This document shows positions 1-64,000 of a DNA stretch of 64,000 nucleotides, piece after piece; position 1 is the first letter of the stretch, and every line of letters starts with the position of its first letter. Under the pieces are notes generated by a model. It was not told the DNA's origin. It saw nothing but the letters and a program-made list of their open reading frames with translations, and ran no database searches. Origin of the DNA: Planctomycetota bacterium (GTDB lineage: Bacteria > Planctomycetota > GCA-002687715 > CAIWVZ01); the NCBI GenBank assembly GCA_044222185.1, contig JBGANV010000001.1, forward strand, positions 1,056,001 through 1,120,000, given 5' to 3'. A program made the position numbers and the translations under genes.

Positions 1-494
1 CCGGCGTTTGGATGCGAAGTCTGAGGAGTCGCGAACGAGACCAATCGCGGCGCGCGCGCCCGACCAAAGACCGAGACGGGGCGACCACGATCTATCGGGT
101 CGCCGCCTGGCGTCGCGCCGTGGCCCCGGCCATCGAGATCTCCGCATCTCGGCGCAATGCGCGCACGGTCGTCTTGGCGTTCTGCGATGACTGGGTCGCA
201 GGTCACGGGTTCAGGACCGCGGTCGCACGAATCACCTACGGTGAACGAGGCGTCGCATCTTTCACGTGATCGCTTGATGAGTGACCGCACCGGACATCCC
301 GGTTTCTGCCACGAGCCGGCGCAGTGCTCGGATCGAGCGTCGCCGACTCCAGCGTCGGGCCCGCATGGCAGCGACCGAGCGGCTCGGCCGATCGACGGAG
401 CAGCGACGCCTCCGCGGGAGCCACGCGAGCCCGGGTCCGGCAGCGAGGACGCCCGCCCGGTCGCCGAAGTGCCTCTCCTCGAATGAGTGACGTA

Positions 495-3053
495 TCAGAA
501 CACCTTGATCGTCGCCGCCGTGCCGGTCGATCCCGACGGAGCCGACGAGCTGCCATTTCCTCGCAGCCCGCCGGCGCCGCCCGCGCCAGGGGTCCCGGGC
601 GTGAACGTGTTCCCACTCGAGGGGTCCGTCAGTGCGGGAGGTGCCGACGTACCGACGAGGACCACGCACCAGCTCCCGCCGCCGTGCGCGCCACCGCCAC
701 CGCCGCCACCCCCTCCTTGGCCGCCGGCTCCACCACTCCCACCGGGGCCCGACGAGCCATTCGCCGAGGCGCTGAACGTCCCACCGGATCCACCCGCTCC
801 GCCATTGCCGCCAGCTTGTCCGTCTCCCCCGTGACCGCCGTTCCCGCCCGACCCTGGCAGGAAGACGCAGCCCTGGAAGGTCGGCGACGCGTCGATGAGC
901 CACGCCGCAACCGACGGAGCACCCTGCGAGCCGCCCCCTCCACCCACTCCGCCCGACCCGCCCGCTCCACCGCCACCACCGCCGCCGCCCAGATCCACAC
1001 CGAGCAGCGCCGAACCGATGCAACCACCGCCGCCACCGCCGCCGCCGCCGCAGCCCTGGTTGCCGGTCGCGCCCGACGTCGCCACGGTCGCAACCCATCG
1101 ACCCGCGTTGTTGACGCTGCCGCCGCCGGGTGAATTCGTGGTCCCGTGGGCTCCCTGGAAACCCGTCGTGCCGGCACCGCCGACCGAACCGATCCCCGCG
1201 ATGGCACCGACCTGGTACGACGACCCGCCGGCCGCGCCATTGCCGCCGCAGCTCGTGGAACCGTCCTGGCCCGAGAGTCCCGGCTGCACGGAGATGTCCC
1301 AGCAGCTGCCCGCGCTGAAGTTCGTGCAGACTCCGTAGCCGCCGTCGCCGCCGTCGCCACCGTTCCCCGCACCGGCGCCGCCCGCGCGCCGCGTCTGCGG
1401 GAAGGACGGGACGTAGACGCCGCCCTGACCCGGAGCGCCGTTGGCGCCGTTGGGCGCGTGCGGCGTGGGCGGACCGGCCCCGTGTACCCCGACCGCGCCC
1501 GGCGCCGAATCGAACCGGCAGTCGTCGAACCGGAGCGCGGACGAGCAGTTCTTCACGTCGATGGAGATCGACGCCATGTCGTGATCCGACGCCGCGGCAC
1601 TCGCCGACAGGCCCGCGGACGCGCGGATGTCGAGGCCGGAGATCGTCGTCGGGTCCTGGATGTTGCGGAACGCCATTCCGCCGTGGTCGGGACGGATGAT
1701 CGTCTGGTTGTTCGTCAGGAGCCAGGTCGACGGGTTGTAACCCCCGCGGATCGCGATGGCGCCGTTGACCGTGACCGTCTCGTTGAACGTACCGGTGGAG
1801 AGCAGGATCGTCCTCCCCGGCACCGCCGCCGCGAGCGCCGCTGCGAGCGAGTTGAAGGGCGCGCCCTGCGAGCCGTCACCACCGGCCGCTGCATTCGGGT
1901 CGGCGTAGATCGCGTTCGCGTACCGCAGCACGTGGGCATCCGTCGTCGCGTACCCGTTGAGCGTGTTCGACGAGATGACGAGGCCCTGGGACCAGATGTC
2001 GAGCGCGAACCACGGCGGCAGAGTCCCGCCGTAGATCGCACCACTCGGCGGAAGCGGCGCGTGATCGACGATGATGAACGGCTGCGAGATGTCGATCTGG
2101 ACGTCGTCGAGCCCGGCCACCGCCGTGGGCGCGATCCCCGAGGGCTGAGCCTGGACGAGCCAGTAGAAGCTCTCGTTGACGAACGTTCCCGCAGGCGACA
2201 CGAAACGTGCGACGAGCGGATCGAAGCCGATCACGGCCTTGTTCTCGATCGAGTTCGGAATGACACCGCTGACGCCCGTCAGCTGGATGAAATCGGCGCC
2301 CGTGCCCGGGTGCTCGGAGCGGCAGACGACGCCATCGGTGAACGTCACGTTCCCGACCGCCGTCATCCCGTGCAGGCCCGTCGCATCCCCGAACGTCGCT
2401 GGCGCCGTCGCGCCCGGTTGACCGTTCGCGGGAAGCGCGAGTTCCAGATGGGGCACGTGACGGAGCGGGATCAGGTCGTCGCTCTGGATCTCGCCCTGGG
2501 TCCGGCGGATGCTCCAGATGCGCACCTCGTCGATCTTCCCGAGGTAGCCGTCGAGGACCGGCGTACCGGACGACCCGCCGATGCGGACCGCGGACGCGGA
2601 CTGGGTGAGCGTCCTCCCACCGAGACCACTCACGATTCCGACCTGGGCGCCGTCGACGAACAGCCGCAGGGTGCCCGACCCGTTGTGGAAGCTCACCGCG
2701 ACGTGATGGAACACGCCAGTCGAGTAGGTGACCCCCACCGCCGAGCTGACACTCACCGTTTGCGCGCCCGGGTCGAGCGTCGCGTCGAAGGTGTACGCAC
2801 CGGCCGCGTTGATCCGCAACGCGTACGACCCGCCCTTCTCGATGATCGCGTCGCTGGTCGAGGTTCCCGCCAGTGAAGGCGCGAGCCACGCCTCCAGCGT
2901 GAATTCAGTCGGGTTCTGAAGCAGCGGATGGGACGGCGTCGACAGACGCGAGTTGCCGTCGAAGCTGAATCCGCAGCCGGCGCTGGTGGATTGGGCGGCC
3001 ACGACGCCCGCCATGCCAAGGACTCCCAGGATCACCCACGTCGCTCGGTTCAT
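495..3053 (-). CDS. Secreted LamG/concanavalin-like domain protein with DUF1565-like/beta-helix region and Gly-rich C-terminus (paralog 1)
   Basis: Start MNRATWVILG (ATG 3053, GGAG upstream); signal peptide; LamG motifs FTLEAW, FHHVAV, LFVDG, IDEVRIWS; 'GDGSQGAPFNSLAAAL' motif; long GG repeats. Confidence 0.8.
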   Translation of the reverse strand: MNRATWVILGVLGMAGVVAAQSTSAGCGFSFDGNSRLSTPSHPLLQNPTEFTLEAWLAPSLAGTSTSDAIIEKGGSYALRINAAGAYTFDATLDPGAQTVSVSSAVGVTYSTGVFHHVAVSFHNGSGTLRLFVDGAQVGIVSGLGGRTLTQSASAVRIGGSSGTPVLDGYLGKIDEVRIWSIRRTQGEIQSDDLIPLRHVPHLELALPANGQPGATAPATFGDATGLHGMTAVGNVTFTDGVVCRSEHPGTGADFIQLTGVSGVIPNSIENKAVIGFDPLVARFVSPAGTFVNESFYWLVQAQPSGIAPTAVAGLDDVQIDISQPFIIVDHAPLPPSGAIYGGTLPPWFALDIWSQGLVISSNTLNGYATTDAHVLRYANAIYADPNAAAGGDGSQGAPFNSLAAALAAAVPGRTILLSTGTFNETVTVNGAIAIRGGYNPSTWLLTNNQTIIRPDHGGMAFRNIQDPTTISGLDIRASAGLSASAAASDHDMASISIDVKNCSSALRFDDCRFDSAPGAVGVHGAGPPTPHAPNGANGAPGQGGVYVPSFPQTRRAGGAGAGNGGDGGDGGYGVCTNFSAGSCWDISVQPGLSGQDGSTSCGGNGAAGGSSYQVGAIAGIGSVGGAGTTGFQGAHGTTNSPGGGSVNNAGRWVATVATSGATGNQGCGGGGGGGGGCIGSALLGVDLGGGGGGGGAGGSGGVGGGGGSQGAPSVAAWLIDASPTFQGCVFLPGSGGNGGHGGDGQAGGNGGAGGSGGTFSASANGSSGPGGSGGAGGQGGGGGGGGGAHGGGSWCVVLVGTSAPPALTDPSSGNTFTPGTPGAGGAGGLRGNGSSSAPSGSTGTAATIKVF

Positions 3054-3168
3054 CGCACCACTCCGTCGAATCGTTGATGGACTGCGGCCGAAAACCGGAC
3101 CGCTACTTCGTCGTAGAGCCGACGGGCGGCGGCGTGACGACGCCACCGCCCAAATCCCGCCCCGCACG

Positions 3169-5715
3169 TCAGAGGGACATGACCGTCAGGGCCAGGCCGG
3201 TCAGTCCTGCCGGTGCAAACGTGTTGTTGTCCCCGTGGCGGCCGCCGGCGCCGCCGTTCCCAGGCGTGCCGAGCGTGAGCGTGTTCCCGCTGGCGTTCGA
3301 CGTGAGCGCGGGCGGTGCGCTCGACCCGACCAGCACGATGCACCACGTGGCGCCACCGTGACCCCCCGCGCCGCCGCCACCGTCTCCGCCGCGACCACCG
3401 GCGCCGCCGTGGCCGCCAGAACCCGACAGGCCGTTGACGGTCAGGCACCCGGCACCCCCGGCGCCGCCTGACGCGCCGTTGCCGCCTGCCTGACCGTCGC
3501 CGCCATGCCCGCCGTTGCCGCCGCCACCGGCCTTGAACTCACAGGCGGTGAACACCGGCGACGCGTCGACGAGCCACGCCGCGACGGACGGCGCGCCCTG
3601 CATCCCGCCGCCGCCTCCCTGGCCACCATGGCCACCCCCGCCACCGCCGCCACCGCCGCCACCACGGTTGACGCCGAACGTGGCCGAACCGATGCACCCT
3701 CCACCGCCTCCACCACTGCCGCCGCAGCCGCCGGGCCCGTTCCCGCCGTCGCCCGAGTAGCCTGCGTGCCAGTGGCCGCCCGAATCCGCCGTGCCTCCGT
3801 TCGTCGCGCTTGGAATCCCGTGGCTCGCCGGGGCCGAATCGGGCGCGTCCAATCCCGGGTAACCACTGTCGGGATAGAACCCGCCGGCGCCACCCGGCAC
3901 GGTGTTGTTGCACGTGGACCAACCGGCTTGTCCCGGTGCCGCGAGCATCGACACGCAGCTGCCACCGATGTTGCCGCTGCAGGAGCCGTACCCGCCCGTG
4001 CCACCCTGGCCACCGGGACCGCCGCCTTGCCCGCCCTGCCCGCCCTGCATGGCGGACATTGGGAACGAGCCCGCGTACAGGCCGTCCTGGCCGTTGCTAC
4101 CGCTCACCCCGTTCGGCGCGTGCTGTGACGGGGCGTCGACGCCATGCGCGCCGTTCGCGCCGGCCGCGGAATCAAAGCGGCAATTGGTGAACTCCAACGC
4201 CGACGAGCAGTTCTTCACGTCGAGCGCGATCGACGCCATGTCGCGGTCCGAAGATGCGGCGCTTGCGGACAGTCCCGCCGCCGACCGGATGTCGATGCCG
4301 GAAACACGCGTCGTGGCCTGAATGTCGCGGAACGCCATGCCTCTCTGATCCGGGCGGATGATCGTTCGCGTGTTGGTCTCGAGCCACGTCGTCGCGTTGT
4401 ACCCTCCGCGAATGTTGGTCTCCCCGTTCACGGTGACCGACTCGTTGAACGTGCCCGTCGACAAGATCACCGTGCGGCCCGGCCCTGCGGCCTGGATCGC
4501 CGCGGCGAGCGTGTTGAACGGAGCCCCTGGCGTCCCGTCACCGCCAGCCGGAGCACTGGGACTGGCGTAGACGGCGTCGAGATAGTGCAGCACGTGCGCA
4601 TCGGTCGTCGCGAACCCCGAGAGCGTGTCGTTCGAGATGACGAGACCCTGTGACCAGATGTCGAGACTGAACCAGGGCGGCAGACTGGCAGCATAGGTCA
4701 GGCCGGCCGCCGGGAGCGGGCGACTGTCGATGATGATGAACGGCTGCCCCAGATCGATCTGGACGTCGTCGAAGTTCGGGAACGAAGCCGGCACCGTACC
4801 CGACCCCAGCACTTGCAGGAGCCAGTAGAACGGCGCGTTCGAGAACGTGCCTGCCGGAGACTCGAAGCGCGCGCCGAACGAGAGGTGCCCGAACACGTCC
4901 TTGTTTCCGACGAGGTTGAGCGGATTCCCATCGATCGCGGTGAACTGGACGAAGTCGGCGCCCGTGCCCGGATGGCTCGCGGCACAAACGACTCCCACGC
5001 CGACGAGGATCACACCCGTCGTCGTCACGCCGTGTCCCCCGGTCGCATCGACGAGCGACGCGGGAACCGTCGCGCCCTGCGGACCGTTGCACGGGAGGAC
5101 GAATTCGAGCGACGGCACCCGCCGCAGCGCCATGGGCCGATCGGAGACGATCTGGTTCTGGGTCCTGGCGACGCTCCACAGGCGGAGTTCGTCCAGCTTC
5201 CCCGAGAAGCCATTGGCGACGGGGGTTCCCCCCTGTCCGCCGATGCGGACCTGCGATGACGACTGCGTCAGCGTCTTTCCCGTGAGGCCCGTGACGGAGC
5301 CAACCTGCGTGCCGTCGATGAGCATCTGGAGAGCGCCAGACGGGCCGTGGAACGTCACGGCGACGTGATGGAAGACCCCGGTCGAGTAATTCACTCCGAC
5401 TGCCGACGTCACGGTGTAGACGAGCGCGCCCGGGTCCAGGGTCGCCTCGAAGACGTAGGCGCCGCTGGGGGTCAGTCGGAGGGTGTACGAGCCCGCCTTC
5501 TCGACGATGAAGTCGTTCGACGTCGTGCCTGCGGCCGCCGGGGCGATCCAGGCCTCCACCGTGAACTCCGACGGGTTCTGCAGTGTGGGCGTCGACGGGG
5601 TCGACAGCCGTGCCAGTCCGTTGAACGCGAACCCGCACCCCGCGCTCGTCGTCTGGGCGCTGGCGGCCGTGCCGATTGCGAGAATTCCGAGGACGAACCA
5701 ACCAGATCGCTTCAT
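3169..5715 (-). CDS. Secreted LamG/Gly-rich protein (paralog 2, tandem duplicate)
   Basis: Colinear and clearly similar to 495-3053 over its whole length. Confidence 0.8.
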   Translation of the reverse strand: MKRSGWFVLGILAIGTAASAQTTSAGCGFAFNGLARLSTPSTPTLQNPSEFTVEAWIAPAAAGTTSNDFIVEKAGSYTLRLTPSGAYVFEATLDPGALVYTVTSAVGVNYSTGVFHHVAVTFHGPSGALQMLIDGTQVGSVTGLTGKTLTQSSSQVRIGGQGGTPVANGFSGKLDELRLWSVARTQNQIVSDRPMALRRVPSLEFVLPCNGPQGATVPASLVDATGGHGVTTTGVILVGVGVVCAASHPGTGADFVQFTAIDGNPLNLVGNKDVFGHLSFGARFESPAGTFSNAPFYWLLQVLGSGTVPASFPNFDDVQIDLGQPFIIIDSRPLPAAGLTYAASLPPWFSLDIWSQGLVISNDTLSGFATTDAHVLHYLDAVYASPSAPAGGDGTPGAPFNTLAAAIQAAGPGRTVILSTGTFNESVTVNGETNIRGGYNATTWLETNTRTIIRPDQRGMAFRDIQATTRVSGIDIRSAAGLSASAASSDRDMASIALDVKNCSSALEFTNCRFDSAAGANGAHGVDAPSQHAPNGVSGSNGQDGLYAGSFPMSAMQGGQGGQGGGPGGQGGTGGYGSCSGNIGGSCVSMLAAPGQAGWSTCNNTVPGGAGGFYPDSGYPGLDAPDSAPASHGIPSATNGGTADSGGHWHAGYSGDGGNGPGGCGGSGGGGGGCIGSATFGVNRGGGGGGGGGGGHGGQGGGGGMQGAPSVAAWLVDASPVFTACEFKAGGGGNGGHGGDGQAGGNGASGGAGGAGCLTVNGLSGSGGHGGAGGRGGDGGGGAGGHGGATWCIVLVGSSAPPALTSNASGNTLTLGTPGNGGAGGRHGDNNTFAPAGLTGLALTVMSL

Positions 5716-5937
5716 CGAACGACTCCCGGGGCAAAGGGTGGATTAGGGGCCGGACCTCCGACCGCCATGGCCCCGTAGAGGTGGGGACCCGGGCCGTGAC
5801 ACGGGAATCCAGGGATCGCGTCGCCGACGCCACGCCGATCGGCCCGAGGCCGCCGTTTCCAGCGCCCCGTCGCCGGCGTCCGACCATGGGCTCCGGGCCG
5901 ATCCGCTCATCTGTCATCCCGCTGTATCCTGTCCCCC

Positions 5938-6585
5938 ATGGCTCCCCCTCCCAGCCCGGCGGATGACGCCGCCGTTTCGATCGCCATCCGGCTCGCCGCC
6001 CGCGGCGATGCGCGGTCGATCGAGACGATCGTCGCGCGATTCTCACCCGCGCTGCACATGCAGGCGCGGCATCGCCTGACGGCAGCGCTGCGGCGTCACG
6101 TCGACCCGACCGACATCGTGAACGACGTGTGGTTGGCCACCCTGCGGCGCCTCCCGCAGTTCGAGCCGGACAAGGGGCGCGCCGTCCCCACGCTCCTCGC
6201 CTACCTGGGCACCGCCGTCCTTCGCCGCGTGTACGAGCTCCACTGCAAACACTTCGGCGGCAAGCCTCCGATCCTCCCCGCGCATGCCGATTCGGGCTCG
6301 GGGGCACCGGGTCCGCTCGCCGACCTGTCCGCGGACACGACCGGAGTCGTCACCAAGGCCGTTCGCGCCGAACGGTTCGAGACGCTCCACCGAGCCTGCG
6401 ACGAACTGGATCCCGTCGACCGCGCGGTGGTCGTCCTGCGAGCGATCGAGCAACAGCCGAACGAGGTCGTCGCCAGCGTCACCGGTTTGACGCCGAATGC
6501 GATTTCACAGCGCCTGCGCCGGGGAATGGCCAAGCTCCGCGAACGACTGCCCGATTCGATCTTCGACGACCTGGATGACGAGTAG
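5938..6585 (+). CDS. ECF-type sigma-70 factor
   Basis: Region 2 'DPTDIVNDVWL' and region 4 HTH 'EVVASVTGLTPNAISQRLRRG'. Confidence 0.9.
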   Translation: MAPPPSPADDAAVSIAIRLAARGDARSIETIVARFSPALHMQARHRLTAALRRHVDPTDIVNDVWLATLRRLPQFEPDKGRAVPTLLAYLGTAVLRRVYELHCKHFGGKPPILPAHADSGSGAPGPLADLSADTTGVVTKAVRAERFETLHRACDELDPVDRAVVVLRAIEQQPNEVVASVTGLTPNAISQRLRRGMAKLRERLPDSIFDDLDDE

Positions 6586-6594
6586 AGCGCGCGG

Positions 6595-9135
6595 TTACGG
6601 CTCGCGGCTCTCGGGGCTCGCTTCGTCGACGAGTTTCTGGACCTCGGCGAAGTCCTTGGCGAACCCATCGGGGATTCCCCCGGAGCCTGCGATCGCCTCG
6701 GCGATGTCGAGGAACTCCGCGGCTGCGGACCTCTCGCCGTGCTCGACCCAGAACCTGGCGACCTCGATGATCGACTCGAGGGTTGCCGGCACGCGCGCCA
6801 GGGCCGCCGCGTAGAGATCCTGCCCTTCTTTGCGGCGCCCCTGCATCACAAGCGCCTTCGCGAGGACCCACTTCGCTTCGATCATGTTCGGGTCGAGTTC
6901 CACGGCGCGGCGCGCTTGCGCCTCGGCGCCCACGTGGTCGCGGTCACCGATGAGGAGTTCCGCCATCTCGTGGTGGGCCACCGCGTGCTGCGGCTCGGCC
7001 GCCAGCGCGGCGAGAAGTTCACGCCGGGCGCCTTCGCGATCCCGCATCATGGTCAGCATGTGGGCATGGACGATGTGCATGTCGGCGAGGTCGGGTCGAA
7101 GCTCGCTCGCGCGCCGGGCTGCGGCGAGCGCCGCGGGAACGTCCTTCCTCTTCGCCTCCAGGAGCGCGAGGTTCAGGAACGCCGTGGCGTCGTCGGGCCG
7201 ACGTTGCGTCAGGTGGCGCGTGACGCGCGCGGCCTCGTCGATCTTGCCCTCGTTCGCGAACGTCACCGAGACTCCGTATTCGAAGATGAACTCGGGGTTG
7301 AGCTTGGCGGCTCGTTCGAAGGCGTTGATCGCGGCCTCGGGCTCGACCGACACCAGCGCGTAGCCCTCGGCAGCGTCCGCGGCCCATCCCGTCAGGATCG
7401 AATGCGCCGACGCGGCAGCCCACCGAGCCGGGAGGTCGAGCCGAGCCAGGCCCACGGCCTCGCAGAAGGCGCGGTGGTACATGCGACGGAGGCGCGGCGC
7501 CCGTTCCTTCGCCGCCCACAGCCAGCCGACGGCACGCTCGAACGCGCCGCGCACCCCGGTGTTCCCCGCGTTGATCTCGCGCAGGCCCTCGACGAAGCAC
7601 GCCACGTGGTCCTCCGCGGGCGGCAGGCCCGCGACGATCGCCGCAGCCTCGTCGATCCGGCCGAGACGACGCATGGCATCGGCACGCAAGCGGTCGATGA
7701 TCGGCGACGCACCCTGTGCCGCGCGGAATCCATCCAGCGACGCGAGTGCCCGTCTCGGGTCGTTGAGCCCCAGGTGGACGAGCGCCACCCCGGCCGCAGC
7801 CTCCGTCGAACCAGGAGAGATCCGCGCGGCCTCGGCGAATGCCGTGAGCGACCTCTTCCGGTCGTCGCCGCTCAGCCCGTTGAACCCGAGTTCGAGCCAC
7901 CGCTCGACCTCGTCGTGTTTTTGCGCATCACGTTGGGCGTCGACCAGTGGGCGGTTGGCGATGAACCACCCGGCGAACCCACCGAGCGTCGGCGTTCCGA
8001 TCACGAAGACGAGAAGCAGCGCCGCGATGGCGGGTCGCCGTCGTGCAAACCGCAGGATGCGCCCTGGCCACGGGATCGGCCGTGCCTGGATCGGCTCGTA
8101 CAAGCGCACGCGCCGCAAGTCCTCGGCCAGGAGGAGTGCCGTCGCGTATCGGTCCGCGGGCGCCTTGGCGAGGGCGGTCTCGATCACCGTCTTCAAGTCC
8201 GCCGAAACGCGAGCGTTGAGGCGTCGTGCATCAGGCGGCGGCGCCATGCGAACGGCATCGAGAAGTGCCGTGCGCGAGGGTCCCTGATACGGCCGGCTCC
8301 CGGTGACGCCCTCGAAGAGAATCGCTCCGAGCGCGTGAACGTCCGAGCGTCGATCCACGGCTCGAACGTCGCCCGCCGCCTGCTCCGGTGACATGTAATG
8401 AGGAGTGCCCAACACGTCGCCGGACATCGTCAGCTCGATACCTTCGTCGCTCGCCGTGCGCGCGAGCCCGAAGTCGAGGATCACCGGGTGGTCGTCGGCG
8501 GAAACCATGATGTTCGCCGGCTTCAGGTCGCGGTGGATGACTCCGGCTTCGTGCGCAGCGTGCACGGCGCGCGCCGCGGACTCGATGAGTGCGACGAGAG
8601 CGGCGATGGCGGGGCCGTCGGGCGTTCCCGTCCTCTCGGCGAGGCGCGCCGCAAGGGTCTGGCCTTCCACGTAGCGCATGGCGAAATACGGAAGCCCGTT
8701 GACGCTGCCCTCCTCGTACACCGAGCAGATTCCCGGGTGATCGAGTGAGGCCAGGACGCGCGCCTCCTGCCCCAATCGCAGGAGCACGGACGCCGACGCA
8801 CCGAAGCCGGCGCTGAGGGTCTTCAACGCGACCCGCCGTCCGAGACGCTCGTCGATGGCGAGGTAGACCGCGCCCTGTCCCCCACGGCCGAGTTCGCGTT
8901 CGAGGCGGTACGGACCGATGCGGCCTGGGGACGTCGGCGGTTGCTCGCCGGCCTCAGCCGCCACCCGCGTCGTCATCCGGCCGAATTCCCGGGCGATGAC
9001 GTGCTCGAACCCAGGATAGGCGGCCTGGTACTCGGCGAGCTTCCGCGGCGCGCCGCAGGCCTGGTCCGCCTCATACCGCTCGCAGAAATCGACCATGACG
9101 GCCAGCTCGGCGGACTCCAGGTTCATCGGGCGCAT
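6595..9135 (-). CDS. Hanks-type Ser/Thr protein kinase with TM helix and TPR repeats
   Basis: LGRGGQGAVY, VALK, HRDLKPAN, DFGLA, GTPHYMSPEQ; TM segment; C-terminal TPR-like helices; start at 9135 or 9126 uncertain. Confidence 0.92.
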   Translation of the reverse strand: MRPMNLESAELAVMVDFCERYEADQACGAPRKLAEYQAAYPGFEHVIAREFGRMTTRVAAEAGEQPPTSPGRIGPYRLERELGRGGQGAVYLAIDERLGRRVALKTLSAGFGASASVLLRLGQEARVLASLDHPGICSVYEEGSVNGLPYFAMRYVEGQTLAARLAERTGTPDGPAIAALVALIESAARAVHAAHEAGVIHRDLKPANIMVSADDHPVILDFGLARTASDEGIELTMSGDVLGTPHYMSPEQAAGDVRAVDRRSDVHALGAILFEGVTGSRPYQGPSRTALLDAVRMAPPPDARRLNARVSADLKTVIETALAKAPADRYATALLLAEDLRRVRLYEPIQARPIPWPGRILRFARRRPAIAALLLVFVIGTPTLGGFAGWFIANRPLVDAQRDAQKHDEVERWLELGFNGLSGDDRKRSLTAFAEAARISPGSTEAAAGVALVHLGLNDPRRALASLDGFRAAQGASPIIDRLRADAMRRLGRIDEAAAIVAGLPPAEDHVACFVEGLREINAGNTGVRGAFERAVGWLWAAKERAPRLRRMYHRAFCEAVGLARLDLPARWAAASAHSILTGWAADAAEGYALVSVEPEAAINAFERAAKLNPEFIFEYGVSVTFANEGKIDEAARVTRHLTQRRPDDATAFLNLALLEAKRKDVPAALAAARRASELRPDLADMHIVHAHMLTMMRDREGARRELLAALAAEPQHAVAHHEMAELLIGDRDHVGAEAQARRAVELDPNMIEAKWVLAKALVMQGRRKEGQDLYAAALARVPATLESIIEVARFWVEHGERSAAAEFLDIAEAIAGSGGIPDGFAKDFAEVQKLVDEASPESREP

Positions 9136-9623
9136 GGTACTCCGGCCTGCGGCCGTCTCGTCGCGTGAGGTGAATTCGCTCTCGGGTCCCCTCACTCCCC
9201 GTAGAGCCGAGTCGTGCCGGCGTGACGGAGCGTGAGTCGGGCCCACGGCAGCCGTCGGTGCGAGTCGGCCGGACGGCGTTTCGACGAACGTCGCGCGCGG
9301 AAGGACCGTCGACGTCCACGGACGTCGCGGCGCGGCGCCCGAGGAAGGTGTTGCGTATCGAAGCGCACCACCCGCCCGTTTCCGAGTTCCCTGGTCCCGC
9401 CGACCTGGGCCGAACGACCGTGCCCGGCGTCCAGCGTCCGCATGGGTCGAGGGCGGACCGACCGAAGGAGGCGGCGCCGCTCGTGGTGGCGGCGAACGCG
9501 CACGTCCGCGAGTGCCGCCGAATCGGTGACGATGACGGGGTCCTGGCAGTGGTCCGCTGGCGCGCACCCACTTCCATCACCGGGGTGCGCAAGACTCGCC
9601 CCGCGAACTGCGAGACGCGGAAG

Positions 9624-9697
9624 CGCGCCAGGCGGGAATCGAACCCACAACCGTCGGATTAGAAATCCGATGCTCTATCCAGTTGAGCTACTGGCGC
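9624..9697 (-). tRNA. tRNA-Arg(TCT)
   Basis: GCGCCAG acceptor stem, anticodon loop TTTCTAA, GTTCGATTC T-arm; CCA not encoded. Confidence 0.95.
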
Positions 9698-9834
9698 GTT
9701 GACGGCGGATCGTATCAGGATCGCGTCACTCGACCGCGCGCGCACGATGCGCGGCCAGCGGCGCCGCCCGAGACCTCCCCCTCGTGGCTGACGCGGGCTG
9801 CGCGTCGGCCCGGCGCTTCGATCCCCTCTCCAGA

Positions 9835-9907
9835 TGCCCTCGTCGCGACTCGAACGCGAAAATCCGGCTTCGGAGGCCAGTGGTTTATCCAATTAGCCTA
9901 CGAGGGC
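9835..9907 (-). tRNA. tRNA-Arg(CCG)
   Basis: GCCCTCG/CGAGGGC acceptor stem, anticodon loop CTCCGAA, TTCGAGT T-loop; one D-stem mismatch. Confidence 0.88.
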
Positions 9908-10077
9908 AAAGTCGGTGGCATGCTATGACCGCGGTCGCGAACGTCAAGCTCCGCCGTGCAGGTTGGTGCCGAGAAGTGGCCACGCAGCAGTCAACGGGCC
10001 GGTGCGATCCGACCCCGGGACGCGCGTCGGACAGCACCCGCCGCCCGAAGCCTTCCCTCGAAGAAGGAAGATCTCCC

Positions 10078-11730
10078 ATGAGCAGCCTCCGGACCCTGTT
10101 GTCGTGCTTCCTCGTCGTCACGTCCCTCGTCACGATGGCGCGCGCGGATGTGATCTCCCTCGTCGCGTTCGCTCAACTCGTGAGCCAGCCGCATACGATC
10201 CTGACTCAGATCGTGCCCGACGTCGCCGTCGCGCCGACGGGAGAGACGTTGATCGCCGGCTGCGAGGTCACGCCGGCGAACACGACGACTCTTCGGCTCT
10301 ACTTCAGGGACCGCGCAGGCCAGCAGGTGACGGCGACGACGGTCACGAGTCCGGGGTCCATGCGTCTCATGCGGATGGCTGCAGGGCCGACGGCGTTCAT
10401 GGTGGTCTGGGACGCCACCGGAGTCGCCGGCGACCCGACCGCCGGTGGGATCTACTTCCTCACGTACACGCTCACGGGAAGCCAGATCACGAACCTCCCG
10501 ATCCAGGCCAACTCCCTCACGAACCTGGACGAATGGCGCCCGAGCGCCACGGGGTATCCGAACGGCTCCGGCGGTACCACTTTCGCGGTGATCTGGTCAC
10601 GGCACGGCGTCGCCAGTGGGAACCCGACGCAGGGCGTCTACGTGCGCCGGTTCTCGCAGGGGGGCGCCGCCCTCGATCCCGTGGAAGTGCGGGTCGACAC
10701 CACGCTGCAGAACAACGGGCGACAGGATGCCACGGTGATCGCCGGCTGGCCCGATGGTCGACTCGCGTGTGTCTGGCAGGACGGACAGTTCAACACGTCG
10801 GCGCTGTCTCCGGACGGCTCGGGCGTTGGAGTGCTCGCGCGTGTCCTCAACGCGAACCTCTCGTACCGCACGGGTCAGTTCGTCGTGAACGCGACGACCG
10901 CCAACGATCAATTCGAACCCGCCGTCTCCGTCGACCTGCTGACGACCATGGTGGTCGGATGGTGCGGTGAGACGTCGGCGACGGTGACGGACGCGTACTG
11001 TCGGCGGTTCAACGACGCCGCGACGCCGATCGATCCCACCGACATCAACTTGACGCCGACCAACAACTCCGCGCAGTTCCTCATGGGCATCGCCATGTCC
11101 GACGCGGGCGAGTGGACGGCGACATGGCAGGATTCCGCCACCCCGGGATACCTGGGGTCTCGAAACGGCTTCGCGCGCTATGCCCCCGCGACTCCGCCGC
11201 TCCAGGTCGAAACCGGGCTCCTCGATCCCGCGTCGAATTTCCAGCTTCAGAACGCCCCGCGCGTCGCCTGCGACCAGTACGGTGCATTCCAGGCCGCATG
11301 GACGGCGGACGATGGAACGAACGTCGCGCTCCGCACGGTCCGCGGAACCCGGACAAACCTGATCGTCCCATCCCTCGTTCCCGTGGGACAGTCGGCGCCG
11401 ATCACCCTCGATTGCCCCGCCGCGCCAGGGCTCGCCTTCCAGCTTGGCGCCTCGTTCACGACCGGCCCCACGTCCATCGCCCCGCGGACCCTGAACCTCG
11501 CAATCGACGATCTGTTCTTGCTCTCGGTCCTCGGAACCGCGCCCACGGTCTTCTCGGGCTTCAGCGGCGTCCTGGACGCGACCGGTCGGTCCTCCGCGCC
11601 GGTCGTGAACGTCCCGAACTACCCGCCCGCCTCTGGTGCCGTCATCCACCTCGCCTTCGTGGCGCTCGATCCTGCCTACCCGTTGAACGTGCGATTCATC
11701 TCGGACTCGGTGCCGCTCGCGATCTTCTGA
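10078..11730 (+). CDS. Secreted protein with repeated beta-rich motifs and a C-terminal accessory domain
   Basis: Signal peptide MSSLRTLLSCFLVVTSLVTMARA; recurring 'F.VvW...gvy.RrF' / 'F.VN.tt..dQ..P.V' repeats. Confidence 0.7.
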   Translation: MSSLRTLLSCFLVVTSLVTMARADVISLVAFAQLVSQPHTILTQIVPDVAVAPTGETLIAGCEVTPANTTTLRLYFRDRAGQQVTATTVTSPGSMRLMRMAAGPTAFMVVWDATGVAGDPTAGGIYFLTYTLTGSQITNLPIQANSLTNLDEWRPSATGYPNGSGGTTFAVIWSRHGVASGNPTQGVYVRRFSQGGAALDPVEVRVDTTLQNNGRQDATVIAGWPDGRLACVWQDGQFNTSALSPDGSGVGVLARVLNANLSYRTGQFVVNATTANDQFEPAVSVDLLTTMVVGWCGETSATVTDAYCRRFNDAATPIDPTDINLTPTNNSAQFLMGIAMSDAGEWTATWQDSATPGYLGSRNGFARYAPATPPLQVETGLLDPASNFQLQNAPRVACDQYGAFQAAWTADDGTNVALRTVRGTRTNLIVPSLVPVGQSAPITLDCPAAPGLAFQLGASFTTGPTSIAPRTLNLAIDDLFLLSVLGTAPTVFSGFSGVLDATGRSSAPVVNVPNYPPASGAVIHLAFVALDPAYPLNVRFISDSVPLAIF

Positions 11731-11793
11731 CCGTGGGCGCGCCACCGCCTCCTTGACGACGCACGGCGCGCCCCGTAGTTTCCGACCCTCTAC

Positions 11794-11868
11794 GGTGGGT
11801 GTAGCTCAGTTGGTTAGAGCGCCAGACTGTGGCTCTGGTTGTCGCGGGTTCGATTCCCGTCACCCACC
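11794..11868 (+). tRNA. tRNA-His(GTG)
   Basis: G-1 plus GTGGGTG/CACCCAC stem, anticodon loop CTGTGGC, C discriminator. Confidence 0.95.
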
Positions 11869-11966
11869 CTTTGCGCACGCGGCCCGAGATCGAGGCGTGC
11901 ACTCGTCGTCCATCGCCCCAAAGCCTTGAGGCGACGAGGTCGGTTGATATCCTCCGCCCCTCCACC

Positions 11967-12039
11967 GCCCGCGTAGCTCAGTTGGTAGAGCAGGTGATTC
12001 TTAATCACCGGGTCCCAGGTTCGAGTCCTGGCGCGGGCA
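11967..12039 (+). tRNA. tRNA-Lys(CTT), prophage integration target
   Basis: GCCCGCG/CGCGGGC stem, anticodon loop TTCTTAA. Confidence 0.95.
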
Positions 12040-12042
12040 TCG
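11993..12042 (+). repeat. attL core, 50-bp direct repeat
   Basis: GGTGATTCTTAATCACCGGGTCCCAGGTTCGAGTCCTGGCGCGGGCATCG, identical at 56991-57040. Confidence 0.97.
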
Positions 12043-12176
12043 CTCGCTGTGACATGGGTTTAGGTGCGAAAAGCATCACGGGATTATCAGCCCGTCCCAG
12101 AGCCCGGCCGGTTGCGCATTTTCCGGCCCTAAGCCCCTCGGGGCCGCCCTGGGTGCCCCTGCCACGGCGGGCTTTT

Positions 12177-13139
12177 TCATTCCGGGCCACTCTCGCCCTG
12201 CGGTTTCGGGGGCGCGTTGAGCCGGTCGATCGCCTCCCTGACGCGAGCGGGCGGCACGTCGACGTAGTACGCCCTCGTCGTCTTGATGTCGGCGTGCCCC
12301 AGGAACTCCTGAACGACTTCGATCGGGATCCCCGCGCTCGCGAGGTGCGTGCCGCGCGTCTTCCGCAGGCCGTGGATGTCGATGGTCCGCTGTCTGCCGT
12401 CCGCTTTCGCGAGTCCCGCGACACGCAGCACGCGGTTGAAGATCTTCAGCGCCGTCGACGTGTCATCGCGCAGCGGCTTGCCCGTCGCGGACCGAAACGG
12501 AAGCACGTCCTTCAGGATCTCGGCGAGTTCAGCTGAGATCGGGACGACTTTCTGCTTCCCTCGCTTCATTCGCTCCGACGTGATCGTCACGCACCGGTCG
12601 CCGACATCCTCTTTCTCGAGGAACGCCGCCTCGCGCCATCGAAGCCCGGCTTCGTAGATCGTTCGCCACAGCGGTGTCTGTGGGACCGCGTACAGCGAGT
12701 CGAGCCGCTCCGCTGCGCGGAAGAACTGTTCGAGATCGCCGCCGAGGAGCGATCTGCGCTTCCGTCGTTTGTGCCGATCGGTGTACGGGAGCTTCTTGCG
12801 TCGCGCGATCGGGTTCTCGTCAACGATCCCGAGATCGATGGCCCAGTCGATCATCGTCGAGACGGCATCGATCTCCATGTCGGCCGTTCGATTCGACCGG
12901 CCGGACGCGACGCGCGCGGCGCGATGCTGCATGACGGACAGGAGCGTGACTACGCCATCCACGCCACGCTTGACTCGGTCGATCTGCTCCGAGGTCTTTC
13001 GGTAGTGCTCGCAGCTCGCTCGGGACTTCAGCTCACGCAGGTAGTGCACGTCGATCGTTCCGCCGCCGATGTCGACGCGGAGATCCACGCGCGCCTGGTC
13101 TTTTCGATTCCCTACGAGCCAAGGTGAAGGAAGGTTCAA
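12177..13139 (-). CDS. int: Tyrosine recombinase/integrase
   Basis: Catalytic R (GLRWRE), HxxR (HGLRKT), LGHAD, Y (TTRAYY); next to attL; probable TTG start 13139 behind GGAGGAG. Confidence 0.92.
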   Translation of the reverse strand: MNLPSPWLVGNRKDQARVDLRVDIGGGTIDVHYLRELKSRASCEHYRKTSEQIDRVKRGVDGVVTLLSVMQHRAARVASGRSNRTADMEIDAVSTMIDWAIDLGIVDENPIARRKKLPYTDRHKRRKRRSLLGGDLEQFFRAAERLDSLYAVPQTPLWRTIYEAGLRWREAAFLEKEDVGDRCVTITSERMKRGKQKVVPISAELAEILKDVLPFRSATGKPLRDDTSTALKIFNRVLRVAGLAKADGRQRTIDIHGLRKTRGTHLASAGIPIEVVQEFLGHADIKTTRAYYVDVPPARVREAIDRLNAPPKPQGESGPE

Positions 13140-13221
13140 ACTGCAACCTCTCTCCTCCCGGTTCGGGTCGCCCGACCCGGGCTCGCTGCGACTGTGGATC
13201 AAAGCGAGTGGACTGAGGGTT

Positions 13222-13238
13222 TGCAATGGCGTGTTGCA
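13222..13238. promoter_or_regulatory. Palindrome TGCAA-N7-TTGCA in the divergent int/cargo intergenic region
   Basis: Inverted repeat in an AT-richer intergenic stretch; operator function is inferred. Confidence 0.3.
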
Positions 13239-13362
13239 TTGTGAATTTTGCGGCGAAACACGCGTTTTCCCGAAGATTTCACCTGAGCGATCCTGATCGG
13301 CTGCGCGCCCGCTGGCGGCCGGCTGTGCCGACGCATATTCTCCCCGCCCACGGAGGCCCGCT

Positions 13363-14037
13363 ATGACACTCCTCGCGCAGAGGACACGCGTAATGTGCAC
13401 GGCAGTTTTGCTGACGGTCTGTCTGCCCGCACAATCGACCGACCCCGTTGCCTTCATGGACTCGTGGGGCCAGTGGTCCCGCGACGTCGTGAAGCGGTGG
13501 CAGGCCGCGTCGATCCTTCACGGGAACGACCTTCCGAAGTGCCGCGACATCGCGGCTCGCATCGAGACGAACTGGAATCGGCTCGATCGATCCGATGCCG
13601 TCGACAAGTACCTGACGGCGTCCGCGCGCGAGAGGTTCCGCACGGTGCTGATGGGGCTCATCGATGGCGCCCGCAAGAAGAAGCTGAAGGACGACGCGCA
13701 GAAGATGCTCGCCGACGTCGAGGCACGCTACGCGGCCTTCGTTGCCACGAAGAAGATCGAAGACGCGATCGCGAAGGACCTGGAGTCGCTTCGGATGACG
13801 ATGCAGGTCGCGGTGAATGCGTGGAAGCCGCCGGAGCCGAAGGCGGAGTCACGACCGAAGGGTCCCGCGAAGGCGCCGCCGAAGTCCGTCGATGCAAAGA
13901 AGGCGTTCAACGACGAGGTCGAGAAGATCGCGACGGCGGCGACGATCGCGAAGGAAGCCGCTCAGTGGGAGGACGAGTTCGCGAACACGCTGCTCGACGC
14001 GATCTCGGGGTTGAAGGAGTACATCGAGAGCCTGTGA
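13363..14037 (+). CDS. Hypothetical helical protein with probable signal peptide (prophage cargo)
   Basis: GGAGG RBS; hydrophobic N-terminus; Lys/Ala/Glu-rich helical body. Confidence 0.7.
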   Translation: MTLLAQRTRVMCTAVLLTVCLPAQSTDPVAFMDSWGQWSRDVVKRWQAASILHGNDLPKCRDIAARIETNWNRLDRSDAVDKYLTASARERFRTVLMGLIDGARKKKLKDDAQKMLADVEARYAAFVATKKIEDAIAKDLESLRMTMQVAVNAWKPPEPKAESRPKGPAKAPPKSVDAKKAFNDEVEKIATAATIAKEAAQWEDEFANTLLDAISGLKEYIESL

Positions 14038-14182
14038 TCAAGGGGCCTCATCGGCTGGGTGAGCGAGCTCTGCATCGAGTGATCGAACAAGGAGACTAAC
14101 GTCAGATGAAGTGTCCGCACCGCGATGTTGAGATTCGTGACGACGCGAGGGGCATCTCGTCGCGAGAAGCCTGGAGCTTGGC

Positions 14183-14893
14183 GTGAGCGAGGCGCCGCCA
14201 TTGCCGAGCCCGTTCCAAGACGAGACTCGCGACGAGTTGTGCGCGCGCTACCTCGCCGCATACAAGGAACTCAGTGCGTTCCTCTGGGATCAGATCCACA
14301 AGTGCACTGACCAGCTCTTCAAGCTCGGAGCATTGTCGTTGGGGCTCACAGGCGGCGTCGTCACCGCACTCGCAAAGTTCGACGGAAGCCCGCCTCAACG
14401 GGCAGGGCTGGTAATTGGATCGCTGGCGTTTGCTGCGCTGTTCATCCGCACCGAACTGCTCGTGCTACAGAACATCGACGGGCTCGCATCGTCAGCGCGT
14501 AACATCAAGCAAGCGGCCGACCGTGACGTCGCCGGGGGAATTCCTCAGTCGCATCTCACCACGAGCACGCCGCTTGGCTTCCCAGAGATGGAGACAACGA
14601 CACTTCGGATGATCTTCTGGGGGAAGTGGCTGATCTGCTCGACGATACCGCTCACATGGATCGGAGGGACGAAGTTGCATACCTGGTGCACGATCGGAGC
14701 GGCGGTGCTCGGAGTGGCGTCCGCAGTGGAGCTGTACCGGGCCTCGGAGCCGCCGGACGGCAGCGTCCTGTTGGTCAGCGGGGGCTTCAGACCAGAGTGG
14801 ACAGAGAAAATCCGGCGGCGATCGAAACGCGGATTCGCTCTGCTCGGCGCGGGCTTCATCCTTCAGTGCGTCGGTGCACTCGCCGGAGCGTGA
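14183..14893 (+). CDS. Hypothetical multi-pass membrane protein (cargo)
   Basis: Four to five hydrophobic segments; GTG start overlaps the stop of a 26-codon upstream ORF (14106-14186). Confidence 0.6.
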   Translation: MSEAPPLPSPFQDETRDELCARYLAAYKELSAFLWDQIHKCTDQLFKLGALSLGLTGGVVTALAKFDGSPPQRAGLVIGSLAFAALFIRTELLVLQNIDGLASSARNIKQAADRDVAGGIPQSHLTTSTPLGFPEMETTTLRMIFWGKWLICSTIPLTWIGGTKLHTWCTIGAAVLGVASAVELYRASEPPDGSVLLVSGGFRPEWTEKIRRRSKRGFALLGAGFILQCVGALAGA

Positions 14894-15027
14894 TTCGGCC
14901 CTGACGATTTTCGACACTACCTGCCCGACGTGCGAGCCGTTCGAGGCGCGCACCGCCTCACACGAGTGCTGCGCGAGTGCGCTGGAGCGTCGGTGCGGAA
15001 GCCTCACAACCAACAAGGTCCTCCCCC

Positions 15028-15345
15028 ATGCAAATGATCTGCGTCACCTGCGGCGGCGAAATGCGCCGCGTTCGTGAGTACTCCGGAAGCTCCTTCACCG
15101 TCACGTTGGGGTTCACGCTGCTGCTCTCCGCGCTGTTCCTCGGCGGCTTCGGGGTCTACGGGATCGCTACGCGCCAGCGCGAAGTCATGCAGATCGTGAA
15201 CGAGGGCCATGGCGGCCTCTGGGTCGTCCTTGTCGTCGTCGGGCTCATCCTCGGCATCAGCGCGCTTCGGAAGCGCTGGCTCCTCAGGTGCGCAGGGTGC
15301 GGGATCGAGCCGCGGCCGGTGTACCAGGCGTTCGTGGAGAGGTAG
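15028..15345 (+). CDS. Small membrane protein with split zinc ribbon (CxxC-TM-TM-CxxC, LITAF-like layout)
   Basis: CVTC near the N-terminus, two TM helices, CAGC near the C-terminus. Confidence 0.65.
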   Translation: MQMICVTCGGEMRRVREYSGSSFTVTLGFTLLLSALFLGGFGVYGIATRQREVMQIVNEGHGGLWVVLVVVGLILGISALRKRWLLRCAGCGIEPRPVYQAFVER

Positions 15346-15518
15346 CCGGGCGGTCGGCGCCTCGCTCTACACTCCCCGCGTCTTCAGCTCATCGCGCGTC
15401 GAATGCACAAGTTTAAACGGCGCAAACATATGTTCAGCAAGATGTTGCGTCTTCATTTAACGGATTAACCAATCTGTTACTTGCGCCCCCGCGTCGGGGG
15501 GCTTAGGATCGACGTCGA

Positions 15519-16622
15519 ATGGACGCAAAGGCCACCCTCACTGATGAGATCAAGCTCCGACTTGCGCAACGCGGTTGGACACAGGCCGAGCTCGCAGCGG
15601 TGATGGGGCGGCAGTCGCCGGAAATATCATACGTCCTCACCGGCAAGCGTGGCCTGTCCGCAGAGATCGCGGTGGAGTTGGCGGCGGCGCTCGGGGAGAC
15701 GCCGCACTTTTGGATGCAGCTCGAAGCGAAGCGCGTCATCGGCGAGGTGGAAGCGCCCTCGGAAGAGATCGCCCGACGCGCGAGGATGTACGAGCGCGTC
15801 CCGATCGCCGAGATGAAGCGGCGGGGTTGGCTGCCGCGTACGAACGACGTTGCGGAACTCGGGCGGTCCGTGTGCGACTTCTATGGTATCGCAACGATCG
15901 ACGCCGATCCGCAGCTGGTCGTGGCCCTGCGGAAGACGAACCCGACTGAGCCACCGAAGAAAGAGCATATCGCTTGGGCGTTCCGGGCCAGACAGCTCGC
16001 GGCCGCCGTGCCAGTTGGCCAGTACAGCGAGGCGCGGCTGCCGGCGCTATCTACGGAACTCCGCAAACTCGCCGCATTCCCGTCCGAAGCCGCGAAGGTC
16101 TCTGGTGTGATGCAGGCATATGGGATACGTCTCGTCGTTGTCGAGCCACTCGCCGGTGGAGGCGGTGTCGACGGCGCGACGTTCTGGTTGAGTGAAAACG
16201 AGCCAGTCATTGCGTTAACGCTGCGCTTCGACCGCATCGATAACTTCTGGCACACGTTGATGCACGAACTGGCGCACGTGAAGCACCGGGACTTGGTCAT
16301 CGACACTGAGATCGTAGGAGAGGATCGCGTCGCCCCGATCTCCGAGACGGAGCAGCGCGCGAACTCTGAGGCGGCAGCGATGCTCATCTCCCCAAGCGAC
16401 CTCGACGATTTCATTCTCAGACTCGACCCATTCTTCTCCAAGGATCGCATCAACCGCTTCGCGAACCGCATCAAGATGCACCCCGGCATCATCGTCGGGC
16501 AGCTGCAACACCGCGGGAAGGTTAAGCCTTTCGCGAACCGCGAAATGCTGGTGAAGATCCGAGACCATTTTCTGTCAACCGCGATCGCCGACGGCTGGGG
16601 GAAGAGCGTCGGAACGGTTTAG
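15519..16622 (+). CDS. HigA-type XRE HTH fused to ImmA/IrrE zinc metallopeptidase
   Basis: WTQAELAAVMG...FWMQLE HTH; DNFWHTLMHELAH (HExxH); HPGIIVGQLQ. Confidence 0.88.
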   Translation: MDAKATLTDEIKLRLAQRGWTQAELAAVMGRQSPEISYVLTGKRGLSAEIAVELAAALGETPHFWMQLEAKRVIGEVEAPSEEIARRARMYERVPIAEMKRRGWLPRTNDVAELGRSVCDFYGIATIDADPQLVVALRKTNPTEPPKKEHIAWAFRARQLAAAVPVGQYSEARLPALSTELRKLAAFPSEAAKVSGVMQAYGIRLVVVEPLAGGGGVDGATFWLSENEPVIALTLRFDRIDNFWHTLMHELAHVKHRDLVIDTEIVGEDRVAPISETEQRANSEAAAMLISPSDLDDFILRLDPFFSKDRINRFANRIKMHPGIIVGQLQHRGKVKPFANREMLVKIRDHFLSTAIADGWGKSVGTV

Positions 16623-16633
16623 GGAGTCGCTCG

Positions 16634-17143
16634 ATGCGAACAACGAAGTCGAGAAAGCAGCAGATCCAGGACCTTTGCGACCAGTATCGTGAGGAGTTCG
16701 GCCACGGACCGATAGATCCCGCCGACGTCGTAGAATGGGCGATCGAAAACAAACTGATCGCGCCATCTGTCGTCGACTACAAGCGCGCACTGCGATACGA
16801 GATCGCCAAGGCAGAACGCGATGAGAAATTCATCGATGACCAAGGGCGAAGCGTACGCCGCAATCACACCTACCGCGACGGTGACCGCACGCTCATCGCG
16901 GAGATCAATCACGCCACCCCCGAACACATGCAGCTCTCGATACAGCAACGCCGCCTCGGCGTTCTCAACGACGTCCTGCAGCTCGCGACGGACGCTGACT
17001 CTTGGAATGAGAACTTCAGAAAGCCGGGGGATCGGACGATCCAGCTTTCCCTGAACTTCCAGCCCGACGTCGACGAGATGCGTGAGTCCGGGCGCTACCC
17101 CAGCGAACCACCGCACGCTGACGATGACGATGAACAGGCGTGA
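16634..17143 (+). CDS. Hypothetical protein in an operon with the HTH-peptidase
   Basis: 11 nt after the upstream stop, GGGAG RBS, protein-like composition, acidic tail. Confidence 0.75.
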   Translation: MRTTKSRKQQIQDLCDQYREEFGHGPIDPADVVEWAIENKLIAPSVVDYKRALRYEIAKAERDEKFIDDQGRSVRRNHTYRDGDRTLIAEINHATPEHMQLSIQQRRLGVLNDVLQLATDADSWNENFRKPGDRTIQLSLNFQPDVDEMRESGRYPSEPPHADDDDEQA

Positions 17144-17250
17144 GCGAAGATCGCCGGTACGCGTGACAGAGTGAGCGCGTCACGACGGCCCCGGCCCTCA
17201 TGCTCAGGTGGGGCCGAGTGGCGAGCTTCTCCACCGCGCATGCTGCACTT

Positions 17251-18285
17251 CTATAGGCCAGCAAGCCGGCTCACTGCATGGGCAAGCCGTGTGAACACTT
17301 CGACGAACCGATCCCGACTATCACTCATTGTCTGAAGCACCGTACCGGTTCGCTCAATCTGCCGGTCGGTGAGTGCAAACACAGGCGTGTTGTGAGTGTG
17401 CGACTGCGCGATGAGGCTATTGAAGTCGGCGATGTTTGCCAAGTTGAACGGCGTGTCTTCCGAACTCGCCGCTTCAAACTCTGCGCGAGTGACCGCCATC
17501 CCGCGCGCTGCTAGCGCTGGAACAAGCTGGTCATTCGCCGCCGACTTGATTCTGTTGATCCACCCCTGGAACGCAGCGGCGGGAGCGCCGGACCGAGGGC
17601 GATAGCGCTGCGAAATGATCCCGAGGAACTTCGGACCGCGAGGTGGGAGCGGGTAGACAAGACCTGGACCGTCGCGATGTACCGCAGCGGCCTGGTCCCA
17701 ACGCGGCAACACGGTCGCTAGCGAGTTAAGCGCCAGAAAACAGAAGTAGTCTGGGCTTGTCGGAACGATGAAGAAGTCACTCGACAGAAACAGGCTCTGG
17801 TTGAGGGCGCCGATGCTCGGACTCATGTCCACGAGAATCACATCTACGCCGTTACGGTCCGCAGTCGCACGTAGGAGATGCCCGACAGCGCCCGGAAGGT
17901 TCCGAAGCGCTGGGAGAGCCGCTGCGGTACTGAAAGCAACCGCGAGCTGCGCCTCGTATTCAGCGAGATCGATGTGACCTGCCAAGATTGACAGGTTGCT
18001 CTGAGCCGTCCGCTGCGGAATGGCTGGCTGAAGCTGTTCCGGTCGCCCGGTGAACGCGGGACGTAGCGCGACGCAGAGGTTGGCCATCGGAACGCGCGTG
18101 TAGAACTCCTCGAATTCGTCGTTCCCCTCGAATCCGAGTACGGTCCCCGTCAGGTTGCATTGAGGGTCGCCGTCGACGATCAGGACACGCTTTCCGAGTT
18201 CGGCGAGCGCCCACCCAAGGTTGAAGGTCGTGGTCGTCTTGCTGACTCCGCCCTTGTGGTTGAACAGACTGATGATCTTAGCCAC
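17251..18285 (-). CDS. ParA/Soj-family ATPase (stand-alone type)
   Basis: Deviant Walker A FNHKGGVSKTT, DGDPQCNLT, DMSPS; GTG start behind GGAGGAG. Confidence 0.9.
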   Translation of the reverse strand: MAKIISLFNHKGGVSKTTTTFNLGWALAELGKRVLIVDGDPQCNLTGTVLGFEGNDEFEEFYTRVPMANLCVALRPAFTGRPEQLQPAIPQRTAQSNLSILAGHIDLAEYEAQLAVAFSTAAALPALRNLPGAVGHLLRATADRNGVDVILVDMSPSIGALNQSLFLSSDFFIVPTSPDYFCFLALNSLATVLPRWDQAAAVHRDGPGLVYPLPPRGPKFLGIISQRYRPRSGAPAAAFQGWINRIKSAANDQLVPALAARGMAVTRAEFEAASSEDTPFNLANIADFNSLIAQSHTHNTPVFALTDRQIERTGTVLQTMSDSRDRFVEVFTRLAHAVSRLAGL

Positions 18286-18448
18286 GCAAGCTCCTCCAAA
18301 AGGTAGGGCCGGCAGGATTTTAACTCTCCACGTTCGCAGCGTCCCGCCACGCCCATTCGACAAGAAAATCGCGGGCCGCAACCGCGATTCCTGCGAGGGA
18401 GGACGGCTGCGACCCGCGAGCGCACAAGTAGTTCGAGTGCGCCGGATC

Positions 18449-21076
18449 CTACCCGCTGGTCGTGGCGGACGCCAAGCGCCCCCATTGATCCCGAACGGTC
18501 ACCCACCACGTTACGGGGGCAGGTGCCGCGTCCGTGACGGTGAATGAATGCGACGTCCCGAACGAGCCCTCAGAGTCCCACGACCGCCCGACGGGGGCTG
18601 CGCCGCGCCCGTAGCGCACGAGGCCGAGGGTCGGGACGTTCGTCGTCCAGGTCACGCTCACCGTTTCAGTGATCCCGCTCACATTTCTTGTGATCCCGCT
18701 CACTAAGACTGTCGGCGCCGGCCCAGTCGCCACCGGCTTCGGCGGCATCGTCCACCCGCGGACGTCCGAGCACCGCAACACGAAGTAGGCGTAGTTCCAC
18801 GCGTCGATTCCGGTGAGCTCCGGGCGGGCGACTCCGTCTCCCCAACCGCGTTGAAGCTCTAACGCCCCAACTGCGAGGCACGCGGCGGGCCCGTGCGACG
18901 TCTCGGCGCCGACCCACCACGCGGCCGCCTCGTCGAACGACTGCCCTCCGACCGAAGACGTGCCGTAGCTTCCGTGCAGAAGTGCGAAGCTCGGGCGCAC
19001 CGCCATCCCAAACGCGGGAACCGTCCCGAGCCGGTGAATCGCCAGGCCGGCCTGGAACGCAGCGCCATCCTCGAGCACGGCGTCTCCGACCACGCGCCGG
19101 CGGATGATCCCGGCGCCCGAGCTGCCGAAGCCGGTCGTGACGATGTTGCCCTGCATGTCGATCGCGACGGCCCACGGGTAGTGCCGCGCGGGGAAGTCCG
19201 GCTCGTTCGTCTCCTGCGGTCCGCCGTGGCGATCCTTCTTCCCCGCGAGCAGCGTCCCATGCCACGAACCGTCTCGCGAGTGCCGCCCGATGTAGCTGTT
19301 CGATCGCCCACTGATCCACGCTTCGAACACATCGTCTCGTGGACCGCACAGACCGTCTCGATCGACGGCGATCCAGGTCCATGGGTTGTTGCCGCTGACG
19401 AGGTCCTTCGGGGACGTGGAGACGAACGTCACGGTCCCGGTTGCGACGTCGACCGCCTTCACCGCCTTCGTGAGGTTCTCGGCGACCACCGGTGTACCGG
19501 CACTGTCGACCCGGACGCACTGCGGGAAACGGATCCAGTCAGCCACGGCCTGCGGCGGAGCCGGCATCGCGGAGTACACGTTCGGTCGAGTCACGGCTTC
19601 CTGCGGACGTGGCGATGTGGCCATGTGGCCACCTGCCGCCGTCGAGACCACGCCCGTCGCGAGATCGATCACGCGCAGCGCGCAGTTCTCGCGGTCCGTC
19701 ACCCACATGCGGCCGCGGTCGATCGCGAGCGATGTCGGCTTGTTGAACCGCGCCGTCGCGATCGGTCCGTCCACATACCCGGGCGCTCCGCCGACGAACG
19801 TTGTGAGTCGACCGTGCCCCTTCCCTTTCTGCACGAGCCCCTCGCCTGTCCCGCGCAGGTCGAGCTTCGCGATCCGGTGGTTCCCCGTGTCGGCAAGGTA
19901 GATCACGTCCGGATCAGCAGGATCCATCGCGAGGTCGTTCACGACGTTCGGTGCGACGTCGAACGTGCCGACCCATTCCTTGTCCGCCGCGAACTGCGCC
20001 GGCGTCGCCGTCGCGTCGTGCCACCAGTGCGGCGGCATCGTCGGGTCATCGTGGCCCGGCGGCTTCGGCGTCGTGTTCGTGTGGCAACTGACGCACGACC
20101 GTTCCCACCTGCGCGAGTTCCACGGCCCGAAGAGCGCCTTCACCGATCCGTTAACCCCAAGGGTGAAGACGGATCCGGACACGTCGACGCCGACCCAACC
20201 GGATCCGCGGGGGTCCGCGACGAACGAGGAGTACGGCGAGACGTCGCCGGCGCCGCGCTGACCCGTCCACCAGTCCATTCGGTCGTTCTGCGGTCGCTGC
20301 CCTTCCGAGCTGGCGTCGCCGCGCGGGTAGTGCGGAGCCGCGAACACATGGCCATCGCCCGAGGTGTAGACGTGGTGCGACGGTCGGTAGAGCCCGGAGT
20401 TCGCGCGCGTGAGCGAGAGGCCGGTCCAGTATGAGGGGTCCCGAAGCAGGACCGGCGCAACCTGGGGTGGTGACCCAACAGGTTGGGCGAGCGGGACCGA
20501 CGGCGGGAACGGCAGATGGCCGGGGTAGCTCATCCACGCGACCCGCGGAGAGAACGTCAGCTGGTGGTAGACGAGTGAGCCGAGAGGGATCCGCTGCGCG
20601 TCGGTGTTGCGCGGAACGCCCGGCACGTTGTCGATCGCGAACGGGATCACGCGAGGCGACAGGAACTCTCCGCCAGGTCCCGCATCGACCGGGTCGATGG
20701 AGATCGCGTGTGTGCCGTCCTCCCAGAGCGTGGAATCGAGCGTGATCGCCGCACCGAGTGGCACCGGCGCGGCCGCTCGCAAGTCATCGATGAGGACGCG
20801 AACGACGGTGCCTGCCGGCGCTGGGACCGCGAGACCGCTCTTGTCCTGCAACACCGCGGAGACCGTGAACGTTCCATGGACGGTCACGAACCGGAAGTCC
20901 GACTTCGTGGTGTAGTCGACGAGAGGCTTCCCGTTCACGACCGGGATCAGCCATGACAACGAGGTCTCCGCCGGGACGGCAGGTGTGGGCAGGGGAACTG
21001 GCGCCGTCGGCGTCGCCGTCGGAGCCTGGGACATCGTGATGCAACAAAGCACGAACGCGAGGAGTGTTGATCGCAT
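18449..21076 (-). CDS. Secreted NHL-repeat beta-propeller protein with one CxxCH motif and Ig/FN3-like terminal domains
   Basis: Signal peptide MRSTLLAFVLCC; LADTGNHRI, GYVDGPIATARFNKPTSL, VTDRENCALR; CVSCH; C-terminal VTWTTNVP...VRYG. Confidence 0.75.
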   Translation of the reverse strand: MRSTLLAFVLCCITMSQAPTATPTAPVPLPTPAVPAETSLSWLIPVVNGKPLVDYTTKSDFRFVTVHGTFTVSAVLQDKSGLAVPAPAGTVVRVLIDDLRAAAPVPLGAAITLDSTLWEDGTHAISIDPVDAGPGGEFLSPRVIPFAIDNVPGVPRNTDAQRIPLGSLVYHQLTFSPRVAWMSYPGHLPFPPSVPLAQPVGSPPQVAPVLLRDPSYWTGLSLTRANSGLYRPSHHVYTSGDGHVFAAPHYPRGDASSEGQRPQNDRMDWWTGQRGAGDVSPYSSFVADPRGSGWVGVDVSGSVFTLGVNGSVKALFGPWNSRRWERSCVSCHTNTTPKPPGHDDPTMPPHWWHDATATPAQFAADKEWVGTFDVAPNVVNDLAMDPADPDVIYLADTGNHRIAKLDLRGTGEGLVQKGKGHGRLTTFVGGAPGYVDGPIATARFNKPTSLAIDRGRMWVTDRENCALRVIDLATGVVSTAAGGHMATSPRPQEAVTRPNVYSAMPAPPQAVADWIRFPQCVRVDSAGTPVVAENLTKAVKAVDVATGTVTFVSTSPKDLVSGNNPWTWIAVDRDGLCGPRDDVFEAWISGRSNSYIGRHSRDGSWHGTLLAGKKDRHGGPQETNEPDFPARHYPWAVAIDMQGNIVTTGFGSSGAGIIRRRVVGDAVLEDGAAFQAGLAIHRLGTVPAFGMAVRPSFALLHGSYGTSSVGGQSFDEAAAWWVGAETSHGPAACLAVGALELQRGWGDGVARPELTGIDAWNYAYFVLRCSDVRGWTMPPKPVATGPAPTVLVSGITRNVSGITETVSVTWTTNVPTLGLVRYGRGAAPVGRSWDSEGSFGTSHSFTVTDAAPAPVTWWVTVRDQWGRLASATTSG

Positions 21077-21140
21077 CGGGCCAGAATCGCATGCCCGCCG
21101 TGAGCCGCGCGATCCGCGCGATCGCAGGTATCTTCCGGCG

Positions 21141-21371
21141 ATGCGAAGCCAGGTCCCCGCCCAGGCGTTCCCCACACTCCGGTCCGTTCAGCGCTGGAGC
21201 ATTGAGCGCTGCGTGCGGCAGTACGACATCGCGTGCCTCTACTTCGAAGGCCTCTCCCCGGCGCAGCGGGTGGCGATCGAGCTGGCTGTCCGCCATCAGG
21301 TCGAGTTGATCGACGACGCCCGCGCCATCAGATCGCAGCCGAAGGACCGAACGGTCCGCATCGGTGCCTGA
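21141..21371 (+). CDS. Small hypothetical protein
   Basis: Fills the gap between two minus-strand genes; plausible composition. Confidence 0.35.
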   Translation: MRSQVPAQAFPTLRSVQRWSIERCVRQYDIACLYFEGLSPAQRVAIELAVRHQVELIDDARAIRSQPKDRTVRIGA

Positions 21372-23660
21372 TCAGAGCACCCGGACCTCGTAGGTCTTCA
21401 CGGTGAAGTTCGGGATCGTCAATGTCTGCTTCAGCACGTTCCGGAACCGCGCGATCTCGACCAAGCCCGCATCCGTGCGCTCGTAGAGCGCCTTCTCCCC
21501 GCTGCCGATCTCGTAGCGGCTGGCATCCAGCTCGAGCGTGACGGTCTGGGGACCCGGATCCCCCAACACGCCGGCCGGGTATTCGTGGATCACGATGATC
21601 CCCAGGTACTCGTCGTCGACCAGGAAGATCTCCGATTTGACGACGTTGTTGACCTGAACGCCAACCCAGTACTGCTGGAACACCGTCTCGACGGAATCGA
21701 CCCAGCCCGGCTCCCAGGTGTTGATCGAGAGCGGCGGCATCCGCTTCCCCTGGTGGTACGGGAGCGTCCGCGGTCGCGCGGCGTGAATGACCCGGACCCA
21801 GTCGAAGAAGTAGAAGAGCTGCGTGTTCACCGGCGACGGGGACGCGGCGATCAGCTCAGCGCCCGCGCTGGTCGTCGAGTCGTTGATCGACGCGATCCCT
21901 GAGCGCAGCCACGAGACGTTCATGAGCTGCTCGAAGACGATGTTGCCCGCGGGGTTGTTGTTCCCGTCGGTGATCTGAGGGCCGATGTACTGCGCCGTGC
22001 GCACCATCTGCCCGTAGACGTAGCTGAACAGATCGACGAACTTCCCGACCGTCTCACCGCCGAGCGTCATCGTGTAGAGCAGGTCGAAGGAGTCGATCAT
22101 CGTCTCCTCCGGGTACTCCTGCGACATGAGGAAGTCCGGGTCCACGCCACGGAAGCCCGACAGGATTGTCGCGATCACGTTCTTCCGGCCGGCCTGGTTG
22201 GCACGGTAGGTCCACGACGACTGGGTCGGGTCGTCCTGGTAGTCGGATAGGTTCGCACCGAAGGAGTCGTAGTAGATCCCGCGCGGTCCCGCGGATCCCG
22301 CCAGCGCGTGCGCGACCGCGTAATCGAAGAGGATCTGGTAGGCGATCAGTGCCCAGTCCGACCTGGCGTAGTCGGGCTGCATCATCACCACGCCCTCGAT
22401 CGTGCCGCTGTCGACCAGCGTCAGGGCTCCCGCCTTGTCGCGCAGGCAGCGCGTCCGGACGTCGATCGTCCCGAGCCCGGTCACCGGATAGGCCGAGACG
22501 TTGAACGGGCCCGAGAGCAGCTGCGAGTCCAGGAACCGGTGGTTCACATAGTCCTGCACGTGACACCCGAGCGCTTGCGCCGATGCCAGGAACGACAGGT
22601 AGTCCGACTGCATCGTCCCGATCGACGGGTTGTCGATCGCGGGTGCATAGAACGCCTGCTGGACCCACCAGTAGGGCGTCGCGATCATGTTGGTCAGGCC
22701 GGCGTGCGACATCAGCCGCGAGACGATGTTCGTCTTGCGCGGGAAGTCGCGGTGAACGCTGTCGCTCGGCCACCAGAGCAGGACGTCAGAGTTCTTCACG
22801 CGCGCGGAGTAGTGCGCGGCGTCCTTCCAGGGGCCTCGGGTCATCCACGGGCGCGCCGCGTCGGTCGCCCACATCCGGTAGCGGTCAGCCGCGTCGTAGT
22901 AACCCAGGCGCCCGTCCCATGTTCGCCCGGTGATCCCCGCAATGTGGGTCCGATACGGGCGCGTGAAGTCGCTCCCCGGGACGTAGCGGCGGTCGACTTC
23001 GTGCCGGACGAGCCAGCGGACAGACGTCGTCTGCCCGGCGAACGCGATGATCTTCCGGCAGCCCTCGTCGTCGTCCGTCGCGATGTAGAGCTGCTGCCGG
23101 CTGCGGCTGTCGTACATCGACGCGAACTGCATCGAGAGCGGCGCCACGACCGCCACGCCAGGCGATAGGTGAGGCTGTGGGACGACGACGCCGCCCTGCC
23201 AGGCCGCGGCTGCGTAGCAGTTCTCCTCGGCTCCGAAGAGCTTCGCATCGAAGCGTGGCCAGTCGAACGTCTTGACGGAGTACGTGGTCGACGTGGAGTT
23301 CAGGGCCTGACCGAAGAGAACCTCGTCGCCCTCCACGGTGAACGTGAACGTGAACGCGATCCGCGGGTCCGTTCGCCAGGTCGCCAGGACGGTCCCGGCG
23401 CCGTCATGGGTCTCGACGGACATGTTGAAGTCCGCGGGCGAGGCCACGATCGTCGCGTGGTCCGATGCCCGGTCGATCTCGACGGCGAAGGCGCCGGTGG
23501 CAGCGCAGGCGAACCGGTATCCCCCACCGGAGATGCTCCGGAGAGTGAGCCCGTACGTGGGATGCGGGTCGACGACGGCGCCCGGCGCGGGCGAGAGGAT
23601 TCCGCCTCGCGGAACGGCGGCCCGGGCCGAACCCTGCTTCAGGATCGTGGCGCCGCTCAT
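21372..23660 (-). CDS. Glycoside-hydrolase-like protein (DUF6259-like) at the end of the late operon
   Basis: SMQFASMYD...LYIATDD, GIYYDSFG, SQEYPEE motifs; TGATG coupling to the upstream gene. Confidence 0.55.
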   Translation of the reverse strand: MSGATILKQGSARAAVPRGGILSPAPGAVVDPHPTYGLTLRSISGGGYRFACAATGAFAVEIDRASDHATIVASPADFNMSVETHDGAGTVLATWRTDPRIAFTFTFTVEGDEVLFGQALNSTSTTYSVKTFDWPRFDAKLFGAEENCYAAAAWQGGVVVPQPHLSPGVAVVAPLSMQFASMYDSRSRQQLYIATDDDEGCRKIIAFAGQTTSVRWLVRHEVDRRYVPGSDFTRPYRTHIAGITGRTWDGRLGYYDAADRYRMWATDAARPWMTRGPWKDAAHYSARVKNSDVLLWWPSDSVHRDFPRKTNIVSRLMSHAGLTNMIATPYWWVQQAFYAPAIDNPSIGTMQSDYLSFLASAQALGCHVQDYVNHRFLDSQLLSGPFNVSAYPVTGLGTIDVRTRCLRDKAGALTLVDSGTIEGVVMMQPDYARSDWALIAYQILFDYAVAHALAGSAGPRGIYYDSFGANLSDYQDDPTQSSWTYRANQAGRKNVIATILSGFRGVDPDFLMSQEYPEETMIDSFDLLYTMTLGGETVGKFVDLFSYVYGQMVRTAQYIGPQITDGNNNPAGNIVFEQLMNVSWLRSGIASINDSTTSAGAELIAASPSPVNTQLFYFFDWVRVIHAARPRTLPYHQGKRMPPLSINTWEPGWVDSVETVFQQYWVGVQVNNVVKSEIFLVDDEYLGIIVIHEYPAGVLGDPGPQTVTLELDASRYEIGSGEKALYERTDAGLVEIARFRNVLKQTLTIPNFTVKTYEVRVL

Positions 23661-24007
23661 CAGACGATCTGCACGGGTGCGTCGACGAGGAGCTTCCAGA
23701 CGTCGCCGGTGCTCGCACCGCGGATCTTGACGGTCACCCATCCGGAACCGACGAGCAGGCTCCCCGAGGAGGTCTCGTCGAGGACGGGAGCAAGCTGGCC
23801 GTAGTCGGAATCCAGGATCCCGCTCGAGTACGTGCCCAGGAGCGACGAATCGAGCGCCCGATCGGACCGCAGGTTGCCTTCGATCTCGTGGTCGGCGAGG
23901 GACAGGAACCGTCCCTGATCGTCCTGGTACTGGATCGGGATCTGATGCGCGAGCCCGCGGCGGATGGTCGCGAGCTCGGGCGGCAGCTGTGTGATCGCGC
24001 GCGCCAT
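23660..24007 (-). CDS. Hypothetical phage protein
   Basis: Coupled ORF in the late operon. Confidence 0.7.
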   Translation of the reverse strand: MARAITQLPPELATIRRGLAHQIPIQYQDDQGRFLSLADHEIEGNLRSDRALDSSLLGTYSSGILDSDYGQLAPVLDETSSGSLLVGSGWVTVKIRGASTGDVWKLLVDAPVQIV

Positions 24008-24008
24008 C

Positions 24009-24398
24009 TCAATCGCCTCGTCGGGTCTCAGCGACGGGCGTGGCTTCCGACTCGAGCATCAGCGCGCGAAGCAGCTGCGTACTCCGGAGGTACGTGCCTC
24101 GCTTCGTCTCATTGATGGAATCGTCGGAAGTCACGAAGTCGTCGTGGACCTTGCAGACGCGCTCGATGGACTTGCGGACCGGCCCTGCAGCAATGCGCTC
24201 GTCGGGCCCGTCGAGCGCGCGCGCCGCGACCTGGATGTCGAGCAGGACGGGGTCGGCCTGATTCGGGCCGGCCGCGACGTAGGCCTCGACACGGTCGCCA
24301 ACGCGCTTGAACAAATCCGCTGTCGCTTGGCGGTCGACGGTCCCGATGGAACCGCAGGCCAGGACAAAGAGCAGCGGAATCAGAAGGAAGAACTTCAT
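24009..24398 (-). CDS. Lipoprotein, possible outer-membrane spanin-like
   Basis: MKFFLLIPLLFVLAC lipobox; located in the lysis-type cluster. Confidence 0.65.
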   Translation of the reverse strand: MKFFLLIPLLFVLACGSIGTVDRQATADLFKRVGDRVEAYVAAGPNQADPVLLDIQVAARALDGPDERIAAGPVRKSIERVCKVHDDFVTSDDSINETKRGTYLRSTQLLRALMLESEATPVAETRRGD

Positions 24399-24742
24399 CG
24401 GACACCTCCAACCGCGCCCAGTCCAGCCGCGATGCCGCCGGCGAGGATGCGCATCGACGAATCGATGACACTCTTCGTGACGGCCCACTTGGCCTTGATG
24501 GCGCGGAGATTGTTCAACTCGGCGACGGCGGCCATTTGCGCCTCGAGCTCGCCGGACATCGCCGTATCCCCCTGCGCGACGGCATCCGCCATGGCCGGGG
24601 CGATCTCGGCGACGAAGCGCCGCACGTCGTCTTGGGCTCCCTCCATCAGCGTCGTCAGCTGGGTGTAGAGGGTGATCTTCAGGTCGGACGCAACGCCCTT
24701 GAAGTCGACGCGGGCGAGATTCGGGTTCGGAACCACGGTCAC
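24395..24742 (-). CDS. Hypothetical helical protein with hydrophobic C-terminus
   Basis: GTG start overlapping the holin stop; AAGGAG upstream. Confidence 0.6.
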   Translation of the reverse strand: MTVVPNPNLARVDFKGVASDLKITLYTQLTTLMEGAQDDVRRFVAEIAPAMADAVAQGDTAMSGELEAQMAAVAELNNLRAIKAKWAVTKSVIDSSMRILAGGIAAGLGAVGGVR

Positions 24743-24903
24743 TCCTTCTTGGCGAGCCCGCGGCTCACCGTGTACCCGAGGACGGCAGCGGAGAGCAGCG
24801 AGGATCCCTCGTGCGGATGTCCGGCCAGGATCAGCACCACCCCGCCGATGATGGCGAGCGCGGTCACCTTGAACTCGGACGTCTTCGAGCCAGATCGTCC
24901 CAT
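24739..24903 (-). CDS. Small two-TM holin-like protein (54 aa, below the ORF-track cut-off)
   Basis: MGRSGSKTSEFKVTALAIIGGVVLILAG...AVLGYTVSRGLAKKE: two TMs and a basic tail. Confidence 0.65.
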   Translation of the reverse strand: MGRSGSKTSEFKVTALAIIGGVVLILAGHPHEGSSLLSAAVLGYTVSRGLAKKE

Positions 24904-24909
24904 CCCGCC

Positions 24910-25170
24910 TCACTTCCGCGCGTCGAGCTTGTCTTCGATGCGGTCGAGGCGCTTCTCGATGCCAGCGAAGTCCTCGCGCCACTTCTCGCGCGCCGCCTCG
25001 ATGAACATCGGCCTGAACACGAAGAGTGTCAGGGTCCCGATCGAGATCAGGATGGCGGCGAGTGACCCGAGCTGAGTCAGGGCCGGGCGCGGCTTCGATG
25101 GCGTCCGCGGCGTCTCCCGTCCGAGCTCAGCGTCGATGTGGAACGCATGGTTGGATCCGGCGTGGTTCAC
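24910..25170 (-). CDS. Single-TM plus coiled-coil membrane protein (lysis-associated type)
   Basis: LAAILISIGTLTLFVF then IEKRLDRIEDKLD; GTGA overlap with the upstream gene. Confidence 0.6.
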   Translation of the reverse strand: MNHAGSNHAFHIDAELGRETPRTPSKPRPALTQLGSLAAILISIGTLTLFVFRPMFIEAAREKWREDFAGIEKRLDRIEDKLDARK

Positions 25171-25526
25171 GAGTCGTAGGCCTCCACGAGAATGCTCACG
25201 TCGGCGACCGAGAAAACCTTGATTGCGACGTAGCGGAACCTCGCTTGCATCCGGATCTCGACGAATGCGTGACCTGGTGCGACGAAGAACCCAGCAGCCG
25301 GGATGACCTGACCGGACGCAACGGGCGTGTTCGGCGTCACAGGATTCGGCTGGTCGGACGTCAGAACCGAGAGGCCGGCCGTCGCCGTGGAACTCGGCGA
25401 GATGCGCAGCGTGTTGAACGACTCGCCGAAGTCGAGCGTCTTGTTGGTCGCGCCGCCGCACTCACTGCTGCCGATCGTGTACGTCAGGAGTCCGGATCGC
25501 CCGAGACAGCACCGCTTGTCAGCCAT
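25167..25526 (-). CDS. Hypothetical beta-rich phage protein
   Basis: GAGGGAAGG RBS, ORF in the late operon. Confidence 0.65.
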   Translation of the reverse strand: MADKRCCLGRSGLLTYTIGSSECGGATNKTLDFGESFNTLRISPSSTATAGLSVLTSDQPNPVTPNTPVASGQVIPAAGFFVAPGHAFVEIRMQARFRYVAIKVFSVADVSILVEAYDS

Positions 25527-25586
25527 GACCTTCCCTCGTTGGTCCACGCGTGCGCCGCGAGCCTACTCGCACCCGATCTCAACGCG

Positions 25587-26660
25587 TCAGAGCGACGCCT
25601 GCACAGTGTTCCCGGCGCCACTGGCACCACCGGTTGCGCCGACACCGGCTCCACCCGCACTCCCCGCGCCGCCAAAGCTCTCGGCGCCGACAGCCGTGAG
25701 AAGGTTGATCGTCGTGATGCGCCCACCGCTGCCGCCGGTGCCACCGTCGCCACCGATGCCGGTCCCCGTTGCGTTGCCCCCGACGCCGCCGGCACCTCCG
25801 GATGCGTCGAGTGCGTTCGTGGCCGTCGAGCCCGAGAGGCTGCCGTAGACGATGTAGATGACCCCACCGCCACCGCCGCCCCCGGCTCCGCCTCCGCCGC
25901 GATTGCCGCCGGCGGGGACACCGCCCGCGGCGCCGGTGCCGCCCTTGGCCGCGATGGCTCCAGCGGCCGTGGAACCGCTGCGATTGATCGCGCGAGCGTA
26001 GAGCATGATCATTCCGCCGCTCGCCCCGCCGCCGCCTCCACCGCCGCCAGCGGTCCCGTCGCCGCCTCCGCCACTACCGCCGCGACCACCGCAGCCGGAC
26101 AAGATTGCGGTGCCGCTGCGCATGAGCAGAGGCACAACGCGGCGCACCGACAGCGCATTCGAGACAGCTCCGCCCGCGCCAGATGCACCGCCGGCGTTCG
26201 CGCCAGCCGTGCCGCCCTTGCCGGAGGCTCCGCCGGATCCGCCATTGCCCGGACTCGCGGCGCTCGGGCCGGACGCCGTGCTTCCCGCGGCGGTGCCGCC
26301 GGCTGCTCCGGACGTGCCGCCGTTCGAGGCGCCGCATGTTCCACCGCTGCCAGACGTCGCGCCCGAGGCGCCGCCGCTCGTGCCGCTCGCCGCCGTCCCG
26401 TTGGCGCCGTTGAAGTCGATGGCGCCAGCCGGCGCGCTTGAGATGTCGAGCGTCCCGGAGACGAAGACCATGTAGCCCGACGTGGCGAGCTTGCCGGTCC
26501 CGTTGATCGTCAGGTTCCGATAGTACCTGTCGCGCGTGAGCGTCGTGGTTCCCGCGCTGATCGTGACGTCGCCGTCCGAGCCATCCCCGAAGTACGTGAC
26601 GACGTCAGCCGGGTTGTCGACCTTGCCGGAAACCGTGAGTGCCGGGGATCCCATGCTCAT
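25587..26660 (-). CDS. Glycine-rich tail fibre/receptor-binding-type protein
   Basis: FGDGSDGDVTIS...YRNLTI head followed by GG repeats with 'GGSGG.I.I' spacers. Confidence 0.7.
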   Translation of the reverse strand: MSMGSPALTVSGKVDNPADVVTYFGDGSDGDVTISAGTTTLTRDRYYRNLTINGTGKLATSGYMVFVSGTLDISSAPAGAIDFNGANGTAASGTSGGASGATSGSGGTCGASNGGTSGAAGGTAAGSTASGPSAASPGNGGSGGASGKGGTAGANAGGASGAGGAVSNALSVRRVVPLLMRSGTAILSGCGGRGGSGGGGDGTAGGGGGGGGASGGMIMLYARAINRSGSTAAGAIAAKGGTGAAGGVPAGGNRGGGGAGGGGGGGVIYIVYGSLSGSTATNALDASGGAGGVGGNATGTGIGGDGGTGGSGGRITTINLLTAVGAESFGGAGSAGGAGVGATGGASGAGNTVQASL

Positions 26661-26992
26661 GCGATGGACACTCCGAAGGCCTGGAACGTGAGATTCGCCG
26701 TCGAGCCGTAGACCCGGATCTTGTCCGTTGCGGCGAGGGCGATGCCGAGCGTGATCGGGTACGGCCTGTTCGCCCCGATCGTCTCGTCGTAGCAGATGAA
26801 TTGGATCGGGTCGCTCGCGGCTCCGCCGACCGCAACGGCCACGCGGAAGGTGGCATCCGTGCTGCCGCGATTGCAGACGATGATCGTTGAGATCACGTAC
26901 TCGGTGGACGCTGGGACAGTCAGCAGGTCCGTGTCGGTCGTCGCGCTCGGGGCGACCTGCCCAAGCACCTTGCGAGTCTCCGTCGCCATCAC
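26657..26992 (-). CDS. Small tail-fibre-associated beta-sandwich protein
   Basis: LTVPAST..VISTIIVCN...LGIALAATDKIRV...FGV pattern; position in the tail cluster. Confidence 0.65.
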   Translation of the reverse strand: MMATETRKVLGQVAPSATTDTDLLTVPASTEYVISTIIVCNRGSTDATFRVAVAVGGAASDPIQFICYDETIGANRPYPITLGIALAATDKIRVYGSTANLTFQAFGVSIA

Positions 26993-27783
26993 ATCCCTCC
27001 CATCAGGAAGTGCGCCGCGTAGGTCGGCGCTGAGGAGCCACCGCCCGACAGCCCTGTCACCGTCGCGGAGCCGAAATCCCAGTTCCCCTGCGGCTTGTGG
27101 GTGACCGTGACGTTCCCGTTGCCGGCGACTGCCCCGACCTTGAGATCAACGGACCCGGAGCCGCTCGAAACCTTCGACAGGACCGAGCCCGAGAGGGACG
27201 CCCGGAAGATGCGGAACGACGTGGCGTCCGCGTCGACGACGTACCAGTTGCCGGACCCGTCTTTCACGCCGAATGCCTTCCCGCTCGGGAAGTCTGATGT
27301 GCTCGGCGTGGGCTTCACCTTGGGGCAGATTCGTACCGGGACGCCCGTCACGGGCGCAGCCTCGGTCATCGCGGAGACGAGGTTCACGGTGTCGTTCCCG
27401 GTGATCGTGGAGATCGCGTACCCGGGTCGTGCGACGCCATCGAGGACGTACAGGACTCCCCCGCCAACCGCGTCGTTCGCGAGCTTGGGGAAACCGACCT
27501 TCACGGCGCTGGTCGTGGATCCAGCCTTCGTGGACCCGTAGACGATCCCCGCCGTCTCGCGCGCGGGATCCTCGAGTCCGAGCCAGCGGAGGACTGCGTC
27601 CATCTCGCGCTGCAGACGCTGAGGCAGCATCGTCGGCTGACTGGTGTCGGTCGTGTCGAGCGTGACCGACGAGCCAGAAGCGAGAGCCGCCACGATCTCC
27701 TCGCGCGGGCCGATCGCGAACAGCTTCCCTTCCAGGTCGCGAACGATCGTGGTGTCGGCATTCGGTCCGATGGCAGTCGACAT
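26989..27783 (-). CDS. Minor tail protein (hypothetical)
   Basis: Coupled ORF between the large tail protein and fibre genes. Confidence 0.6.
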   Translation of the reverse strand: MSTAIGPNADTTIVRDLEGKLFAIGPREEIVAALASGSSVTLDTTDTSQPTMLPQRLQREMDAVLRWLGLEDPARETAGIVYGSTKAGSTTSAVKVGFPKLANDAVGGGVLYVLDGVARPGYAISTITGNDTVNLVSAMTEAAPVTGVPVRICPKVKPTPSTSDFPSGKAFGVKDGSGNWYVVDADATSFRIFRASLSGSVLSKVSSGSGSVDLKVGAVAGNGNVTVTHKPQGNWDFGSATVTGLSGGGSSAPTYAAHFLMGGM

Positions 27784-30590
27784 CACCAGGCCCCCGCGAA
27801 GTCGTAGCTCGATGCGGTCGAGTGGTTCGCCTGGTTGTCCTTCGACGGCAGGCGCAGCTTCGGCAGGATCGACCGACCTCCCGGCTCGTACACGACCTCG
27901 GCACACATGCCCGTCGGCGTCTCACCGAGCTGCGAGCCAGCCAGACACTTTGGCAGCTCGCCGAGCTTCTGGGTGAGTGCCAACAGGTCCTCCACCTTGC
28001 TCGCGATCGAGACGCCCATCTTCTCGTAGACCTCGAATGCGAGGTCCTGGATCGGGGACTTCGAGTCGAAGTCGAACACGACGGAGTCCGACTGGAAGTC
28101 GAGCGTCACCTGCGTCACCGCGCCCCAGAATCCCAGCACCATCGACGACTGCGTCTGCGGCGCGAGCGACGTGCTGAGGCTCGCATGGATCGCAAGGTCG
28201 ATGAAGACCCCGCGCTCCTTCACGCCCGGCATCGTCACGGAGCCGCGCTGGTGGGCCTTCGAGAAGGCGTTCCAGAACCGCTCGACCATGGCGGTGTAGT
28301 CGGCGTCCTGGTTGTCCTCGGTCCAGTTCGGAGTGGTCACCGCCCACTCGCGCGCGAGGCCGAAGCGCTCGAAGGCGACGCCGGCGAATCCAGACGCCGG
28401 GTACCGCGCGGTGCGCATCGTGGTCGTCGTGCGTTCGTACTCGACCTGGATGAGCCGAGGCGGCTGGTATCCGGACGGGCACGGCGCGGCCGCCGGCGTG
28501 CGCGTGTAGAAGCTGTTGCGGCGATAGACCTGGAAACTGCCTGGGCCGCCGCCGGCGACCTGGACCCATGGGCCGGCCGGATTCTGATTCCGCGAGGGGT
28601 AGCCCATCTGCGAGGTCATCGCGGCAACGCGTCGGAAGTTCCCGGTGCCGTCGTCCACCTGGAGCTTCAGCGGGGTGCAGACCGACACGTGCGGCGAGCT
28701 CGACGCGTCGAACCGGATCGTGGTCCCCGTGAACGACCACTTTCGACCCACTTCCCACCGCGCGTTGTTCTCCGCCGGCAGCGCGTTGATGGACCCCACG
28801 TTCTGGAACCGCATGTTCTGCGTGATCGCCACGCGGTCCTCGGTGGCGGATGGATCGTTCACCGGCTTGAACGTCGGAGAGTCCGTCAGGAACTGCCCCG
28901 CCGACACGTCGAGCGTGAGTCGGAACCCGGGCGTCCCGTCGCCAGCGTCCGCCACGTTCGTGGACGCACGGATCCGGTAGACCCGGTCGAGCGACCGTGA
29001 GTCAGCCCCGTTGATCGTCCAGACCCACAGGACGCAGCCCTTCCACTCGTCGTTGACGTGGTCAGAGCCGAATGCGCTGTCCGAGTAACGGATCCAGATC
29101 CGATCGAACGTGCCGTCGTTGTCGATCTTGTAGACCCGACACCCGTTCGAGTTGCCGTCGGCGTTCTTCGATCCGAAGTCCGACTCCCGGTCCTTGTCCT
29201 TGTCCTTCCAGGCGGAGTTGAACCCGCTCTTCCAGCCAGGCTGCAACGCGCCGGCCGCGAGGTCGGTCGAGTTCCACGCGACGGTCTCGGAAGTCGTCTT
29301 CTGGTAGACGCTGTAGAACTTCACCGCCGAGTAGACGCGGTCGAGGTCGAGTCCGATCTTCGGGTCGCCCTTCGGGCAGTTGTCGAGGTTCAGAGTGAGC
29401 GTGGGCAGCGCGTTCCCGTCGATCGGGACGATCCGAGAGCCCGACCCGAAGCCGCCGCCACCCGTGGGCGAGAACTCGTAGAAGCGCAGCTCCGAGCCCA
29501 CGATCGCCTGCACCGTTCGCTCGAGGTTGAGCGCCGGGTTTCCGGACGAGTAGATGCGCACTCGGTTGCCGGTCACGCCAGGCGAGGCGCTGAAGAGGCT
29601 CGGATCGACGACGGAGACCTTCGAGCCGTAGGGGCCGGCGCCCGTAGCGATCGACGTGGTGGTCGTCGTGGACGTCGACTTCACGGTCAGGCCCGTGCGC
29701 AGGAGGCGCCACTGCGTCGTGCGGTGGTCGACGACGAGCCGCATGTCCGGGGCCCACTGGAGGACCTGCTGGACGAGCTCACGGAAGCCGATGTTCTCGG
29801 CGACGATCGCTGGCGGGATGAATGTGAGGCTTGCCAGATCGGCGGACGCGAAGATCGAGGCGGCCGTCGCGTTGTCGATCGCACCCTCGGTGACGAGCTT
29901 CGAGTAGTACCGCGAGTCGAGGTACTCGAGGATCTCCTTCACCGTCATCTTCGAGGCCGCAGTCGTGGCCTCGCCGGTCGACCACGGCGTCCCGGTGCCA
30001 GGGGCCGTGATCTTGATCGAGTAGAACCAGTCGGCGTTGTCGAGATCGACGTTGAACGCGATCTTCGGGATGGTGATGCCGCCCGACGTGTCGCGCTCCG
30101 CTCGGATGTCGTTCGCCTTCCAGGCGCCGTCCTTGCAGACGATCTTCAGGCCGCCTTCCGGCGTCGAATCCACCGAGGCGATGAAGCCGTAGAAGATCCG
30201 GAGCTGGCCTGTCGACTGCTGGTTCAGGTGCCAGCTCGCGCACACGACCGACGAATCCGCGTCCGGCCGATCGGCGAACAGCTCCACCTTGTCGTTCGGG
30301 CCGAGCTGGATCGCTCCAGCCGGGTCGTTCAGCCAGGCCTTCCGCCCGGTGAGCGCGAGGTTGAGCTGCTTCCCCGTGTCGTAGGAGTGATCCATCGACA
30401 CGAGTTCCAGGTACTGCTTGTCGTTCTGGAGGGTCGTTCCCGGCGGGGACGCGCCCGCGCGGATGGCGTTGTCGTACCGCCTCCCTGATGTGACGTCCGG
30501 ATCGCTCGCGGACCCGTCCTGGAACACGTAGATCGTGCCCGCTGGAGCCGCCGAGCGGAACTTGATCTTGATGTTCTGGAGGCGGGACAC
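27783..30590 (-). CDS. Large tail tip/baseplate-hub-like protein
   Basis: 935 aa, second gene after the tape measure; function by position only. Confidence 0.6.
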   Translation of the reverse strand: MSRLQNIKIKFRSAAPAGTIYVFQDGSASDPDVTSGRRYDNAIRAGASPPGTTLQNDKQYLELVSMDHSYDTGKQLNLALTGRKAWLNDPAGAIQLGPNDKVELFADRPDADSSVVCASWHLNQQSTGQLRIFYGFIASVDSTPEGGLKIVCKDGAWKANDIRAERDTSGGITIPKIAFNVDLDNADWFYSIKITAPGTGTPWSTGEATTAASKMTVKEILEYLDSRYYSKLVTEGAIDNATAASIFASADLASLTFIPPAIVAENIGFRELVQQVLQWAPDMRLVVDHRTTQWRLLRTGLTVKSTSTTTTTSIATGAGPYGSKVSVVDPSLFSASPGVTGNRVRIYSSGNPALNLERTVQAIVGSELRFYEFSPTGGGGFGSGSRIVPIDGNALPTLTLNLDNCPKGDPKIGLDLDRVYSAVKFYSVYQKTTSETVAWNSTDLAAGALQPGWKSGFNSAWKDKDKDRESDFGSKNADGNSNGCRVYKIDNDGTFDRIWIRYSDSAFGSDHVNDEWKGCVLWVWTINGADSRSLDRVYRIRASTNVADAGDGTPGFRLTLDVSAGQFLTDSPTFKPVNDPSATEDRVAITQNMRFQNVGSINALPAENNARWEVGRKWSFTGTTIRFDASSSPHVSVCTPLKLQVDDGTGNFRRVAAMTSQMGYPSRNQNPAGPWVQVAGGGPGSFQVYRRNSFYTRTPAAAPCPSGYQPPRLIQVEYERTTTTMRTARYPASGFAGVAFERFGLAREWAVTTPNWTEDNQDADYTAMVERFWNAFSKAHQRGSVTMPGVKERGVFIDLAIHASLSTSLAPQTQSSMVLGFWGAVTQVTLDFQSDSVVFDFDSKSPIQDLAFEVYEKMGVSIASKVEDLLALTQKLGELPKCLAGSQLGETPTGMCAEVVYEPGGRSILPKLRLPSKDNQANHSTASSYDFAGAW

Positions 30591-30591
30591 C

Positions 30592-31263
30592 TCAGATCCA
30601 CTCCGGCGCTTCCACGCTCATGAACTTGAACTCGACTTCCTTCACCCCCTGGTTCGACCCGGGATCGATCCCCTCCAGCTGCGTGTCCGTCAGCAGGTAG
30701 GCGTTGCGCAGGAACCACGTCGGCTCGAACACGACGGCGCCCGCGGCATAGCCGTAGGTGCTCGCCACGATCGGGATGGTCGTGCTGCTGCCTGAACCGG
30801 ACGTCGTGAGGATCTCGTAGGACGTGCCGTCGGTGATGAACCAGTGTTCGCCGGACGCGAACGTGGGCGCCGGCGAGTTGATGTCGATCGACGTCGCCCC
30901 GGCGGCGATGAGCGTGGTCAGCGAATGCAGATTGGACGAATCGCTGAGCACGGCCAGGACGCCATCGGTCCCGTAGACGGTCGACGGCACGTACCCGCGC
31001 ACGCCGACGACGTTGATCAGGAACTGGAGCTTGCGCTGCATGAACTGATCTGCCGTCTCCGCGCCAGCGAAGCCGCGGACCAGTGCGCCCTGGGCATCCA
31101 CCTCGTAGTGGCTGCGGCCGCCGCGGTCAATGATCGCCCCGCGGTTGCCGTAGAGCGGCGACACGACTTCTGGATCGTCGCCTTTCGCGCGGATCCGCTC
31201 CGGGCCCTGGAGCACGTCGCCGAGGCGGAGCGTCTTGAAGTAGCCGATGCGGTCGTTCGCCAT
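30592..31263 (-). CDS. Distal-tail-like protein
   Basis: Immediately after the tape measure gene; function by position. Confidence 0.55.
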   Translation of the reverse strand: MANDRIGYFKTLRLGDVLQGPERIRAKGDDPEVVSPLYGNRGAIIDRGGRSHYEVDAQGALVRGFAGAETADQFMQRKLQFLINVVGVRGYVPSTVYGTDGVLAVLSDSSNLHSLTTLIAAGATSIDINSPAPTFASGEHWFITDGTSYEILTTSGSGSSTTIPIVASTYGYAAGAVVFEPTWFLRNAYLLTDTQLEGIDPGSNQGVKEVEFKFMSVEAPEWI

Positions 31264-31266
31264 AGG

Positions 31267-34200
31267 TCACCTGCTCACCGAGGACGCGACCTTCTCCAGG
31301 GCCTTTGTGATGGCGTCGAGCGCCTTCTTCTGCTCCTTGATGTCGTCGACGCTGGTCTTGATGGCGTCTGACGCCGCGTCGAGCGCCTTGCGAGTCGCCT
31401 CGAACGCCTCCGCGGTCGCCGCCTTTTCCTTCTCGATCGTGTCGAGGAAGGTCTTCTCGGCCTCCGCGCGAGCCGCCTCCGCCTTCGCGCTCTCCGCGAA
31501 GAACGTGTCTGTGGCATCCTTGAATAGTGCGGCGGCGCCGACCTCCTTCTCCGCCTGTTGGTTCAGAGCCTGCTTCAGGAGCGCTCCGCCGTTTGCCGCC
31601 AGGTCGTCCGATGACTGACCCTGTGTTGCATCCCGAAGGCTGTTGAACCGCTCCTTCTCGGCACCCTTCCGGACCTTCTTGATCGCCTTGAAGACGTTGA
31701 GCGGAAGACCACCGCCTGGTTCGAGGCCACCACCGAGTCCAGCGAGCTGATCTGCGCGACCCTTGATCTGCTGTTCGATCTGCCCGACCGCTTCGAGGTG
31801 CTTCTGGAGGATCGAATCCGTCGACGACTTGTACGCCTCTTGGATCTTGGCCAACCCCTCCTCGCGCTTCTTTGCGAACGAGTTCTCGGCATCGAGCAGA
31901 CGGTTGAACCGGGACTCCAGTTCGTTCTCGCGGCGGCGCCGCTCGTTGAGGGCGCCTTCAGCGGCTTCGAGGCGCTGCGTGCGCTCGTGCAGGATGCTCT
32001 CGATGCGCGACGACTGCTGGAGGTCGAGCTGCGATTCGAGGATTGCCTTCTGGACCTTCGACAGCCCTTCGGTGGACTTGGCGAATCCACGGGCCTGCGC
32101 CTCGGCCTCGGCGAAGAACTGCGTGATGCTCGCGATCGCATCCGATGGGAGAAGCCCTGCGGGATTCGACGTGAACGCAGCGTTCGGCGCACCGATGCCG
32201 GGGGGACCGCCCGCGTTGCTCGTCAGAGATCCCAGGCGTGGCGGCGGTGGCGGGCCTTGGGTCAGGGTGATCGGCGGAAATATCGGCGTTGGGTTTCCGA
32301 CCTGACCACGCCCAGGGACGTACGGCTCGTTCCGCGGAACGGGTTCCGCACGATGAAGAATGGCTTCGCGGAGCGCATCCAGTGCGGCGTTGTTCTCGCT
32401 GAGAAGTCTCGCGTTCTCGCCTTGCGGGGCAAACGACACCTGCGAGGCCTGCTGGGACAGGCTCTCGGCTCGCGCCTTGGACGCTGCGACGCCGGCGTTG
32501 TCGCCGCTGAGTACGCTCCCGCCTGCATCGAGGTGCGCCTTTACCTTCAGTGCTGATCCAAAGGCTGCGCCAGGTACTCCGCCGGTCGCGAACCCAATCA
32601 GCTGCGCGTTGTCGAGCGCAAAGGCCTTCGCCCTCTCGAAGAACTCCTGGATCTTCAGCTCCGCGAACTTCAGCGATCCCTCGGCGCCCGACCGCATGTG
32701 GATCCAGAGGTTGTCGACGACCAACGTCGCAGCCTTGAAGACGTCTTCCAGACTCGCGTGCTCGATCAGCGTCTGCACATCACGGAAGGCACCGCCCACG
32801 TCGCCGATCGCGCCCGACAGGATCTTGGCCGCGGATGCGGCGTTGTTGGTCGCGAATCTGCCGAGCGATCCGAGCATCCCTTCGACGGCGTCTGCGACCT
32901 TGTTGAACGCGGGCGCAAGGGCAGATCCGACCGACTGAAGGAGGTTCGCAGTCGTCGCGTGGAGCTGCGCGAACCGATCGCGAGTGGTCAGAATGTCGAC
33001 GCTCAGGCCGCGAGTAACGCGAGCCGCTTCCTTGTTCACGAGGTTCAGGATGGCCTGTCGCTGCTCTGCGCCGCTCAGCGAGCTGACGGACTTCTCGATC
33101 TCGTCGGCGTAGTCGCCGTAGGCCTCCTTCAGCTTCACCATCAGTCCAAGATCGTCGAGGATCTTCGGAGACTGGCGACCGATACCGAGAGTGAGCCGCT
33201 CGAGTGCTGTGGCAGCGTCGACACCCGTTACCTTCGCCAACGCGCGCGAGGTCTCAGCGAGCTTGGCGAAGTCGTCGACGCTTTCGGCCGCCCCGAGAGC
33301 CGATGCCCGGTTCGCCTGCCTCATCAGCTCGAGGTCGGAAACAGTTCCTCGGGTCGCGTCCCGCAACTTGTCGAGCGCGCCTGCCACGTCCTGACCAGCT
33401 GCTCGCGCGAGTCGCTCGAAGGCGGGCGTGACCTCCTCGGCCTTCGCGAACTGGCCAAGACCGGCGAACGCCAGCCCGACGGCCGCGCCGACCGTCACCT
33501 TGAGCGCGGTGCCCAGCTTGTCACCGACGAACCCCGCGATCGCGCCGCCGGCGTCCGCAAGAGCACTCGCCACGGAGCCAACTACCGAGAATGCGCTGCT
33601 TAGAGCGCCGGCGACGACTGACCCAGCGCCCGCCAAGGTCTTGTAGATGGACCCGATGACCCGCGTTGCGGCCGTAGTCCCGTCCTTCGCGAGGTCGCTG
33701 AACCCGCCGGCGAGGTTGCTCAGGGTCCCGGACACGCTGGATGCGACGCCGGAGCCAACGGAGGCCGTGGCTCGGATGAGGCCCGACGCCGTCGATCCGA
33801 TCGCCGACGGGATCGCGCCGCCGATCAGGCGGCCGGACGTCAAGGCGCCTACGCCGCCGGAGATCGCTCCGCCAACCTGGGAGAGCCCTGGGGCCGCGCT
33901 TCGCAGGGCGGCCGCGGCGGACCGTTGGATTGCAATCCCGACGCGCGCCCACGCTGCCTCAGCCCGACGCGCGGCGGCCTCCATCCCGTGCTGAATCGAA
34001 ACGGAGACGTTGCCGAACCGCTTCTCGGTGGCCTCTGCGATCCGCTGGAGTCGCAGCGCCATCACCGTGATGCCCTGCGCGCCGACCTCGCCGAATCGCT
34101 GCATGCCTCGGACCATGATGTCCGTGAGGCGCGCCTGTCGCTGCAGGAGCTGCTCGACGCGCTGGAGGTTCGCGATCGTTTGCTGGGACGAGGCTGGCGT

Positions 34201-34278
34201 AGCGGGTGCCGTCGACCCGCTAGTCGAAGACGCTCCGCCGCCTGACGGACCCTTGATCTCGATCTCCAGCCGCGCCAT
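31267..34278 (-). CDS. Tail tape measure protein
   Basis: 1003 aa, Ala/Gly-rich helical; LRDATRGTVSDLELM...GIGRQSPKILDDLG motif; follows the chaperone genes. Confidence 0.88.
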   Translation of the reverse strand: MARLEIEIKGPSGGGASSTSGSTAPATPASSQQTIANLQRVEQLLQRQARLTDIMVRGMQRFGEVGAQGITVMALRLQRIAEATEKRFGNVSVSIQHGMEAAARRAEAAWARVGIAIQRSAAAALRSAAPGLSQVGGAISGGVGALTSGRLIGGAIPSAIGSTASGLIRATASVGSGVASSVSGTLSNLAGGFSDLAKDGTTAATRVIGSIYKTLAGAGSVVAGALSSAFSVVGSVASALADAGGAIAGFVGDKLGTALKVTVGAAVGLAFAGLGQFAKAEEVTPAFERLARAAGQDVAGALDKLRDATRGTVSDLELMRQANRASALGAAESVDDFAKLAETSRALAKVTGVDAATALERLTLGIGRQSPKILDDLGLMVKLKEAYGDYADEIEKSVSSLSGAEQRQAILNLVNKEAARVTRGLSVDILTTRDRFAQLHATTANLLQSVGSALAPAFNKVADAVEGMLGSLGRFATNNAASAAKILSGAIGDVGGAFRDVQTLIEHASLEDVFKAATLVVDNLWIHMRSGAEGSLKFAELKIQEFFERAKAFALDNAQLIGFATGGVPGAAFGSALKVKAHLDAGGSVLSGDNAGVAASKARAESLSQQASQVSFAPQGENARLLSENNAALDALREAILHRAEPVPRNEPYVPGRGQVGNPTPIFPPITLTQGPPPPPRLGSLTSNAGGPPGIGAPNAAFTSNPAGLLPSDAIASITQFFAEAEAQARGFAKSTEGLSKVQKAILESQLDLQQSSRIESILHERTQRLEAAEGALNERRRRENELESRFNRLLDAENSFAKKREEGLAKIQEAYKSSTDSILQKHLEAVGQIEQQIKGRADQLAGLGGGLEPGGGLPLNVFKAIKKVRKGAEKERFNSLRDATQGQSSDDLAANGGALLKQALNQQAEKEVGAAALFKDATDTFFAESAKAEAARAEAEKTFLDTIEKEKAATAEAFEATRKALDAASDAIKTSVDDIKEQKKALDAITKALEKVASSVSR

Positions 34279-34552
34279 CTGCGCCCTCTCTTTCGCCGCC
34301 CGCGATCGCCTGTGCTGGTGAACCTACCAGAGCCCCGCGCGCATGGACGGTCTGAGCGCGGATCACGTACTGCTGTACCGTTCGAAACCAGAGCGCGACG
34401 CGTTCTGACTGATCACGGAGTGCGCCCGGAAATGGGAACTGTCCAGTCCCGACAGCGTGAACGAGTTCCAGCGCGATCGCGAGGCACCGCCGATCGGTAG
34501 GCGCCTCGCTCCCGAAGTAGAGGTGGGCGATTTCCGCCCCGATCAGTTTGGG
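34220..34552 (-). CDS. Frameshift extension of the tail assembly chaperone (gpGT-like)
   Basis: -1 frame open from slippery CCCAAAC: PKLIGAEIAHLYF...FPFPGALRDQSE. Confidence 0.65.
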   Translation of the reverse strand, partial: PKLIGAEIAHLYFGSEAPTDRRCLAIALELVHAVGTGQFPFPGALRDQSERVALWFRTVQQYVIRAQTVHARGALVGSPAQAIAGGEREGADGAAGDRDQGSVRRRSVFD

Positions 34553-34980
34553 ACGATGGCGTCCGCGGCCGCGAGAACCTCGGAGAAGAACACGGCGGCG
34601 TCGCGCAGAACCAGGATCGGCTTGCCGCGTTGCTGCTTCACCCACGTCTCCCACGTCTTGGGATCGCTGTTGCGCGCCGGCATGCCCGGCACCTCTGATC
34701 GGTCAACGTACGCGCAGAGCAGCCGCGCGGCCGACTCCACTGCGTGTTCACCCCGGGTTCGGCACGACTCCAGCCAATCGGCCAGGCGGTCATACCTCGC
34801 GTCGCGCAGGAAGACCTTTCCGAGACCGAATCCGGAGAGGTCGACGGTTGCCTCCAGCCATGAGGTCCTCTTGAAGTGCGGACGTTTCGCCAGGCCTTCG
34901 ACGATGTGCGGCGGAAGGCCCTTCGTCTCTGAACCTGACTCGACCGCCTGCGCCGCCGCTTCGTTGACTTCTTCGCTCAT
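34543..34980 (-). CDS. Tail assembly chaperone (gpG-like)
   Basis: Between tail tube and tape measure; ends GTC CCA AAC TGA. Confidence 0.75.
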   Translation of the reverse strand: MSEEVNEAAAQAVESGSETKGLPPHIVEGLAKRPHFKRTSWLEATVDLSGFGLGKVFLRDARYDRLADWLESCRTRGEHAVESAARLLCAYVDRSEVPGMPARNSDPKTWETWVKQQRGKPILVLRDAAVFFSEVLAAADAIVPN

Positions 34981-36407
34981 GTGTTGTCGTCGTTGTAGGC
35001 CTTGCGGGACATGATGGACGTCGCCCCGGCCGCGAGGACGACGGTCGCCGTGAAGTTCACGACCTTGGCGAGCCCGGAGTTGCTGGGCTTGCTGGGGGCC
35101 GCGGTGATGCGGGCGAGGTCGCAGCGCAGCTCGAACGCCGTGTTGCGGACCAAGATCGTCTCTGTGCCGCCGTTCATTGCGATGTCGGCCGCGGTGATCG
35201 TGAGCGTCGTCGTGACGATGTTCGTGATGGTGACGACCTGCTGTAGGTTCGCGGTCGGCTGGATCAGGATGATCACGTCACCGATGGCGAAGCCGGTCGC
35301 GGACGCCACGACGATCGACGTGCCCGACGCGGCGAGGTTCGTGGCCGACGTCGACGAGCCGCTCGGACTCGACCCGTACGCCATGATCCGGCACTTGAGC
35401 TTCCGGAGGTCGGAGAGGCGTGACAGGTTCAGGTATGACCCGTCGGACACCTGGAGTTGTCCGGTGATCTCCAGCTTCGGATCGCCGATGAACACCTTCG
35501 TCCACGTCTGATCCAGCTCGGGCGTCGTGCTCGACAGGAACAGCTTCGGTTCGAGAGGCGCCGAGTAGTTCATGCTCAGCGACAAGAGGTCGAGCTTGTC
35601 GCCGGTGTAGGCACCCAGGTTGTTCGAGCTGTCCGCGAGCACCACGTCGACGAAGCAGTTCTTCGTCAGGTAGGGCGATTGGGTCGGGAAGGAATAACCT
35701 GGGTAGTTCTTGGTCGAGGTCCCGCCGGAGGTGTAGGCGCCGTTGCCGGTCGAGCCCGTCAGCGAGAACGTTGTCGAGGTGAGGACGATGATCGTCCACG
35801 TGCCGTTGGCGGCCGTGTTGCCGGCCACGCCTGCGATCGTCACGACGTCGCCCGTCGTGTAACCGTGCGTGGCGCTCGTGATGACGATCGGCGACGCGTT
35901 CGTGGCCGCGCTGATCGCGAGTCCGGACGTCGTGATCTGGTAGTCCGCGTTGATGAAGTGGTCGAGCTGGAAGCTCAATCCCGCGGGGTTCTCTCGGTCG
36001 AACGCGACAGTGAATCCCTGGGCGATCATCCCAGCGAGCTTGCGGCCGATGACCTGCGGCGACCCGCCGAGCGTCACGTTGAAGTACTGCTCAAACGTGT
36101 GGTACGCCGGCAGCCCCGTCGACTGGAGCGCCAGCGCCATGTCGAGCAGGAACTTCGCGTTCTCCGGGTAGATCGGCGTCTTGAACTGCTGTGCCCCGGT
36201 GTTCTTCGAACCGATGAACGGCCCGTACTTCAGCCCGGGGACCGCGTGCTCCGTGGCGATCTCGAACGTGTTGATGTTCACGCCGTCGGGCGTCCCATCT
36301 TCCTCGTTCGGGATGTACACGTAGGTCGACGGAGCCCCGAGTCGATCGGTCGGCGTCGAGTTCACGCCGATGCGGCAGAACACCTGTTTCTTGAGCAGAT
36401 CGGCCAC
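34977..36407 (-). CDS. Tail tube (major tail) protein with inserted beta-domains
   Basis: Position; 476 aa with insert ISAATNASPIVIT..HGYTTGDVVTI and a second 'GTSIVVASATGFAIGDVI' module. Confidence 0.7.
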   Translation of the reverse strand: MADLLKKQVFCRIGVNSTPTDRLGAPSTYVYIPNEEDGTPDGVNINTFEIATEHAVPGLKYGPFIGSKNTGAQQFKTPIYPENAKFLLDMALALQSTGLPAYHTFEQYFNVTLGGSPQVIGRKLAGMIAQGFTVAFDRENPAGLSFQLDHFINADYQITTSGLAISAATNASPIVITSATHGYTTGDVVTIAGVAGNTAANGTWTIIVLTSTTFSLTGSTGNGAYTSGGTSTKNYPGYSFPTQSPYLTKNCFVDVVLADSSNNLGAYTGDKLDLLSLSMNYSAPLEPKLFLSSTTPELDQTWTKVFIGDPKLEITGQLQVSDGSYLNLSRLSDLRKLKCRIMAYGSSPSGSSTSATNLAASGTSIVVASATGFAIGDVIILIQPTANLQQVVTITNIVTTTLTITAADIAMNGGTETILVRNTAFELRCDLARITAAPSKPSNSGLAKVVNFTATVVLAAGATSIMSRKAYNDDNT

Positions 36408-36505
36408 GTCCGAACCCTCCCCACGACTCCGGAGCCGCCCGCCCCGGTCCTCTTGCGCGTGAACGCGTCAGGACCTGATCCCCTGCGCGCCCCTCTCTCT
36501 CACCG

Positions 36506-37003
36506 TCACACGATGACGGTGTGCCTTTTTCCTGTCATCTCGATGGACCAGTCCCAGTACCAGAACCGCGGAACGCCCTGCGCGAGCTCCGGGATCGGCT
36601 TCGGACTGTCCGGCTTCCAGTCGTAGGTCTCGATGACGTCCGACTGGAGCCGCGATGTCTGCGCCGCGAACGTCCCGAGAATATCGGAGAGCGTGGCGAA
36701 GGCGCGTTCGATGGGTGCGCGCGTTGGGTTCGGCTGCGTCGCAGCGAACACGAGGCGCCCTTTCAGCTCCAGCTTGTCGCGCACCTGCTGCTCGTTGACC
36801 TGCTTCGATCCGATCGCTGCGTTGAGCGCGTAGATCGCTGGCAAGGCGTCAGCTGGGAACAGCCCCTTCGTTGGGTCGTACGGAAGGAACCGCCCGTCGT
36901 AGCCGCGGAACTCCTTCAGATTGAGGCTTCGGTACGCCGGCTGCTTGTTCAGGTACGTCCAGAACGCGGCCTCCATGTCAGTGAACGGTGTGTCGCTGAT
37001 CAC
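36506..37003 (-). CDS. Tail terminator-like protein
   Basis: Last neck gene before the tail tube; GTGA coupling. Confidence 0.55.
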   Translation of the reverse strand: MISDTPFTDMEAAFWTYLNKQPAYRSLNLKEFRGYDGRFLPYDPTKGLFPADALPAIYALNAAIGSKQVNEQQVRDKLELKGRLVFAATQPNPTRAPIERAFATLSDILGTFAAQTSRLQSDVIETYDWKPDSPKPIPELAQGVPRFWYWDWSIEMTGKRHTVIV

Positions 37004-37494
37004 GCGGCCACCTTCGCGATGATCTGGTTTCCCAGCCACGATTCGATGGCCTTCTCGATGCTCTGGTCCAGGCTGTCGAGGAACCAGATCGCGGACTCCG
37101 GCAGCCCGTTCGCGATCACCGAGAACGGATCGGCCGCCTTGATCGGCCCGTCATAGTTCTGGGATGGGTCGATCGTCGCGCTCTTCGGTCCGATCTTCGT
37201 GAAGTGGTCAGTGGCGTGGCGGAGCGCGCCGGTCCACTCGAGGTACGGGAAGTCGGGGCGCGCACGCTCGTTCGGCGGGTTGCGGTAGTAGCCGCGACCC
37301 TTCGCGCGAGCCTCGATCGTGCTCTGGGCGTGCTGAAGCCCGATGCGGAAGCGGGAGTCCCAGACCTGCATCTGTGCCTCCGGCAGGATCTCCTCGTTCA
37401 TCAGATCGAAGAACGTCGTCCAGTCCTCGAGCTGGTGCATCACGCCGGCGATGACCGCCTGCGCCGCCTCGGGGGTGTCGACGCGGATCGTCAC
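37000..37494 (-). CDS. Neck/virion morphogenesis protein
   Basis: STIEAR...LEWTGALR pattern reminiscent of Mu gpG-like proteins; position. Confidence 0.55.
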   Translation of the reverse strand: MTIRVDTPEAAQAVIAGVMHQLEDWTTFFDLMNEEILPEAQMQVWDSRFRIGLQHAQSTIEARAKGRGYYRNPPNERARPDFPYLEWTGALRHATDHFTKIGPKSATIDPSQNYDGPIKAADPFSVIANGLPESAIWFLDSLDQSIEKAIESWLGNQIIAKVAA

Positions 37495-37895
37495 CGCTCG
37501 ATCCTCACGAACATGGAGCTGGCTTCGAGCGGATCTCGGGGCGGGAGCTTCTCGCCGTCAGCGCCGACGATCCAGCCACGGCCGATGATCTTCGCGATGC
37601 GCTCGGTTGCCTCGTTCTCCAGGCGTCTCGGCAGCTGAAGCCCATCGCCGCGATCCGGGTTCGTCTCGCCGAACACGATTCGCAGGTACCGGGCGCTCGC
37701 GAGACGCAGAGCGATGTGGCGGACCTCCGGCGGCGTCGAATCAGGTGACCAAAACGATCGGTCCCACTTCTCGAACTCGCCGTCGATGACGGTGTCCGAC
37801 TCTTCCTCGCAGATCCGAGCGGTTTCGTCGTCGAGTTCGGCGACGGACGCCAGGTAGCCGACGCCCGCCTCAAGCTGGCAGTACTTCCCCGCCAT
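37491..37895 (-). CDS. Head-tail adaptor protein
   Basis: ESDTVIDG...TPPEVRHIALRLASARYL pattern typical of adaptors. Confidence 0.65.
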   Translation of the reverse strand: MAGKYCQLEAGVGYLASVAELDDETARICEEESDTVIDGEFEKWDRSFWSPDSTPPEVRHIALRLASARYLRIVFGETNPDRGDGLQLPRRLENEATERIAKIIGRGWIVGADGEKLPPRDPLEASSMFVRIER

Positions 37896-38167
37896 CAGGA
37901 CCTCTCGTGCGCGATCCAGTAGACCGTGCGACGCGTGTTCACGTACTGCGAACCGGTGACGGTGAGCGTGAAGCCCGAGTAGGTCACGCTGGTGGCCGCG
38001 TACGTGGCGCCTGCGGACACGTCGGCGCCGTCCTCGACCACCATCATTTGGGGCACGTCGTTGAATGCCTCTTCGAACGTGATGCCGAGGGACGCGTGCC
38101 CACTGCCGTCGAAGATCAGGACGGACTTCCGGTACTCGATCAGTTTGGAGTCGATGCCGCGGCTCAC
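37895..38167 (-). CDS. Small H-type-lectin-like virion protein
   Basis: ITFEEAFNDVPQ...VTYSGFTL...VYWIA pattern. Confidence 0.55.
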   Translation of the reverse strand: MSRGIDSKLIEYRKSVLIFDGSGHASLGITFEEAFNDVPQMMVVEDGADVSAGATYAATSVTYSGFTLTVTGSQYVNTRRTVYWIAHERS

Positions 38168-39240
38168 TTGCCCCCTCCGTCGAGCCACCTGCGCCTGAGT
38201 TTCTCGCCATGGGCCTCCGCCGCTGCGCGGTAGATCAGAGGCACGGCGATCAGGTAGCTCACGTCGCCGAATCCGAGGCCAAGCGTATCCCACGCGCTGG
38301 ACGAGACGCGGCCGGCGTTCGCACGGGACTGAATGGCCAGCCAGTCGTTCATCTCGCGGACGCGCCACAGCTCTGGTCCGAGGATCCCGGTCGGGTCGAT
38401 CTTGCCGAGGTGCCGCTCGGGGACATCGAGCCGGAACGCGCTGACGCCGGCGTCGGTCGCCTCGGAAACGGTGCGCCGGCGGTGCACGCCACGGATGTGT
38501 GCAGCGATCGACAGTCGCATGTTGCCGCGGTGGGTGCGCCAGCCTTCATCCGTTGCGTCGGCGGGCGCCCGCGTCCGCCGGCGATCCCCGACGCCGAGCA
38601 GGAAGTCCAGCGCATCGTCGGGCCTGTTGAATCGCCCGGTGACGCGAACGAGCGTCTCGGTCACGCGGCGGCCATCGAAGGCGATGTGCCGCAGGATGTT
38701 CAGCGTCTGGTCTTCGACCGCTTCGAGGAAGTCCGCGTCTTCGCGGCGCTTCGCTGGCGGCTGCTCGGGCGCAGCGGTACGGCCACCAGATCCTCCATTT
38801 CGAACACGCGCATCGGGCCGACTGTCAGGCCGTGATTCGTCCCTTTCCACGATCTTGCGGCCGCGCTTCCATGCCTCGTCGAAGATCTTGATGGCGTCGC
38901 GGACTGCGTCGGGGGCGATCGCACTGGGGACCCCGGACGCGACGGCAGCGGTAGCCACCGCGGGTCCCTGACCTGTGAGCGCGCGAGACGTGCCTCGCAC
39001 CCACTGCTCGACCGCAGTTCGAACGTGAGCCCGAAAGCGCAGTACTTCGTCACGATAACGGTGGTCGATGAATCCGGCGGCATTGGTGGGCAGCGAGGCT
39101 ACACGACGCGCGAGCTTCCGCCGCAGCCCAGACTCCCAAAACAGCAGGAGGGCGAGGGCCGCGAGCCACGTGCGCTCGCTGTGCCCATCGACCTCCTCAA
39201 CGCCGTCGATCTGGGTCCGCCAGTAGTCCTGCCACGCCAT
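38164..39240 (-). CDS. Hypothetical head-region protein (possible minor head/morphogenesis protein)
   Basis: GGAGG RBS; 358 aa in the head-neck block. Confidence 0.55.
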   Translation of the reverse strand: MAWQDYWRTQIDGVEEVDGHSERTWLAALALLLFWESGLRRKLARRVASLPTNAAGFIDHRYRDEVLRFRAHVRTAVEQWVRGTSRALTGQGPAVATAAVASGVPSAIAPDAVRDAIKIFDEAWKRGRKIVERDESRPDSRPDARVRNGGSGGRTAAPEQPPAKRREDADFLEAVEDQTLNILRHIAFDGRRVTETLVRVTGRFNRPDDALDFLLGVGDRRRTRAPADATDEGWRTHRGNMRLSIAAHIRGVHRRRTVSEATDAGVSAFRLDVPERHLGKIDPTGILGPELWRVREMNDWLAIQSRANAGRVSSSAWDTLGLGFGDVSYLIAVPLIYRAAAEAHGEKLRRRWLDGGGK

Positions 39241-39255
39241 GGGCGCGGCCTCCGA

Positions 39256-39708
39256 TCAGCTCGGTTCGCCCTGGAGATCCGGGAGCGGGTTGCCGTTGTA
39301 GGTCAGCTCGCGGTGATTCGGCGGCGGCTCGCTGTCGATGACGCCGGCGGCGAATGCGACGCGCGCGACCTCGATCGGGACGTACCGGCGTTCGCCTCGC
39401 TTGCACCAGTACGCGACGCCGTTGATCCGGGCGAGGAGGACGTAGTCGCTGTCCTGCTTCCCCTTCTGCTTCGGCTTCACATACACGGGGAACTGCTGGC
39501 CTTCGCCGAGCGAGTGGGCCGTGTGCTGGTCGGGCTCGGTCTTTGGGTCCGGGATGCGGACACCCTCGCGTTTGGCCGCGCGGTCACGCAGCTTCGCGTT
39601 GGCCGCAAGGTCCAACGGATCCATGGCGACGGTCTTCGACTCGGGCGCCTCGACCTGATCTTTCGACGCAGGGTCCACAACCTCGGCGTCTTTGCTCTGC
39701 TTGGCCAT
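39256..39708 (-). CDS. Hypothetical protein following the capsid gene
   Basis: Good RBS; INGVAYWCKRGE..YVP motif. Confidence 0.7.
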   Translation of the reverse strand: MAKQSKDAEVVDPASKDQVEAPESKTVAMDPLDLAANAKLRDRAAKREGVRIPDPKTEPDQHTAHSLGEGQQFPVYVKPKQKGKQDSDYVLLARINGVAYWCKRGERRYVPIEVARVAFAAGVIDSEPPPNHRELTYNGNPLPDLQGEPS

Positions 39709-39733
39709 GTCCTCTTCCCTCTCTCACGCACAG

Positions 39734-39757
39734 GGCCGGAGCCCGAAGGCCCCGGCC
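39734..39757 (-). other. Stable C(UUCG)G hairpin after the capsid gene
   Basis: GGCCGGGGCC-TTCG-GGCTCCGGCC; no U-tract, so more likely an mRNA stabiliser or pause than a terminator. Confidence 0.55.
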
Positions 39758-39779
39758 GGTGCTACGCCTGAAGCGGCGC

Positions 39780-40991
39780 TCACGCCGCGTAGAACTCGTA
39801 TCGCTCGAGCTGGTCCTGGTCGATGACCTTGGCCACGAAGTAGGCCTTCCAGCCGAGGTGCCCCTTCTGGCCCAGCTTGTCAGCCGAGTCGGGGGTGTTG
39901 ATGTTCCGCACCATCGCCGTGACGGACTGACCCTTCAGCTTCGTCACGCCGAACGCGCGCTGACCGAACACCGGCATGATCTGCACGGTGTTGGTCGTGA
40001 ACGTGCCGCCCGACGTGTAGGCCGCGTTGCCGGCGCGACCCGTCGTCAGGGTCGAGTCGGTGTAGAGCGCGAAGGTCGTCGACGACAGCTGGTCGACGTA
40101 GTACGTCCCGTTCGCGTTCGTGTTGCCGCCGACACCCGAGATGGTGACGACGTCGCCGTCGACCAGGCCGTGGGCCGCCGAGGTCGTGATCACGATCGGC
40201 GTGGCGTTCGTGGCGCCCGTGATCGTGCCCGTTACCGGCGTCGACACGTAGCCGGTCGTCGACATCACGAACCGGATCGAGTCGTACTTGCCCACCTCGT
40301 TCGGGAACGTGGCGTTCCCGGCCTGGTAGGAGTCGACCTTCTGAACGCCGGTCGTGCCCTTGATGTTCTCCCACATCTGCGGGGTGACGAACGCGATGTA
40401 GGCCGGCAGGCCCACCACCGTTCCGACACCCGTCGACGGGTTGATGAAGCTCGTGACGTAGGGCACGTGCCGCGACTGGAGGTTGCGGATCACCCGGTCC
40501 AGCTTCGTCGTGGAGAACGTCATGGCCGACGTGATCTGGTTGCGAGCCGTCGCCGTGCTCGCGTAGGTCACGTTCGTGCCGGCGAGGACCACCGCCTGGA
40601 TCAGCGCGTCGAACGTCAGGGCCGCTTGGCGCCCCTGGAGCTCGAGCGTCTGGATCGCGTACGGGTCCGGCCCGGTGTCGAGCAGCTTGTCGGTGAACTC
40701 GACGAAGTCGCCGTACTGCCCGATCGTGGCGGTCACTTCGGTGAGCGTCAGGTTCGAGCCCGAGGGCGGCGAACCTTCCGTCAGCGCGGTCGTGGCGGCC
40801 GACAGCTTGCCGAACTGGCGCCAGCTGATCGTCTGCCCCGACTGGCTCGGGATGTCGCGGCCTTCGACCGCGAACGCCCGCAGCCCCAGCCACTGGTGGA
40901 GCGTGTCGATCAGCGTGTCGCTGTAGAACGTGCGGGTGGCAGTCGTGATCTGGTTCAGACCACCACCGGAACCGATGGATTGAGCAGCCAT
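39780..40991 (-). CDS. Major capsid protein, N4-gp56-like family, with inserted beta-domain
   Basis: LTEGSPP, QYGDFVEFTD, NEVGKYDSIRF, DKLGQKGHLGWKA motifs. Confidence 0.9.
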   Translation of the reverse strand: MAAQSIGSGGGLNQITTATRTFYSDTLIDTLHQWLGLRAFAVEGRDIPSQSGQTISWRQFGKLSAATTALTEGSPPSGSNLTLTEVTATIGQYGDFVEFTDKLLDTGPDPYAIQTLELQGRQAALTFDALIQAVVLAGTNVTYASTATARNQITSAMTFSTTKLDRVIRNLQSRHVPYVTSFINPSTGVGTVVGLPAYIAFVTPQMWENIKGTTGVQKVDSYQAGNATFPNEVGKYDSIRFVMSTTGYVSTPVTGTITGATNATPIVITTSAAHGLVDGDVVTISGVGGNTNANGTYYVDQLSSTTFALYTDSTLTTGRAGNAAYTSGGTFTTNTVQIMPVFGQRAFGVTKLKGQSVTAMVRNINTPDSADKLGQKGHLGWKAYFVAKVIDQDQLERYEFYAA

Positions 40992-41032
40992 TTAGGCTCT
41001 CCGAGCCCCCTGCCTGAAATCTGCGAGCCGCG

Positions 41033-41746
41033 TCAGTCCTTGAACGCGACTTCCTCCCCGTTCTTGATCCGCTCGCGCAGTTTCGCTCGGTCGGCAGGCG
41101 TCATCGCATGAACCTGCTCGGCCGTGAGCGCCTGAGGCGCGGGCGCGGTCCCCACTTGAGCGCTCGGGGCGGGCCCAGCGCCGTTGCCGCCCGGGGCCGG
41201 GCGGAACACGTCCTGCGTGCCGAGATCCTGGACCGCCTGCTCCAGAGAAAGCGTCCGACCGTTGTGGTCGTACACGATCTCGCCGGTCGCTCCCTCGCGA
41301 AGCCGTGGCTCGATCAGGTCGCGCATGATCTGCGGGTTGGCGTACTTGCCGTCCGCGATCAGCTTGTCGATCGTTCGCTGGCGCGCAGCCTTCGATTCGG
41401 CCGCGGCGCGCTGCGCCTCCGACTGCTTCAACCTGTCGAGCTCGGCCTGCTGCGCCTCGAACATCGGACGGACGTTCTCGGGCAGCGCGGACGGATCGAT
41501 CCGGGTGGGCTTCGGGTCTTCCTTCTGGCCCGCACGACGCGCCGCGTTGGCCTGGTTCTCCAGCGACGTGATCTTCGCCTGCAGCGGGGCAACGGCTGCC
41601 TGCACCACGCCTTGGATCGCCTCCAACGTCAGCCCAGGATTTGCACTCGCCGACTGGCCGGCGGTAGTGCCACCTGAACTCGCGGTGGCCCCGGTACCCC
41701 CGCCATTGGCAGGGCTCCCGCCTTGGGCGGGGTTCGGATCGGTCAT
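41033..41746 (-). CDS. Capsid scaffolding protein
   Basis: Between portal and capsid; coiled coil with low-complexity ends. Confidence 0.75.
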   Translation of the reverse strand: MTDPNPAQGGSPANGGGTGATASSGGTTAGQSASANPGLTLEAIQGVVQAAVAPLQAKITSLENQANAARRAGQKEDPKPTRIDPSALPENVRPMFEAQQAELDRLKQSEAQRAAAESKAARQRTIDKLIADGKYANPQIMRDLIEPRLREGATGEIVYDHNGRTLSLEQAVQDLGTQDVFRPAPGGNGAGPAPSAQVGTAPAPQALTAEQVHAMTPADRAKLRERIKNGEEVAFKD

Positions 41747-41757
41747 GTGTTCCCTCT

Positions 41758-43350
41758 CTACGCGAACGGAGCAGGGCTAGCCCCCTGCTGATTCGGCGCG
41801 GAGAGTATCACGACGCGCTGCTGAAGCTGCTGCAGCGTGAGCTTCGCGAGTTCGTCAGCGACGGCCTTCTTCTTCTCCTCGGAGACGTCGCCCATGATCG
41901 TCAGCGCGATGCGCGTGAGCATGGTTCGCAGGAAGGTCTCGGAGTCGGCGAACCACTCCTTCGTGTTCCCGAACTGATCGATGAGCTCGTTGATCTCATC
42001 GTCGGTGAACTTCGCCGGGTAACGCACGGTTCCCGCGAACACCTTCGTGTCAGGCGGGGGCGGCGTGGCCGAAAGCCGCCGCGCCACGAGCTCCAGAATC
42101 GCCCAGTGCCCAGCCTGGAACCAGCTCGCGAGCTTCGAAAGCAGTCGAGCCTCCGTGTTGGAGAATCGAGACTTCTTCGCGGTCCCGCTCTCGGGCGTGC
42201 TCGTCTGCTCGAACATGCCGGTCGGGTCCGCGCCCGCCTGGCGGAACCCGTTCAGGTTCTTGTTCTCGACGGCCTTCATCGTCAGCTCGAAGCCGTCCGA
42301 TGGCGTCGACGCATACTCGAAGCTCTCGTTGTCCTCGGGGTTGAGCACGATCGCGACTGCCGGATCGCGGATGACCTCGGACACAAGGCGCTTCGTCTTC
42401 AGCACCTGGGCCGGGATGTTGTGCACGTAGCGCGAGAAGTCGCCCTGGCTGGCCTCGTTGAACGCGGAGATGTCCGCGCGGACGGTGCCCATGAGCATCG
42501 GCGACGCCCAGAGCGGGTGCTGCGGGTCGCCGAGCCAAGCGATCGGAACGCACCCGCAGCCGTGGGGCACGGCCGCCTGCACCTGCGGCTCCTCGATGTT
42601 GTTCTCGAATGCGTAGAGCTGGTCGATGGTGATCGAGAAGTAGTCGTAGCCGGGCATCTCCTTGAACCCGGCCCGGTACACCGTGACGTTCGCACGATCG
42701 ACGACCAGCCATTCGACCTTCGGTACACGTTTCCCGAGCACCGACTGCTCGCTGATGATCCGCGTGAGCACGACCCACTCCGGTCGCGTCGACCGGTCGA
42801 GCTGCCAGTTGGTGATCTCCTCGACCTGGTAAGCCACCAGGCGCGGCGCCCACGGGATCCCGTTTCGCTTCAGGAAGTCCATGGACTTGTCGGTGCTCGC
42901 TCCGAGCAGCGTCATCTGTTCCGGCGTCCGCTGCTCCATGTCGACGAGGACACCGACGCCCCCCATGCCGACCACGTCCGGGGCCTGGTTCTTGACGAAC
43001 TCGAATAGGGCGGTGCCTTGGCCGTCCGTGTCCTTCGACCAGGCCTCGATGTCGACCTTCGAGCCCCTGGTGTCGTAGGTCACCTCGATCGGGTTCTCGA
43101 AGATGGCGCCCGTGAAACGCTCGATGATGCCGGCCGTGACGCCAGCGAACTCGGAAAGGCGCACCCGCGTGGCGTAGTGGTGGTCCTTCTCGAAGTTGCC
43201 GCGGATCAGGTACTCCCGCTTCGTGGCCTCCTCGTTCAACGCGCCTCGGACGGCACGGATCTTCGGCCAGTTGTCGCGGCCTGTCATGCGCGCGTACCAG
43301 GGGTGGCGCGAAAGGAGGAACGCCTTCACGTCCGCGGTCATCGACTCCAA
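41758..43350 (-). CDS. Portal protein
   Basis: 530 aa directly after the terminase; GVLVDM, ITNW, VPIAW, ESGTAK motifs. Confidence 0.85.
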   Translation of the reverse strand: MESMTADVKAFLLSRHPWYARMTGRDNWPKIRAVRGALNEEATKREYLIRGNFEKDHHYATRVRLSEFAGVTAGIIERFTGAIFENPIEVTYDTRGSKVDIEAWSKDTDGQGTALFEFVKNQAPDVVGMGGVGVLVDMEQRTPEQMTLLGASTDKSMDFLKRNGIPWAPRLVAYQVEEITNWQLDRSTRPEWVVLTRIISEQSVLGKRVPKVEWLVVDRANVTVYRAGFKEMPGYDYFSITIDQLYAFENNIEEPQVQAAVPHGCGCVPIAWLGDPQHPLWASPMLMGTVRADISAFNEASQGDFSRYVHNIPAQVLKTKRLVSEVIRDPAVAIVLNPEDNESFEYASTPSDGFELTMKAVENKNLNGFRQAGADPTGMFEQTSTPESGTAKKSRFSNTEARLLSKLASWFQAGHWAILELVARRLSATPPPPDTKVFAGTVRYPAKFTDDEINELIDQFGNTKEWFADSETFLRTMLTRIALTIMGDVSEEKKKAVADELAKLTLQQLQQRVVILSAPNQQGASPAPFA

Positions 43351-44648
43351 CCTCTGAGGACCTCGAGATCCGGCGCCCGAAACGCGGAGGGCCGGTGCCT
43401 GCGGTGGAGATAGTAGCCCGCGGCCTCAAGTGCGTGCGTGCGCTTGGGATCCTCCTTGTCGACGACGCCCGGCTTCTTCCACACGCACTGCTCGCAGTCG
43501 TCGATGAGCAACTCGCACGCGGGATCGACATAGGCACGGACCTCGCCGGCGCCGTTCATGAACCGCGCGTTCGTCGCGTTGATCCGGTCCACGATCGGAG
43601 GTGCGTCCTTCGGCACGTCGTCGTCGACGCGGCTCCCGAAGTACTTCCCAAAGGCTTCGAGGAGCATCGCGTAGTAGGTGCGACCGGTCTGCGCTGTGCG
43701 CCCGTGGCCGCTTGCGTCGCCGAACAGCGTGACTCGCCCAGGGTGACTCCCGTATTTCGCCCCGACGGCGTCGGCCACGTGGTAGACGTTCGCGTGCGGC
43801 AGGGCGAACTCGTCCAGGAAGTGGGTCTCCGTCCCGCCGGCCTTGCACGCGATCTCCTGCGCGACGACGCAGAGCAGCGGATTCACGTTGAAGTCGTGGC
43901 ACAGGAACAGCGGCAGGTCCGGGTTGTACTCCAGCTTCCGAACGTGCCGCAGTCGGTCGAACTGCCCGACCGCACGAGCACCGGCGAGGTTGAGGAACTC
44001 GCCGTCCATCTCCTGCTTCAGCAGCTGCGGGTCGTACCCGTGGATCAGCGACGGGACGTAGTCGGATGGCAGCGAGAGGTTGTCGATGGTGCGGGCGCGG
44101 ATCAGCCGGTGGTTCGGGGACGGGCGCTTGACGAACTCCTCCCAGACGTGGTCGTAGCCGTTCGGCGTCGTCCCCCAGAAGACGCGAGGGCGATCGCAGT
44201 GCTTCCCACGCATGCGGCCGCGCATGACCTGCACGGCCTTCTTGGGTGCGTCGCGCACCTCGTCAGCCCACCAGCTGTCGACCTCCATGCCGCGCAGCCG
44301 GTTGTAGTTCTCGGTCGACCGGACGAGAATTCGCCCGAGCGCACCGCCGTCGAGCAGGAAGATGCGTTTCGAGCTGCGCCACTCCGCGTGGATGTCGAGC
44401 GCTCCACAGACCTCGAAGAGCGCGGGAAGGATCGTGTCCTCGAGCTGCGTGTAGCTGTTGCCCGTGGCCAGGTGGACGCCTGCCGGGAACTGCGACGCCC
44501 TGGAGACGATCCAAAAGGCGCCGGTCCGGGTCTTCCCGCCTCCGAGCCCGGTGACCATGGCGACCCACGTGAACTGCTCAAGTGACTCGATCGCAGCGAG
44601 TTGGTGCGGGTAGAGGTCGACGAACGCCTCGTTCGCGGCCTGAATCAA
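43338..44648 (-). CDS. terL: Terminase large subunit
   Basis: PHQ, GLGGGKT Walker A, WWADE Walker B, TTPNG, HDFNVNP nuclease motif, HALEAAGY. Confidence 0.93.
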   Translation of the reverse strand: MIQAANEAFVDLYPHQLAAIESLEQFTWVAMVTGLGGGKTRTGAFWIVSRASQFPAGVHLATGNSYTQLEDTILPALFEVCGALDIHAEWRSSKRIFLLDGGALGRILVRSTENYNRLRGMEVDSWWADEVRDAPKKAVQVMRGRMRGKHCDRPRVFWGTTPNGYDHVWEEFVKRPSPNHRLIRARTIDNLSLPSDYVPSLIHGYDPQLLKQEMDGEFLNLAGARAVGQFDRLRHVRKLEYNPDLPLFLCHDFNVNPLLCVVAQEIACKAGGTETHFLDEFALPHANVYHVADAVGAKYGSHPGRVTLFGDASGHGRTAQTGRTYYAMLLEAFGKYFGSRVDDDVPKDAPPIVDRINATNARFMNGAGEVRAYVDPACELLIDDCEQCVWKKPGVVDKEDPKRTHALEAAGYYLHRRHRPSAFRAPDLEVLRGWSR

Positions 44649-44678
44649 GCACGAAGATCGTAGTCTCGCGCGCTCCCA

Positions 44679-44966
44679 GTGATTGAAGTCACCGACGTCG
44701 TGTTCACTCCGGCGCGCAAGGAAGAAGTCGTCACGGGCCTTCTCGGGTACGTGCGTTTCGTCGTCGGCGGGGCCGTCGCTATCGACGGCGTGACGGCGCG
44801 GCGAACCCGGAACGGCCGACTTACGCTTTCATTCCCCAAGCGAGGCGATCACCACATCGTCCGACCCGCGACCAGCGCAGCGCGTGACTACCTGGAGAAG
44901 TCGATCATTTCGCAGCTGGCGCAGCAGGCGGAGAGGGCGGCTTGGTCATCAGCCGCCAGTGAATGA
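44679..44966 (+). CDS. SpoVG-like nucleic-acid-binding protein
   Basis: IEVTDV...LLGYVRF...IDGVTARRTRNGRLTLSFP...IVRP...RDYLEKSII pattern. Confidence 0.65.
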   Translation: MIEVTDVVFTPARKEEVVTGLLGYVRFVVGGAVAIDGVTARRTRNGRLTLSFPKRGDHHIVRPATSAARDYLEKSIISQLAQQAERAAWSSAASE

Positions 44967-45333
44967 CGCGCGTCGGCTGTCCGTCCGCGGGGGCGACATC
45001 GGGCGCGACGACATCGCTGCCGGCCTGCTGATTCGCCGCCTGCAGAATCGCACGCGCGGCGGCCACCCGGGTCTGCGCATCGATCTTGCCTGAACGACAG
45101 ATCAAGGCCAGCGTGTCGAGCGCGAGGTTCTGAAGCCCGAGCACACGGTCGATGACGGCCGACCGAATGGCGTCTCGGCCCTTCGCGAGCTGGGCGCGGA
45201 AGGCCGGATTGGTGTGCAGCAGCTTGGCCACCGTCTTGCGGTTCAGGCCCGAGGCCTTCGCCGCCTCAGAGATCGTCGCGCCGCCGAGGAGCGCGTCGAT
45301 GGCTTTCTGAGCTTTTTCCGGCACTTCCTCCAT
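44905..45333 (-). CDS. terS: Terminase small subunit (HTH)
   Basis: AIDALLGGATISEAAKASGLNRKTV HTH; RVAAARAIL; upstream of terL. Confidence 0.75.
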   Translation of the reverse strand: MEEVPEKAQKAIDALLGGATISEAAKASGLNRKTVAKLLHTNPAFRAQLAKGRDAIRSAVIDRVLGLQNLALDTLALICRSGKIDAQTRVAAARAILQAANQQAGSDVVAPDVAPADGQPTRVIHWRLMTKPPSPPAAPAAK

Positions 45334-45484
45334 GATCGCGGTTCAGTCTACGACGTAGACTCGCGCGTTCAGGGCTGCTGGCACGGTCTTTGCCTTGGCG
45401 ATCGCGGCCCCGGCGTTTCCAGTCCGCCGGTGACCACTCAAGCCCTGCCGACTCACGCACCGATACCTCGACGGGAGATCGACG

Positions 45485-45703
45485 ATGGCGAAGGCGAGGC
45501 GTGAGCGTAGGGCCGAGGCCGACAAAGCGGACGAGCGTCTGATCCAGGTGCTCGATGCGATCGACAAGCTGGTCATCCGCGCGATGAACAACCAAGCCTT
45601 GAAGCCGAGCGACATCAGCTCACTCGTCACGACTCTGCAGCGCGCCCACAAGCTCCGCGAGCATGCGCGCGCTTCGATCGACGACCGCGCGCGCGGGCTC
45701 TGA
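45485..45703 (+). CDS. Small hypothetical helical protein
   Basis: GGGAG RBS; convergent with rusA. Confidence 0.5.
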   Translation: MAKARRERRAEADKADERLIQVLDAIDKLVIRAMNNQALKPSDISSLVTTLQRAHKLREHARASIDDRARGL

Positions 45704-45707
45704 TCGG

Positions 45708-46208
45708 TCACTGGAACGGGAGCTCCGGCCCCGCGCCGACAGCGGCGCGCAGGACGCTCTCGACGCGGTCTGACGCGAACTCACCGCACTCGATGACCGC
45801 GACCTCGATGAACGGCCGCTGCCCCTGCGGCACGATCCGCTTCGACACGGTCAGGGACTGGACCTGGCTGTCGTCCTCGTAGACGACGTCGTTCATGGCG
45901 TCGAGCACCGCCTTCGCCAGGTTGTCGACGTCGTAGCCGTTCTTGCCGATGTGCGGCGCGGCGGGAAGCGGCTCGCGCTTCCGCCACGTGGAGTGCGCGT
46001 GCTCGAAGCCGAAGCGAATCGTGACCTCGCATGGGCTCTTCATCGGTGGGAGCCCGCGCATCGCCCGACGCGCCTGGCCCGCGATGAACTCCGCGTAGAT
46101 CCGGCTCTTCGCTGGCTTCAGGACGCGAAGGTAGCCGTTGATCATCCTCGGGTTGCCACGGCGCCACGGTTCGGGAACACAGTCGACGGTGAAGTGCAGC
46201 GCGGTCAC
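45708..46208 (-). CDS. rusA: RusA-family Holliday junction resolvase
   Basis: DVDNLAKAVLDAMNDVVYEDDSQV signature. Confidence 0.9.
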   Translation of the reverse strand: MTALHFTVDCVPEPWRRGNPRMINGYLRVLKPAKSRIYAEFIAGQARRAMRGLPPMKSPCEVTIRFGFEHAHSTWRKREPLPAAPHIGKNGYDVDNLAKAVLDAMNDVVYEDDSQVQSLTVSKRIVPQGQRPFIEVAVIECGEFASDRVESVLRAAVGAGPELPFQ

Positions 46209-47209
46209 GAGGCCACCGCCTTCTCTGTCCTGCGGGCGGCCGCCATGGCGCGCTCCCTCGCCGCAACGATCTCCGGGTCGTTCGGGTCGACCGGCGGCGG
46301 CTCGTCGGCGGGCTTGGGTGTCGCCGACGGAGGCCTGCGCTTGCTCGCCGCTGCGACCGCCGCATCGATCCGGGCACTGAACGCGTGGATTGCCCAGCCG
46401 CGCTCCGCGATCCAATCGTCCCGGTCGGCCACGAAGGCCTCGATTGCGGCCTTGGCGCGGCGGACGTCGCCGCAGCAGCGGGAAAGCAGCTCGCGGAACA
46501 CGTCCCGGTGCCGCGACGTGTCGGTTTCTGGGCCGATTCCGTGGCGATCCTGCCGCGCATGCCGCCAGTGGCCGAGCAAATCGTCGATCGGATCGGGCGG
46601 TGCGGTGGGGTCCGACCGCGGCGCTGGGGCGTTGGGCGGAGTCGGCGCAGCCGAGCCCCGCGCCCCCCCTGCTCGGGGGGTTGGGGGGGACTGTTCTGTT
46701 CTGTTCTGTTCTGTGTTCGAGACTGTTCCGGTAACCGTATCCGATACTGTATCGGGAACTGTTCCTGACGTTACGGCGCCGAACGTTCGTTCCCACGTGG
46801 GACCGAACCAAGACTGATCCGACCACAGGTGACGGCGGAGCGATTCGATGTGGCGGTACTTCAGTTGGCTCTCCGGGAGCCCCTGCCAGGCCCGGAACCA
46901 CCCGAGGAGTTGCTTCTGGTTCCGCAGCTCCGCGAACTTCGGTCCGTTCGGCAACCGGATGACGCGCTTCTCGGGGTCGACCTCGACCATGCCCAGCCTC
47001 TCCAGGGCATCCATGTCGGCCTTCACTCGCGAGACGGGGCGGCGCCGGATCTCCGCCAGCGTGGCGACACCGCCGATCATCAGACCGGGCACGATCGTGG
47101 TCTGCGGGCCCGTGATGAGCGCGACCCAGAGCATCTGCTGGCTGTCGGTCAGCTGCACAAACTTCTCGTCGTCGTGCAGTCGAGGATCGATCTGACGATA
47201 GATCGCCAT
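46205..47209 (-). CDS. Phage replication initiator protein
   Basis: N-terminal YRQIDPRLHDDEKF winged-helix type; central repetitive linker typical of ori-containing initiators. Confidence 0.75.
   Translation of the reverse strand: MAIYRQIDPRLHDDEKFVQLTDSQQMLWVALITGPQTTIVPGLMIGGVATLAEIRRRPVSRVKADMDALERLGMVEVDPEKRVIRLPNGPKFAELRNQKQLLGWFRAWQGLPESQLKYRHIESLRRHLWSDQSWFGPTWERTFGAVTSGTVPDTVSDTVTGTVSNTEQNRTEQSPPTPRAGGARGSAAPTPPNAPAPRSDPTAPPDPIDDLLGHWRHARQDRHGIGPETDTSRHRDVFRELLSRCCGDVRRAKAAIEAFVADRDDWIAERGWAIHAFSARIDAAVAAASKRRPPSATPKPADEPPPVDPNDPEIVAARERAMAAARRTEKAVAS
46691..46770. repeat. Putative origin: (CTGTT)4 plus four degenerate 12-bp repeats
   Basis: ACTGTTCCGGTA/ACCGTATCCGAT/ACTGTATCGGGA/ACTGTTCCTGAC inside the initiator gene. 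Confidence 0.55.
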
Positions 47210-47337
47210 GTCCGTCTTCCCTTTCGCCCTGCGGGTGGTCGTCGCCAGATCGCCGAGCGATCCATCGCCTACCCACCGCTAAGCCGGCGCCCCCATTCAG
47301 CACCATCCGCCGCACCCGATCCACTCTCTTCCGAGCC

Positions 47338-48627
47338 CTACCCGCTCTCTTCCTGTGCAGGCTCCCGCGCCCGGGCATTCCTGCGCTTGGGAAGCTCATC
47401 GATGGCTTGTTCCCGGGCCCGCTGGGAGGCCTCCTCGATGTTCAGCCCGAAGCAATCCGCTGCGACGGGCAGAATACGCTCCGCGTGTCCCGGGTCGACG
47501 ATCCCGAACGCCAGGTCGAGCACGAGGGCCCGGAGCTCGCGCGGCTTCAGCTCCTCGAGGCTCGCTCGCGCGACGGGCGATGGGATCCCCCATTGCGCGA
47601 GGACCTCGATCGCCGAGGGAGCCGTCGAAAGGCAAAGCGCGAGCGCCACCCAGAACTCGTCCGTGAGTGGCTTCCCTGCGTCCACGCTCTGGACCGCCTG
47701 GTCTCTCACGATCTCGAAGGTGCGGCGCTGCGTGGAGTGCCGCAGATGCGTGCGCCGCTGCGATGGCGTCAACGTCGGGCGCCGTGGAGTCCTGGTCGGC
47801 TCCTGCGCCGATCCCGAGACCCTCAGCGTCTCCGCCGCGGTCTTCGCCGCGTAGCAGACCGGGTCCACGCAGAGATTGTGGCCCTGCTCAGCGTCGAACA
47901 GCGAGAAGATCCGGTCCGCCCGCTTCGGGCACGAGCTGCACGGCCCCACGCCGGGCGTGATGTCGTCCTTCTCCGTGTCGAACGTGGCGTCATCGAGGGG
48001 CTTCAGGACGTTCCGCCGGATCCGCTGGCTCGCATCCGCGACGGAGACGGGTTCGCCGGACGAGACGACCTCGCCGAGAACCAGGCGCTGACCGTCCTCG
48101 GTCGGCATCCGGGCGACCAGCAGCGCGACTGCTGCGGTCATCCTGCCGGCCAGGAACGGTGGCCGCGCGTCCTCGATCAGCGACGTGAGCTGCAGCCGGC
48201 GGAAGACGTAGGCCCGCGACTTCGCCACCATCGCCGCGATCTCGTCGACGGACTTGCCGTGCTCCTCGCGGAGGATTCGGTAGCTCCGCGCCTCGTCGAG
48301 CGGATGGAGCTCATCCCGCTGCAGGTTCTCGGTCACCTGCACGGCGAGGACAGCGTCGGGAGCGTGGCGCGGCCAGACATCGCACGGAACCAGGGTCAGG
48401 CCGGCCTGCCGGGCCGCCATCCAGCGACGCTCGCCCGCGATGATGTCCCAGGCGTCGCCTCGACCCTCCGCCGGCTGCACGATGATGGGGCTGATCACGC
48501 CGAGCTTCGCGATGCTGCGCGCGAGCTCGGTGATCGATGCGGCATCGATGTATCGCCGCGGATTTCCGGTCGACGGCGCGAGCGCATCGACCGGCAGCAT
48601 GGTGATCTGACGATCGTCCACGGTCAC
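47338..48627 (-). CDS. ParB/RepB/Spo0J-family protein
   Basis: NPRR, ELARSI, IIAGERRWMAA, ENLQRDELHPLDEA; Cys cluster CSSCPKR...CVDPVC. Confidence 0.9.
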   Translation of the reverse strand: MTVDDRQITMLPVDALAPSTGNPRRYIDAASITELARSIAKLGVISPIIVQPAEGRGDAWDIIAGERRWMAARQAGLTLVPCDVWPRHAPDAVLAVQVTENLQRDELHPLDEARSYRILREEHGKSVDEIAAMVAKSRAYVFRRLQLTSLIEDARPPFLAGRMTAAVALLVARMPTEDGQRLVLGEVVSSGEPVSVADASQRIRRNVLKPLDDATFDTEKDDITPGVGPCSSCPKRADRIFSLFDAEQGHNLCVDPVCYAAKTAAETLRVSGSAQEPTRTPRRPTLTPSQRRTHLRHSTQRRTFEIVRDQAVQSVDAGKPLTDEFWVALALCLSTAPSAIEVLAQWGIPSPVARASLEELKPRELRALVLDLAFGIVDPGHAERILPVAADCFGLNIEEASQRAREQAIDELPKRRNARAREPAQEESG

Positions 48628-49133
48628 GCCTCCGCGGGAACTTCGTTTGGGACGTCCGCGGCCTGCGCGATCTCCGGAGCGGGCGCCGACGGGGGCGGCG
48701 GCTGCGGGACCGCGGCACCCTGCTCGGGCGGATCGGTCGGCGGCTTCAGAAGCTCTTGGATGATCCCGACCCGCCGGAGCACGAACCCCTTTGCCAGCCG
48801 GTGAGCCTTGTCTGCGATGACGAGCCCGGTGTACTCGTCGAGGAGTTCCTCTGGACACTGCTTCGGCAGCTTCATGACGGACTTGTCACGCTTATCCGCG
48901 GGCTTCTCGAACTCGTCCGCGAGCAGCTTTGCGCGCCGCCCGTCGTAGAACCGAGACGCCTTGCGGCGCGCGTCCGACAGTTCAGACGGCGTGCACATGA
49001 GGGCGTGCCCAGCGTTCTCCGCGAGCAGCCTGATCTCCCCCGTCAACTCGTACGGAATCGACTCGCGCTCCGACTTCGCTTCCGCCGCCGCGGGGGCTTG
49101 GCCCTGCGGCTCTTCGATCTTCTCTTCGCTCAT
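48624..49133 (-). CDS. Hypothetical phage protein
   Basis: GGGAGGG RBS; coupled to parB. Confidence 0.7.
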   Translation of the reverse strand: MSEEKIEEPQGQAPAAAEAKSERESIPYELTGEIRLLAENAGHALMCTPSELSDARRKASRFYDGRRAKLLADEFEKPADKRDKSVMKLPKQCPEELLDEYTGLVIADKAHRLAKGFVLRRVGIIQELLKPPTDPPEQGAAVPQPPPPSAPAPEIAQAADVPNEVPAEA

Positions 49134-49160
49134 GGTTTCCCTCCCCAGGGAACTCTCGAT

Positions 49161-49382
49161 TCAGCTCGCGACGCCGCACCAGGTCCCGGACGCCTCATTC
49201 GCGGAGTACGGGACGTCCTCCACCAAGTAGGAGTGGACGGCGCCGCCGTCCATGATCCGGTGCACCACCAGATCCGCGTTGTTGCCCTGGCGAACGAGGA
49301 CAACTTGGCCGGGCAAAGTCAGCCGCCCTTCGTCCGTGTCGAGCGTGTACCGAGCCGGCATTCCGATCTTCGCGTTCCACAT
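49161..49382 (-). CDS. Small hypothetical phage protein (73 aa)
   Basis: Start MWNAKIG behind a strong GGAGGT RBS. Confidence 0.65.
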   Translation of the reverse strand: MWNAKIGMPARYTLDTDEGRLTLPGQVVLVRQGNNADLVVHRIMDGGAVHSYLVEDVPYSANEASGTWCGVAS

Positions 49383-49399
49383 GCCGCACCTCCGTTTGA

Positions 49400-49915
49400 G
49401 AGCCTGGGTGTCCACGTTGAGAAAGGTGGAGCCATCCCCGCACCGTGCGGTGACGCGCGCCATGAACACCCAGGCCGAAATAGGCCGACCGCGAGTCTTC
49501 GTCGACGCACCGGTCCAGCCGGTTGTCCGCAACATGCGGAAACCGCTCGCGGTCGATGACGACGGCGGGATTCGAACCCGCCTCGTGCTCACTGCACGCG
49601 GTGACAGGAGCGACCCGTCTCCGGCGGCCGTCCTTTGCCGCTTCGTCGTCGAATGGCCGGGCTTCCACCGACCGCAGCGATTTCTCCTCGCCTCTGCGCA
49701 CGCGCCGATGCGATCTCCATGGCATCACGCGATAGCTGTGCGCTTTCATCGGATCGGCGGCGTCGTCCGCCATGGCGTAACCCGCCGATTGAATAGTGCG
49801 GGTGAGGGTGATCCCCGCGTCGGCGCCCGACTTCCCGGAAGGATTCATCCGGGCATGCCACGCTCTTCCGGTCACTGACCGGCAACCTTCAATGGTGTTT
49901 GATCCAACCAACGAT
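49400..49915 (-). ncRNA. Candidate multi-domain structured non-coding RNA
   Basis: Succession of long stems (49402-49475, 49486-49555, 49558-49650, 49655-49673 and more upstream); mismatches become G-U pairs on the minus strand. Confidence 0.55.
49557..49650 (-). ncRNA. Non-canonical tRNA-like cloverleaf RNA (94 nt)
   Basis: Perfect GACGACG/CGTCGTC acceptor stem + A; GCGGC/GCCGC D-arm with GG; long variable arm; GCGGG-TTCGAAT-CCCGC T-arm; anticodon arm only 4 bp with an 8-nt loop. Confidence 0.7.
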
Positions 49916-49919
49916 CCCG

Positions 49920-50453
49920 TCACCGTGCCGGCTCCGTCGTCGCGATACTTGGATTCGTGGCGCTGACCTTGAGCAGCGTGTCGCGCACCTTCTCGATTGT
50001 GCCGCCAGCGATCGACTTGATTGGGTTGGCAGTCCAGTCCCGCTCAACAAACTGGGCGACCGTCATCACGCCGGCGTCTGCAAGGATTCTTGCCCGCGCC
50101 GGCCCGACGATGCAGTCCAACGCCAGCTGCATCACGTCCCCACCAACCGCCTGGAGCCTTGGCCGCAGTCTCTCGATCAGCGCGGATGTCCTCTCCTCTT
50201 CGCGCTCCCTCCAGAACGCATTGATCTTCTCTCGCTCCTTCCGATCCCTCTCTTCGATCTGCTCGGAGAAGCCGACCTTCATCAGATCTCGAATTTCGGT
50301 GAGGACATATCGGGTGCTCCGCATCTCCTCAAAGACGTTCTCCAGCAGGCCGACGGTGATCATCTGTAGGAACCTCGGATCGCCAGAGGTGATGCGCCCA
50401 CCACCCCAGCCGAAGCATCCGTGTTTCCATTTGACGAACTCGGATTCCGTCAT
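49920..50453 (-). CDS. Hypothetical protein with a C-terminal RNA polymerase alpha-CTD-like domain
   Basis: LDCIVGPARARILADAGVMTVAQFV...IKSIAGGTIEKVRDTL resembles the alpha-CTD pattern. Confidence 0.5.
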   Translation of the reverse strand: MTESEFVKWKHGCFGWGGGRITSGDPRFLQMITVGLLENVFEEMRSTRYVLTEIRDLMKVGFSEQIEERDRKEREKINAFWREREEERTSALIERLRPRLQAVGGDVMQLALDCIVGPARARILADAGVMTVAQFVERDWTANPIKSIAGGTIEKVRDTLLKVSATNPSIATTEPAR

Positions 50454-50620
50454 TTCGCGCTCCCGAACAGTTCCTGCTGCCCATCCATCGTCAGCTCGGC
50501 GTCGACCTCGCGCTCCAGACGCTTCGCCTCGTCGAGCGCAGTCCGGTCCTTCTTGTCGAACCAGCGCTTCTGTGCGTCGCGCAGGCGCTTCACGAGGTCT
50601 CGGAATTCGGCGGTGGTCAT
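50450..50620 (-). CDS. Small helical phage protein ending QQELF
   Basis: ATGA coupling on both sides. Confidence 0.65.
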   Translation of the reverse strand: MTTAEFRDLVKRLRDAQKRWFDKKDRTALDEAKRLEREVDAELTMDGQQELFGSAK

Positions 50621-51018
50621 GCCTGGACCTCGACTTCGAACAGCCCCTGCGCGCCGCGGCACGGGATCGGGGTCGTCAGTGCGCGCGCATTGAACAGGAC
50701 CCACGCAAACCGACCCGCCGAGAAGTCGCCGAAGATCAACTCTCGCCCCGACCAGCACTCAGACTCGACCGGAACGCACCGGTCGATCGTCGCGACCGCA
50801 ACGATGGCGCCGTGAGCCATCGGCGGAAAATCGGCCACCGACTTGAGGATCCTCGCCTCACGAAGCAGCTCGCCGAACATTCCATCGTCGTCCGTCGTCT
50901 TGGACGCGTGGATAGCGATCGGGCCGCGGTACGAGGTCGACCAGCTCCGCGTCTCCACCTTCTTGAGGCCGCACGCAATGAGGTGAGCCCACGGCTGCCA
51001 AATCGAGATGGCTTTCAT
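50617..51018 (-). CDS. ASCH-domain protein
   Basis: MKAISIWQPWAHLIACGLKKVETRSW...YRGPIAIHA...RGAQGLF. Confidence 0.92.
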   Translation of the reverse strand: MKAISIWQPWAHLIACGLKKVETRSWSTSYRGPIAIHASKTTDDDGMFGELLREARILKSVADFPPMAHGAIVAVATIDRCVPVESECWSGRELIFGDFSAGRFAWVLFNARALTTPIPCRGAQGLFEVEVQA

Positions 51019-51230
51019 CGTGGTGTTCCGTTTGCGAACCGCTCGGGCAGCGGCACTCCGAGCACGTGGTTCCGGAAGCGAGCCTCGACCTCCGCGTCAG
51101 ACGTCGTCTTCTTGACGCACGCATAGCACATGATCGCGCCGCCGCGCCCGTATGGGCGCAGCTCCTTGATCTCTCCGCAGCCATCGCACTGCTGCGGTCC
51201 CTCGGTGGCCACGAACCCTCGCCCGCTCAC
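51015..51230 (-). CDS. Small zinc-finger phage protein
   Basis: CDGC...ELRPYG...CYAC. Confidence 0.7.
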   Translation of the reverse strand: MSGRGFVATEGPQQCDGCGEIKELRPYGRGGAIMCYACVKKTTSDAEVEARFRNHVLGVPLPERFANGTPR

Positions 51231-51820
51231 GCGACGACTCCGACCATCATCGCCTCGCAGATGAGCGCGCACGTCCTCACGTCCGCGAGCGCATCATGCG
51301 CCTGCCCCATCGTCGCGACGCCGAAGTACCTCGCGAGCGTCTCCAGCTGGAAGTTGGCCGGCAGTGCGATCCCGCGCTCGGTGAACCACCAGATCGATCG
51401 CTGGTAGGTGTCGAGCGGGTACCACCAGCACCCAGGCCAGAAGGCGCCGTTCAGCGCCTTGTCCATCATCGTGCGCAGACGTGGACCGTCGAAGCTCGCG
51501 AAGTTGTGACCCGCAAGGCGACACGCGATGTATGGGTTGCCGCGCTTCGAGACGAGCTGCATCCGCGCGTGCCGCTTCAGGAAGACCTGGAACTCGAGGG
51601 CGACGTCTCCCTCTGGCTTCGCGTCCTTCCACCTCTCCGCCGTGTACCCGTTGAGCTTCAATGCCTCGGGGTCGCAGGCCTGCGGCGCGAACTGGATCTT
51701 CCGCTCGAACGCGTCGACCTCCTGCCAGTTCTCGACCGCGATAGCGGCGATCTGGATGTTCGGATGGCGGTCCTCGACCCCGCCGGTCTCGAAGTCCACG
51801 AAGACGGTTCGGTCCTTCAC
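51227..51820 (-). CDS. DEDDh 3'-5' exonuclease (DnaQ-like)
   Basis: VDFETGG, GHNFASFD, LDT, HDALADV. Confidence 0.92.
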   Translation of the reverse strand: MKDRTVFVDFETGGVEDRHPNIQIAAIAVENWQEVDAFERKIQFAPQACDPEALKLNGYTAERWKDAKPEGDVALEFQVFLKRHARMQLVSKRGNPYIACRLAGHNFASFDGPRLRTMMDKALNGAFWPGCWWYPLDTYQRSIWWFTERGIALPANFQLETLARYFGVATMGQAHDALADVRTCALICEAMMVGVVA

Positions 51821-52057
51821 TTCTTCGCTCGCTTCCTCGGGTGGCTTCGCGCCGCCCGCTTGCGTCGACCGTTCGCCTCTCGGACGAAATTGAACGAGGT
51901 TCCCGATTTCTCCTTGCGGAGCATCGACTCGATCGCGACTGGGTCTGACTTGATGAACTGCCCGCTCACTTCTCGTCCCTCACGATGAACTCCCCGCGGC
52001 ACTCAAGGCGCGCGCGGATGATCTCGATGATCAGCGCCGCTTCTGGGTCCGGCTCGC

Positions 52058-52540
52058 TCACGACGCCTTGCGCGGCTTCGCCTCACGCGGCGCGCGCGGC
52101 TTGCGTGGCTTTCGCGCCTTCTTCGTCGTCGTTGCGGCCGGGAGCAGTTTCACGTCACCGGGTTCGCCCGATGCGGGAAGCTGAACGGTGTCCATTCCGC
52201 TCGGGAGCGCGTCGACGACCTTCGGCCGCCGCTCGCGTTGCTTCTCCTTCGCCATCGCCGCAGCCTCTTCCTTGAAGAGGGGGACGTCCTTGGGGTCCGG
52301 AACGCGGTCGGCGTGCAGGCGCTCCGTCATGCACGCGGTGATGTCCTCGCGAAGCCCTGTCTGGACCTCCTTGCCGACATCGACGATCGACTTGTGGGGC
52401 GCGATCTCCTCCTCAATCAGGGCGATCGTGTGTTCCCGGTCGATCACCTCCTCGTCGGTCTTTGGAGTCCCAGGCGGGATCTGCACGACGAGCCGGCCGA
52501 TGGTCACCTGCATTCCTCGGGTTTTGCCGTACTTGCTCAC
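52058..52540 (-). CDS. Hypothetical phage protein
   Basis: GTGA-coupled ORF with a basic tail. Confidence 0.65.
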   Translation of the reverse strand: MSKYGKTRGMQVTIGRLVVQIPPGTPKTDEEVIDREHTIALIEEEIAPHKSIVDVGKEVQTGLREDITACMTERLHADRVPDPKDVPLFKEEAAAMAKEKQRERRPKVVDALPSGMDTVQLPASGEPGDVKLLPAATTTKKARKPRKPRAPREAKPRKAS

Positions 52541-53700
52541 GTGGTCACCTCTGCTTCCTTCAGCTTGTGCTCGCGAACCGACGTCGAACGCTTCTTCGTG
52601 GTCCCGTTCAGGGACTCGATCTCGCCCAGGACCTCCCGCTCGAGCTGGGAGATCTTCGCGCCGGTGTTCTGCGCGACGGCGCGCATGGCGCGGTTGATCG
52701 ATGCCTTCGACACGTCGAAGGTCACCGCCTTGTCGGCGATCTCATCGCCGAACTTCTTGCGGATGACGTGAAACGCCACTCCGCCATCGATGATCGTGGT
52801 CTCGCGCTCGCAGGGGCCGAGGCACGAACCGTGGCCGAGGTCGATCGGGGTCGACAGCGCGTACGTGCGCAGCGCCTCGTCGATGCGGTCGGTCGCCATC
52901 TTCAGAGCCTTCAGCGCATGCCATGCGCGCGCGGCCGTCTCGGGCGTCAGCTGGCCGGCGACGATCTCGACCGCATCCCCTGGCTTCTCCGCCAGGGCGC
53001 GCACGAGGTTCGTCTGGGCCGGGCACCACGCGAACGCCGGGCAGTAGCGGCAGTGCGCTCCCGTCGTGAGCTGCTTCGCGCCAGTCCCGATCTTCCCGAG
53101 CAGCTCGGCGAGCTCGCCGGCGAACATGTCGAGGTCGAACGCCTCGATCGTCTCCTGGTCCGCCCAGACCGTTCCGTCGTCCTTGATTCGGACGATCGCG
53201 ATGTGGGCCCGGGAACGGCCGTACGCGAGGCACGCGCAGAGCGCGTAGAAGCGCAGCTGCCAGTTGCGTCGCACAGGGGCGATGTCCGCCCAGCCCGTCT
53301 TGTAGTCGGCGATGACAACCGAATCGACCGTCAGGCCGACCACGTCGGCAGTCCCTGGGATCTCGCCCGGGGCGAGCGTGGCGTAGGCCTCCCGCCGGCT
53401 GAGGCCGCGCCCGATCTCACGGGCCGTGCCAGCAGCCGGGTCGTACGCGAACGCGACCTCCGCGGCGTAGGCGCCAGGGTCGCACGCGGGCAGGCGCCCG
53501 ACGTCGATCGCGGCGCAGGCCGGGCGGTGCTCCGAAGGCACTCGGGCGAGGGCCTCGTCGCGGCCGGCGCTGGTCACGTCCGCGAGGAACGCGTGAACCG
53601 CGGACCCGCGCTCGGAGTACTCCCCGATCGAATCCGCCTGGGGCATCGACACCGACGCCGGGCAGACCGAGATCCGCTGAAGGGATGAGGCGGAAATCAC
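52537..53700 (-). CDS. PD-(D/E)xK exonuclease (RecB/Cas4-like), RecT partner
   Basis: SASSLQRISVCPAS, RGSAVH, GTADVV...IADYKTG, QLRFYA, HCRYCP...CP. Confidence 0.85.
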   Translation of the reverse strand: MISASSLQRISVCPASVSMPQADSIGEYSERGSAVHAFLADVTSAGRDEALARVPSEHRPACAAIDVGRLPACDPGAYAAEVAFAYDPAAGTAREIGRGLSRREAYATLAPGEIPGTADVVGLTVDSVVIADYKTGWADIAPVRRNWQLRFYALCACLAYGRSRAHIAIVRIKDDGTVWADQETIEAFDLDMFAGELAELLGKIGTGAKQLTTGAHCRYCPAFAWCPAQTNLVRALAEKPGDAVEIVAGQLTPETAARAWHALKALKMATDRIDEALRTYALSTPIDLGHGSCLGPCERETTIIDGGVAFHVIRKKFGDEIADKAVTFDVSKASINRAMRAVAQNTGAKISQLEREVLGEIESLNGTTKKRSTSVREHKLKEAEVTT

Positions 53701-54728
53701 TTCGCACCGCCCTTCAGTGCGGTCTTCTTCTCCATGTAGGCGCGGCTGGCGTCGGCCTTGAGCGCATCCGGCAGCTTCGCAGCTTCGGCGGCCGCGGCCT
53801 TCAGGTCGCCGTCCGTCTTCGCCGCGGCGATCAGATCGAGGACTCGGCGAAGTTCAGGCGGGGTGCCGTCATCCTCGGGCTGGCTCGCTTCGGCGGCAAA
53901 GTCGGTGTGCTCGTCGATCGTCTGCGCCGGGGCCGGTGATGCCGCGGTTGCGGACTGGATGTCGGCGGCGACCATCGACGGCGGCGGCATATCGCCCACG
54001 TCACCGGAGGCATCCACATCGATGACGCGCTCCATCGCGGGTGTCGTCTTGAGCCACTTGTAGAGCGCGCGAACGGCCGTCTTGCAGCACATCTCGGCCG
54101 AGCTGGTGTTCCACGGGTTGTCGTCGCGTTCGTTGAACGTGTGCTGTGGACGCTTGGCGTGGATCTCGTCGACGCTGAGGTATCGGAACACCGGACGCCC
54201 CGTCACCGGGTGCGCGACGGCGTAGGCGCCAACGATCTCGCCGCGCGAACCCATCGCCGGGATGTGCCGCAGCGACGACTCCGTCCCGAGGCGGATCTGG
54301 AAGTCGTCGGCAGCGTGAACGCAGTGCGCCTCGATCCCGCTGTAGAACCCGGAATCGAGGGCGATGTCGATCAGCCCCTTGTAGTCCGGGATCAGCGTCA
54401 CCTTTCCCTTGAACGGGACCAAGTGCGCGCGTCCGCCGGGACCACCTGTGCAGGACAGCCCGAGCTCCGCACAGTTCATGACGGCCGCGTAGAGCGTGGT
54501 GCGGTCGCAGTTGAGCAGGTCTGGATTGCGAACGCACGCCATCACCACCATGCGCGCGAACCGCTTCGGATCCCCAAGCTTCGGCGGAAGCAGTGAAGCG
54601 ATCTGCGTCAACTTCGCGGAGAGTTCCTGTTCGAGCTGCCGGACCTGAACGGAACGCTGTTCGTCTGGCTTCACCACTGCCGAGCCGGTGGACCTGTTCG
54701 CGAACGGACGTGTTGCTGGTGCGTTCAT
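53697..54728 (-). CDS. recT: RecT-family single-strand annealing protein
   Basis: CAELGL, AHLVPF, YKGLID, GAYAVA, EMCCKTAVR. Confidence 0.92.
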   Translation of the reverse strand: MNAPATRPFANRSTGSAVVKPDEQRSVQVRQLEQELSAKLTQIASLLPPKLGDPKRFARMVVMACVRNPDLLNCDRTTLYAAVMNCAELGLSCTGGPGGRAHLVPFKGKVTLIPDYKGLIDIALDSGFYSGIEAHCVHAADDFQIRLGTESSLRHIPAMGSRGEIVGAYAVAHPVTGRPVFRYLSVDEIHAKRPQHTFNERDDNPWNTSSAEMCCKTAVRALYKWLKTTPAMERVIDVDASGDVGDMPPPSMVAADIQSATAASPAPAQTIDEHTDFAAEASQPEDDGTPPELRRVLDLIAAAKTDGDLKAAAAEAAKLPDALKADASRAYMEKKTALKGGAK

Positions 54729-55447
54729 CGCGCTCTCTTTTCTGCGACGCTCTGCGTCGGGAAGAATCGGACGCCGTCCGGCGCCGATGCCCCGGATTTC
54801 CCGAGGCGGGCCATCTGGTTGAGCTTCGTCATGTCCGCCTGGACAAGGACGATCGTCGGGTGCGCGATCTGCCACCGGCAGAGCGCCAGGATGTCGGTCA
54901 GCTCGGCGGACCACGTCTCGCGAAGCTGGATCGGAGCCGCCTTCGGAACCACCGGCGGCGGGACGTAGCGAGCGACCTCGACGCGAGGAGCCTCGATCAC
55001 GATCGGCTCCGCGCGGACCGCGTCGGCCTCCATGGCCTGGCCTGCGTCCTCGAGCATCGCGGCCGTCGCCGCCTGCTCCTCGCGAGCCTTCTGTTCTGCG
55101 GCTTCGCGCTCTGCCCGTGCGCGGGCTTCAGCCTCTCGCTGGAGGCGGGCCTGCTCCTCGCGGGCCTTCCTGGCCTGCTCCCGCTGGTAGTCCTTGATCT
55201 GCTCGTCGATCGTCTCAACGATCGCCTGAAGCGGATCGAGGTAGCTGCGCTCCTGCGCGAGAGTCTGCCGCTTCGCCTCGTCCTGCGCCTGCTTGATCGG
55301 CTTGAACGTCTCCGTGACCTGCCGGATCAGCGCCTTCGCTTCGCTCCGAATGTTCGCGGCGGCCGTCAGCGAGGCGTCGTCGGTCACGACGATCGAGCCG
55401 GCTCGCTCGCGCAGGGTCGTCTGCTGTGTCGCGAGCTCGGTGGTCAT
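54725..55447 (-). CDS. Coiled-coil phage protein upstream of recT
   Basis: Long E/A/R-rich coiled coil, LRETWSAE, PDGVRFF. Confidence 0.75.
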   Translation of the reverse strand: MTTELATQQTTLRERAGSIVVTDDASLTAAANIRSEAKALIRQVTETFKPIKQAQDEAKRQTLAQERSYLDPLQAIVETIDEQIKDYQREQARKAREEQARLQREAEARARAEREAAEQKAREEQAATAAMLEDAGQAMEADAVRAEPIVIEAPRVEVARYVPPPVVPKAAPIQLRETWSAELTDILALCRWQIAHPTIVLVQADMTKLNQMARLGKSGASAPDGVRFFPTQSVAEKRAR

Positions 55448-55575
55448 GGCTTCCACGGGGCCCGCTTTCGCGCGTACGCATCGGCGAAGAACCGCAGGAT
55501 GAAGCGGCCCGTGAGGTAGAGGCTGATGAAGATGAGGCCGCAGGCGGCCAGGGGTTGGGCAGCAGGGGACATCAC
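55444..55575 (-). CDS. Small single-TM peptide (43 aa)
   Basis: LAACGLIFISLYLTGRFILRFF; overlaps both neighbours by 4 nt. Confidence 0.5.
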   Translation of the reverse strand: MMSPAAQPLAACGLIFISLYLTGRFILRFFADAYARKRAPWKP

Positions 55576-55934
55576 GCACCGCCCTTCATCGAGGCCAGCG
55601 CGCGTCGCGCGTCGTCATCCGCGATCACCCGCGCCCGGATCTCAGCCAGGAGCGCCGTCATCAGATCCGTGTGGCGATCCGCCCACTCGTTGAGCTTCGT
55701 TTCGGTCGTCGGCGCCGTCACCGCCGAGACCACGAGCATGTGGCGAGCCTCCGCGATCCGCACATCCGCGCGAGCCTGCCGCTCGCGGGCCGATGTCAGT
55801 CGGTCAAACGCCGGCGGCACGATGTCCGGCGCCCGCTCCAGCATCCCGCTCGGGCGGTCGTAGGCGCGGTCCAGCGCCAGCTCCTGGTAGCCGGGCGGCG
55901 CGTCGAAGTTGATCGGCGGACGTTCTGGTGTCAT
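55572..55934 (-). CDS. Hypothetical phage protein
   Basis: AAGGAG RBS. Confidence 0.65.
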   Translation of the reverse strand: MTPERPPINFDAPPGYQELALDRAYDRPSGMLERAPDIVPPAFDRLTSARERQARADVRIAEARHMLVVSAVTAPTTETKLNEWADRHTDLMTALLAEIRARVIADDDARRALASMKGGA

Positions 55935-55999
55935 CGTTGCGCTCCTTCATCTGCGCGCGTCGGTTTCCGTCGCTGGGGCCGGCGCGCGACTTTTTTGGG

Positions 56000-56467
56000 T
56001 CAATTCGTCGCCGCCTCGCGCGCCCTTGGCCGGTACTGAAAACCACGCTCCCGCCGGATTCGCGCGTACCGGTTGCGCTCCCACCGAGCGCGGCACGTCT
56101 TGCACTGGCGGAAACCCCGGCTGTTGATCTGCGTGTTGCCGCGCGTGAACTCGTGTCCGTGGGCGCAGTGGGTCTGGGCCGAGGCGCTCGTGGTAGGGCT
56201 CAGTCCGCGGCGGACGTTCTCGGTTGCCGAGACCAGCTCCATGTGCGCGACGTTCACGCAGCCCCGCTGACGGCAGAGGTGGTCAACCGTCATTCCCGCA
56301 GGAATCGAGCCGCGAAGATGCTCCCAGGCGACGCGGTGAACGAGCCTGGACCGACCGCAGCCGACACCGATCGTCCCGTAGCCCTTGGACTGCTTCGCGC
56401 CTGTGAAGAGGATGCAGCCGTCGGGGCCCGCCTCAGTCTTCGCCATCATCCGGTGGAAGGGGCTCAC
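56000..56467 (-). CDS. HNH endonuclease
   Basis: GYG...VHRVAW...VDHLC...CVNVAHMELVSATEN; C-terminal THCAHGH...CKTC. Confidence 0.9.
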   Translation of the reverse strand: MSPFHRMMAKTEAGPDGCILFTGAKQSKGYGTIGVGCGRSRLVHRVAWEHLRGSIPAGMTVDHLCRQRGCVNVAHMELVSATENVRRGLSPTTSASAQTHCAHGHEFTRGNTQINSRGFRQCKTCRARWERNRYARIRRERGFQYRPRAREAATN

Positions 56468-56706
56468 GCTTCGAACTCCGCAGTCGCGATCAGTCCGTTG
56501 ATCAGCAGGTCGCGGAACTCGTCGCGCGTGATCCCGAGCGTGGTGCACAGCCGGTCGACGCTTCGCTTGCGAGGCCAGCAGCCGCGATGTGCGAGGCAGA
56601 CGTCGGCCGGCGGAACCTTCGCGGCGCGGGCGAGGTCAGCGTCGAACGTGAAGCCCTTGTCCAGGCGAACCTGGCGCAAGGTCGGAGCCTTGATGGATAC
56701 AGCCAT
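56464..56706 (-). CDS. Cro-like XRE HTH protein, first gene of the early operon
   Basis: LRQVRLDKG...DLARAAKV...PRKRSVDRLCTTLGI. Confidence 0.75.
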   Translation of the reverse strand: MAVSIKAPTLRQVRLDKGFTFDADLARAAKVPPADVCLAHRGCWPRKRSVDRLCTTLGITRDEFRDLLINGLIATAEFEA

Positions 56707-56719
56707 GGCGCGTCTCGGG

Positions 56720-56761
56720 AAAAAACGCGCCGCCCCGCAGCGAGCCGGGTGGGACGGCGCG
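56720..56761 (-). terminator. Intrinsic terminator in the early leader, just upstream of cro
   Basis: CGCGCCGTCCC...GGGGCGGCGCG followed by TTTTTT. Confidence 0.75.
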
Positions 56762-56770
56762 CGGGATTGA

Positions 56771-56842
56771 TCAGTTCAGCCAGAAGCGGAGAGTGGGCCG
56801 AGACGGATCGGGTGCCCGAGACGGAATGTGGGCGGTGCGCAT
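56771..56842 (-). CDS. Putative leader peptide MRTAHIPSRAPDPSRPTLRFWLN
   Basis: GGAGAAAGAAAC before ATG; stop lies 9 nt before the terminator stem. Confidence 0.45.
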   Translation of the reverse strand: MRTAHIPSRAPDPSRPTLRFWLN

Positions 56843-56924
56843 GTTTCTTTCTCCGTCCGCGGCGATCGTTATCAGGCGACCATCGCGGCGTGTCGTGCGA
56901 GGGAAATCCTCGCTCACGACGGGG

Positions 56925-56966
56925 CGAACAGTACAAGCGTGTTCGGGTCGGTCAAGAACTTTTTTT
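56925..56966 (-). promoter_or_regulatory. Leftward sigma70-type early promoter with overlapping palindrome
   Basis: A7 tract, TTGACC (56950-56955), 16 bp, TACTGT (56928-56933); CGAACA-N9-TGTTCG overlaps the -10. Confidence 0.6.
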
Positions 56967-56990
56967 GAACGAAACTGGCGCGACGTGCGT

Positions 56991-57040
56991 GGTGATTCTT
57001 AATCACCGGGTCCCAGGTTCGAGTCCTGGCGCGGGCATCG
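56991..57040 (+). repeat. attR core (duplicated 3' half of tRNA-Lys)
   Basis: Identical to 11993-12042. Confidence 0.97.
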
Positions 57041-57065
57041 TCTCGACGGTCGACCCGGAAGCGCG

Positions 57066-57686
57066 TCACGCCCCGAGCGAGTCGACCAGTTCGCTCGCAT
57101 CCGACAGGATCTCGCGGGCGATCTCGTCCTGGGTCCGCGCGCCGTCGACGCGCCGGATTTCCGGTCCCTGCGCCGCGGCGAAGATCCGAGCGACCTCGGT
57201 CAGCGTGTCCGCGCGCTCGAAGGCATCGCTGCTGCCGGCGCCGCGTGTCGCGACCCGCCCCAGTCCCGAAGCGACGGGGATCTCGACGAGGTAGACGCGA
57301 TCGGGCCTGGGCGCGAAGGACTCGTTGACCGCTCGGATCGCATCCGGATCGATGCCGCGAGCTCCCTGGTACGCGACGCTCGAGAGGTAGTACCGGTCGA
57401 TGATGACGATCCGTCCCGCGGCGAGGGCCGGCGCAACGAGGCTCCGGACGTGCTCGCGTCGGTCTTCGAGGAAGGCCTCGACCTCCTCGCGGGGCTCGAG
57501 CCGGTTCGACTGCGCAGCGGTGCGGATCAGGCGCCCCCACGGCCCGTCGGTGGGCTCGCGCGTGAGGACCACGTCCAGGCCGCGGTCGCGAAGGGCCTCC
57601 GCCAGCCGACGCGCCTGCGTGGACTTGCCGGCACCGTCGATCCCTTCGAAGGTGATGAGGATTCCCCGCTTCAGACGGCCGACCAT
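57066..57686 (-). CDS. tmk: Thymidylate kinase
   Basis: ITFEGIDGAGKSTQ, TREP, IDRYYLSSVAYQG. Confidence 0.95.
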   Translation of the reverse strand: MVGRLKRGILITFEGIDGAGKSTQARRLAEALRDRGLDVVLTREPTDGPWGRLIRTAAQSNRLEPREEVEAFLEDRREHVRSLVAPALAAGRIVIIDRYYLSSVAYQGARGIDPDAIRAVNESFAPRPDRVYLVEIPVASGLGRVATRGAGSSDAFERADTLTEVARIFAAAQGPEIRRVDGARTQDEIAREILSDASELVDSLGA

Positions 57687-57912
57687 TGGATCGGAGGGTA
57701 CCCGCTTCGGCGATCCGGGCAAAAGCCCAAGCCGAAGCGCGCGAGCGTGAAGCCCGCGCCGGATGCCGCCGCCAGTCCCAATGACGCCTGGCAGCCGGAT
57801 CGTCGCGCGGACCACACAGCCCGTGCTCCGCGAGCTACAATCGCCGCCCGGTGCCTCATCCCGGTTGCTGCCATCTGTCGATGGATTCGGACGGAACTCC
57901 GCGGACACGATC

Positions 57913-59085
57913 ATGAAAAGGCCTGCATCGACGACGGGTTTCGTCGATGAGGTGGCGCTCGCGATGCCCGACTACGACGGCCGTGAATCGGAGGCTGTCG
58001 GGCAGGTGCTCGCGAGCGGACGGCTCGAGGGCGGTGGTGTGTGGCTCGATCGCTGCGAAAGCGAGCTCCGCGACCGCTTCCCCGGCTGGATCCCCCTCGT
58101 CACGACCTCCTGCACTCACGCCCTCGAGCTCATGCTCATGGCGCACGGAATCGGTCCAGGTGACGAGGTCATCGTTCCCGCGTTCACGTTCACCAGTACG
58201 GCGACGTGCGTGTTACGCCAGGGCGCCCGTCCCGTATTCGCCGACAGCCTGCCGAACCACCCCAACGTCGACCCTGCGGACATCCTGCGGCGCATCACTC
58301 CGCGGACGCGCGCGGTGATCACCGTGCACTACGGCGGAGTCGCCTGCGACCTGAGCCCGATCCGTTCGCACCTCGCCTCCCGCGGGATCCTCGAGTTCGA
58401 AGATGCCGCCCATGCATTCGGTTCGAGTTGGAATGGCAAGCCATGCGGGACGCTCGGTGCGGCCGCGTGCTTCTCGTTTCATGGGACGAAGAACATCACC
58501 TGTGGCGAGGGCGGAGCACTCCTCCTGCGCAATGGCGACACTGCGGACGTCGCGCTGGTCGGCCGCGAGATGGGAACGGACCGCGCGCTCTACCGCATGG
58601 GCCGCATCTTCCGCTACACCTGGCGCGCAGCGGGGTCGTCGTTCCTTCCGCCCGAGATCTCGATGGCAATCCTCTCCGTCCAGCTCAGCAAGTCCGCCGA
58701 GATCACGAGCCGGCGCCGCGCCTGTTTTGCCCGCTACGACGATGCCCTCGCAGGCCTCGAAGCCGAAGGGCGGCTCGTCCGGCCGCAGATCGACCGCGCC
58801 CGGATGGAGCACAACGCGCACATCTACTTCGTGCTGTTTCCTGACACGGCAACCCGAGCGGCGTGTCATGAGCGCATGCGGCGCGAGGGGATCAGCACGG
58901 CCGTTCACTACGACGCGCTGGATCGCACGCCATTCGGCCGGACGCTCTGCAATCCCGATCATCGCCCCTGCGTGAACGCAGCTGCGTTCTCGGATCGACT
59001 GCTCCGCCTCCCGATTCACTCCCGCCTCGATGAACGCGCCCAGGCCCGCGTCGTCGATGCGCTCACCCAGTCGTTGAGCGGATGA
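57913..59085 (+). CDS. DegT/DnrJ aminotransferase (WecE/RffA-like)
   Basis: TSCTHALE, VHYGGVACD, EDAAH, FSFHGTKNITCGEGG, LLRLP. Confidence 0.9.
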   Translation: MKRPASTTGFVDEVALAMPDYDGRESEAVGQVLASGRLEGGGVWLDRCESELRDRFPGWIPLVTTSCTHALELMLMAHGIGPGDEVIVPAFTFTSTATCVLRQGARPVFADSLPNHPNVDPADILRRITPRTRAVITVHYGGVACDLSPIRSHLASRGILEFEDAAHAFGSSWNGKPCGTLGAAACFSFHGTKNITCGEGGALLLRNGDTADVALVGREMGTDRALYRMGRIFRYTWRAAGSSFLPPEISMAILSVQLSKSAEITSRRRACFARYDDALAGLEAEGRLVRPQIDRARMEHNAHIYFVLFPDTATRAACHERMRREGISTAVHYDALDRTPFGRTLCNPDHRPCVNAAAFSDRLLRLPIHSRLDERAQARVVDALTQSLSG

Positions 59086-60404
59086 CCGACTTGCCGCCCA
59101 CGACCGAGGTTCCGGAGAGGTCCGTCGATCAGCGCAAGCCGACCCCGACCTCGGGCCGTCGTAGGACGCCCCGCGCGACGGATGCTCCTGCCGGGCTGTC
59201 GACGGCATTCCTCACGCAGCCGTCCGTGCAGGCGGTCCGCTTCCTCCAGAAACTGGTGCTCGTGAACTTCCTGCGACCACCGGAGCTCGGCGAGGCGAAT
59301 TTCGCGGGACTCGTCACCTTCGCATGGTCGCAAGCAGCCGCCTGGGGAATCGACCAGTTCGCCGTCGTCAGTCCGGAGTTCGGTTCGGGACTCGTCCGAT
59401 CGCTTCAGCGTCGCCTCGTCCAGGGCGGGTTGCTCGTCACCATGATCGCAGCCGCAGCCTCTTTCTCGGCCCCTCTCTTCGAAGGAAACGCCGAGCTGCG
59501 ATCCATGCTGCTCGCGCTCGCCCCGGTCGTGTTCATCTCCAACCTCGGAGTCATTCCCACCGCATTGCTGGTGCGCCACCAGAAGTACCGGCGGCTTTTC
59601 GCCGTGGACTTCGGCGCCGCAGCGCTGCAGGCGACCGCAACGATCCTGGCAGTGGAGCTCGGCATGGGTTCCTGGGCCGTGGTCGTGGGCTGGTACGTGA
59701 GCCAGATCGTCACGACGTTCGGGGCCATGGCACTGTCGCGAGACCTCGTTCCGCGCGACCCGGAGCCCGAACCCGACCTCACCCAGCCGTTGGCGACGGG
59801 CCGCCACTTCATGGGTGCGACGCTCTCCGCATTCGCGTCCGAGCGGTTCGACTCCGTCGTCGTCCGGAAGATGTTCGGCGCCGGTGCATTCGGCGCGTAC
59901 GACATGGCGCTGCACCTCTCGCAGTCGTTCGTCAACTACGCGGCGAACCTCGCCCAGCGCTTCCTGTTCCCGACTCTCGCCGCGGCGGCGCGGGCCGAGC
60001 GCAGAGAGAGCGTGCTGAAAGCACTGATTCCCAAGGCCCTGCTGCTCGTCGTACCTGCCTCCGGTCTTCTGGCCGTCTGCGCGAGCGTCTTCGTGACCAG
60101 GCAGTTCGACGGCGAATGGCTGTCGGTCAAGCCGATCGTCGTCGTCTCCTGCTTCACCGCCGGCGCGAGGTGCTTCGACCTGCTTGGAATGGCCGTGTTG
60201 AAGTCCTCCGGGCAGGCGCGGCCGGTCTTCTACCTCGAGATCCTCAAGTCCGTGGTCCTTGCCGTGGCGGTCGGGATCGGCCTGATGGGCGGCGTGATCG
60301 GCGTCGCGTACGCGGTCCTCAGCGCGCGGGCAGTCGGCGCGGCGATGACCTGGTACTCGGCGCGCCGGGTGACGAGTCTCCCGTCCGGCCTCGTCGAAAC
60401 GTGA
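59082..60404 (+). CDS. Wzx-like oligosaccharide flippase
   Basis: Multiple TMs; GMGSWAVVVG; lies between a sugar aminotransferase and a GT. Confidence 0.8.
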   Translation: MTDLPPTTEVPERSVDQRKPTPTSGRRRTPRATDAPAGLSTAFLTQPSVQAVRFLQKLVLVNFLRPPELGEANFAGLVTFAWSQAAAWGIDQFAVVSPEFGSGLVRSLQRRLVQGGLLVTMIAAAASFSAPLFEGNAELRSMLLALAPVVFISNLGVIPTALLVRHQKYRRLFAVDFGAAALQATATILAVELGMGSWAVVVGWYVSQIVTTFGAMALSRDLVPRDPEPEPDLTQPLATGRHFMGATLSAFASERFDSVVVRKMFGAGAFGAYDMALHLSQSFVNYAANLAQRFLFPTLAAAARAERRESVLKALIPKALLLVVPASGLLAVCASVFVTRQFDGEWLSVKPIVVVSCFTAGARCFDLLGMAVLKSSGQARPVFYLEILKSVVLAVAVGIGLMGGVIGVAYAVLSARAVGAAMTWYSARRVTSLPSGLVET

Positions 60405-61438
60405 ACGAACCCGGCGGCCGCGAAAGCACTCCGTTCCCCGGTCCACCTTCGGCGGACCGAGGCGACGATGGGACCGTCTCCGTGATCATTCCCACCTTCA
60501 ACGGAGGCGCCTTCATCCGGGAGACGATCGCCAGCGTCCTCGCTCAGACGTCGCCCCCGCTCGAGGTCATCGTCTGCGACGATGGTTCCACGGACGACAC
60601 GCCACGGCTCCTGCGCGGTCTGGACGCCCGCGTCCGCGTCCTGGAGCAGACGAACCGCGGAGTCTCTGCGGCGAGGAACCTCGGCGCGCATCACGCCACC
60701 GGACGATATCTCGCATTCCTGGATCACGACGACCTCTGGGAGCCCGACTTCCTCGCGACTCAGGTCGCCGCACTCCGGGCCGACCGTCGCCTTGGGCTCG
60801 TCTACTCCGATTCCTGGATCATCGACTCCAATGGGCGATCACACGGGACGCGATCACGGTTTCTCCAGTACCGAGACGGCAACGTCTTCCGAGATCTGCT
60901 GCGCGGGAACTTCATCCCCATCGAGACGATGCTGGTGCCGAGCGACGTCTTCCGCAGCATCGGCCGTTTCGACGAAACGTTGCGATACTGCGAGGACTTC
61001 GACCTCTGCCTGAGGATCACACGCCGCCATCCCGTCCGGTTCGATCGGCGCCCACTCGCCCGCTACCGCATCCACGACCGCAACCTCACCCACGATCGCG
61101 AAAAGCTCGTCGCCGAGTGGCTCCTGATTCTGCAACGGCTCGTGCAGGAGCCGGACCTCGCGGGCGCCGAGCGGATCATCGTCGGTGAGGAACTGGCGCG
61201 GCGACACCTGGATGCAGCCTGGCATGCCATGCGACGCGGCGACCTCGCGTCCGCCGACGCCGCCATCGCGCGCTCCCCGGGCGCGAGGGATCTCCGCCTC
61301 GCGGCGCGAGTGCGCGCCGCGAGGATCGCCCTCGGGATGGTTCCGTCAGGCTGGAGGTCGCGACTGATGCAGTGGTTGCCGCACAAGCGGACCTACGGCG
61401 TCCCCACCGCGCGCGATCGCCAACGCGCGACGCCATAG
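60401..61438 (+). CDS. Family 2 glycosyltransferase
   Basis: VSVIIPTFN, DDGSTD, GVSAARN, FLDHDD, EDFDL. Confidence 0.92.
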   Translation: MNEPGGRESTPFPGPPSADRGDDGTVSVIIPTFNGGAFIRETIASVLAQTSPPLEVIVCDDGSTDDTPRLLRGLDARVRVLEQTNRGVSAARNLGAHHATGRYLAFLDHDDLWEPDFLATQVAALRADRRLGLVYSDSWIIDSNGRSHGTRSRFLQYRDGNVFRDLLRGNFIPIETMLVPSDVFRSIGRFDETLRYCEDFDLCLRITRRHPVRFDRRPLARYRIHDRNLTHDREKLVAEWLLILQRLVQEPDLAGAERIIVGEELARRHLDAAWHAMRRGDLASADAAIARSPGARDLRLAARVRAARIALGMVPSGWRSRLMQWLPHKRTYGVPTARDRQRATP

Positions 61439-61460
61439 CTCCGCGCGCCGGCCGACGATC

Positions 61461-63245
61461 TCACAGTCCCCAGATGTTGAAGTGAGACGTCACGTTCGCG
61501 CCGAGCATCGGCGGCGTGTTGCACCAATGCGTCATCCCGGTCGCCGTCCCGTACGCATTCACCGTCCCCACGCCGAGGCGGAAATGCAGGCCGTTCGAGA
61601 CCTTCACCGCGTCGTTCGGGAACACCAACGGGTTGTACATCACGACCTGCGAGAAGTAGTCGACACCGTAGAGCGCCGGGTTGCTGGGCACTCCGAGCGT
61701 CGGGACGGATTCCAACGTCACGGGGAACCAGGCCGCCTGCAGGAAGTCGATGTAGAGCGTATCGCCCGTGCCCAGCGGGATGAACGCCGAGTTCGGCGAC
61801 ACGAGCAGGTAGCACTCGGCCACGGCGACCGTGAAGCTGCACGTGGTCGACAATCCCGTGTTGTCGATCGCGGTGAACACGAACACGTGGTTGCCGGACT
61901 GGGCGTTCGTCGGCGTCCAGTTGAGCGTCGTCGACACCGGGTTGCCAGTGGACGGGAGCGCGGGCGTGAGGGTCGCGCCCGTCGGCAGCGCACCCGACGT
62001 CAACGTCACCGTGCTTGCCGGGTCGACGTCCGACGCGGTCACCGTGACGGAGAACGGAACGCCGACGGACGCCATCAGCTGCCCACCACAGGGGGTCGGC
62101 GCGATGAAGGCGGGCGGCGTGCAGTTCCCCACCTGCAGCGTCACGTTCACCGTCGTGCTCTGCGGAGGACTGCCGTTGTCCGTCGCCGTGTAGCTCACCG
62201 TGTGCGGGCCGCATTGCACCAGCGTCGGGCAGAACGTGCACGTCGCGGTCGCCGCCTGACCGGGGCCACCGTTCTGGATCGTGCACGAGAAGTTCTGCAG
62301 ACCGTTGTCGTTGACTACGAGCGAGGTCGACTGTTGAACTTCCGGTGCGATGAACGAGACCGTGTAGGTCACGCAGGCGCCCGCATTCACGTTGACCGTG
62401 TTGCCCGCAGGCACGGTCGTCGCGATCGGCGGAAGGTTGTTGAACGTCGTGGCGGTCGTGAAGCAGATGGACCGGTTGTCGAGATAGGAAACGCCGTCGT
62501 TGTTGCCGCCGGGGCCGTCATAGTCGTTGCCGGCGTGATCGAAGCGACCGATCTGGAAGAAGTTCGTCCCGTCACCCTTGTTGGCTCCCACGGTCGCCGG
62601 CGTGCCGCCGAATCCGCCGACTCCGCCCGAGGCGCTGCCGGTCGTCCATTGCATGTCGTCGTAGCAGAAGCAGACGTTGTTGCCGATTCCCACCAGCGGG
62701 TCCAGTCCATCGGTGAGGATCAGTTCGAACGTGTTCAACTTGTCCGACTGGATGTTGTAGTACCCCACGTGATCCCAGATCACCGTGAACCGTCCAGGCT
62801 GCGCCTTGAAGTACACGACTCCGGAAGCGGCGGCGCGCGTATCCACGTCGCCCCAGAACGGGGCGATCATCGGGAACGCGTTCACGGGGAACCCGGACGA
62901 AGTGAACGTGCTGAACCCCGCACCGAACGACACGTTGCCGTTGTTGTTGATGAAGACCTCGGTGAACAACGTGCCGTAGAAGTCGAAGGCGAAACCGAGC
63001 GGGATCGGCCCGACGAAATCATCGTCGTTGCGCTGGCACGGGTCGGCCGCGCTGGCAGGGCCGTTTCCCTGCGGACCGTCGGCGCTGAACGAGACGACGC
63101 TGTAGGTCGCGTCCAGTGGGGCGCACAGCGTCGTTGCACCGAGCGGGCACGCCCCTGGCCCGTCGGGCGACGGATCATTCCCCTTCTGAGCGAAGCCGAC
63201 TGAGGTGAGTACGACGGCGAGACAAATCGCATGACGAAGCTGCAT
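61461..63245 (-). CDS. Secreted nidogen (NIDO)-like domain protein with Ig-like repeats
   Basis: Signal peptide; FINNNGNVSF, IAPFWGDVDTR, NTFELIL, MQWTTG. Confidence 0.82.
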   Translation of the reverse strand: MQLRHAICLAVVLTSVGFAQKGNDPSPDGPGACPLGATTLCAPLDATYSVVSFSADGPQGNGPASAADPCQRNDDDFVGPIPLGFAFDFYGTLFTEVFINNNGNVSFGAGFSTFTSSGFPVNAFPMIAPFWGDVDTRAAASGVVYFKAQPGRFTVIWDHVGYYNIQSDKLNTFELILTDGLDPLVGIGNNVCFCYDDMQWTTGSASGGVGGFGGTPATVGANKGDGTNFFQIGRFDHAGNDYDGPGGNNDGVSYLDNRSICFTTATTFNNLPPIATTVPAGNTVNVNAGACVTYTVSFIAPEVQQSTSLVVNDNGLQNFSCTIQNGGPGQAATATCTFCPTLVQCGPHTVSYTATDNGSPPQSTTVNVTLQVGNCTPPAFIAPTPCGGQLMASVGVPFSVTVTASDVDPASTVTLTSGALPTGATLTPALPSTGNPVSTTLNWTPTNAQSGNHVFVFTAIDNTGLSTTCSFTVAVAECYLLVSPNSAFIPLGTGDTLYIDFLQAAWFPVTLESVPTLGVPSNPALYGVDYFSQVVMYNPLVFPNDAVKVSNGLHFRLGVGTVNAYGTATGMTHWCNTPPMLGANVTSHFNIWGL

Positions 63246-63454
63246 GACGACCTCCGATCAGTCATGCCCACCCATCGCGGCGCCTCCGACATGGCAGGCG
63301 GATTCCAAGCATTCAATTCCTCGGCGCCGGGCCCAGAGTAGTCCCCAGTGCGACGGCGCGCCACTCACGGCCGAGGATGTGGCCGATCGACCCGCGCGGC
63401 TCCGGCGGCGGCGGGCATCGCGAGCCGGGAGCGGCGGCCGTCGAGCGATCCGAA

Positions 63455-64000
63455 TCAGCCGAACAATCGTCGGTACAGATCCGACTGCAAGCGGGATTCG
63501 GGGTCCAACCGCAGCTTCAAGCCTGCAAAGTCCTGAAATTCCTGGGGCGCAAACGCCCGCCGGACGGACGAGCGCAACAGGGTCGCATCCTTCGCGAAGT
63601 AGAAGCGACCACCGGCCCGGACGACGACCTCGTCGAAGCTGCGGCACAAGCGCCAGAGAGGACGCCGGTTCGCCCGGGTCACGCGAAAGTCCATCGCCAT
63701 CGAGTATCCGTCGACCGAGTGCGTGAGCACGTAGGGATCGCGGCGGTGCCGTTTGTAGACGAGCAGATACGGGACGATGCCCGCGTCCTGTGCACGTCGA
63801 ATGAGCTCGGAATGGACCTCCGCCGCCGTCTCCTTCGGAACGAAACTCTGGTATTGAATCAGTCCGCCCGGACCGAAGGCGAGTTTGTAGTTCGGGATGT
63901 AGTCGAGGAGAAAGGCGAACGCTGCGTGCGACTGGAGGTAGTTCTTCCCAATCCGTGCCTGCATCACGCCGGCGAGATCCTTCGCCTTGTTGATGACGCG
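63455..64000 (-). CDS. FAD-linked oxidoreductase, DprE1-like (C-terminal part, truncated by the window)
   Basis: GLIQYQSFVP, GYSMAMDF, GGRFYFAKD, KLRLDP..LQSDLYRRL. Confidence 0.82.
   Translation of the reverse strand, partial: RVINKAKDLAGVMQARIGKNYLQSHAAFAFLLDYIPNYKLAFGPGGLIQYQSFVPKETAAEVHSELIRRAQDAGIVPYLLVYKRHRRDPYVLTHSVDGYSMAMDFRVTRANRRPLWRLCRSFDEVVVRAGGRFYFAKDATLLRSSVRRAFAPQEFQDFAGLKLRLDPESRLQSDLYRRLFG

Follow-up and report, generated by a model that had tools for sequence, protein, structure and literature searches.

The region from 49400 to 49941, read on the minus strand, is best explained as a rare, non-coding and tRNA-derived RNA element that would be carried within the early-operon transcript of a prophage, and this is a reading that we hold with moderate confidence. 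It is supported by folding energies beyond those of shuffled sequences (z of about -3.5), by likeness to tRNA, by a foreign contig in which the two tRNA-like ends lie close together, by the conservation of a core sequence and by the lack of a coding signature. Throughout, the window is the whole stretch of 64,000 nucleotides that was analysed. Within it lies a prophage of some 45 kb whose limits are a 50-bp direct repeat at 11993-12042 and 56991-57040, and this repeat is the 3' part of tRNA-Lys(CTT). The minus strand is the coding strand for all of the phage genes examined, among them the small and large terminase, portal, major head, tail and tape-measure genes. The genes and reading frame that give the element its setting are as follows.

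53697-54914, minus strand: RecT
52537-53700, minus strand: PD-(D/E)XK exonuclease
51227-51820, minus strand: DnaQ-like exonuclease
50617-51018, minus strand: ASCH protein
49920-50453, minus strand: upstream gene of 177 aa
49195-49923, minus strand: open reading frame of 242 codons (P0001) that covers the whole element
49161-49382, minus strand: downstream gene of 73 aa, with its ATG at 49382 and a GGAGG ribosome-binding site at 49389-49393
47338-48858, minus strand: ParB-like protein
45708-47399, minus strand: RusA fusion

The upstream gene has no Pfam or PHROG family and its stop codon falls inside the first part of the element. The downstream gene has GC contents of 0.64, 0.44 and 0.88 at its three codon positions, and from about 49460 downward the codon-usage score is positive only in the frame of this gene. 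There is no recognizable sigma-70-like promoter or intrinsic terminator in 48800-50600, and the element would presumably be transcribed together with the operon. From 5' to 3', its parts are as follows.

49919-49941, minus strand: segment A, resembling the 5' half of a tRNA, with GACGACG (acceptor 5' strand) and then a D-like stretch
49799-49891, minus strand: conserved core of 93 nt, with the hairpins CCGGUC/GACCGG, CCCGGA/UCCGGG, GUCGG/CCGAC and GCGGG/CCCGC
49651-49798, minus strand: variable middle, with the third GACGACG at 49761-49767, the ATCGGCGG/CCGCCGAT stem and a hairpin at 49655-49673
49557-49650, minus strand: tRNA-like five-way junction, as drawn in the minimum free energy (MFE) fold
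49486-49555, minus strand: three-way junction closed by a perfect 10-bp stem, part of a domain spanning 49395-49560
49402-49475, minus strand: long hairpin with a 15-bp outer stem, just upstream of the ribosome-binding site of the next gene

Segment A shares sequence with the end of the upstream ORF (its last seven codons plus the TGA), and the GGAG and GTG that would be the start of ORF 49195-49923 also fall within it.

The stems that the original prediction listed for this gap all exist where it placed them. The 15-bp stem at 49475-49402 includes two U-G pairs, the perfect 10-bp stem at 49555/49486 closes the three-way junction, and the hairpin GGUCGG-UGGAAGC-CCGGCC is present at 49673-49655. 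The CCGGTC/GACCGG, CCCGGA/TCCGGG, ATCGGCGG/CCGCCGAT and ATTGAA/TTCAAT pairings occur once each, at the expected places. Taken as a whole, the 516 nt of 49400-49915 fold on the minus strand with a z of -3.75 and none of 100 dinucleotide shuffles is as good, while the excess is less clear on the plus strand (z of -2.22, with four of 100 shuffles as good). The same test was made domain by domain, with 200 shuffles per part on both strands.

49553-49652, tRNA-like domain: z -3.46 (minus), -3.72 (plus); 0/200 shuffles as good on the minus strand
49395-49560, downstream leader: z -3.46 (minus), -3.26 (plus); 1/200 shuffles as good on the minus strand
49795-49945, upstream 151 nt: z -0.57 (minus), +0.10 (plus)
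49653-49794, middle: z -1.07 (minus), -0.13 (plus)

Similarly, when 48101-51500 is scanned in 66 windows, each of 150 nt, the four lowest z values all fall in 49401-49700. The excess folding is thus local to two domains, which means that the 3' half is structured beyond chance and that the short pairings of the 5' half are not. The earlier description of the region as packed with stems therefore holds for 49553-49652 and 49395-49560, but the upstream half folds no better than its shuffles. The two G-U pairs had also been taken to mark the minus strand. Because both strands fold about equally well, these pairs do not set the strand, and the minus strand is indicated only by the T-loop, which reads UUCGAAU, and by the way the operon runs.

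In the tRNA-like domain, the T-arm, GCGGG-UUCGAAU-CCCGC (49581-49565), is perfect and of textbook form, with a loop that fits the UUCRANY pattern, and it is followed directly by CGUCGUC and then by A49557 in the position of the discriminator. An acceptor helix of 7 bp (GACGACG/CGUCGUC) is formed between 49644-49650 and 49558-49564 and is stacked on the 5-bp T-stem. The sequence of the acceptor/T branch can be drawn in either of two ways, as 8/4 (GACGACGG/CCGUCGUC with CGGG/CCCG) or as 7/5. When the nearest GACGACG is used, the resulting 94-nt five-way junction also has a D-like hairpin (GCGGC-8-GCCGC) and a long arm with GGG in its loop, and an extra 5-bp hairpin, CGUGC-AGUGA-GCACG, precedes the T-arm. 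An anticodon stem of 5 bp with a 7-nt loop carrying U33 is absent from the domain. In its place the local fold offers two alternatives, an arm of 9-10 bp whose loop has 5 nt and a 4-bp stem whose loop has 8 nt, and the anticodon arm is almost empty in the Rfam alignment. Since there is no 7-nt anticodon loop with U33, the region 49557-49650 is tRNA-like and is not a decodable tRNA.

With default settings ARAGORN finds four tRNAs in the window and neither a tRNA nor a tmRNA at the element, and nothing at the element reaches an Rfam threshold under permissive filters. The permissive Rfam runs return 7 and 5 weak matches there, respectively. The top match is tRNA-Sec (24.6 bits, E of 0.016, against a gathering score of 47) and the second is mascRNA (18.1 bits), and both lie on 49557-49633. 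The element's T-arm is alike at 20 of 22 nt to that of the host tmRNA, which is canonical, is encoded elsewhere in the genome with the tag ANNNYALAA, and is detected by RF00023, a model that does not detect the element.

The complement of the acceptor 3' strand, GACGACG, is present in three upstream copies, at 49941, 49767 and 49650. When introns are allowed and the threshold is relaxed to 85%, ARAGORN uses the farthest of these copies and reports a tRNA-Pro(GGG) at 49557-49941 with an insert of 292 nt. Ensemble calculations give this distal pairing, between segment A and 49558-49564, a probability of about 0.42, and they give the local pairing about 0.43, plus 0.11 in a shifted register. A fold that is forced to form the distal bracket costs only 2.1 kcal/mol relative to the MFE, and the bracket's two 'exons' have no counterpart among the host tRNAs.

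Contigs from other metagenomes bear on whether these distant pieces belong together. Logan contigs of four other metagenome runs were compared with 48600-50500, and record 12 of run X5 (1612 nt) matches 49941-49919 and 49581-49556 collinearly with one mismatch in each piece, although these pieces are only 23 and 26 nt long, and a joint with fewer than 30 nt on one side is often derived from another organism. Only 61 nt separate the two pieces in this contig, compared with 337 in the window, and beyond both match ends the contig is unlike the window. The outer limits of the matches, 49941 and 49556, fall within 1 nt of the ends of the relaxed ARAGORN model. In addition, the predicted protein P0004, a relative described below, carries the peptide DDGAGTVTG ahead of its second T-arm, and this is the translation of 49941-49915. 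These two observations indicate that the 5' half and the T-arm with its 3' end belong together elsewhere, some 110-150 nt apart. In the window and in the L011/P0005 relative, a diverged copy of the 5' half is located at the very start of the element, ahead of the core. The 23-mer, with up to three mismatches, is found in 36 of 401 genomes of the phylum, compared with four for the reversed control. Runs X4, X6 and X7 contain only short pieces identical to the window plus chance pieces of low identity.

Relatives are few. When the 242-aa translation of the ORF is run with full HMMER against 1.84 billion representative proteins, three matches are obtained at E up to 0.001, namely P0005 (133 aa), P0004 (310 aa) and an unrelated repetitive protein, and a word-index search with the same query finds P0004 only. 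Both P0005 and P0004 have a high content of Arg, Ser, Gly, Ala and Pro and belong to no family, and against them the variable middle, 49651-49798, can be aligned only in short islands. One island common to the ORF of the window and these two proteins reads SVTGRA.HA.MNPS.KSGADAGI.LTRT, and a second, FDD...AGS[NT]PAVV, corresponds to the T-arm flanked by the two strands of the local acceptor, written as protein. Indels of 12 to 24 codons separate the two islands.

DNA for the 5' part of the P0005 locus comes from L011, a phage-like metagenome contig of 1528 nt, and the core there is identical to that of the window (49891-49799) at 84 of 93 nt. The genes upstream in L011 encode a winged-helix-like protein and a small Cys-rich protein and are unrelated to the gene upstream in the window. 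A core that is conserved amid unrelated flanking genes indicates that the element is a module of its own. The CCGGUC/GACCGG hairpin is the same in both sequences, whereas the CCCGGA/UCCGGG hairpin shows in L011 one compensatory change, from C-G to U-A, plus one change that breaks a pair. A Trp codon in P0004 would imply a U-G intermediate at this hairpin, as judged from the protein. At the DNA level the comparison covers two core sequences, from the window and L011, and the leader (49400-49555) is known from the window alone.

The element is rare, being represented by the window, three protein or DNA relatives and one contig that matches at its ends only. There is no DNA relative among 50,697 phage records searched with blastn, and scans of viral contigs with patterns for the element or with the flanking proteins found none. 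In species-representative genomes, peptide patterns matched 77 stretches of which none was confirmed, and the five matches to a 23-nt pattern all looked like unrelated coding sequence. A DNA search of 61 related genomes returned the element's own genome and one T-arm-like match of 40 nt at 85% identity, where no tRNA is present. A second copy was not found in the element's own genome, and among 23 genomes of the class the acceptor/T-arm pattern occurs only in that genome. P0005 as a query finds only itself, and the antisense ORF 49252-49878 has no protein relatives. A 31-nt match to segment A, at C1:816119-816149, sits in seemingly ordinary coding sequence and was set aside.

The chief alternative is that ORF 49195-49923, or its first 125-170 codons, encodes a fast-evolving and probably disordered phage protein that is translationally coupled to the upstream gene, in which case the hairpins would be by-products of its DD and AGSxPAVV motifs. 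We regard this as possible, if somewhat unlikely, and consider that the ORF is probably not a gene. The original prediction had held that the gap contains no convincing protein. This is a judgement, for a frame does cover the gap, and its GTG start overlaps the upstream TGA as GTGA, with a GGAG located 8 nt before the GTG. The L011 copy has a comparable start, with an ATGA overlap and a GGAG ahead of a second ATG. No stop codon interrupts the frame across the element in the window or in any of the three relatives (P0004, P0005 and L011), an observation that is partly biased by the discovery of these relatives via protein searches, and the indels between P0004 and P0005 preserve it. Moreover, the three GACGACG copies and the start of the T-arm at 49581 are in phase, with spacings of 360, 186 and 69 nt. 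The 84-nt spacing in X5 is also a multiple of three, and by our own arithmetic the chance of such an in-phase set is roughly 1 in 81. The codon-usage score of the frame is positive (4.7 to 8.3) over 49464-49703, and its amino-acid composition is intermediate, scoring 0.087 where real genes score 0.162 and translations of off-frame sequence -0.157. Finally, the genetic code implies that the peptide AGS[NT]PA alone would force four of the five T-stem pairs.

Other observations argue against the production of such a protein. The frame has no stop until 188 nt inside the next gene, and in this overlap its own codon score falls to between -6 and -18 while the frame of the next gene is clearly the coding one. 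The GC3 of the ORF, 0.63-0.73, lies under that of all confident genes (0.77-0.94 in confident or neighbouring genes, and 0.78-0.94 in the reference set of 50 ORFs kept by the filter). In the core, the GC contents at the three positions of the ORF frame are 0.51, 0.66 and 0.68, so that GC2 exceeds GC1, unlike the host order of GC3 > GC1 > GC2 with a GC3 near 0.8-0.9, and in the L011 copy GC2 is 0.66 compared with 0.48-0.50 in the neighbouring L011 genes. The codons used in the T-loop, GGU and AAU, are likewise not the GC-rich choices.

The pattern of substitution also speaks against a protein. Between the window and L011, the nine substitutions in the core, which is 90% identical, amount to two synonymous and five non-synonymous codon changes, although these are small numbers, and the five replacements (W/R, R/C, G/R, T/P and G/E) are radical. 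There is no synonymous excess in the core in any frame on either strand, and over 125 aligned nt the substitutions at the three codon positions number 9, 7 and 9. Homologues that keep a reading frame rather than base pairs would count against the original prediction, and in part they do so, with the frame open in all three relatives and the motif spacings in multiples of three. The ORF product belongs to no Pfam or PHROG family, its top score in an Atlas search (0.79) is within noise, and an AlphaFold2 model has a mean pLDDT of 39.3 and no secondary structure, although an alignment of only three rows makes this weak evidence. The similarity to X5 ends exactly at the tRNA-like ends and takes in 18 nt upstream of the GTG.

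When the FDD..PAVV segment of P0005 is back-translated at random, default ARAGORN calls a tRNA in 10 of 20000 sequences, compared with none of 20000 for segments of real proteins, none of 20000 for shuffled residues and one of 20000 for the P0004 segment. Some of these calls use a perfect GAYGAYG acceptor, and some have an anticodon arm centred on UGGGC. On balance, P0004, P0005 and the ORF of the window are probably gene-caller read-through of tRNA-like DNA. One candidate cause for the regular phase is that the stretch might be kept translatable for ribosome cover, with no selection acting on the peptide; this is pure conjecture on our part.

With the RNA reading preferred, the closest description found is that of irregular tRNAs and allo-tRNAs, which, according to Mukai et al. 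(2017; PMC5389517), occur in Acidobacteria, other bacteria and their phages and were found with the tRNA-Sec model. Their extra arms are long, their acceptor branches can be 8/4 and their junctions can have five stems; on mobile DNA they are arranged in polycistrons, and some do not function in translation (PMC5389517). The element shares with the RNAs described there detection by the tRNA-Sec model below its threshold, a long extra arm, a possible five-stem junction and occurrence in polycistrons of irregular tRNAs carried by mobile DNA, and its acceptor/T branch can be drawn as 8/4, though equally as 7/5 (PMC5389517). It differs from those described there in the absence of a 7-nt anticodon loop with U33, in having A73 rather than G/U73, in the 93-nt conserved non-tRNA core and extra 5' half that precede it, and in that toxin-antitoxin genes were not seen adjoining it (PMC5389517).

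Other known systems are less similar. In tmRNA (RF00023), as here, a tRNA-like acceptor and T-arm could bracket an internal RNA of about 300 nt, but the element has no G3-U70 pair, no tag frame that ends in a stop and no recognizable pseudoknots. Phage RNAs that are processed by RNase P include C4 of P1 and P7 and CI of P4. Like these RNAs and the mascRNA at the 3' end of MALAT1, the element has a cloverleaf-like fold in a longer transcript that could recruit tRNA-end nucleases to yield a small stable RNA. Its scores are far under the gathering thresholds, and it has no match to the C4 family. The original prediction had compared the region with GOLLD and ROOL, and the shared trait is a large non-coding prophage stretch that adjoins or contains tRNA-like sequence. 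The element differs in that there is no Rfam match to GOLLD, ROOL, tmRNA or group I or group II introns at E up to 10, and the element is much smaller and is structured beyond chance only in part.

The original prediction had also offered two possibilities, a novel large non-coding RNA or a precursor of several small RNAs. The tRNA-like domain, the structured leader, the conserved core and the lack of a synonymous excess speak for a non-coding RNA, but the frame is kept in relatives and the one compensatory change stands beside a disruptive one. Of the two possibilities, the polycistronic small-RNA precursor fits better than a single large RNA of the GOLLD/ROOL kind, because there is no Rfam match, structure in the 5' half is unremarkable and the pieces seem to derive from tRNA.

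By comparison with tRNA-like processing signals, we propose a role in RNA processing. The transcript would present, in 5' to 3' order, the segment resembling a tRNA 5' half, the 93-nt core with its spacer, the irregular tRNA-like domain and the leader made of a junction plus a hairpin. Within this arrangement, the irregular domain, with its canonical T-arm, an acceptor helix of 7-8 bp and no usable anticodon loop, may be recognized by host RNase P at the 5' end of the acceptor and by a 3' tRNA-end nuclease after A49557. Cutting of the polycistronic RNA at this fold would part the upstream message from the downstream one. Perhaps a stable small RNA is released at the same time, which would be about 95 nt long, or about 385 nt with the core included should the helix be closed by segment A. 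Two alternative folds are conceivable, since there is one 3' acceptor strand and it could pair with either of two upstream GACGACG copies. The stems, the likeness to tRNA, the conservation of the core at the nucleotide level and the lack of a coding signature are observed, and transcription, processing and any function of a released RNA are inferred.

Another possibility is that a phage tRNA gene cluster has decayed here, or that recombination has left a scar, so that duplicated tRNA halves and filler would now serve for spacing only, and we judge this to be improbable. It would account for the presence of three copies of the acceptor 5' strand and one of the 3' strand, for the lack of a usable anticodon loop, for the failure of default tRNA finders and Rfam thresholds, and for the great rarity of the element. 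The C-terminal part of P0004 also resembles a translated tRNA-Ser-like gene (score of 50, compared with at most 41 for eight control proteins), which suggests a tRNA cluster in that relative; the ORF of the window and P0005, aligned to translated host tRNAs, score no better than control proteins. Against it, the core is 90% identical, with sharp borders, in contigs that are otherwise unrelated, the T-arm and acceptor are intact in all relatives and the leader domain is strongly structured.

The non-coding element that we prefer also permits a bolder version, which we put forward as distinctly improbable. The 385 nt of 49557-49941 might represent a new phage RNA class in which a tRNA-like bracket, made up of segment A, the T-arm and the 3' acceptor strand, scaffolds the 93-nt core as cargo. 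Its single 3' acceptor strand would switch between the distal and the local GACGACG, and according to conditions the host's tRNA-processing enzymes would free the whole cargo RNA or a tRNA mimic of 95 nt, giving an architecture like that of tmRNA with a different function.

It is highly improbable that 49557-49941 is one gene, whether a tRNA with a self-splicing intron or a tmRNA-like RNA that brackets a functional internal domain, for although the relaxed tRNA-Pro(GGG) call with its 292-nt insert, the joining of both ends across 61 nt in X5, the bracket helix at a probability of about 0.42 with its forced fold so near the MFE, and a length of about 385 nt, which is typical of tmRNA, would all suit it, the group I, group II and tmRNA models are unmatched at E up to 10, the tmRNA mode of ARAGORN is negative at the element even at a 60% threshold and RF00023 misses the locus, pair 3-70 is C-G rather than G3-U70, the sole frame open throughout has no stop to end a tag, the 5' exon in the ARAGORN model ends in G rather than U (junction cgttg / gggtc), and the bracket faces competition from a local acceptor of 7 bp at 49644-49650.

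If the ORF were real, this region would be an ordinary phage ORFan and of little interest. The entries P0004 and P0005 in public catalogues are probably read-through of tRNA-like DNA, which serves as a practical warning. If the RNA reading is true, then this phage carries, midway through an operon, a conserved RNA that adjoins or lies within a tRNA-like scaffold, and the 93-nt core would be a new and rare RNA motif. The element would then join the few known examples of tRNA mimicry that serves RNA processing or acts as a decoy instead of decoding.

There is a perfect direct repeat of 50 bp at positions 11993-12042 and 56991-57040 of the window, and it comprises the 3' part of tRNA-Lys(CTT). 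The two copies are the attL and attR sites of a prophage of approximately 45 kb (12043-56990), and the tRNA-Lys(CTT) gene is its integration target. The putative tRNA-like RNA element (49400-49941, minus strand) lies some 7 kb inward from the right end of this prophage, among the following genes of the early operon.

56000-56548, minus strand: HNH endonuclease gene (PHROG 826, E 3e-47)
48624-49133, minus strand: 169-aa ORF preceding the ParB-like ORF
47338-48858, minus strand: ParB-like ORF of 506 aa, with ParB domains from residue 84 on
45708-47399, minus strand: RusA fusion gene, with the RusA Holliday-junction resolvase domain at residues 414-533

The HNH endonuclease gene is located close to the right prophage end, where the early operon begins. 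As listed, the ParB-like ORF overlaps the 169-aa ORF by approximately 235 nt, and the true ParB start is probably downstream of the listed one. The roughly 400 residues that are N-terminal to the RusA domain have no family match.

The T-arm of the element is identical at 20 of 22 positions to that of a tmRNA encoded by the host:

C1:1034122-1034473, approximately 22 kb ahead of the window start: canonical tmRNA with the tag ANNNYALAA

Within the element, the loop CAGUGA is common to a hairpin of the conserved core (49868-49882) and another in the tRNA-like domain (49585-49599). This recurrence may be coincidental, or the loop may be a protein-binding site present twice.

Elsewhere in the host genome, outside the window, ARAGORN at default settings makes two 'tRNA-???' calls of 95-99 nt (C6:67202-67296 and C14:193119-193217) with four-base anticodons (caag and gcac). 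These could be irregular tRNAs or spurious predictions.

Residues ~257-279 of P0004, a 310-aa catalogue protein that probably represents read-through of tRNA-like DNA, align with the translated T-arm region of a tRNA-Ser-like sequence (score 50; none of eight control proteins scored above 41). This match hints at an additional tRNA gene downstream of the element on the P0004 contig.
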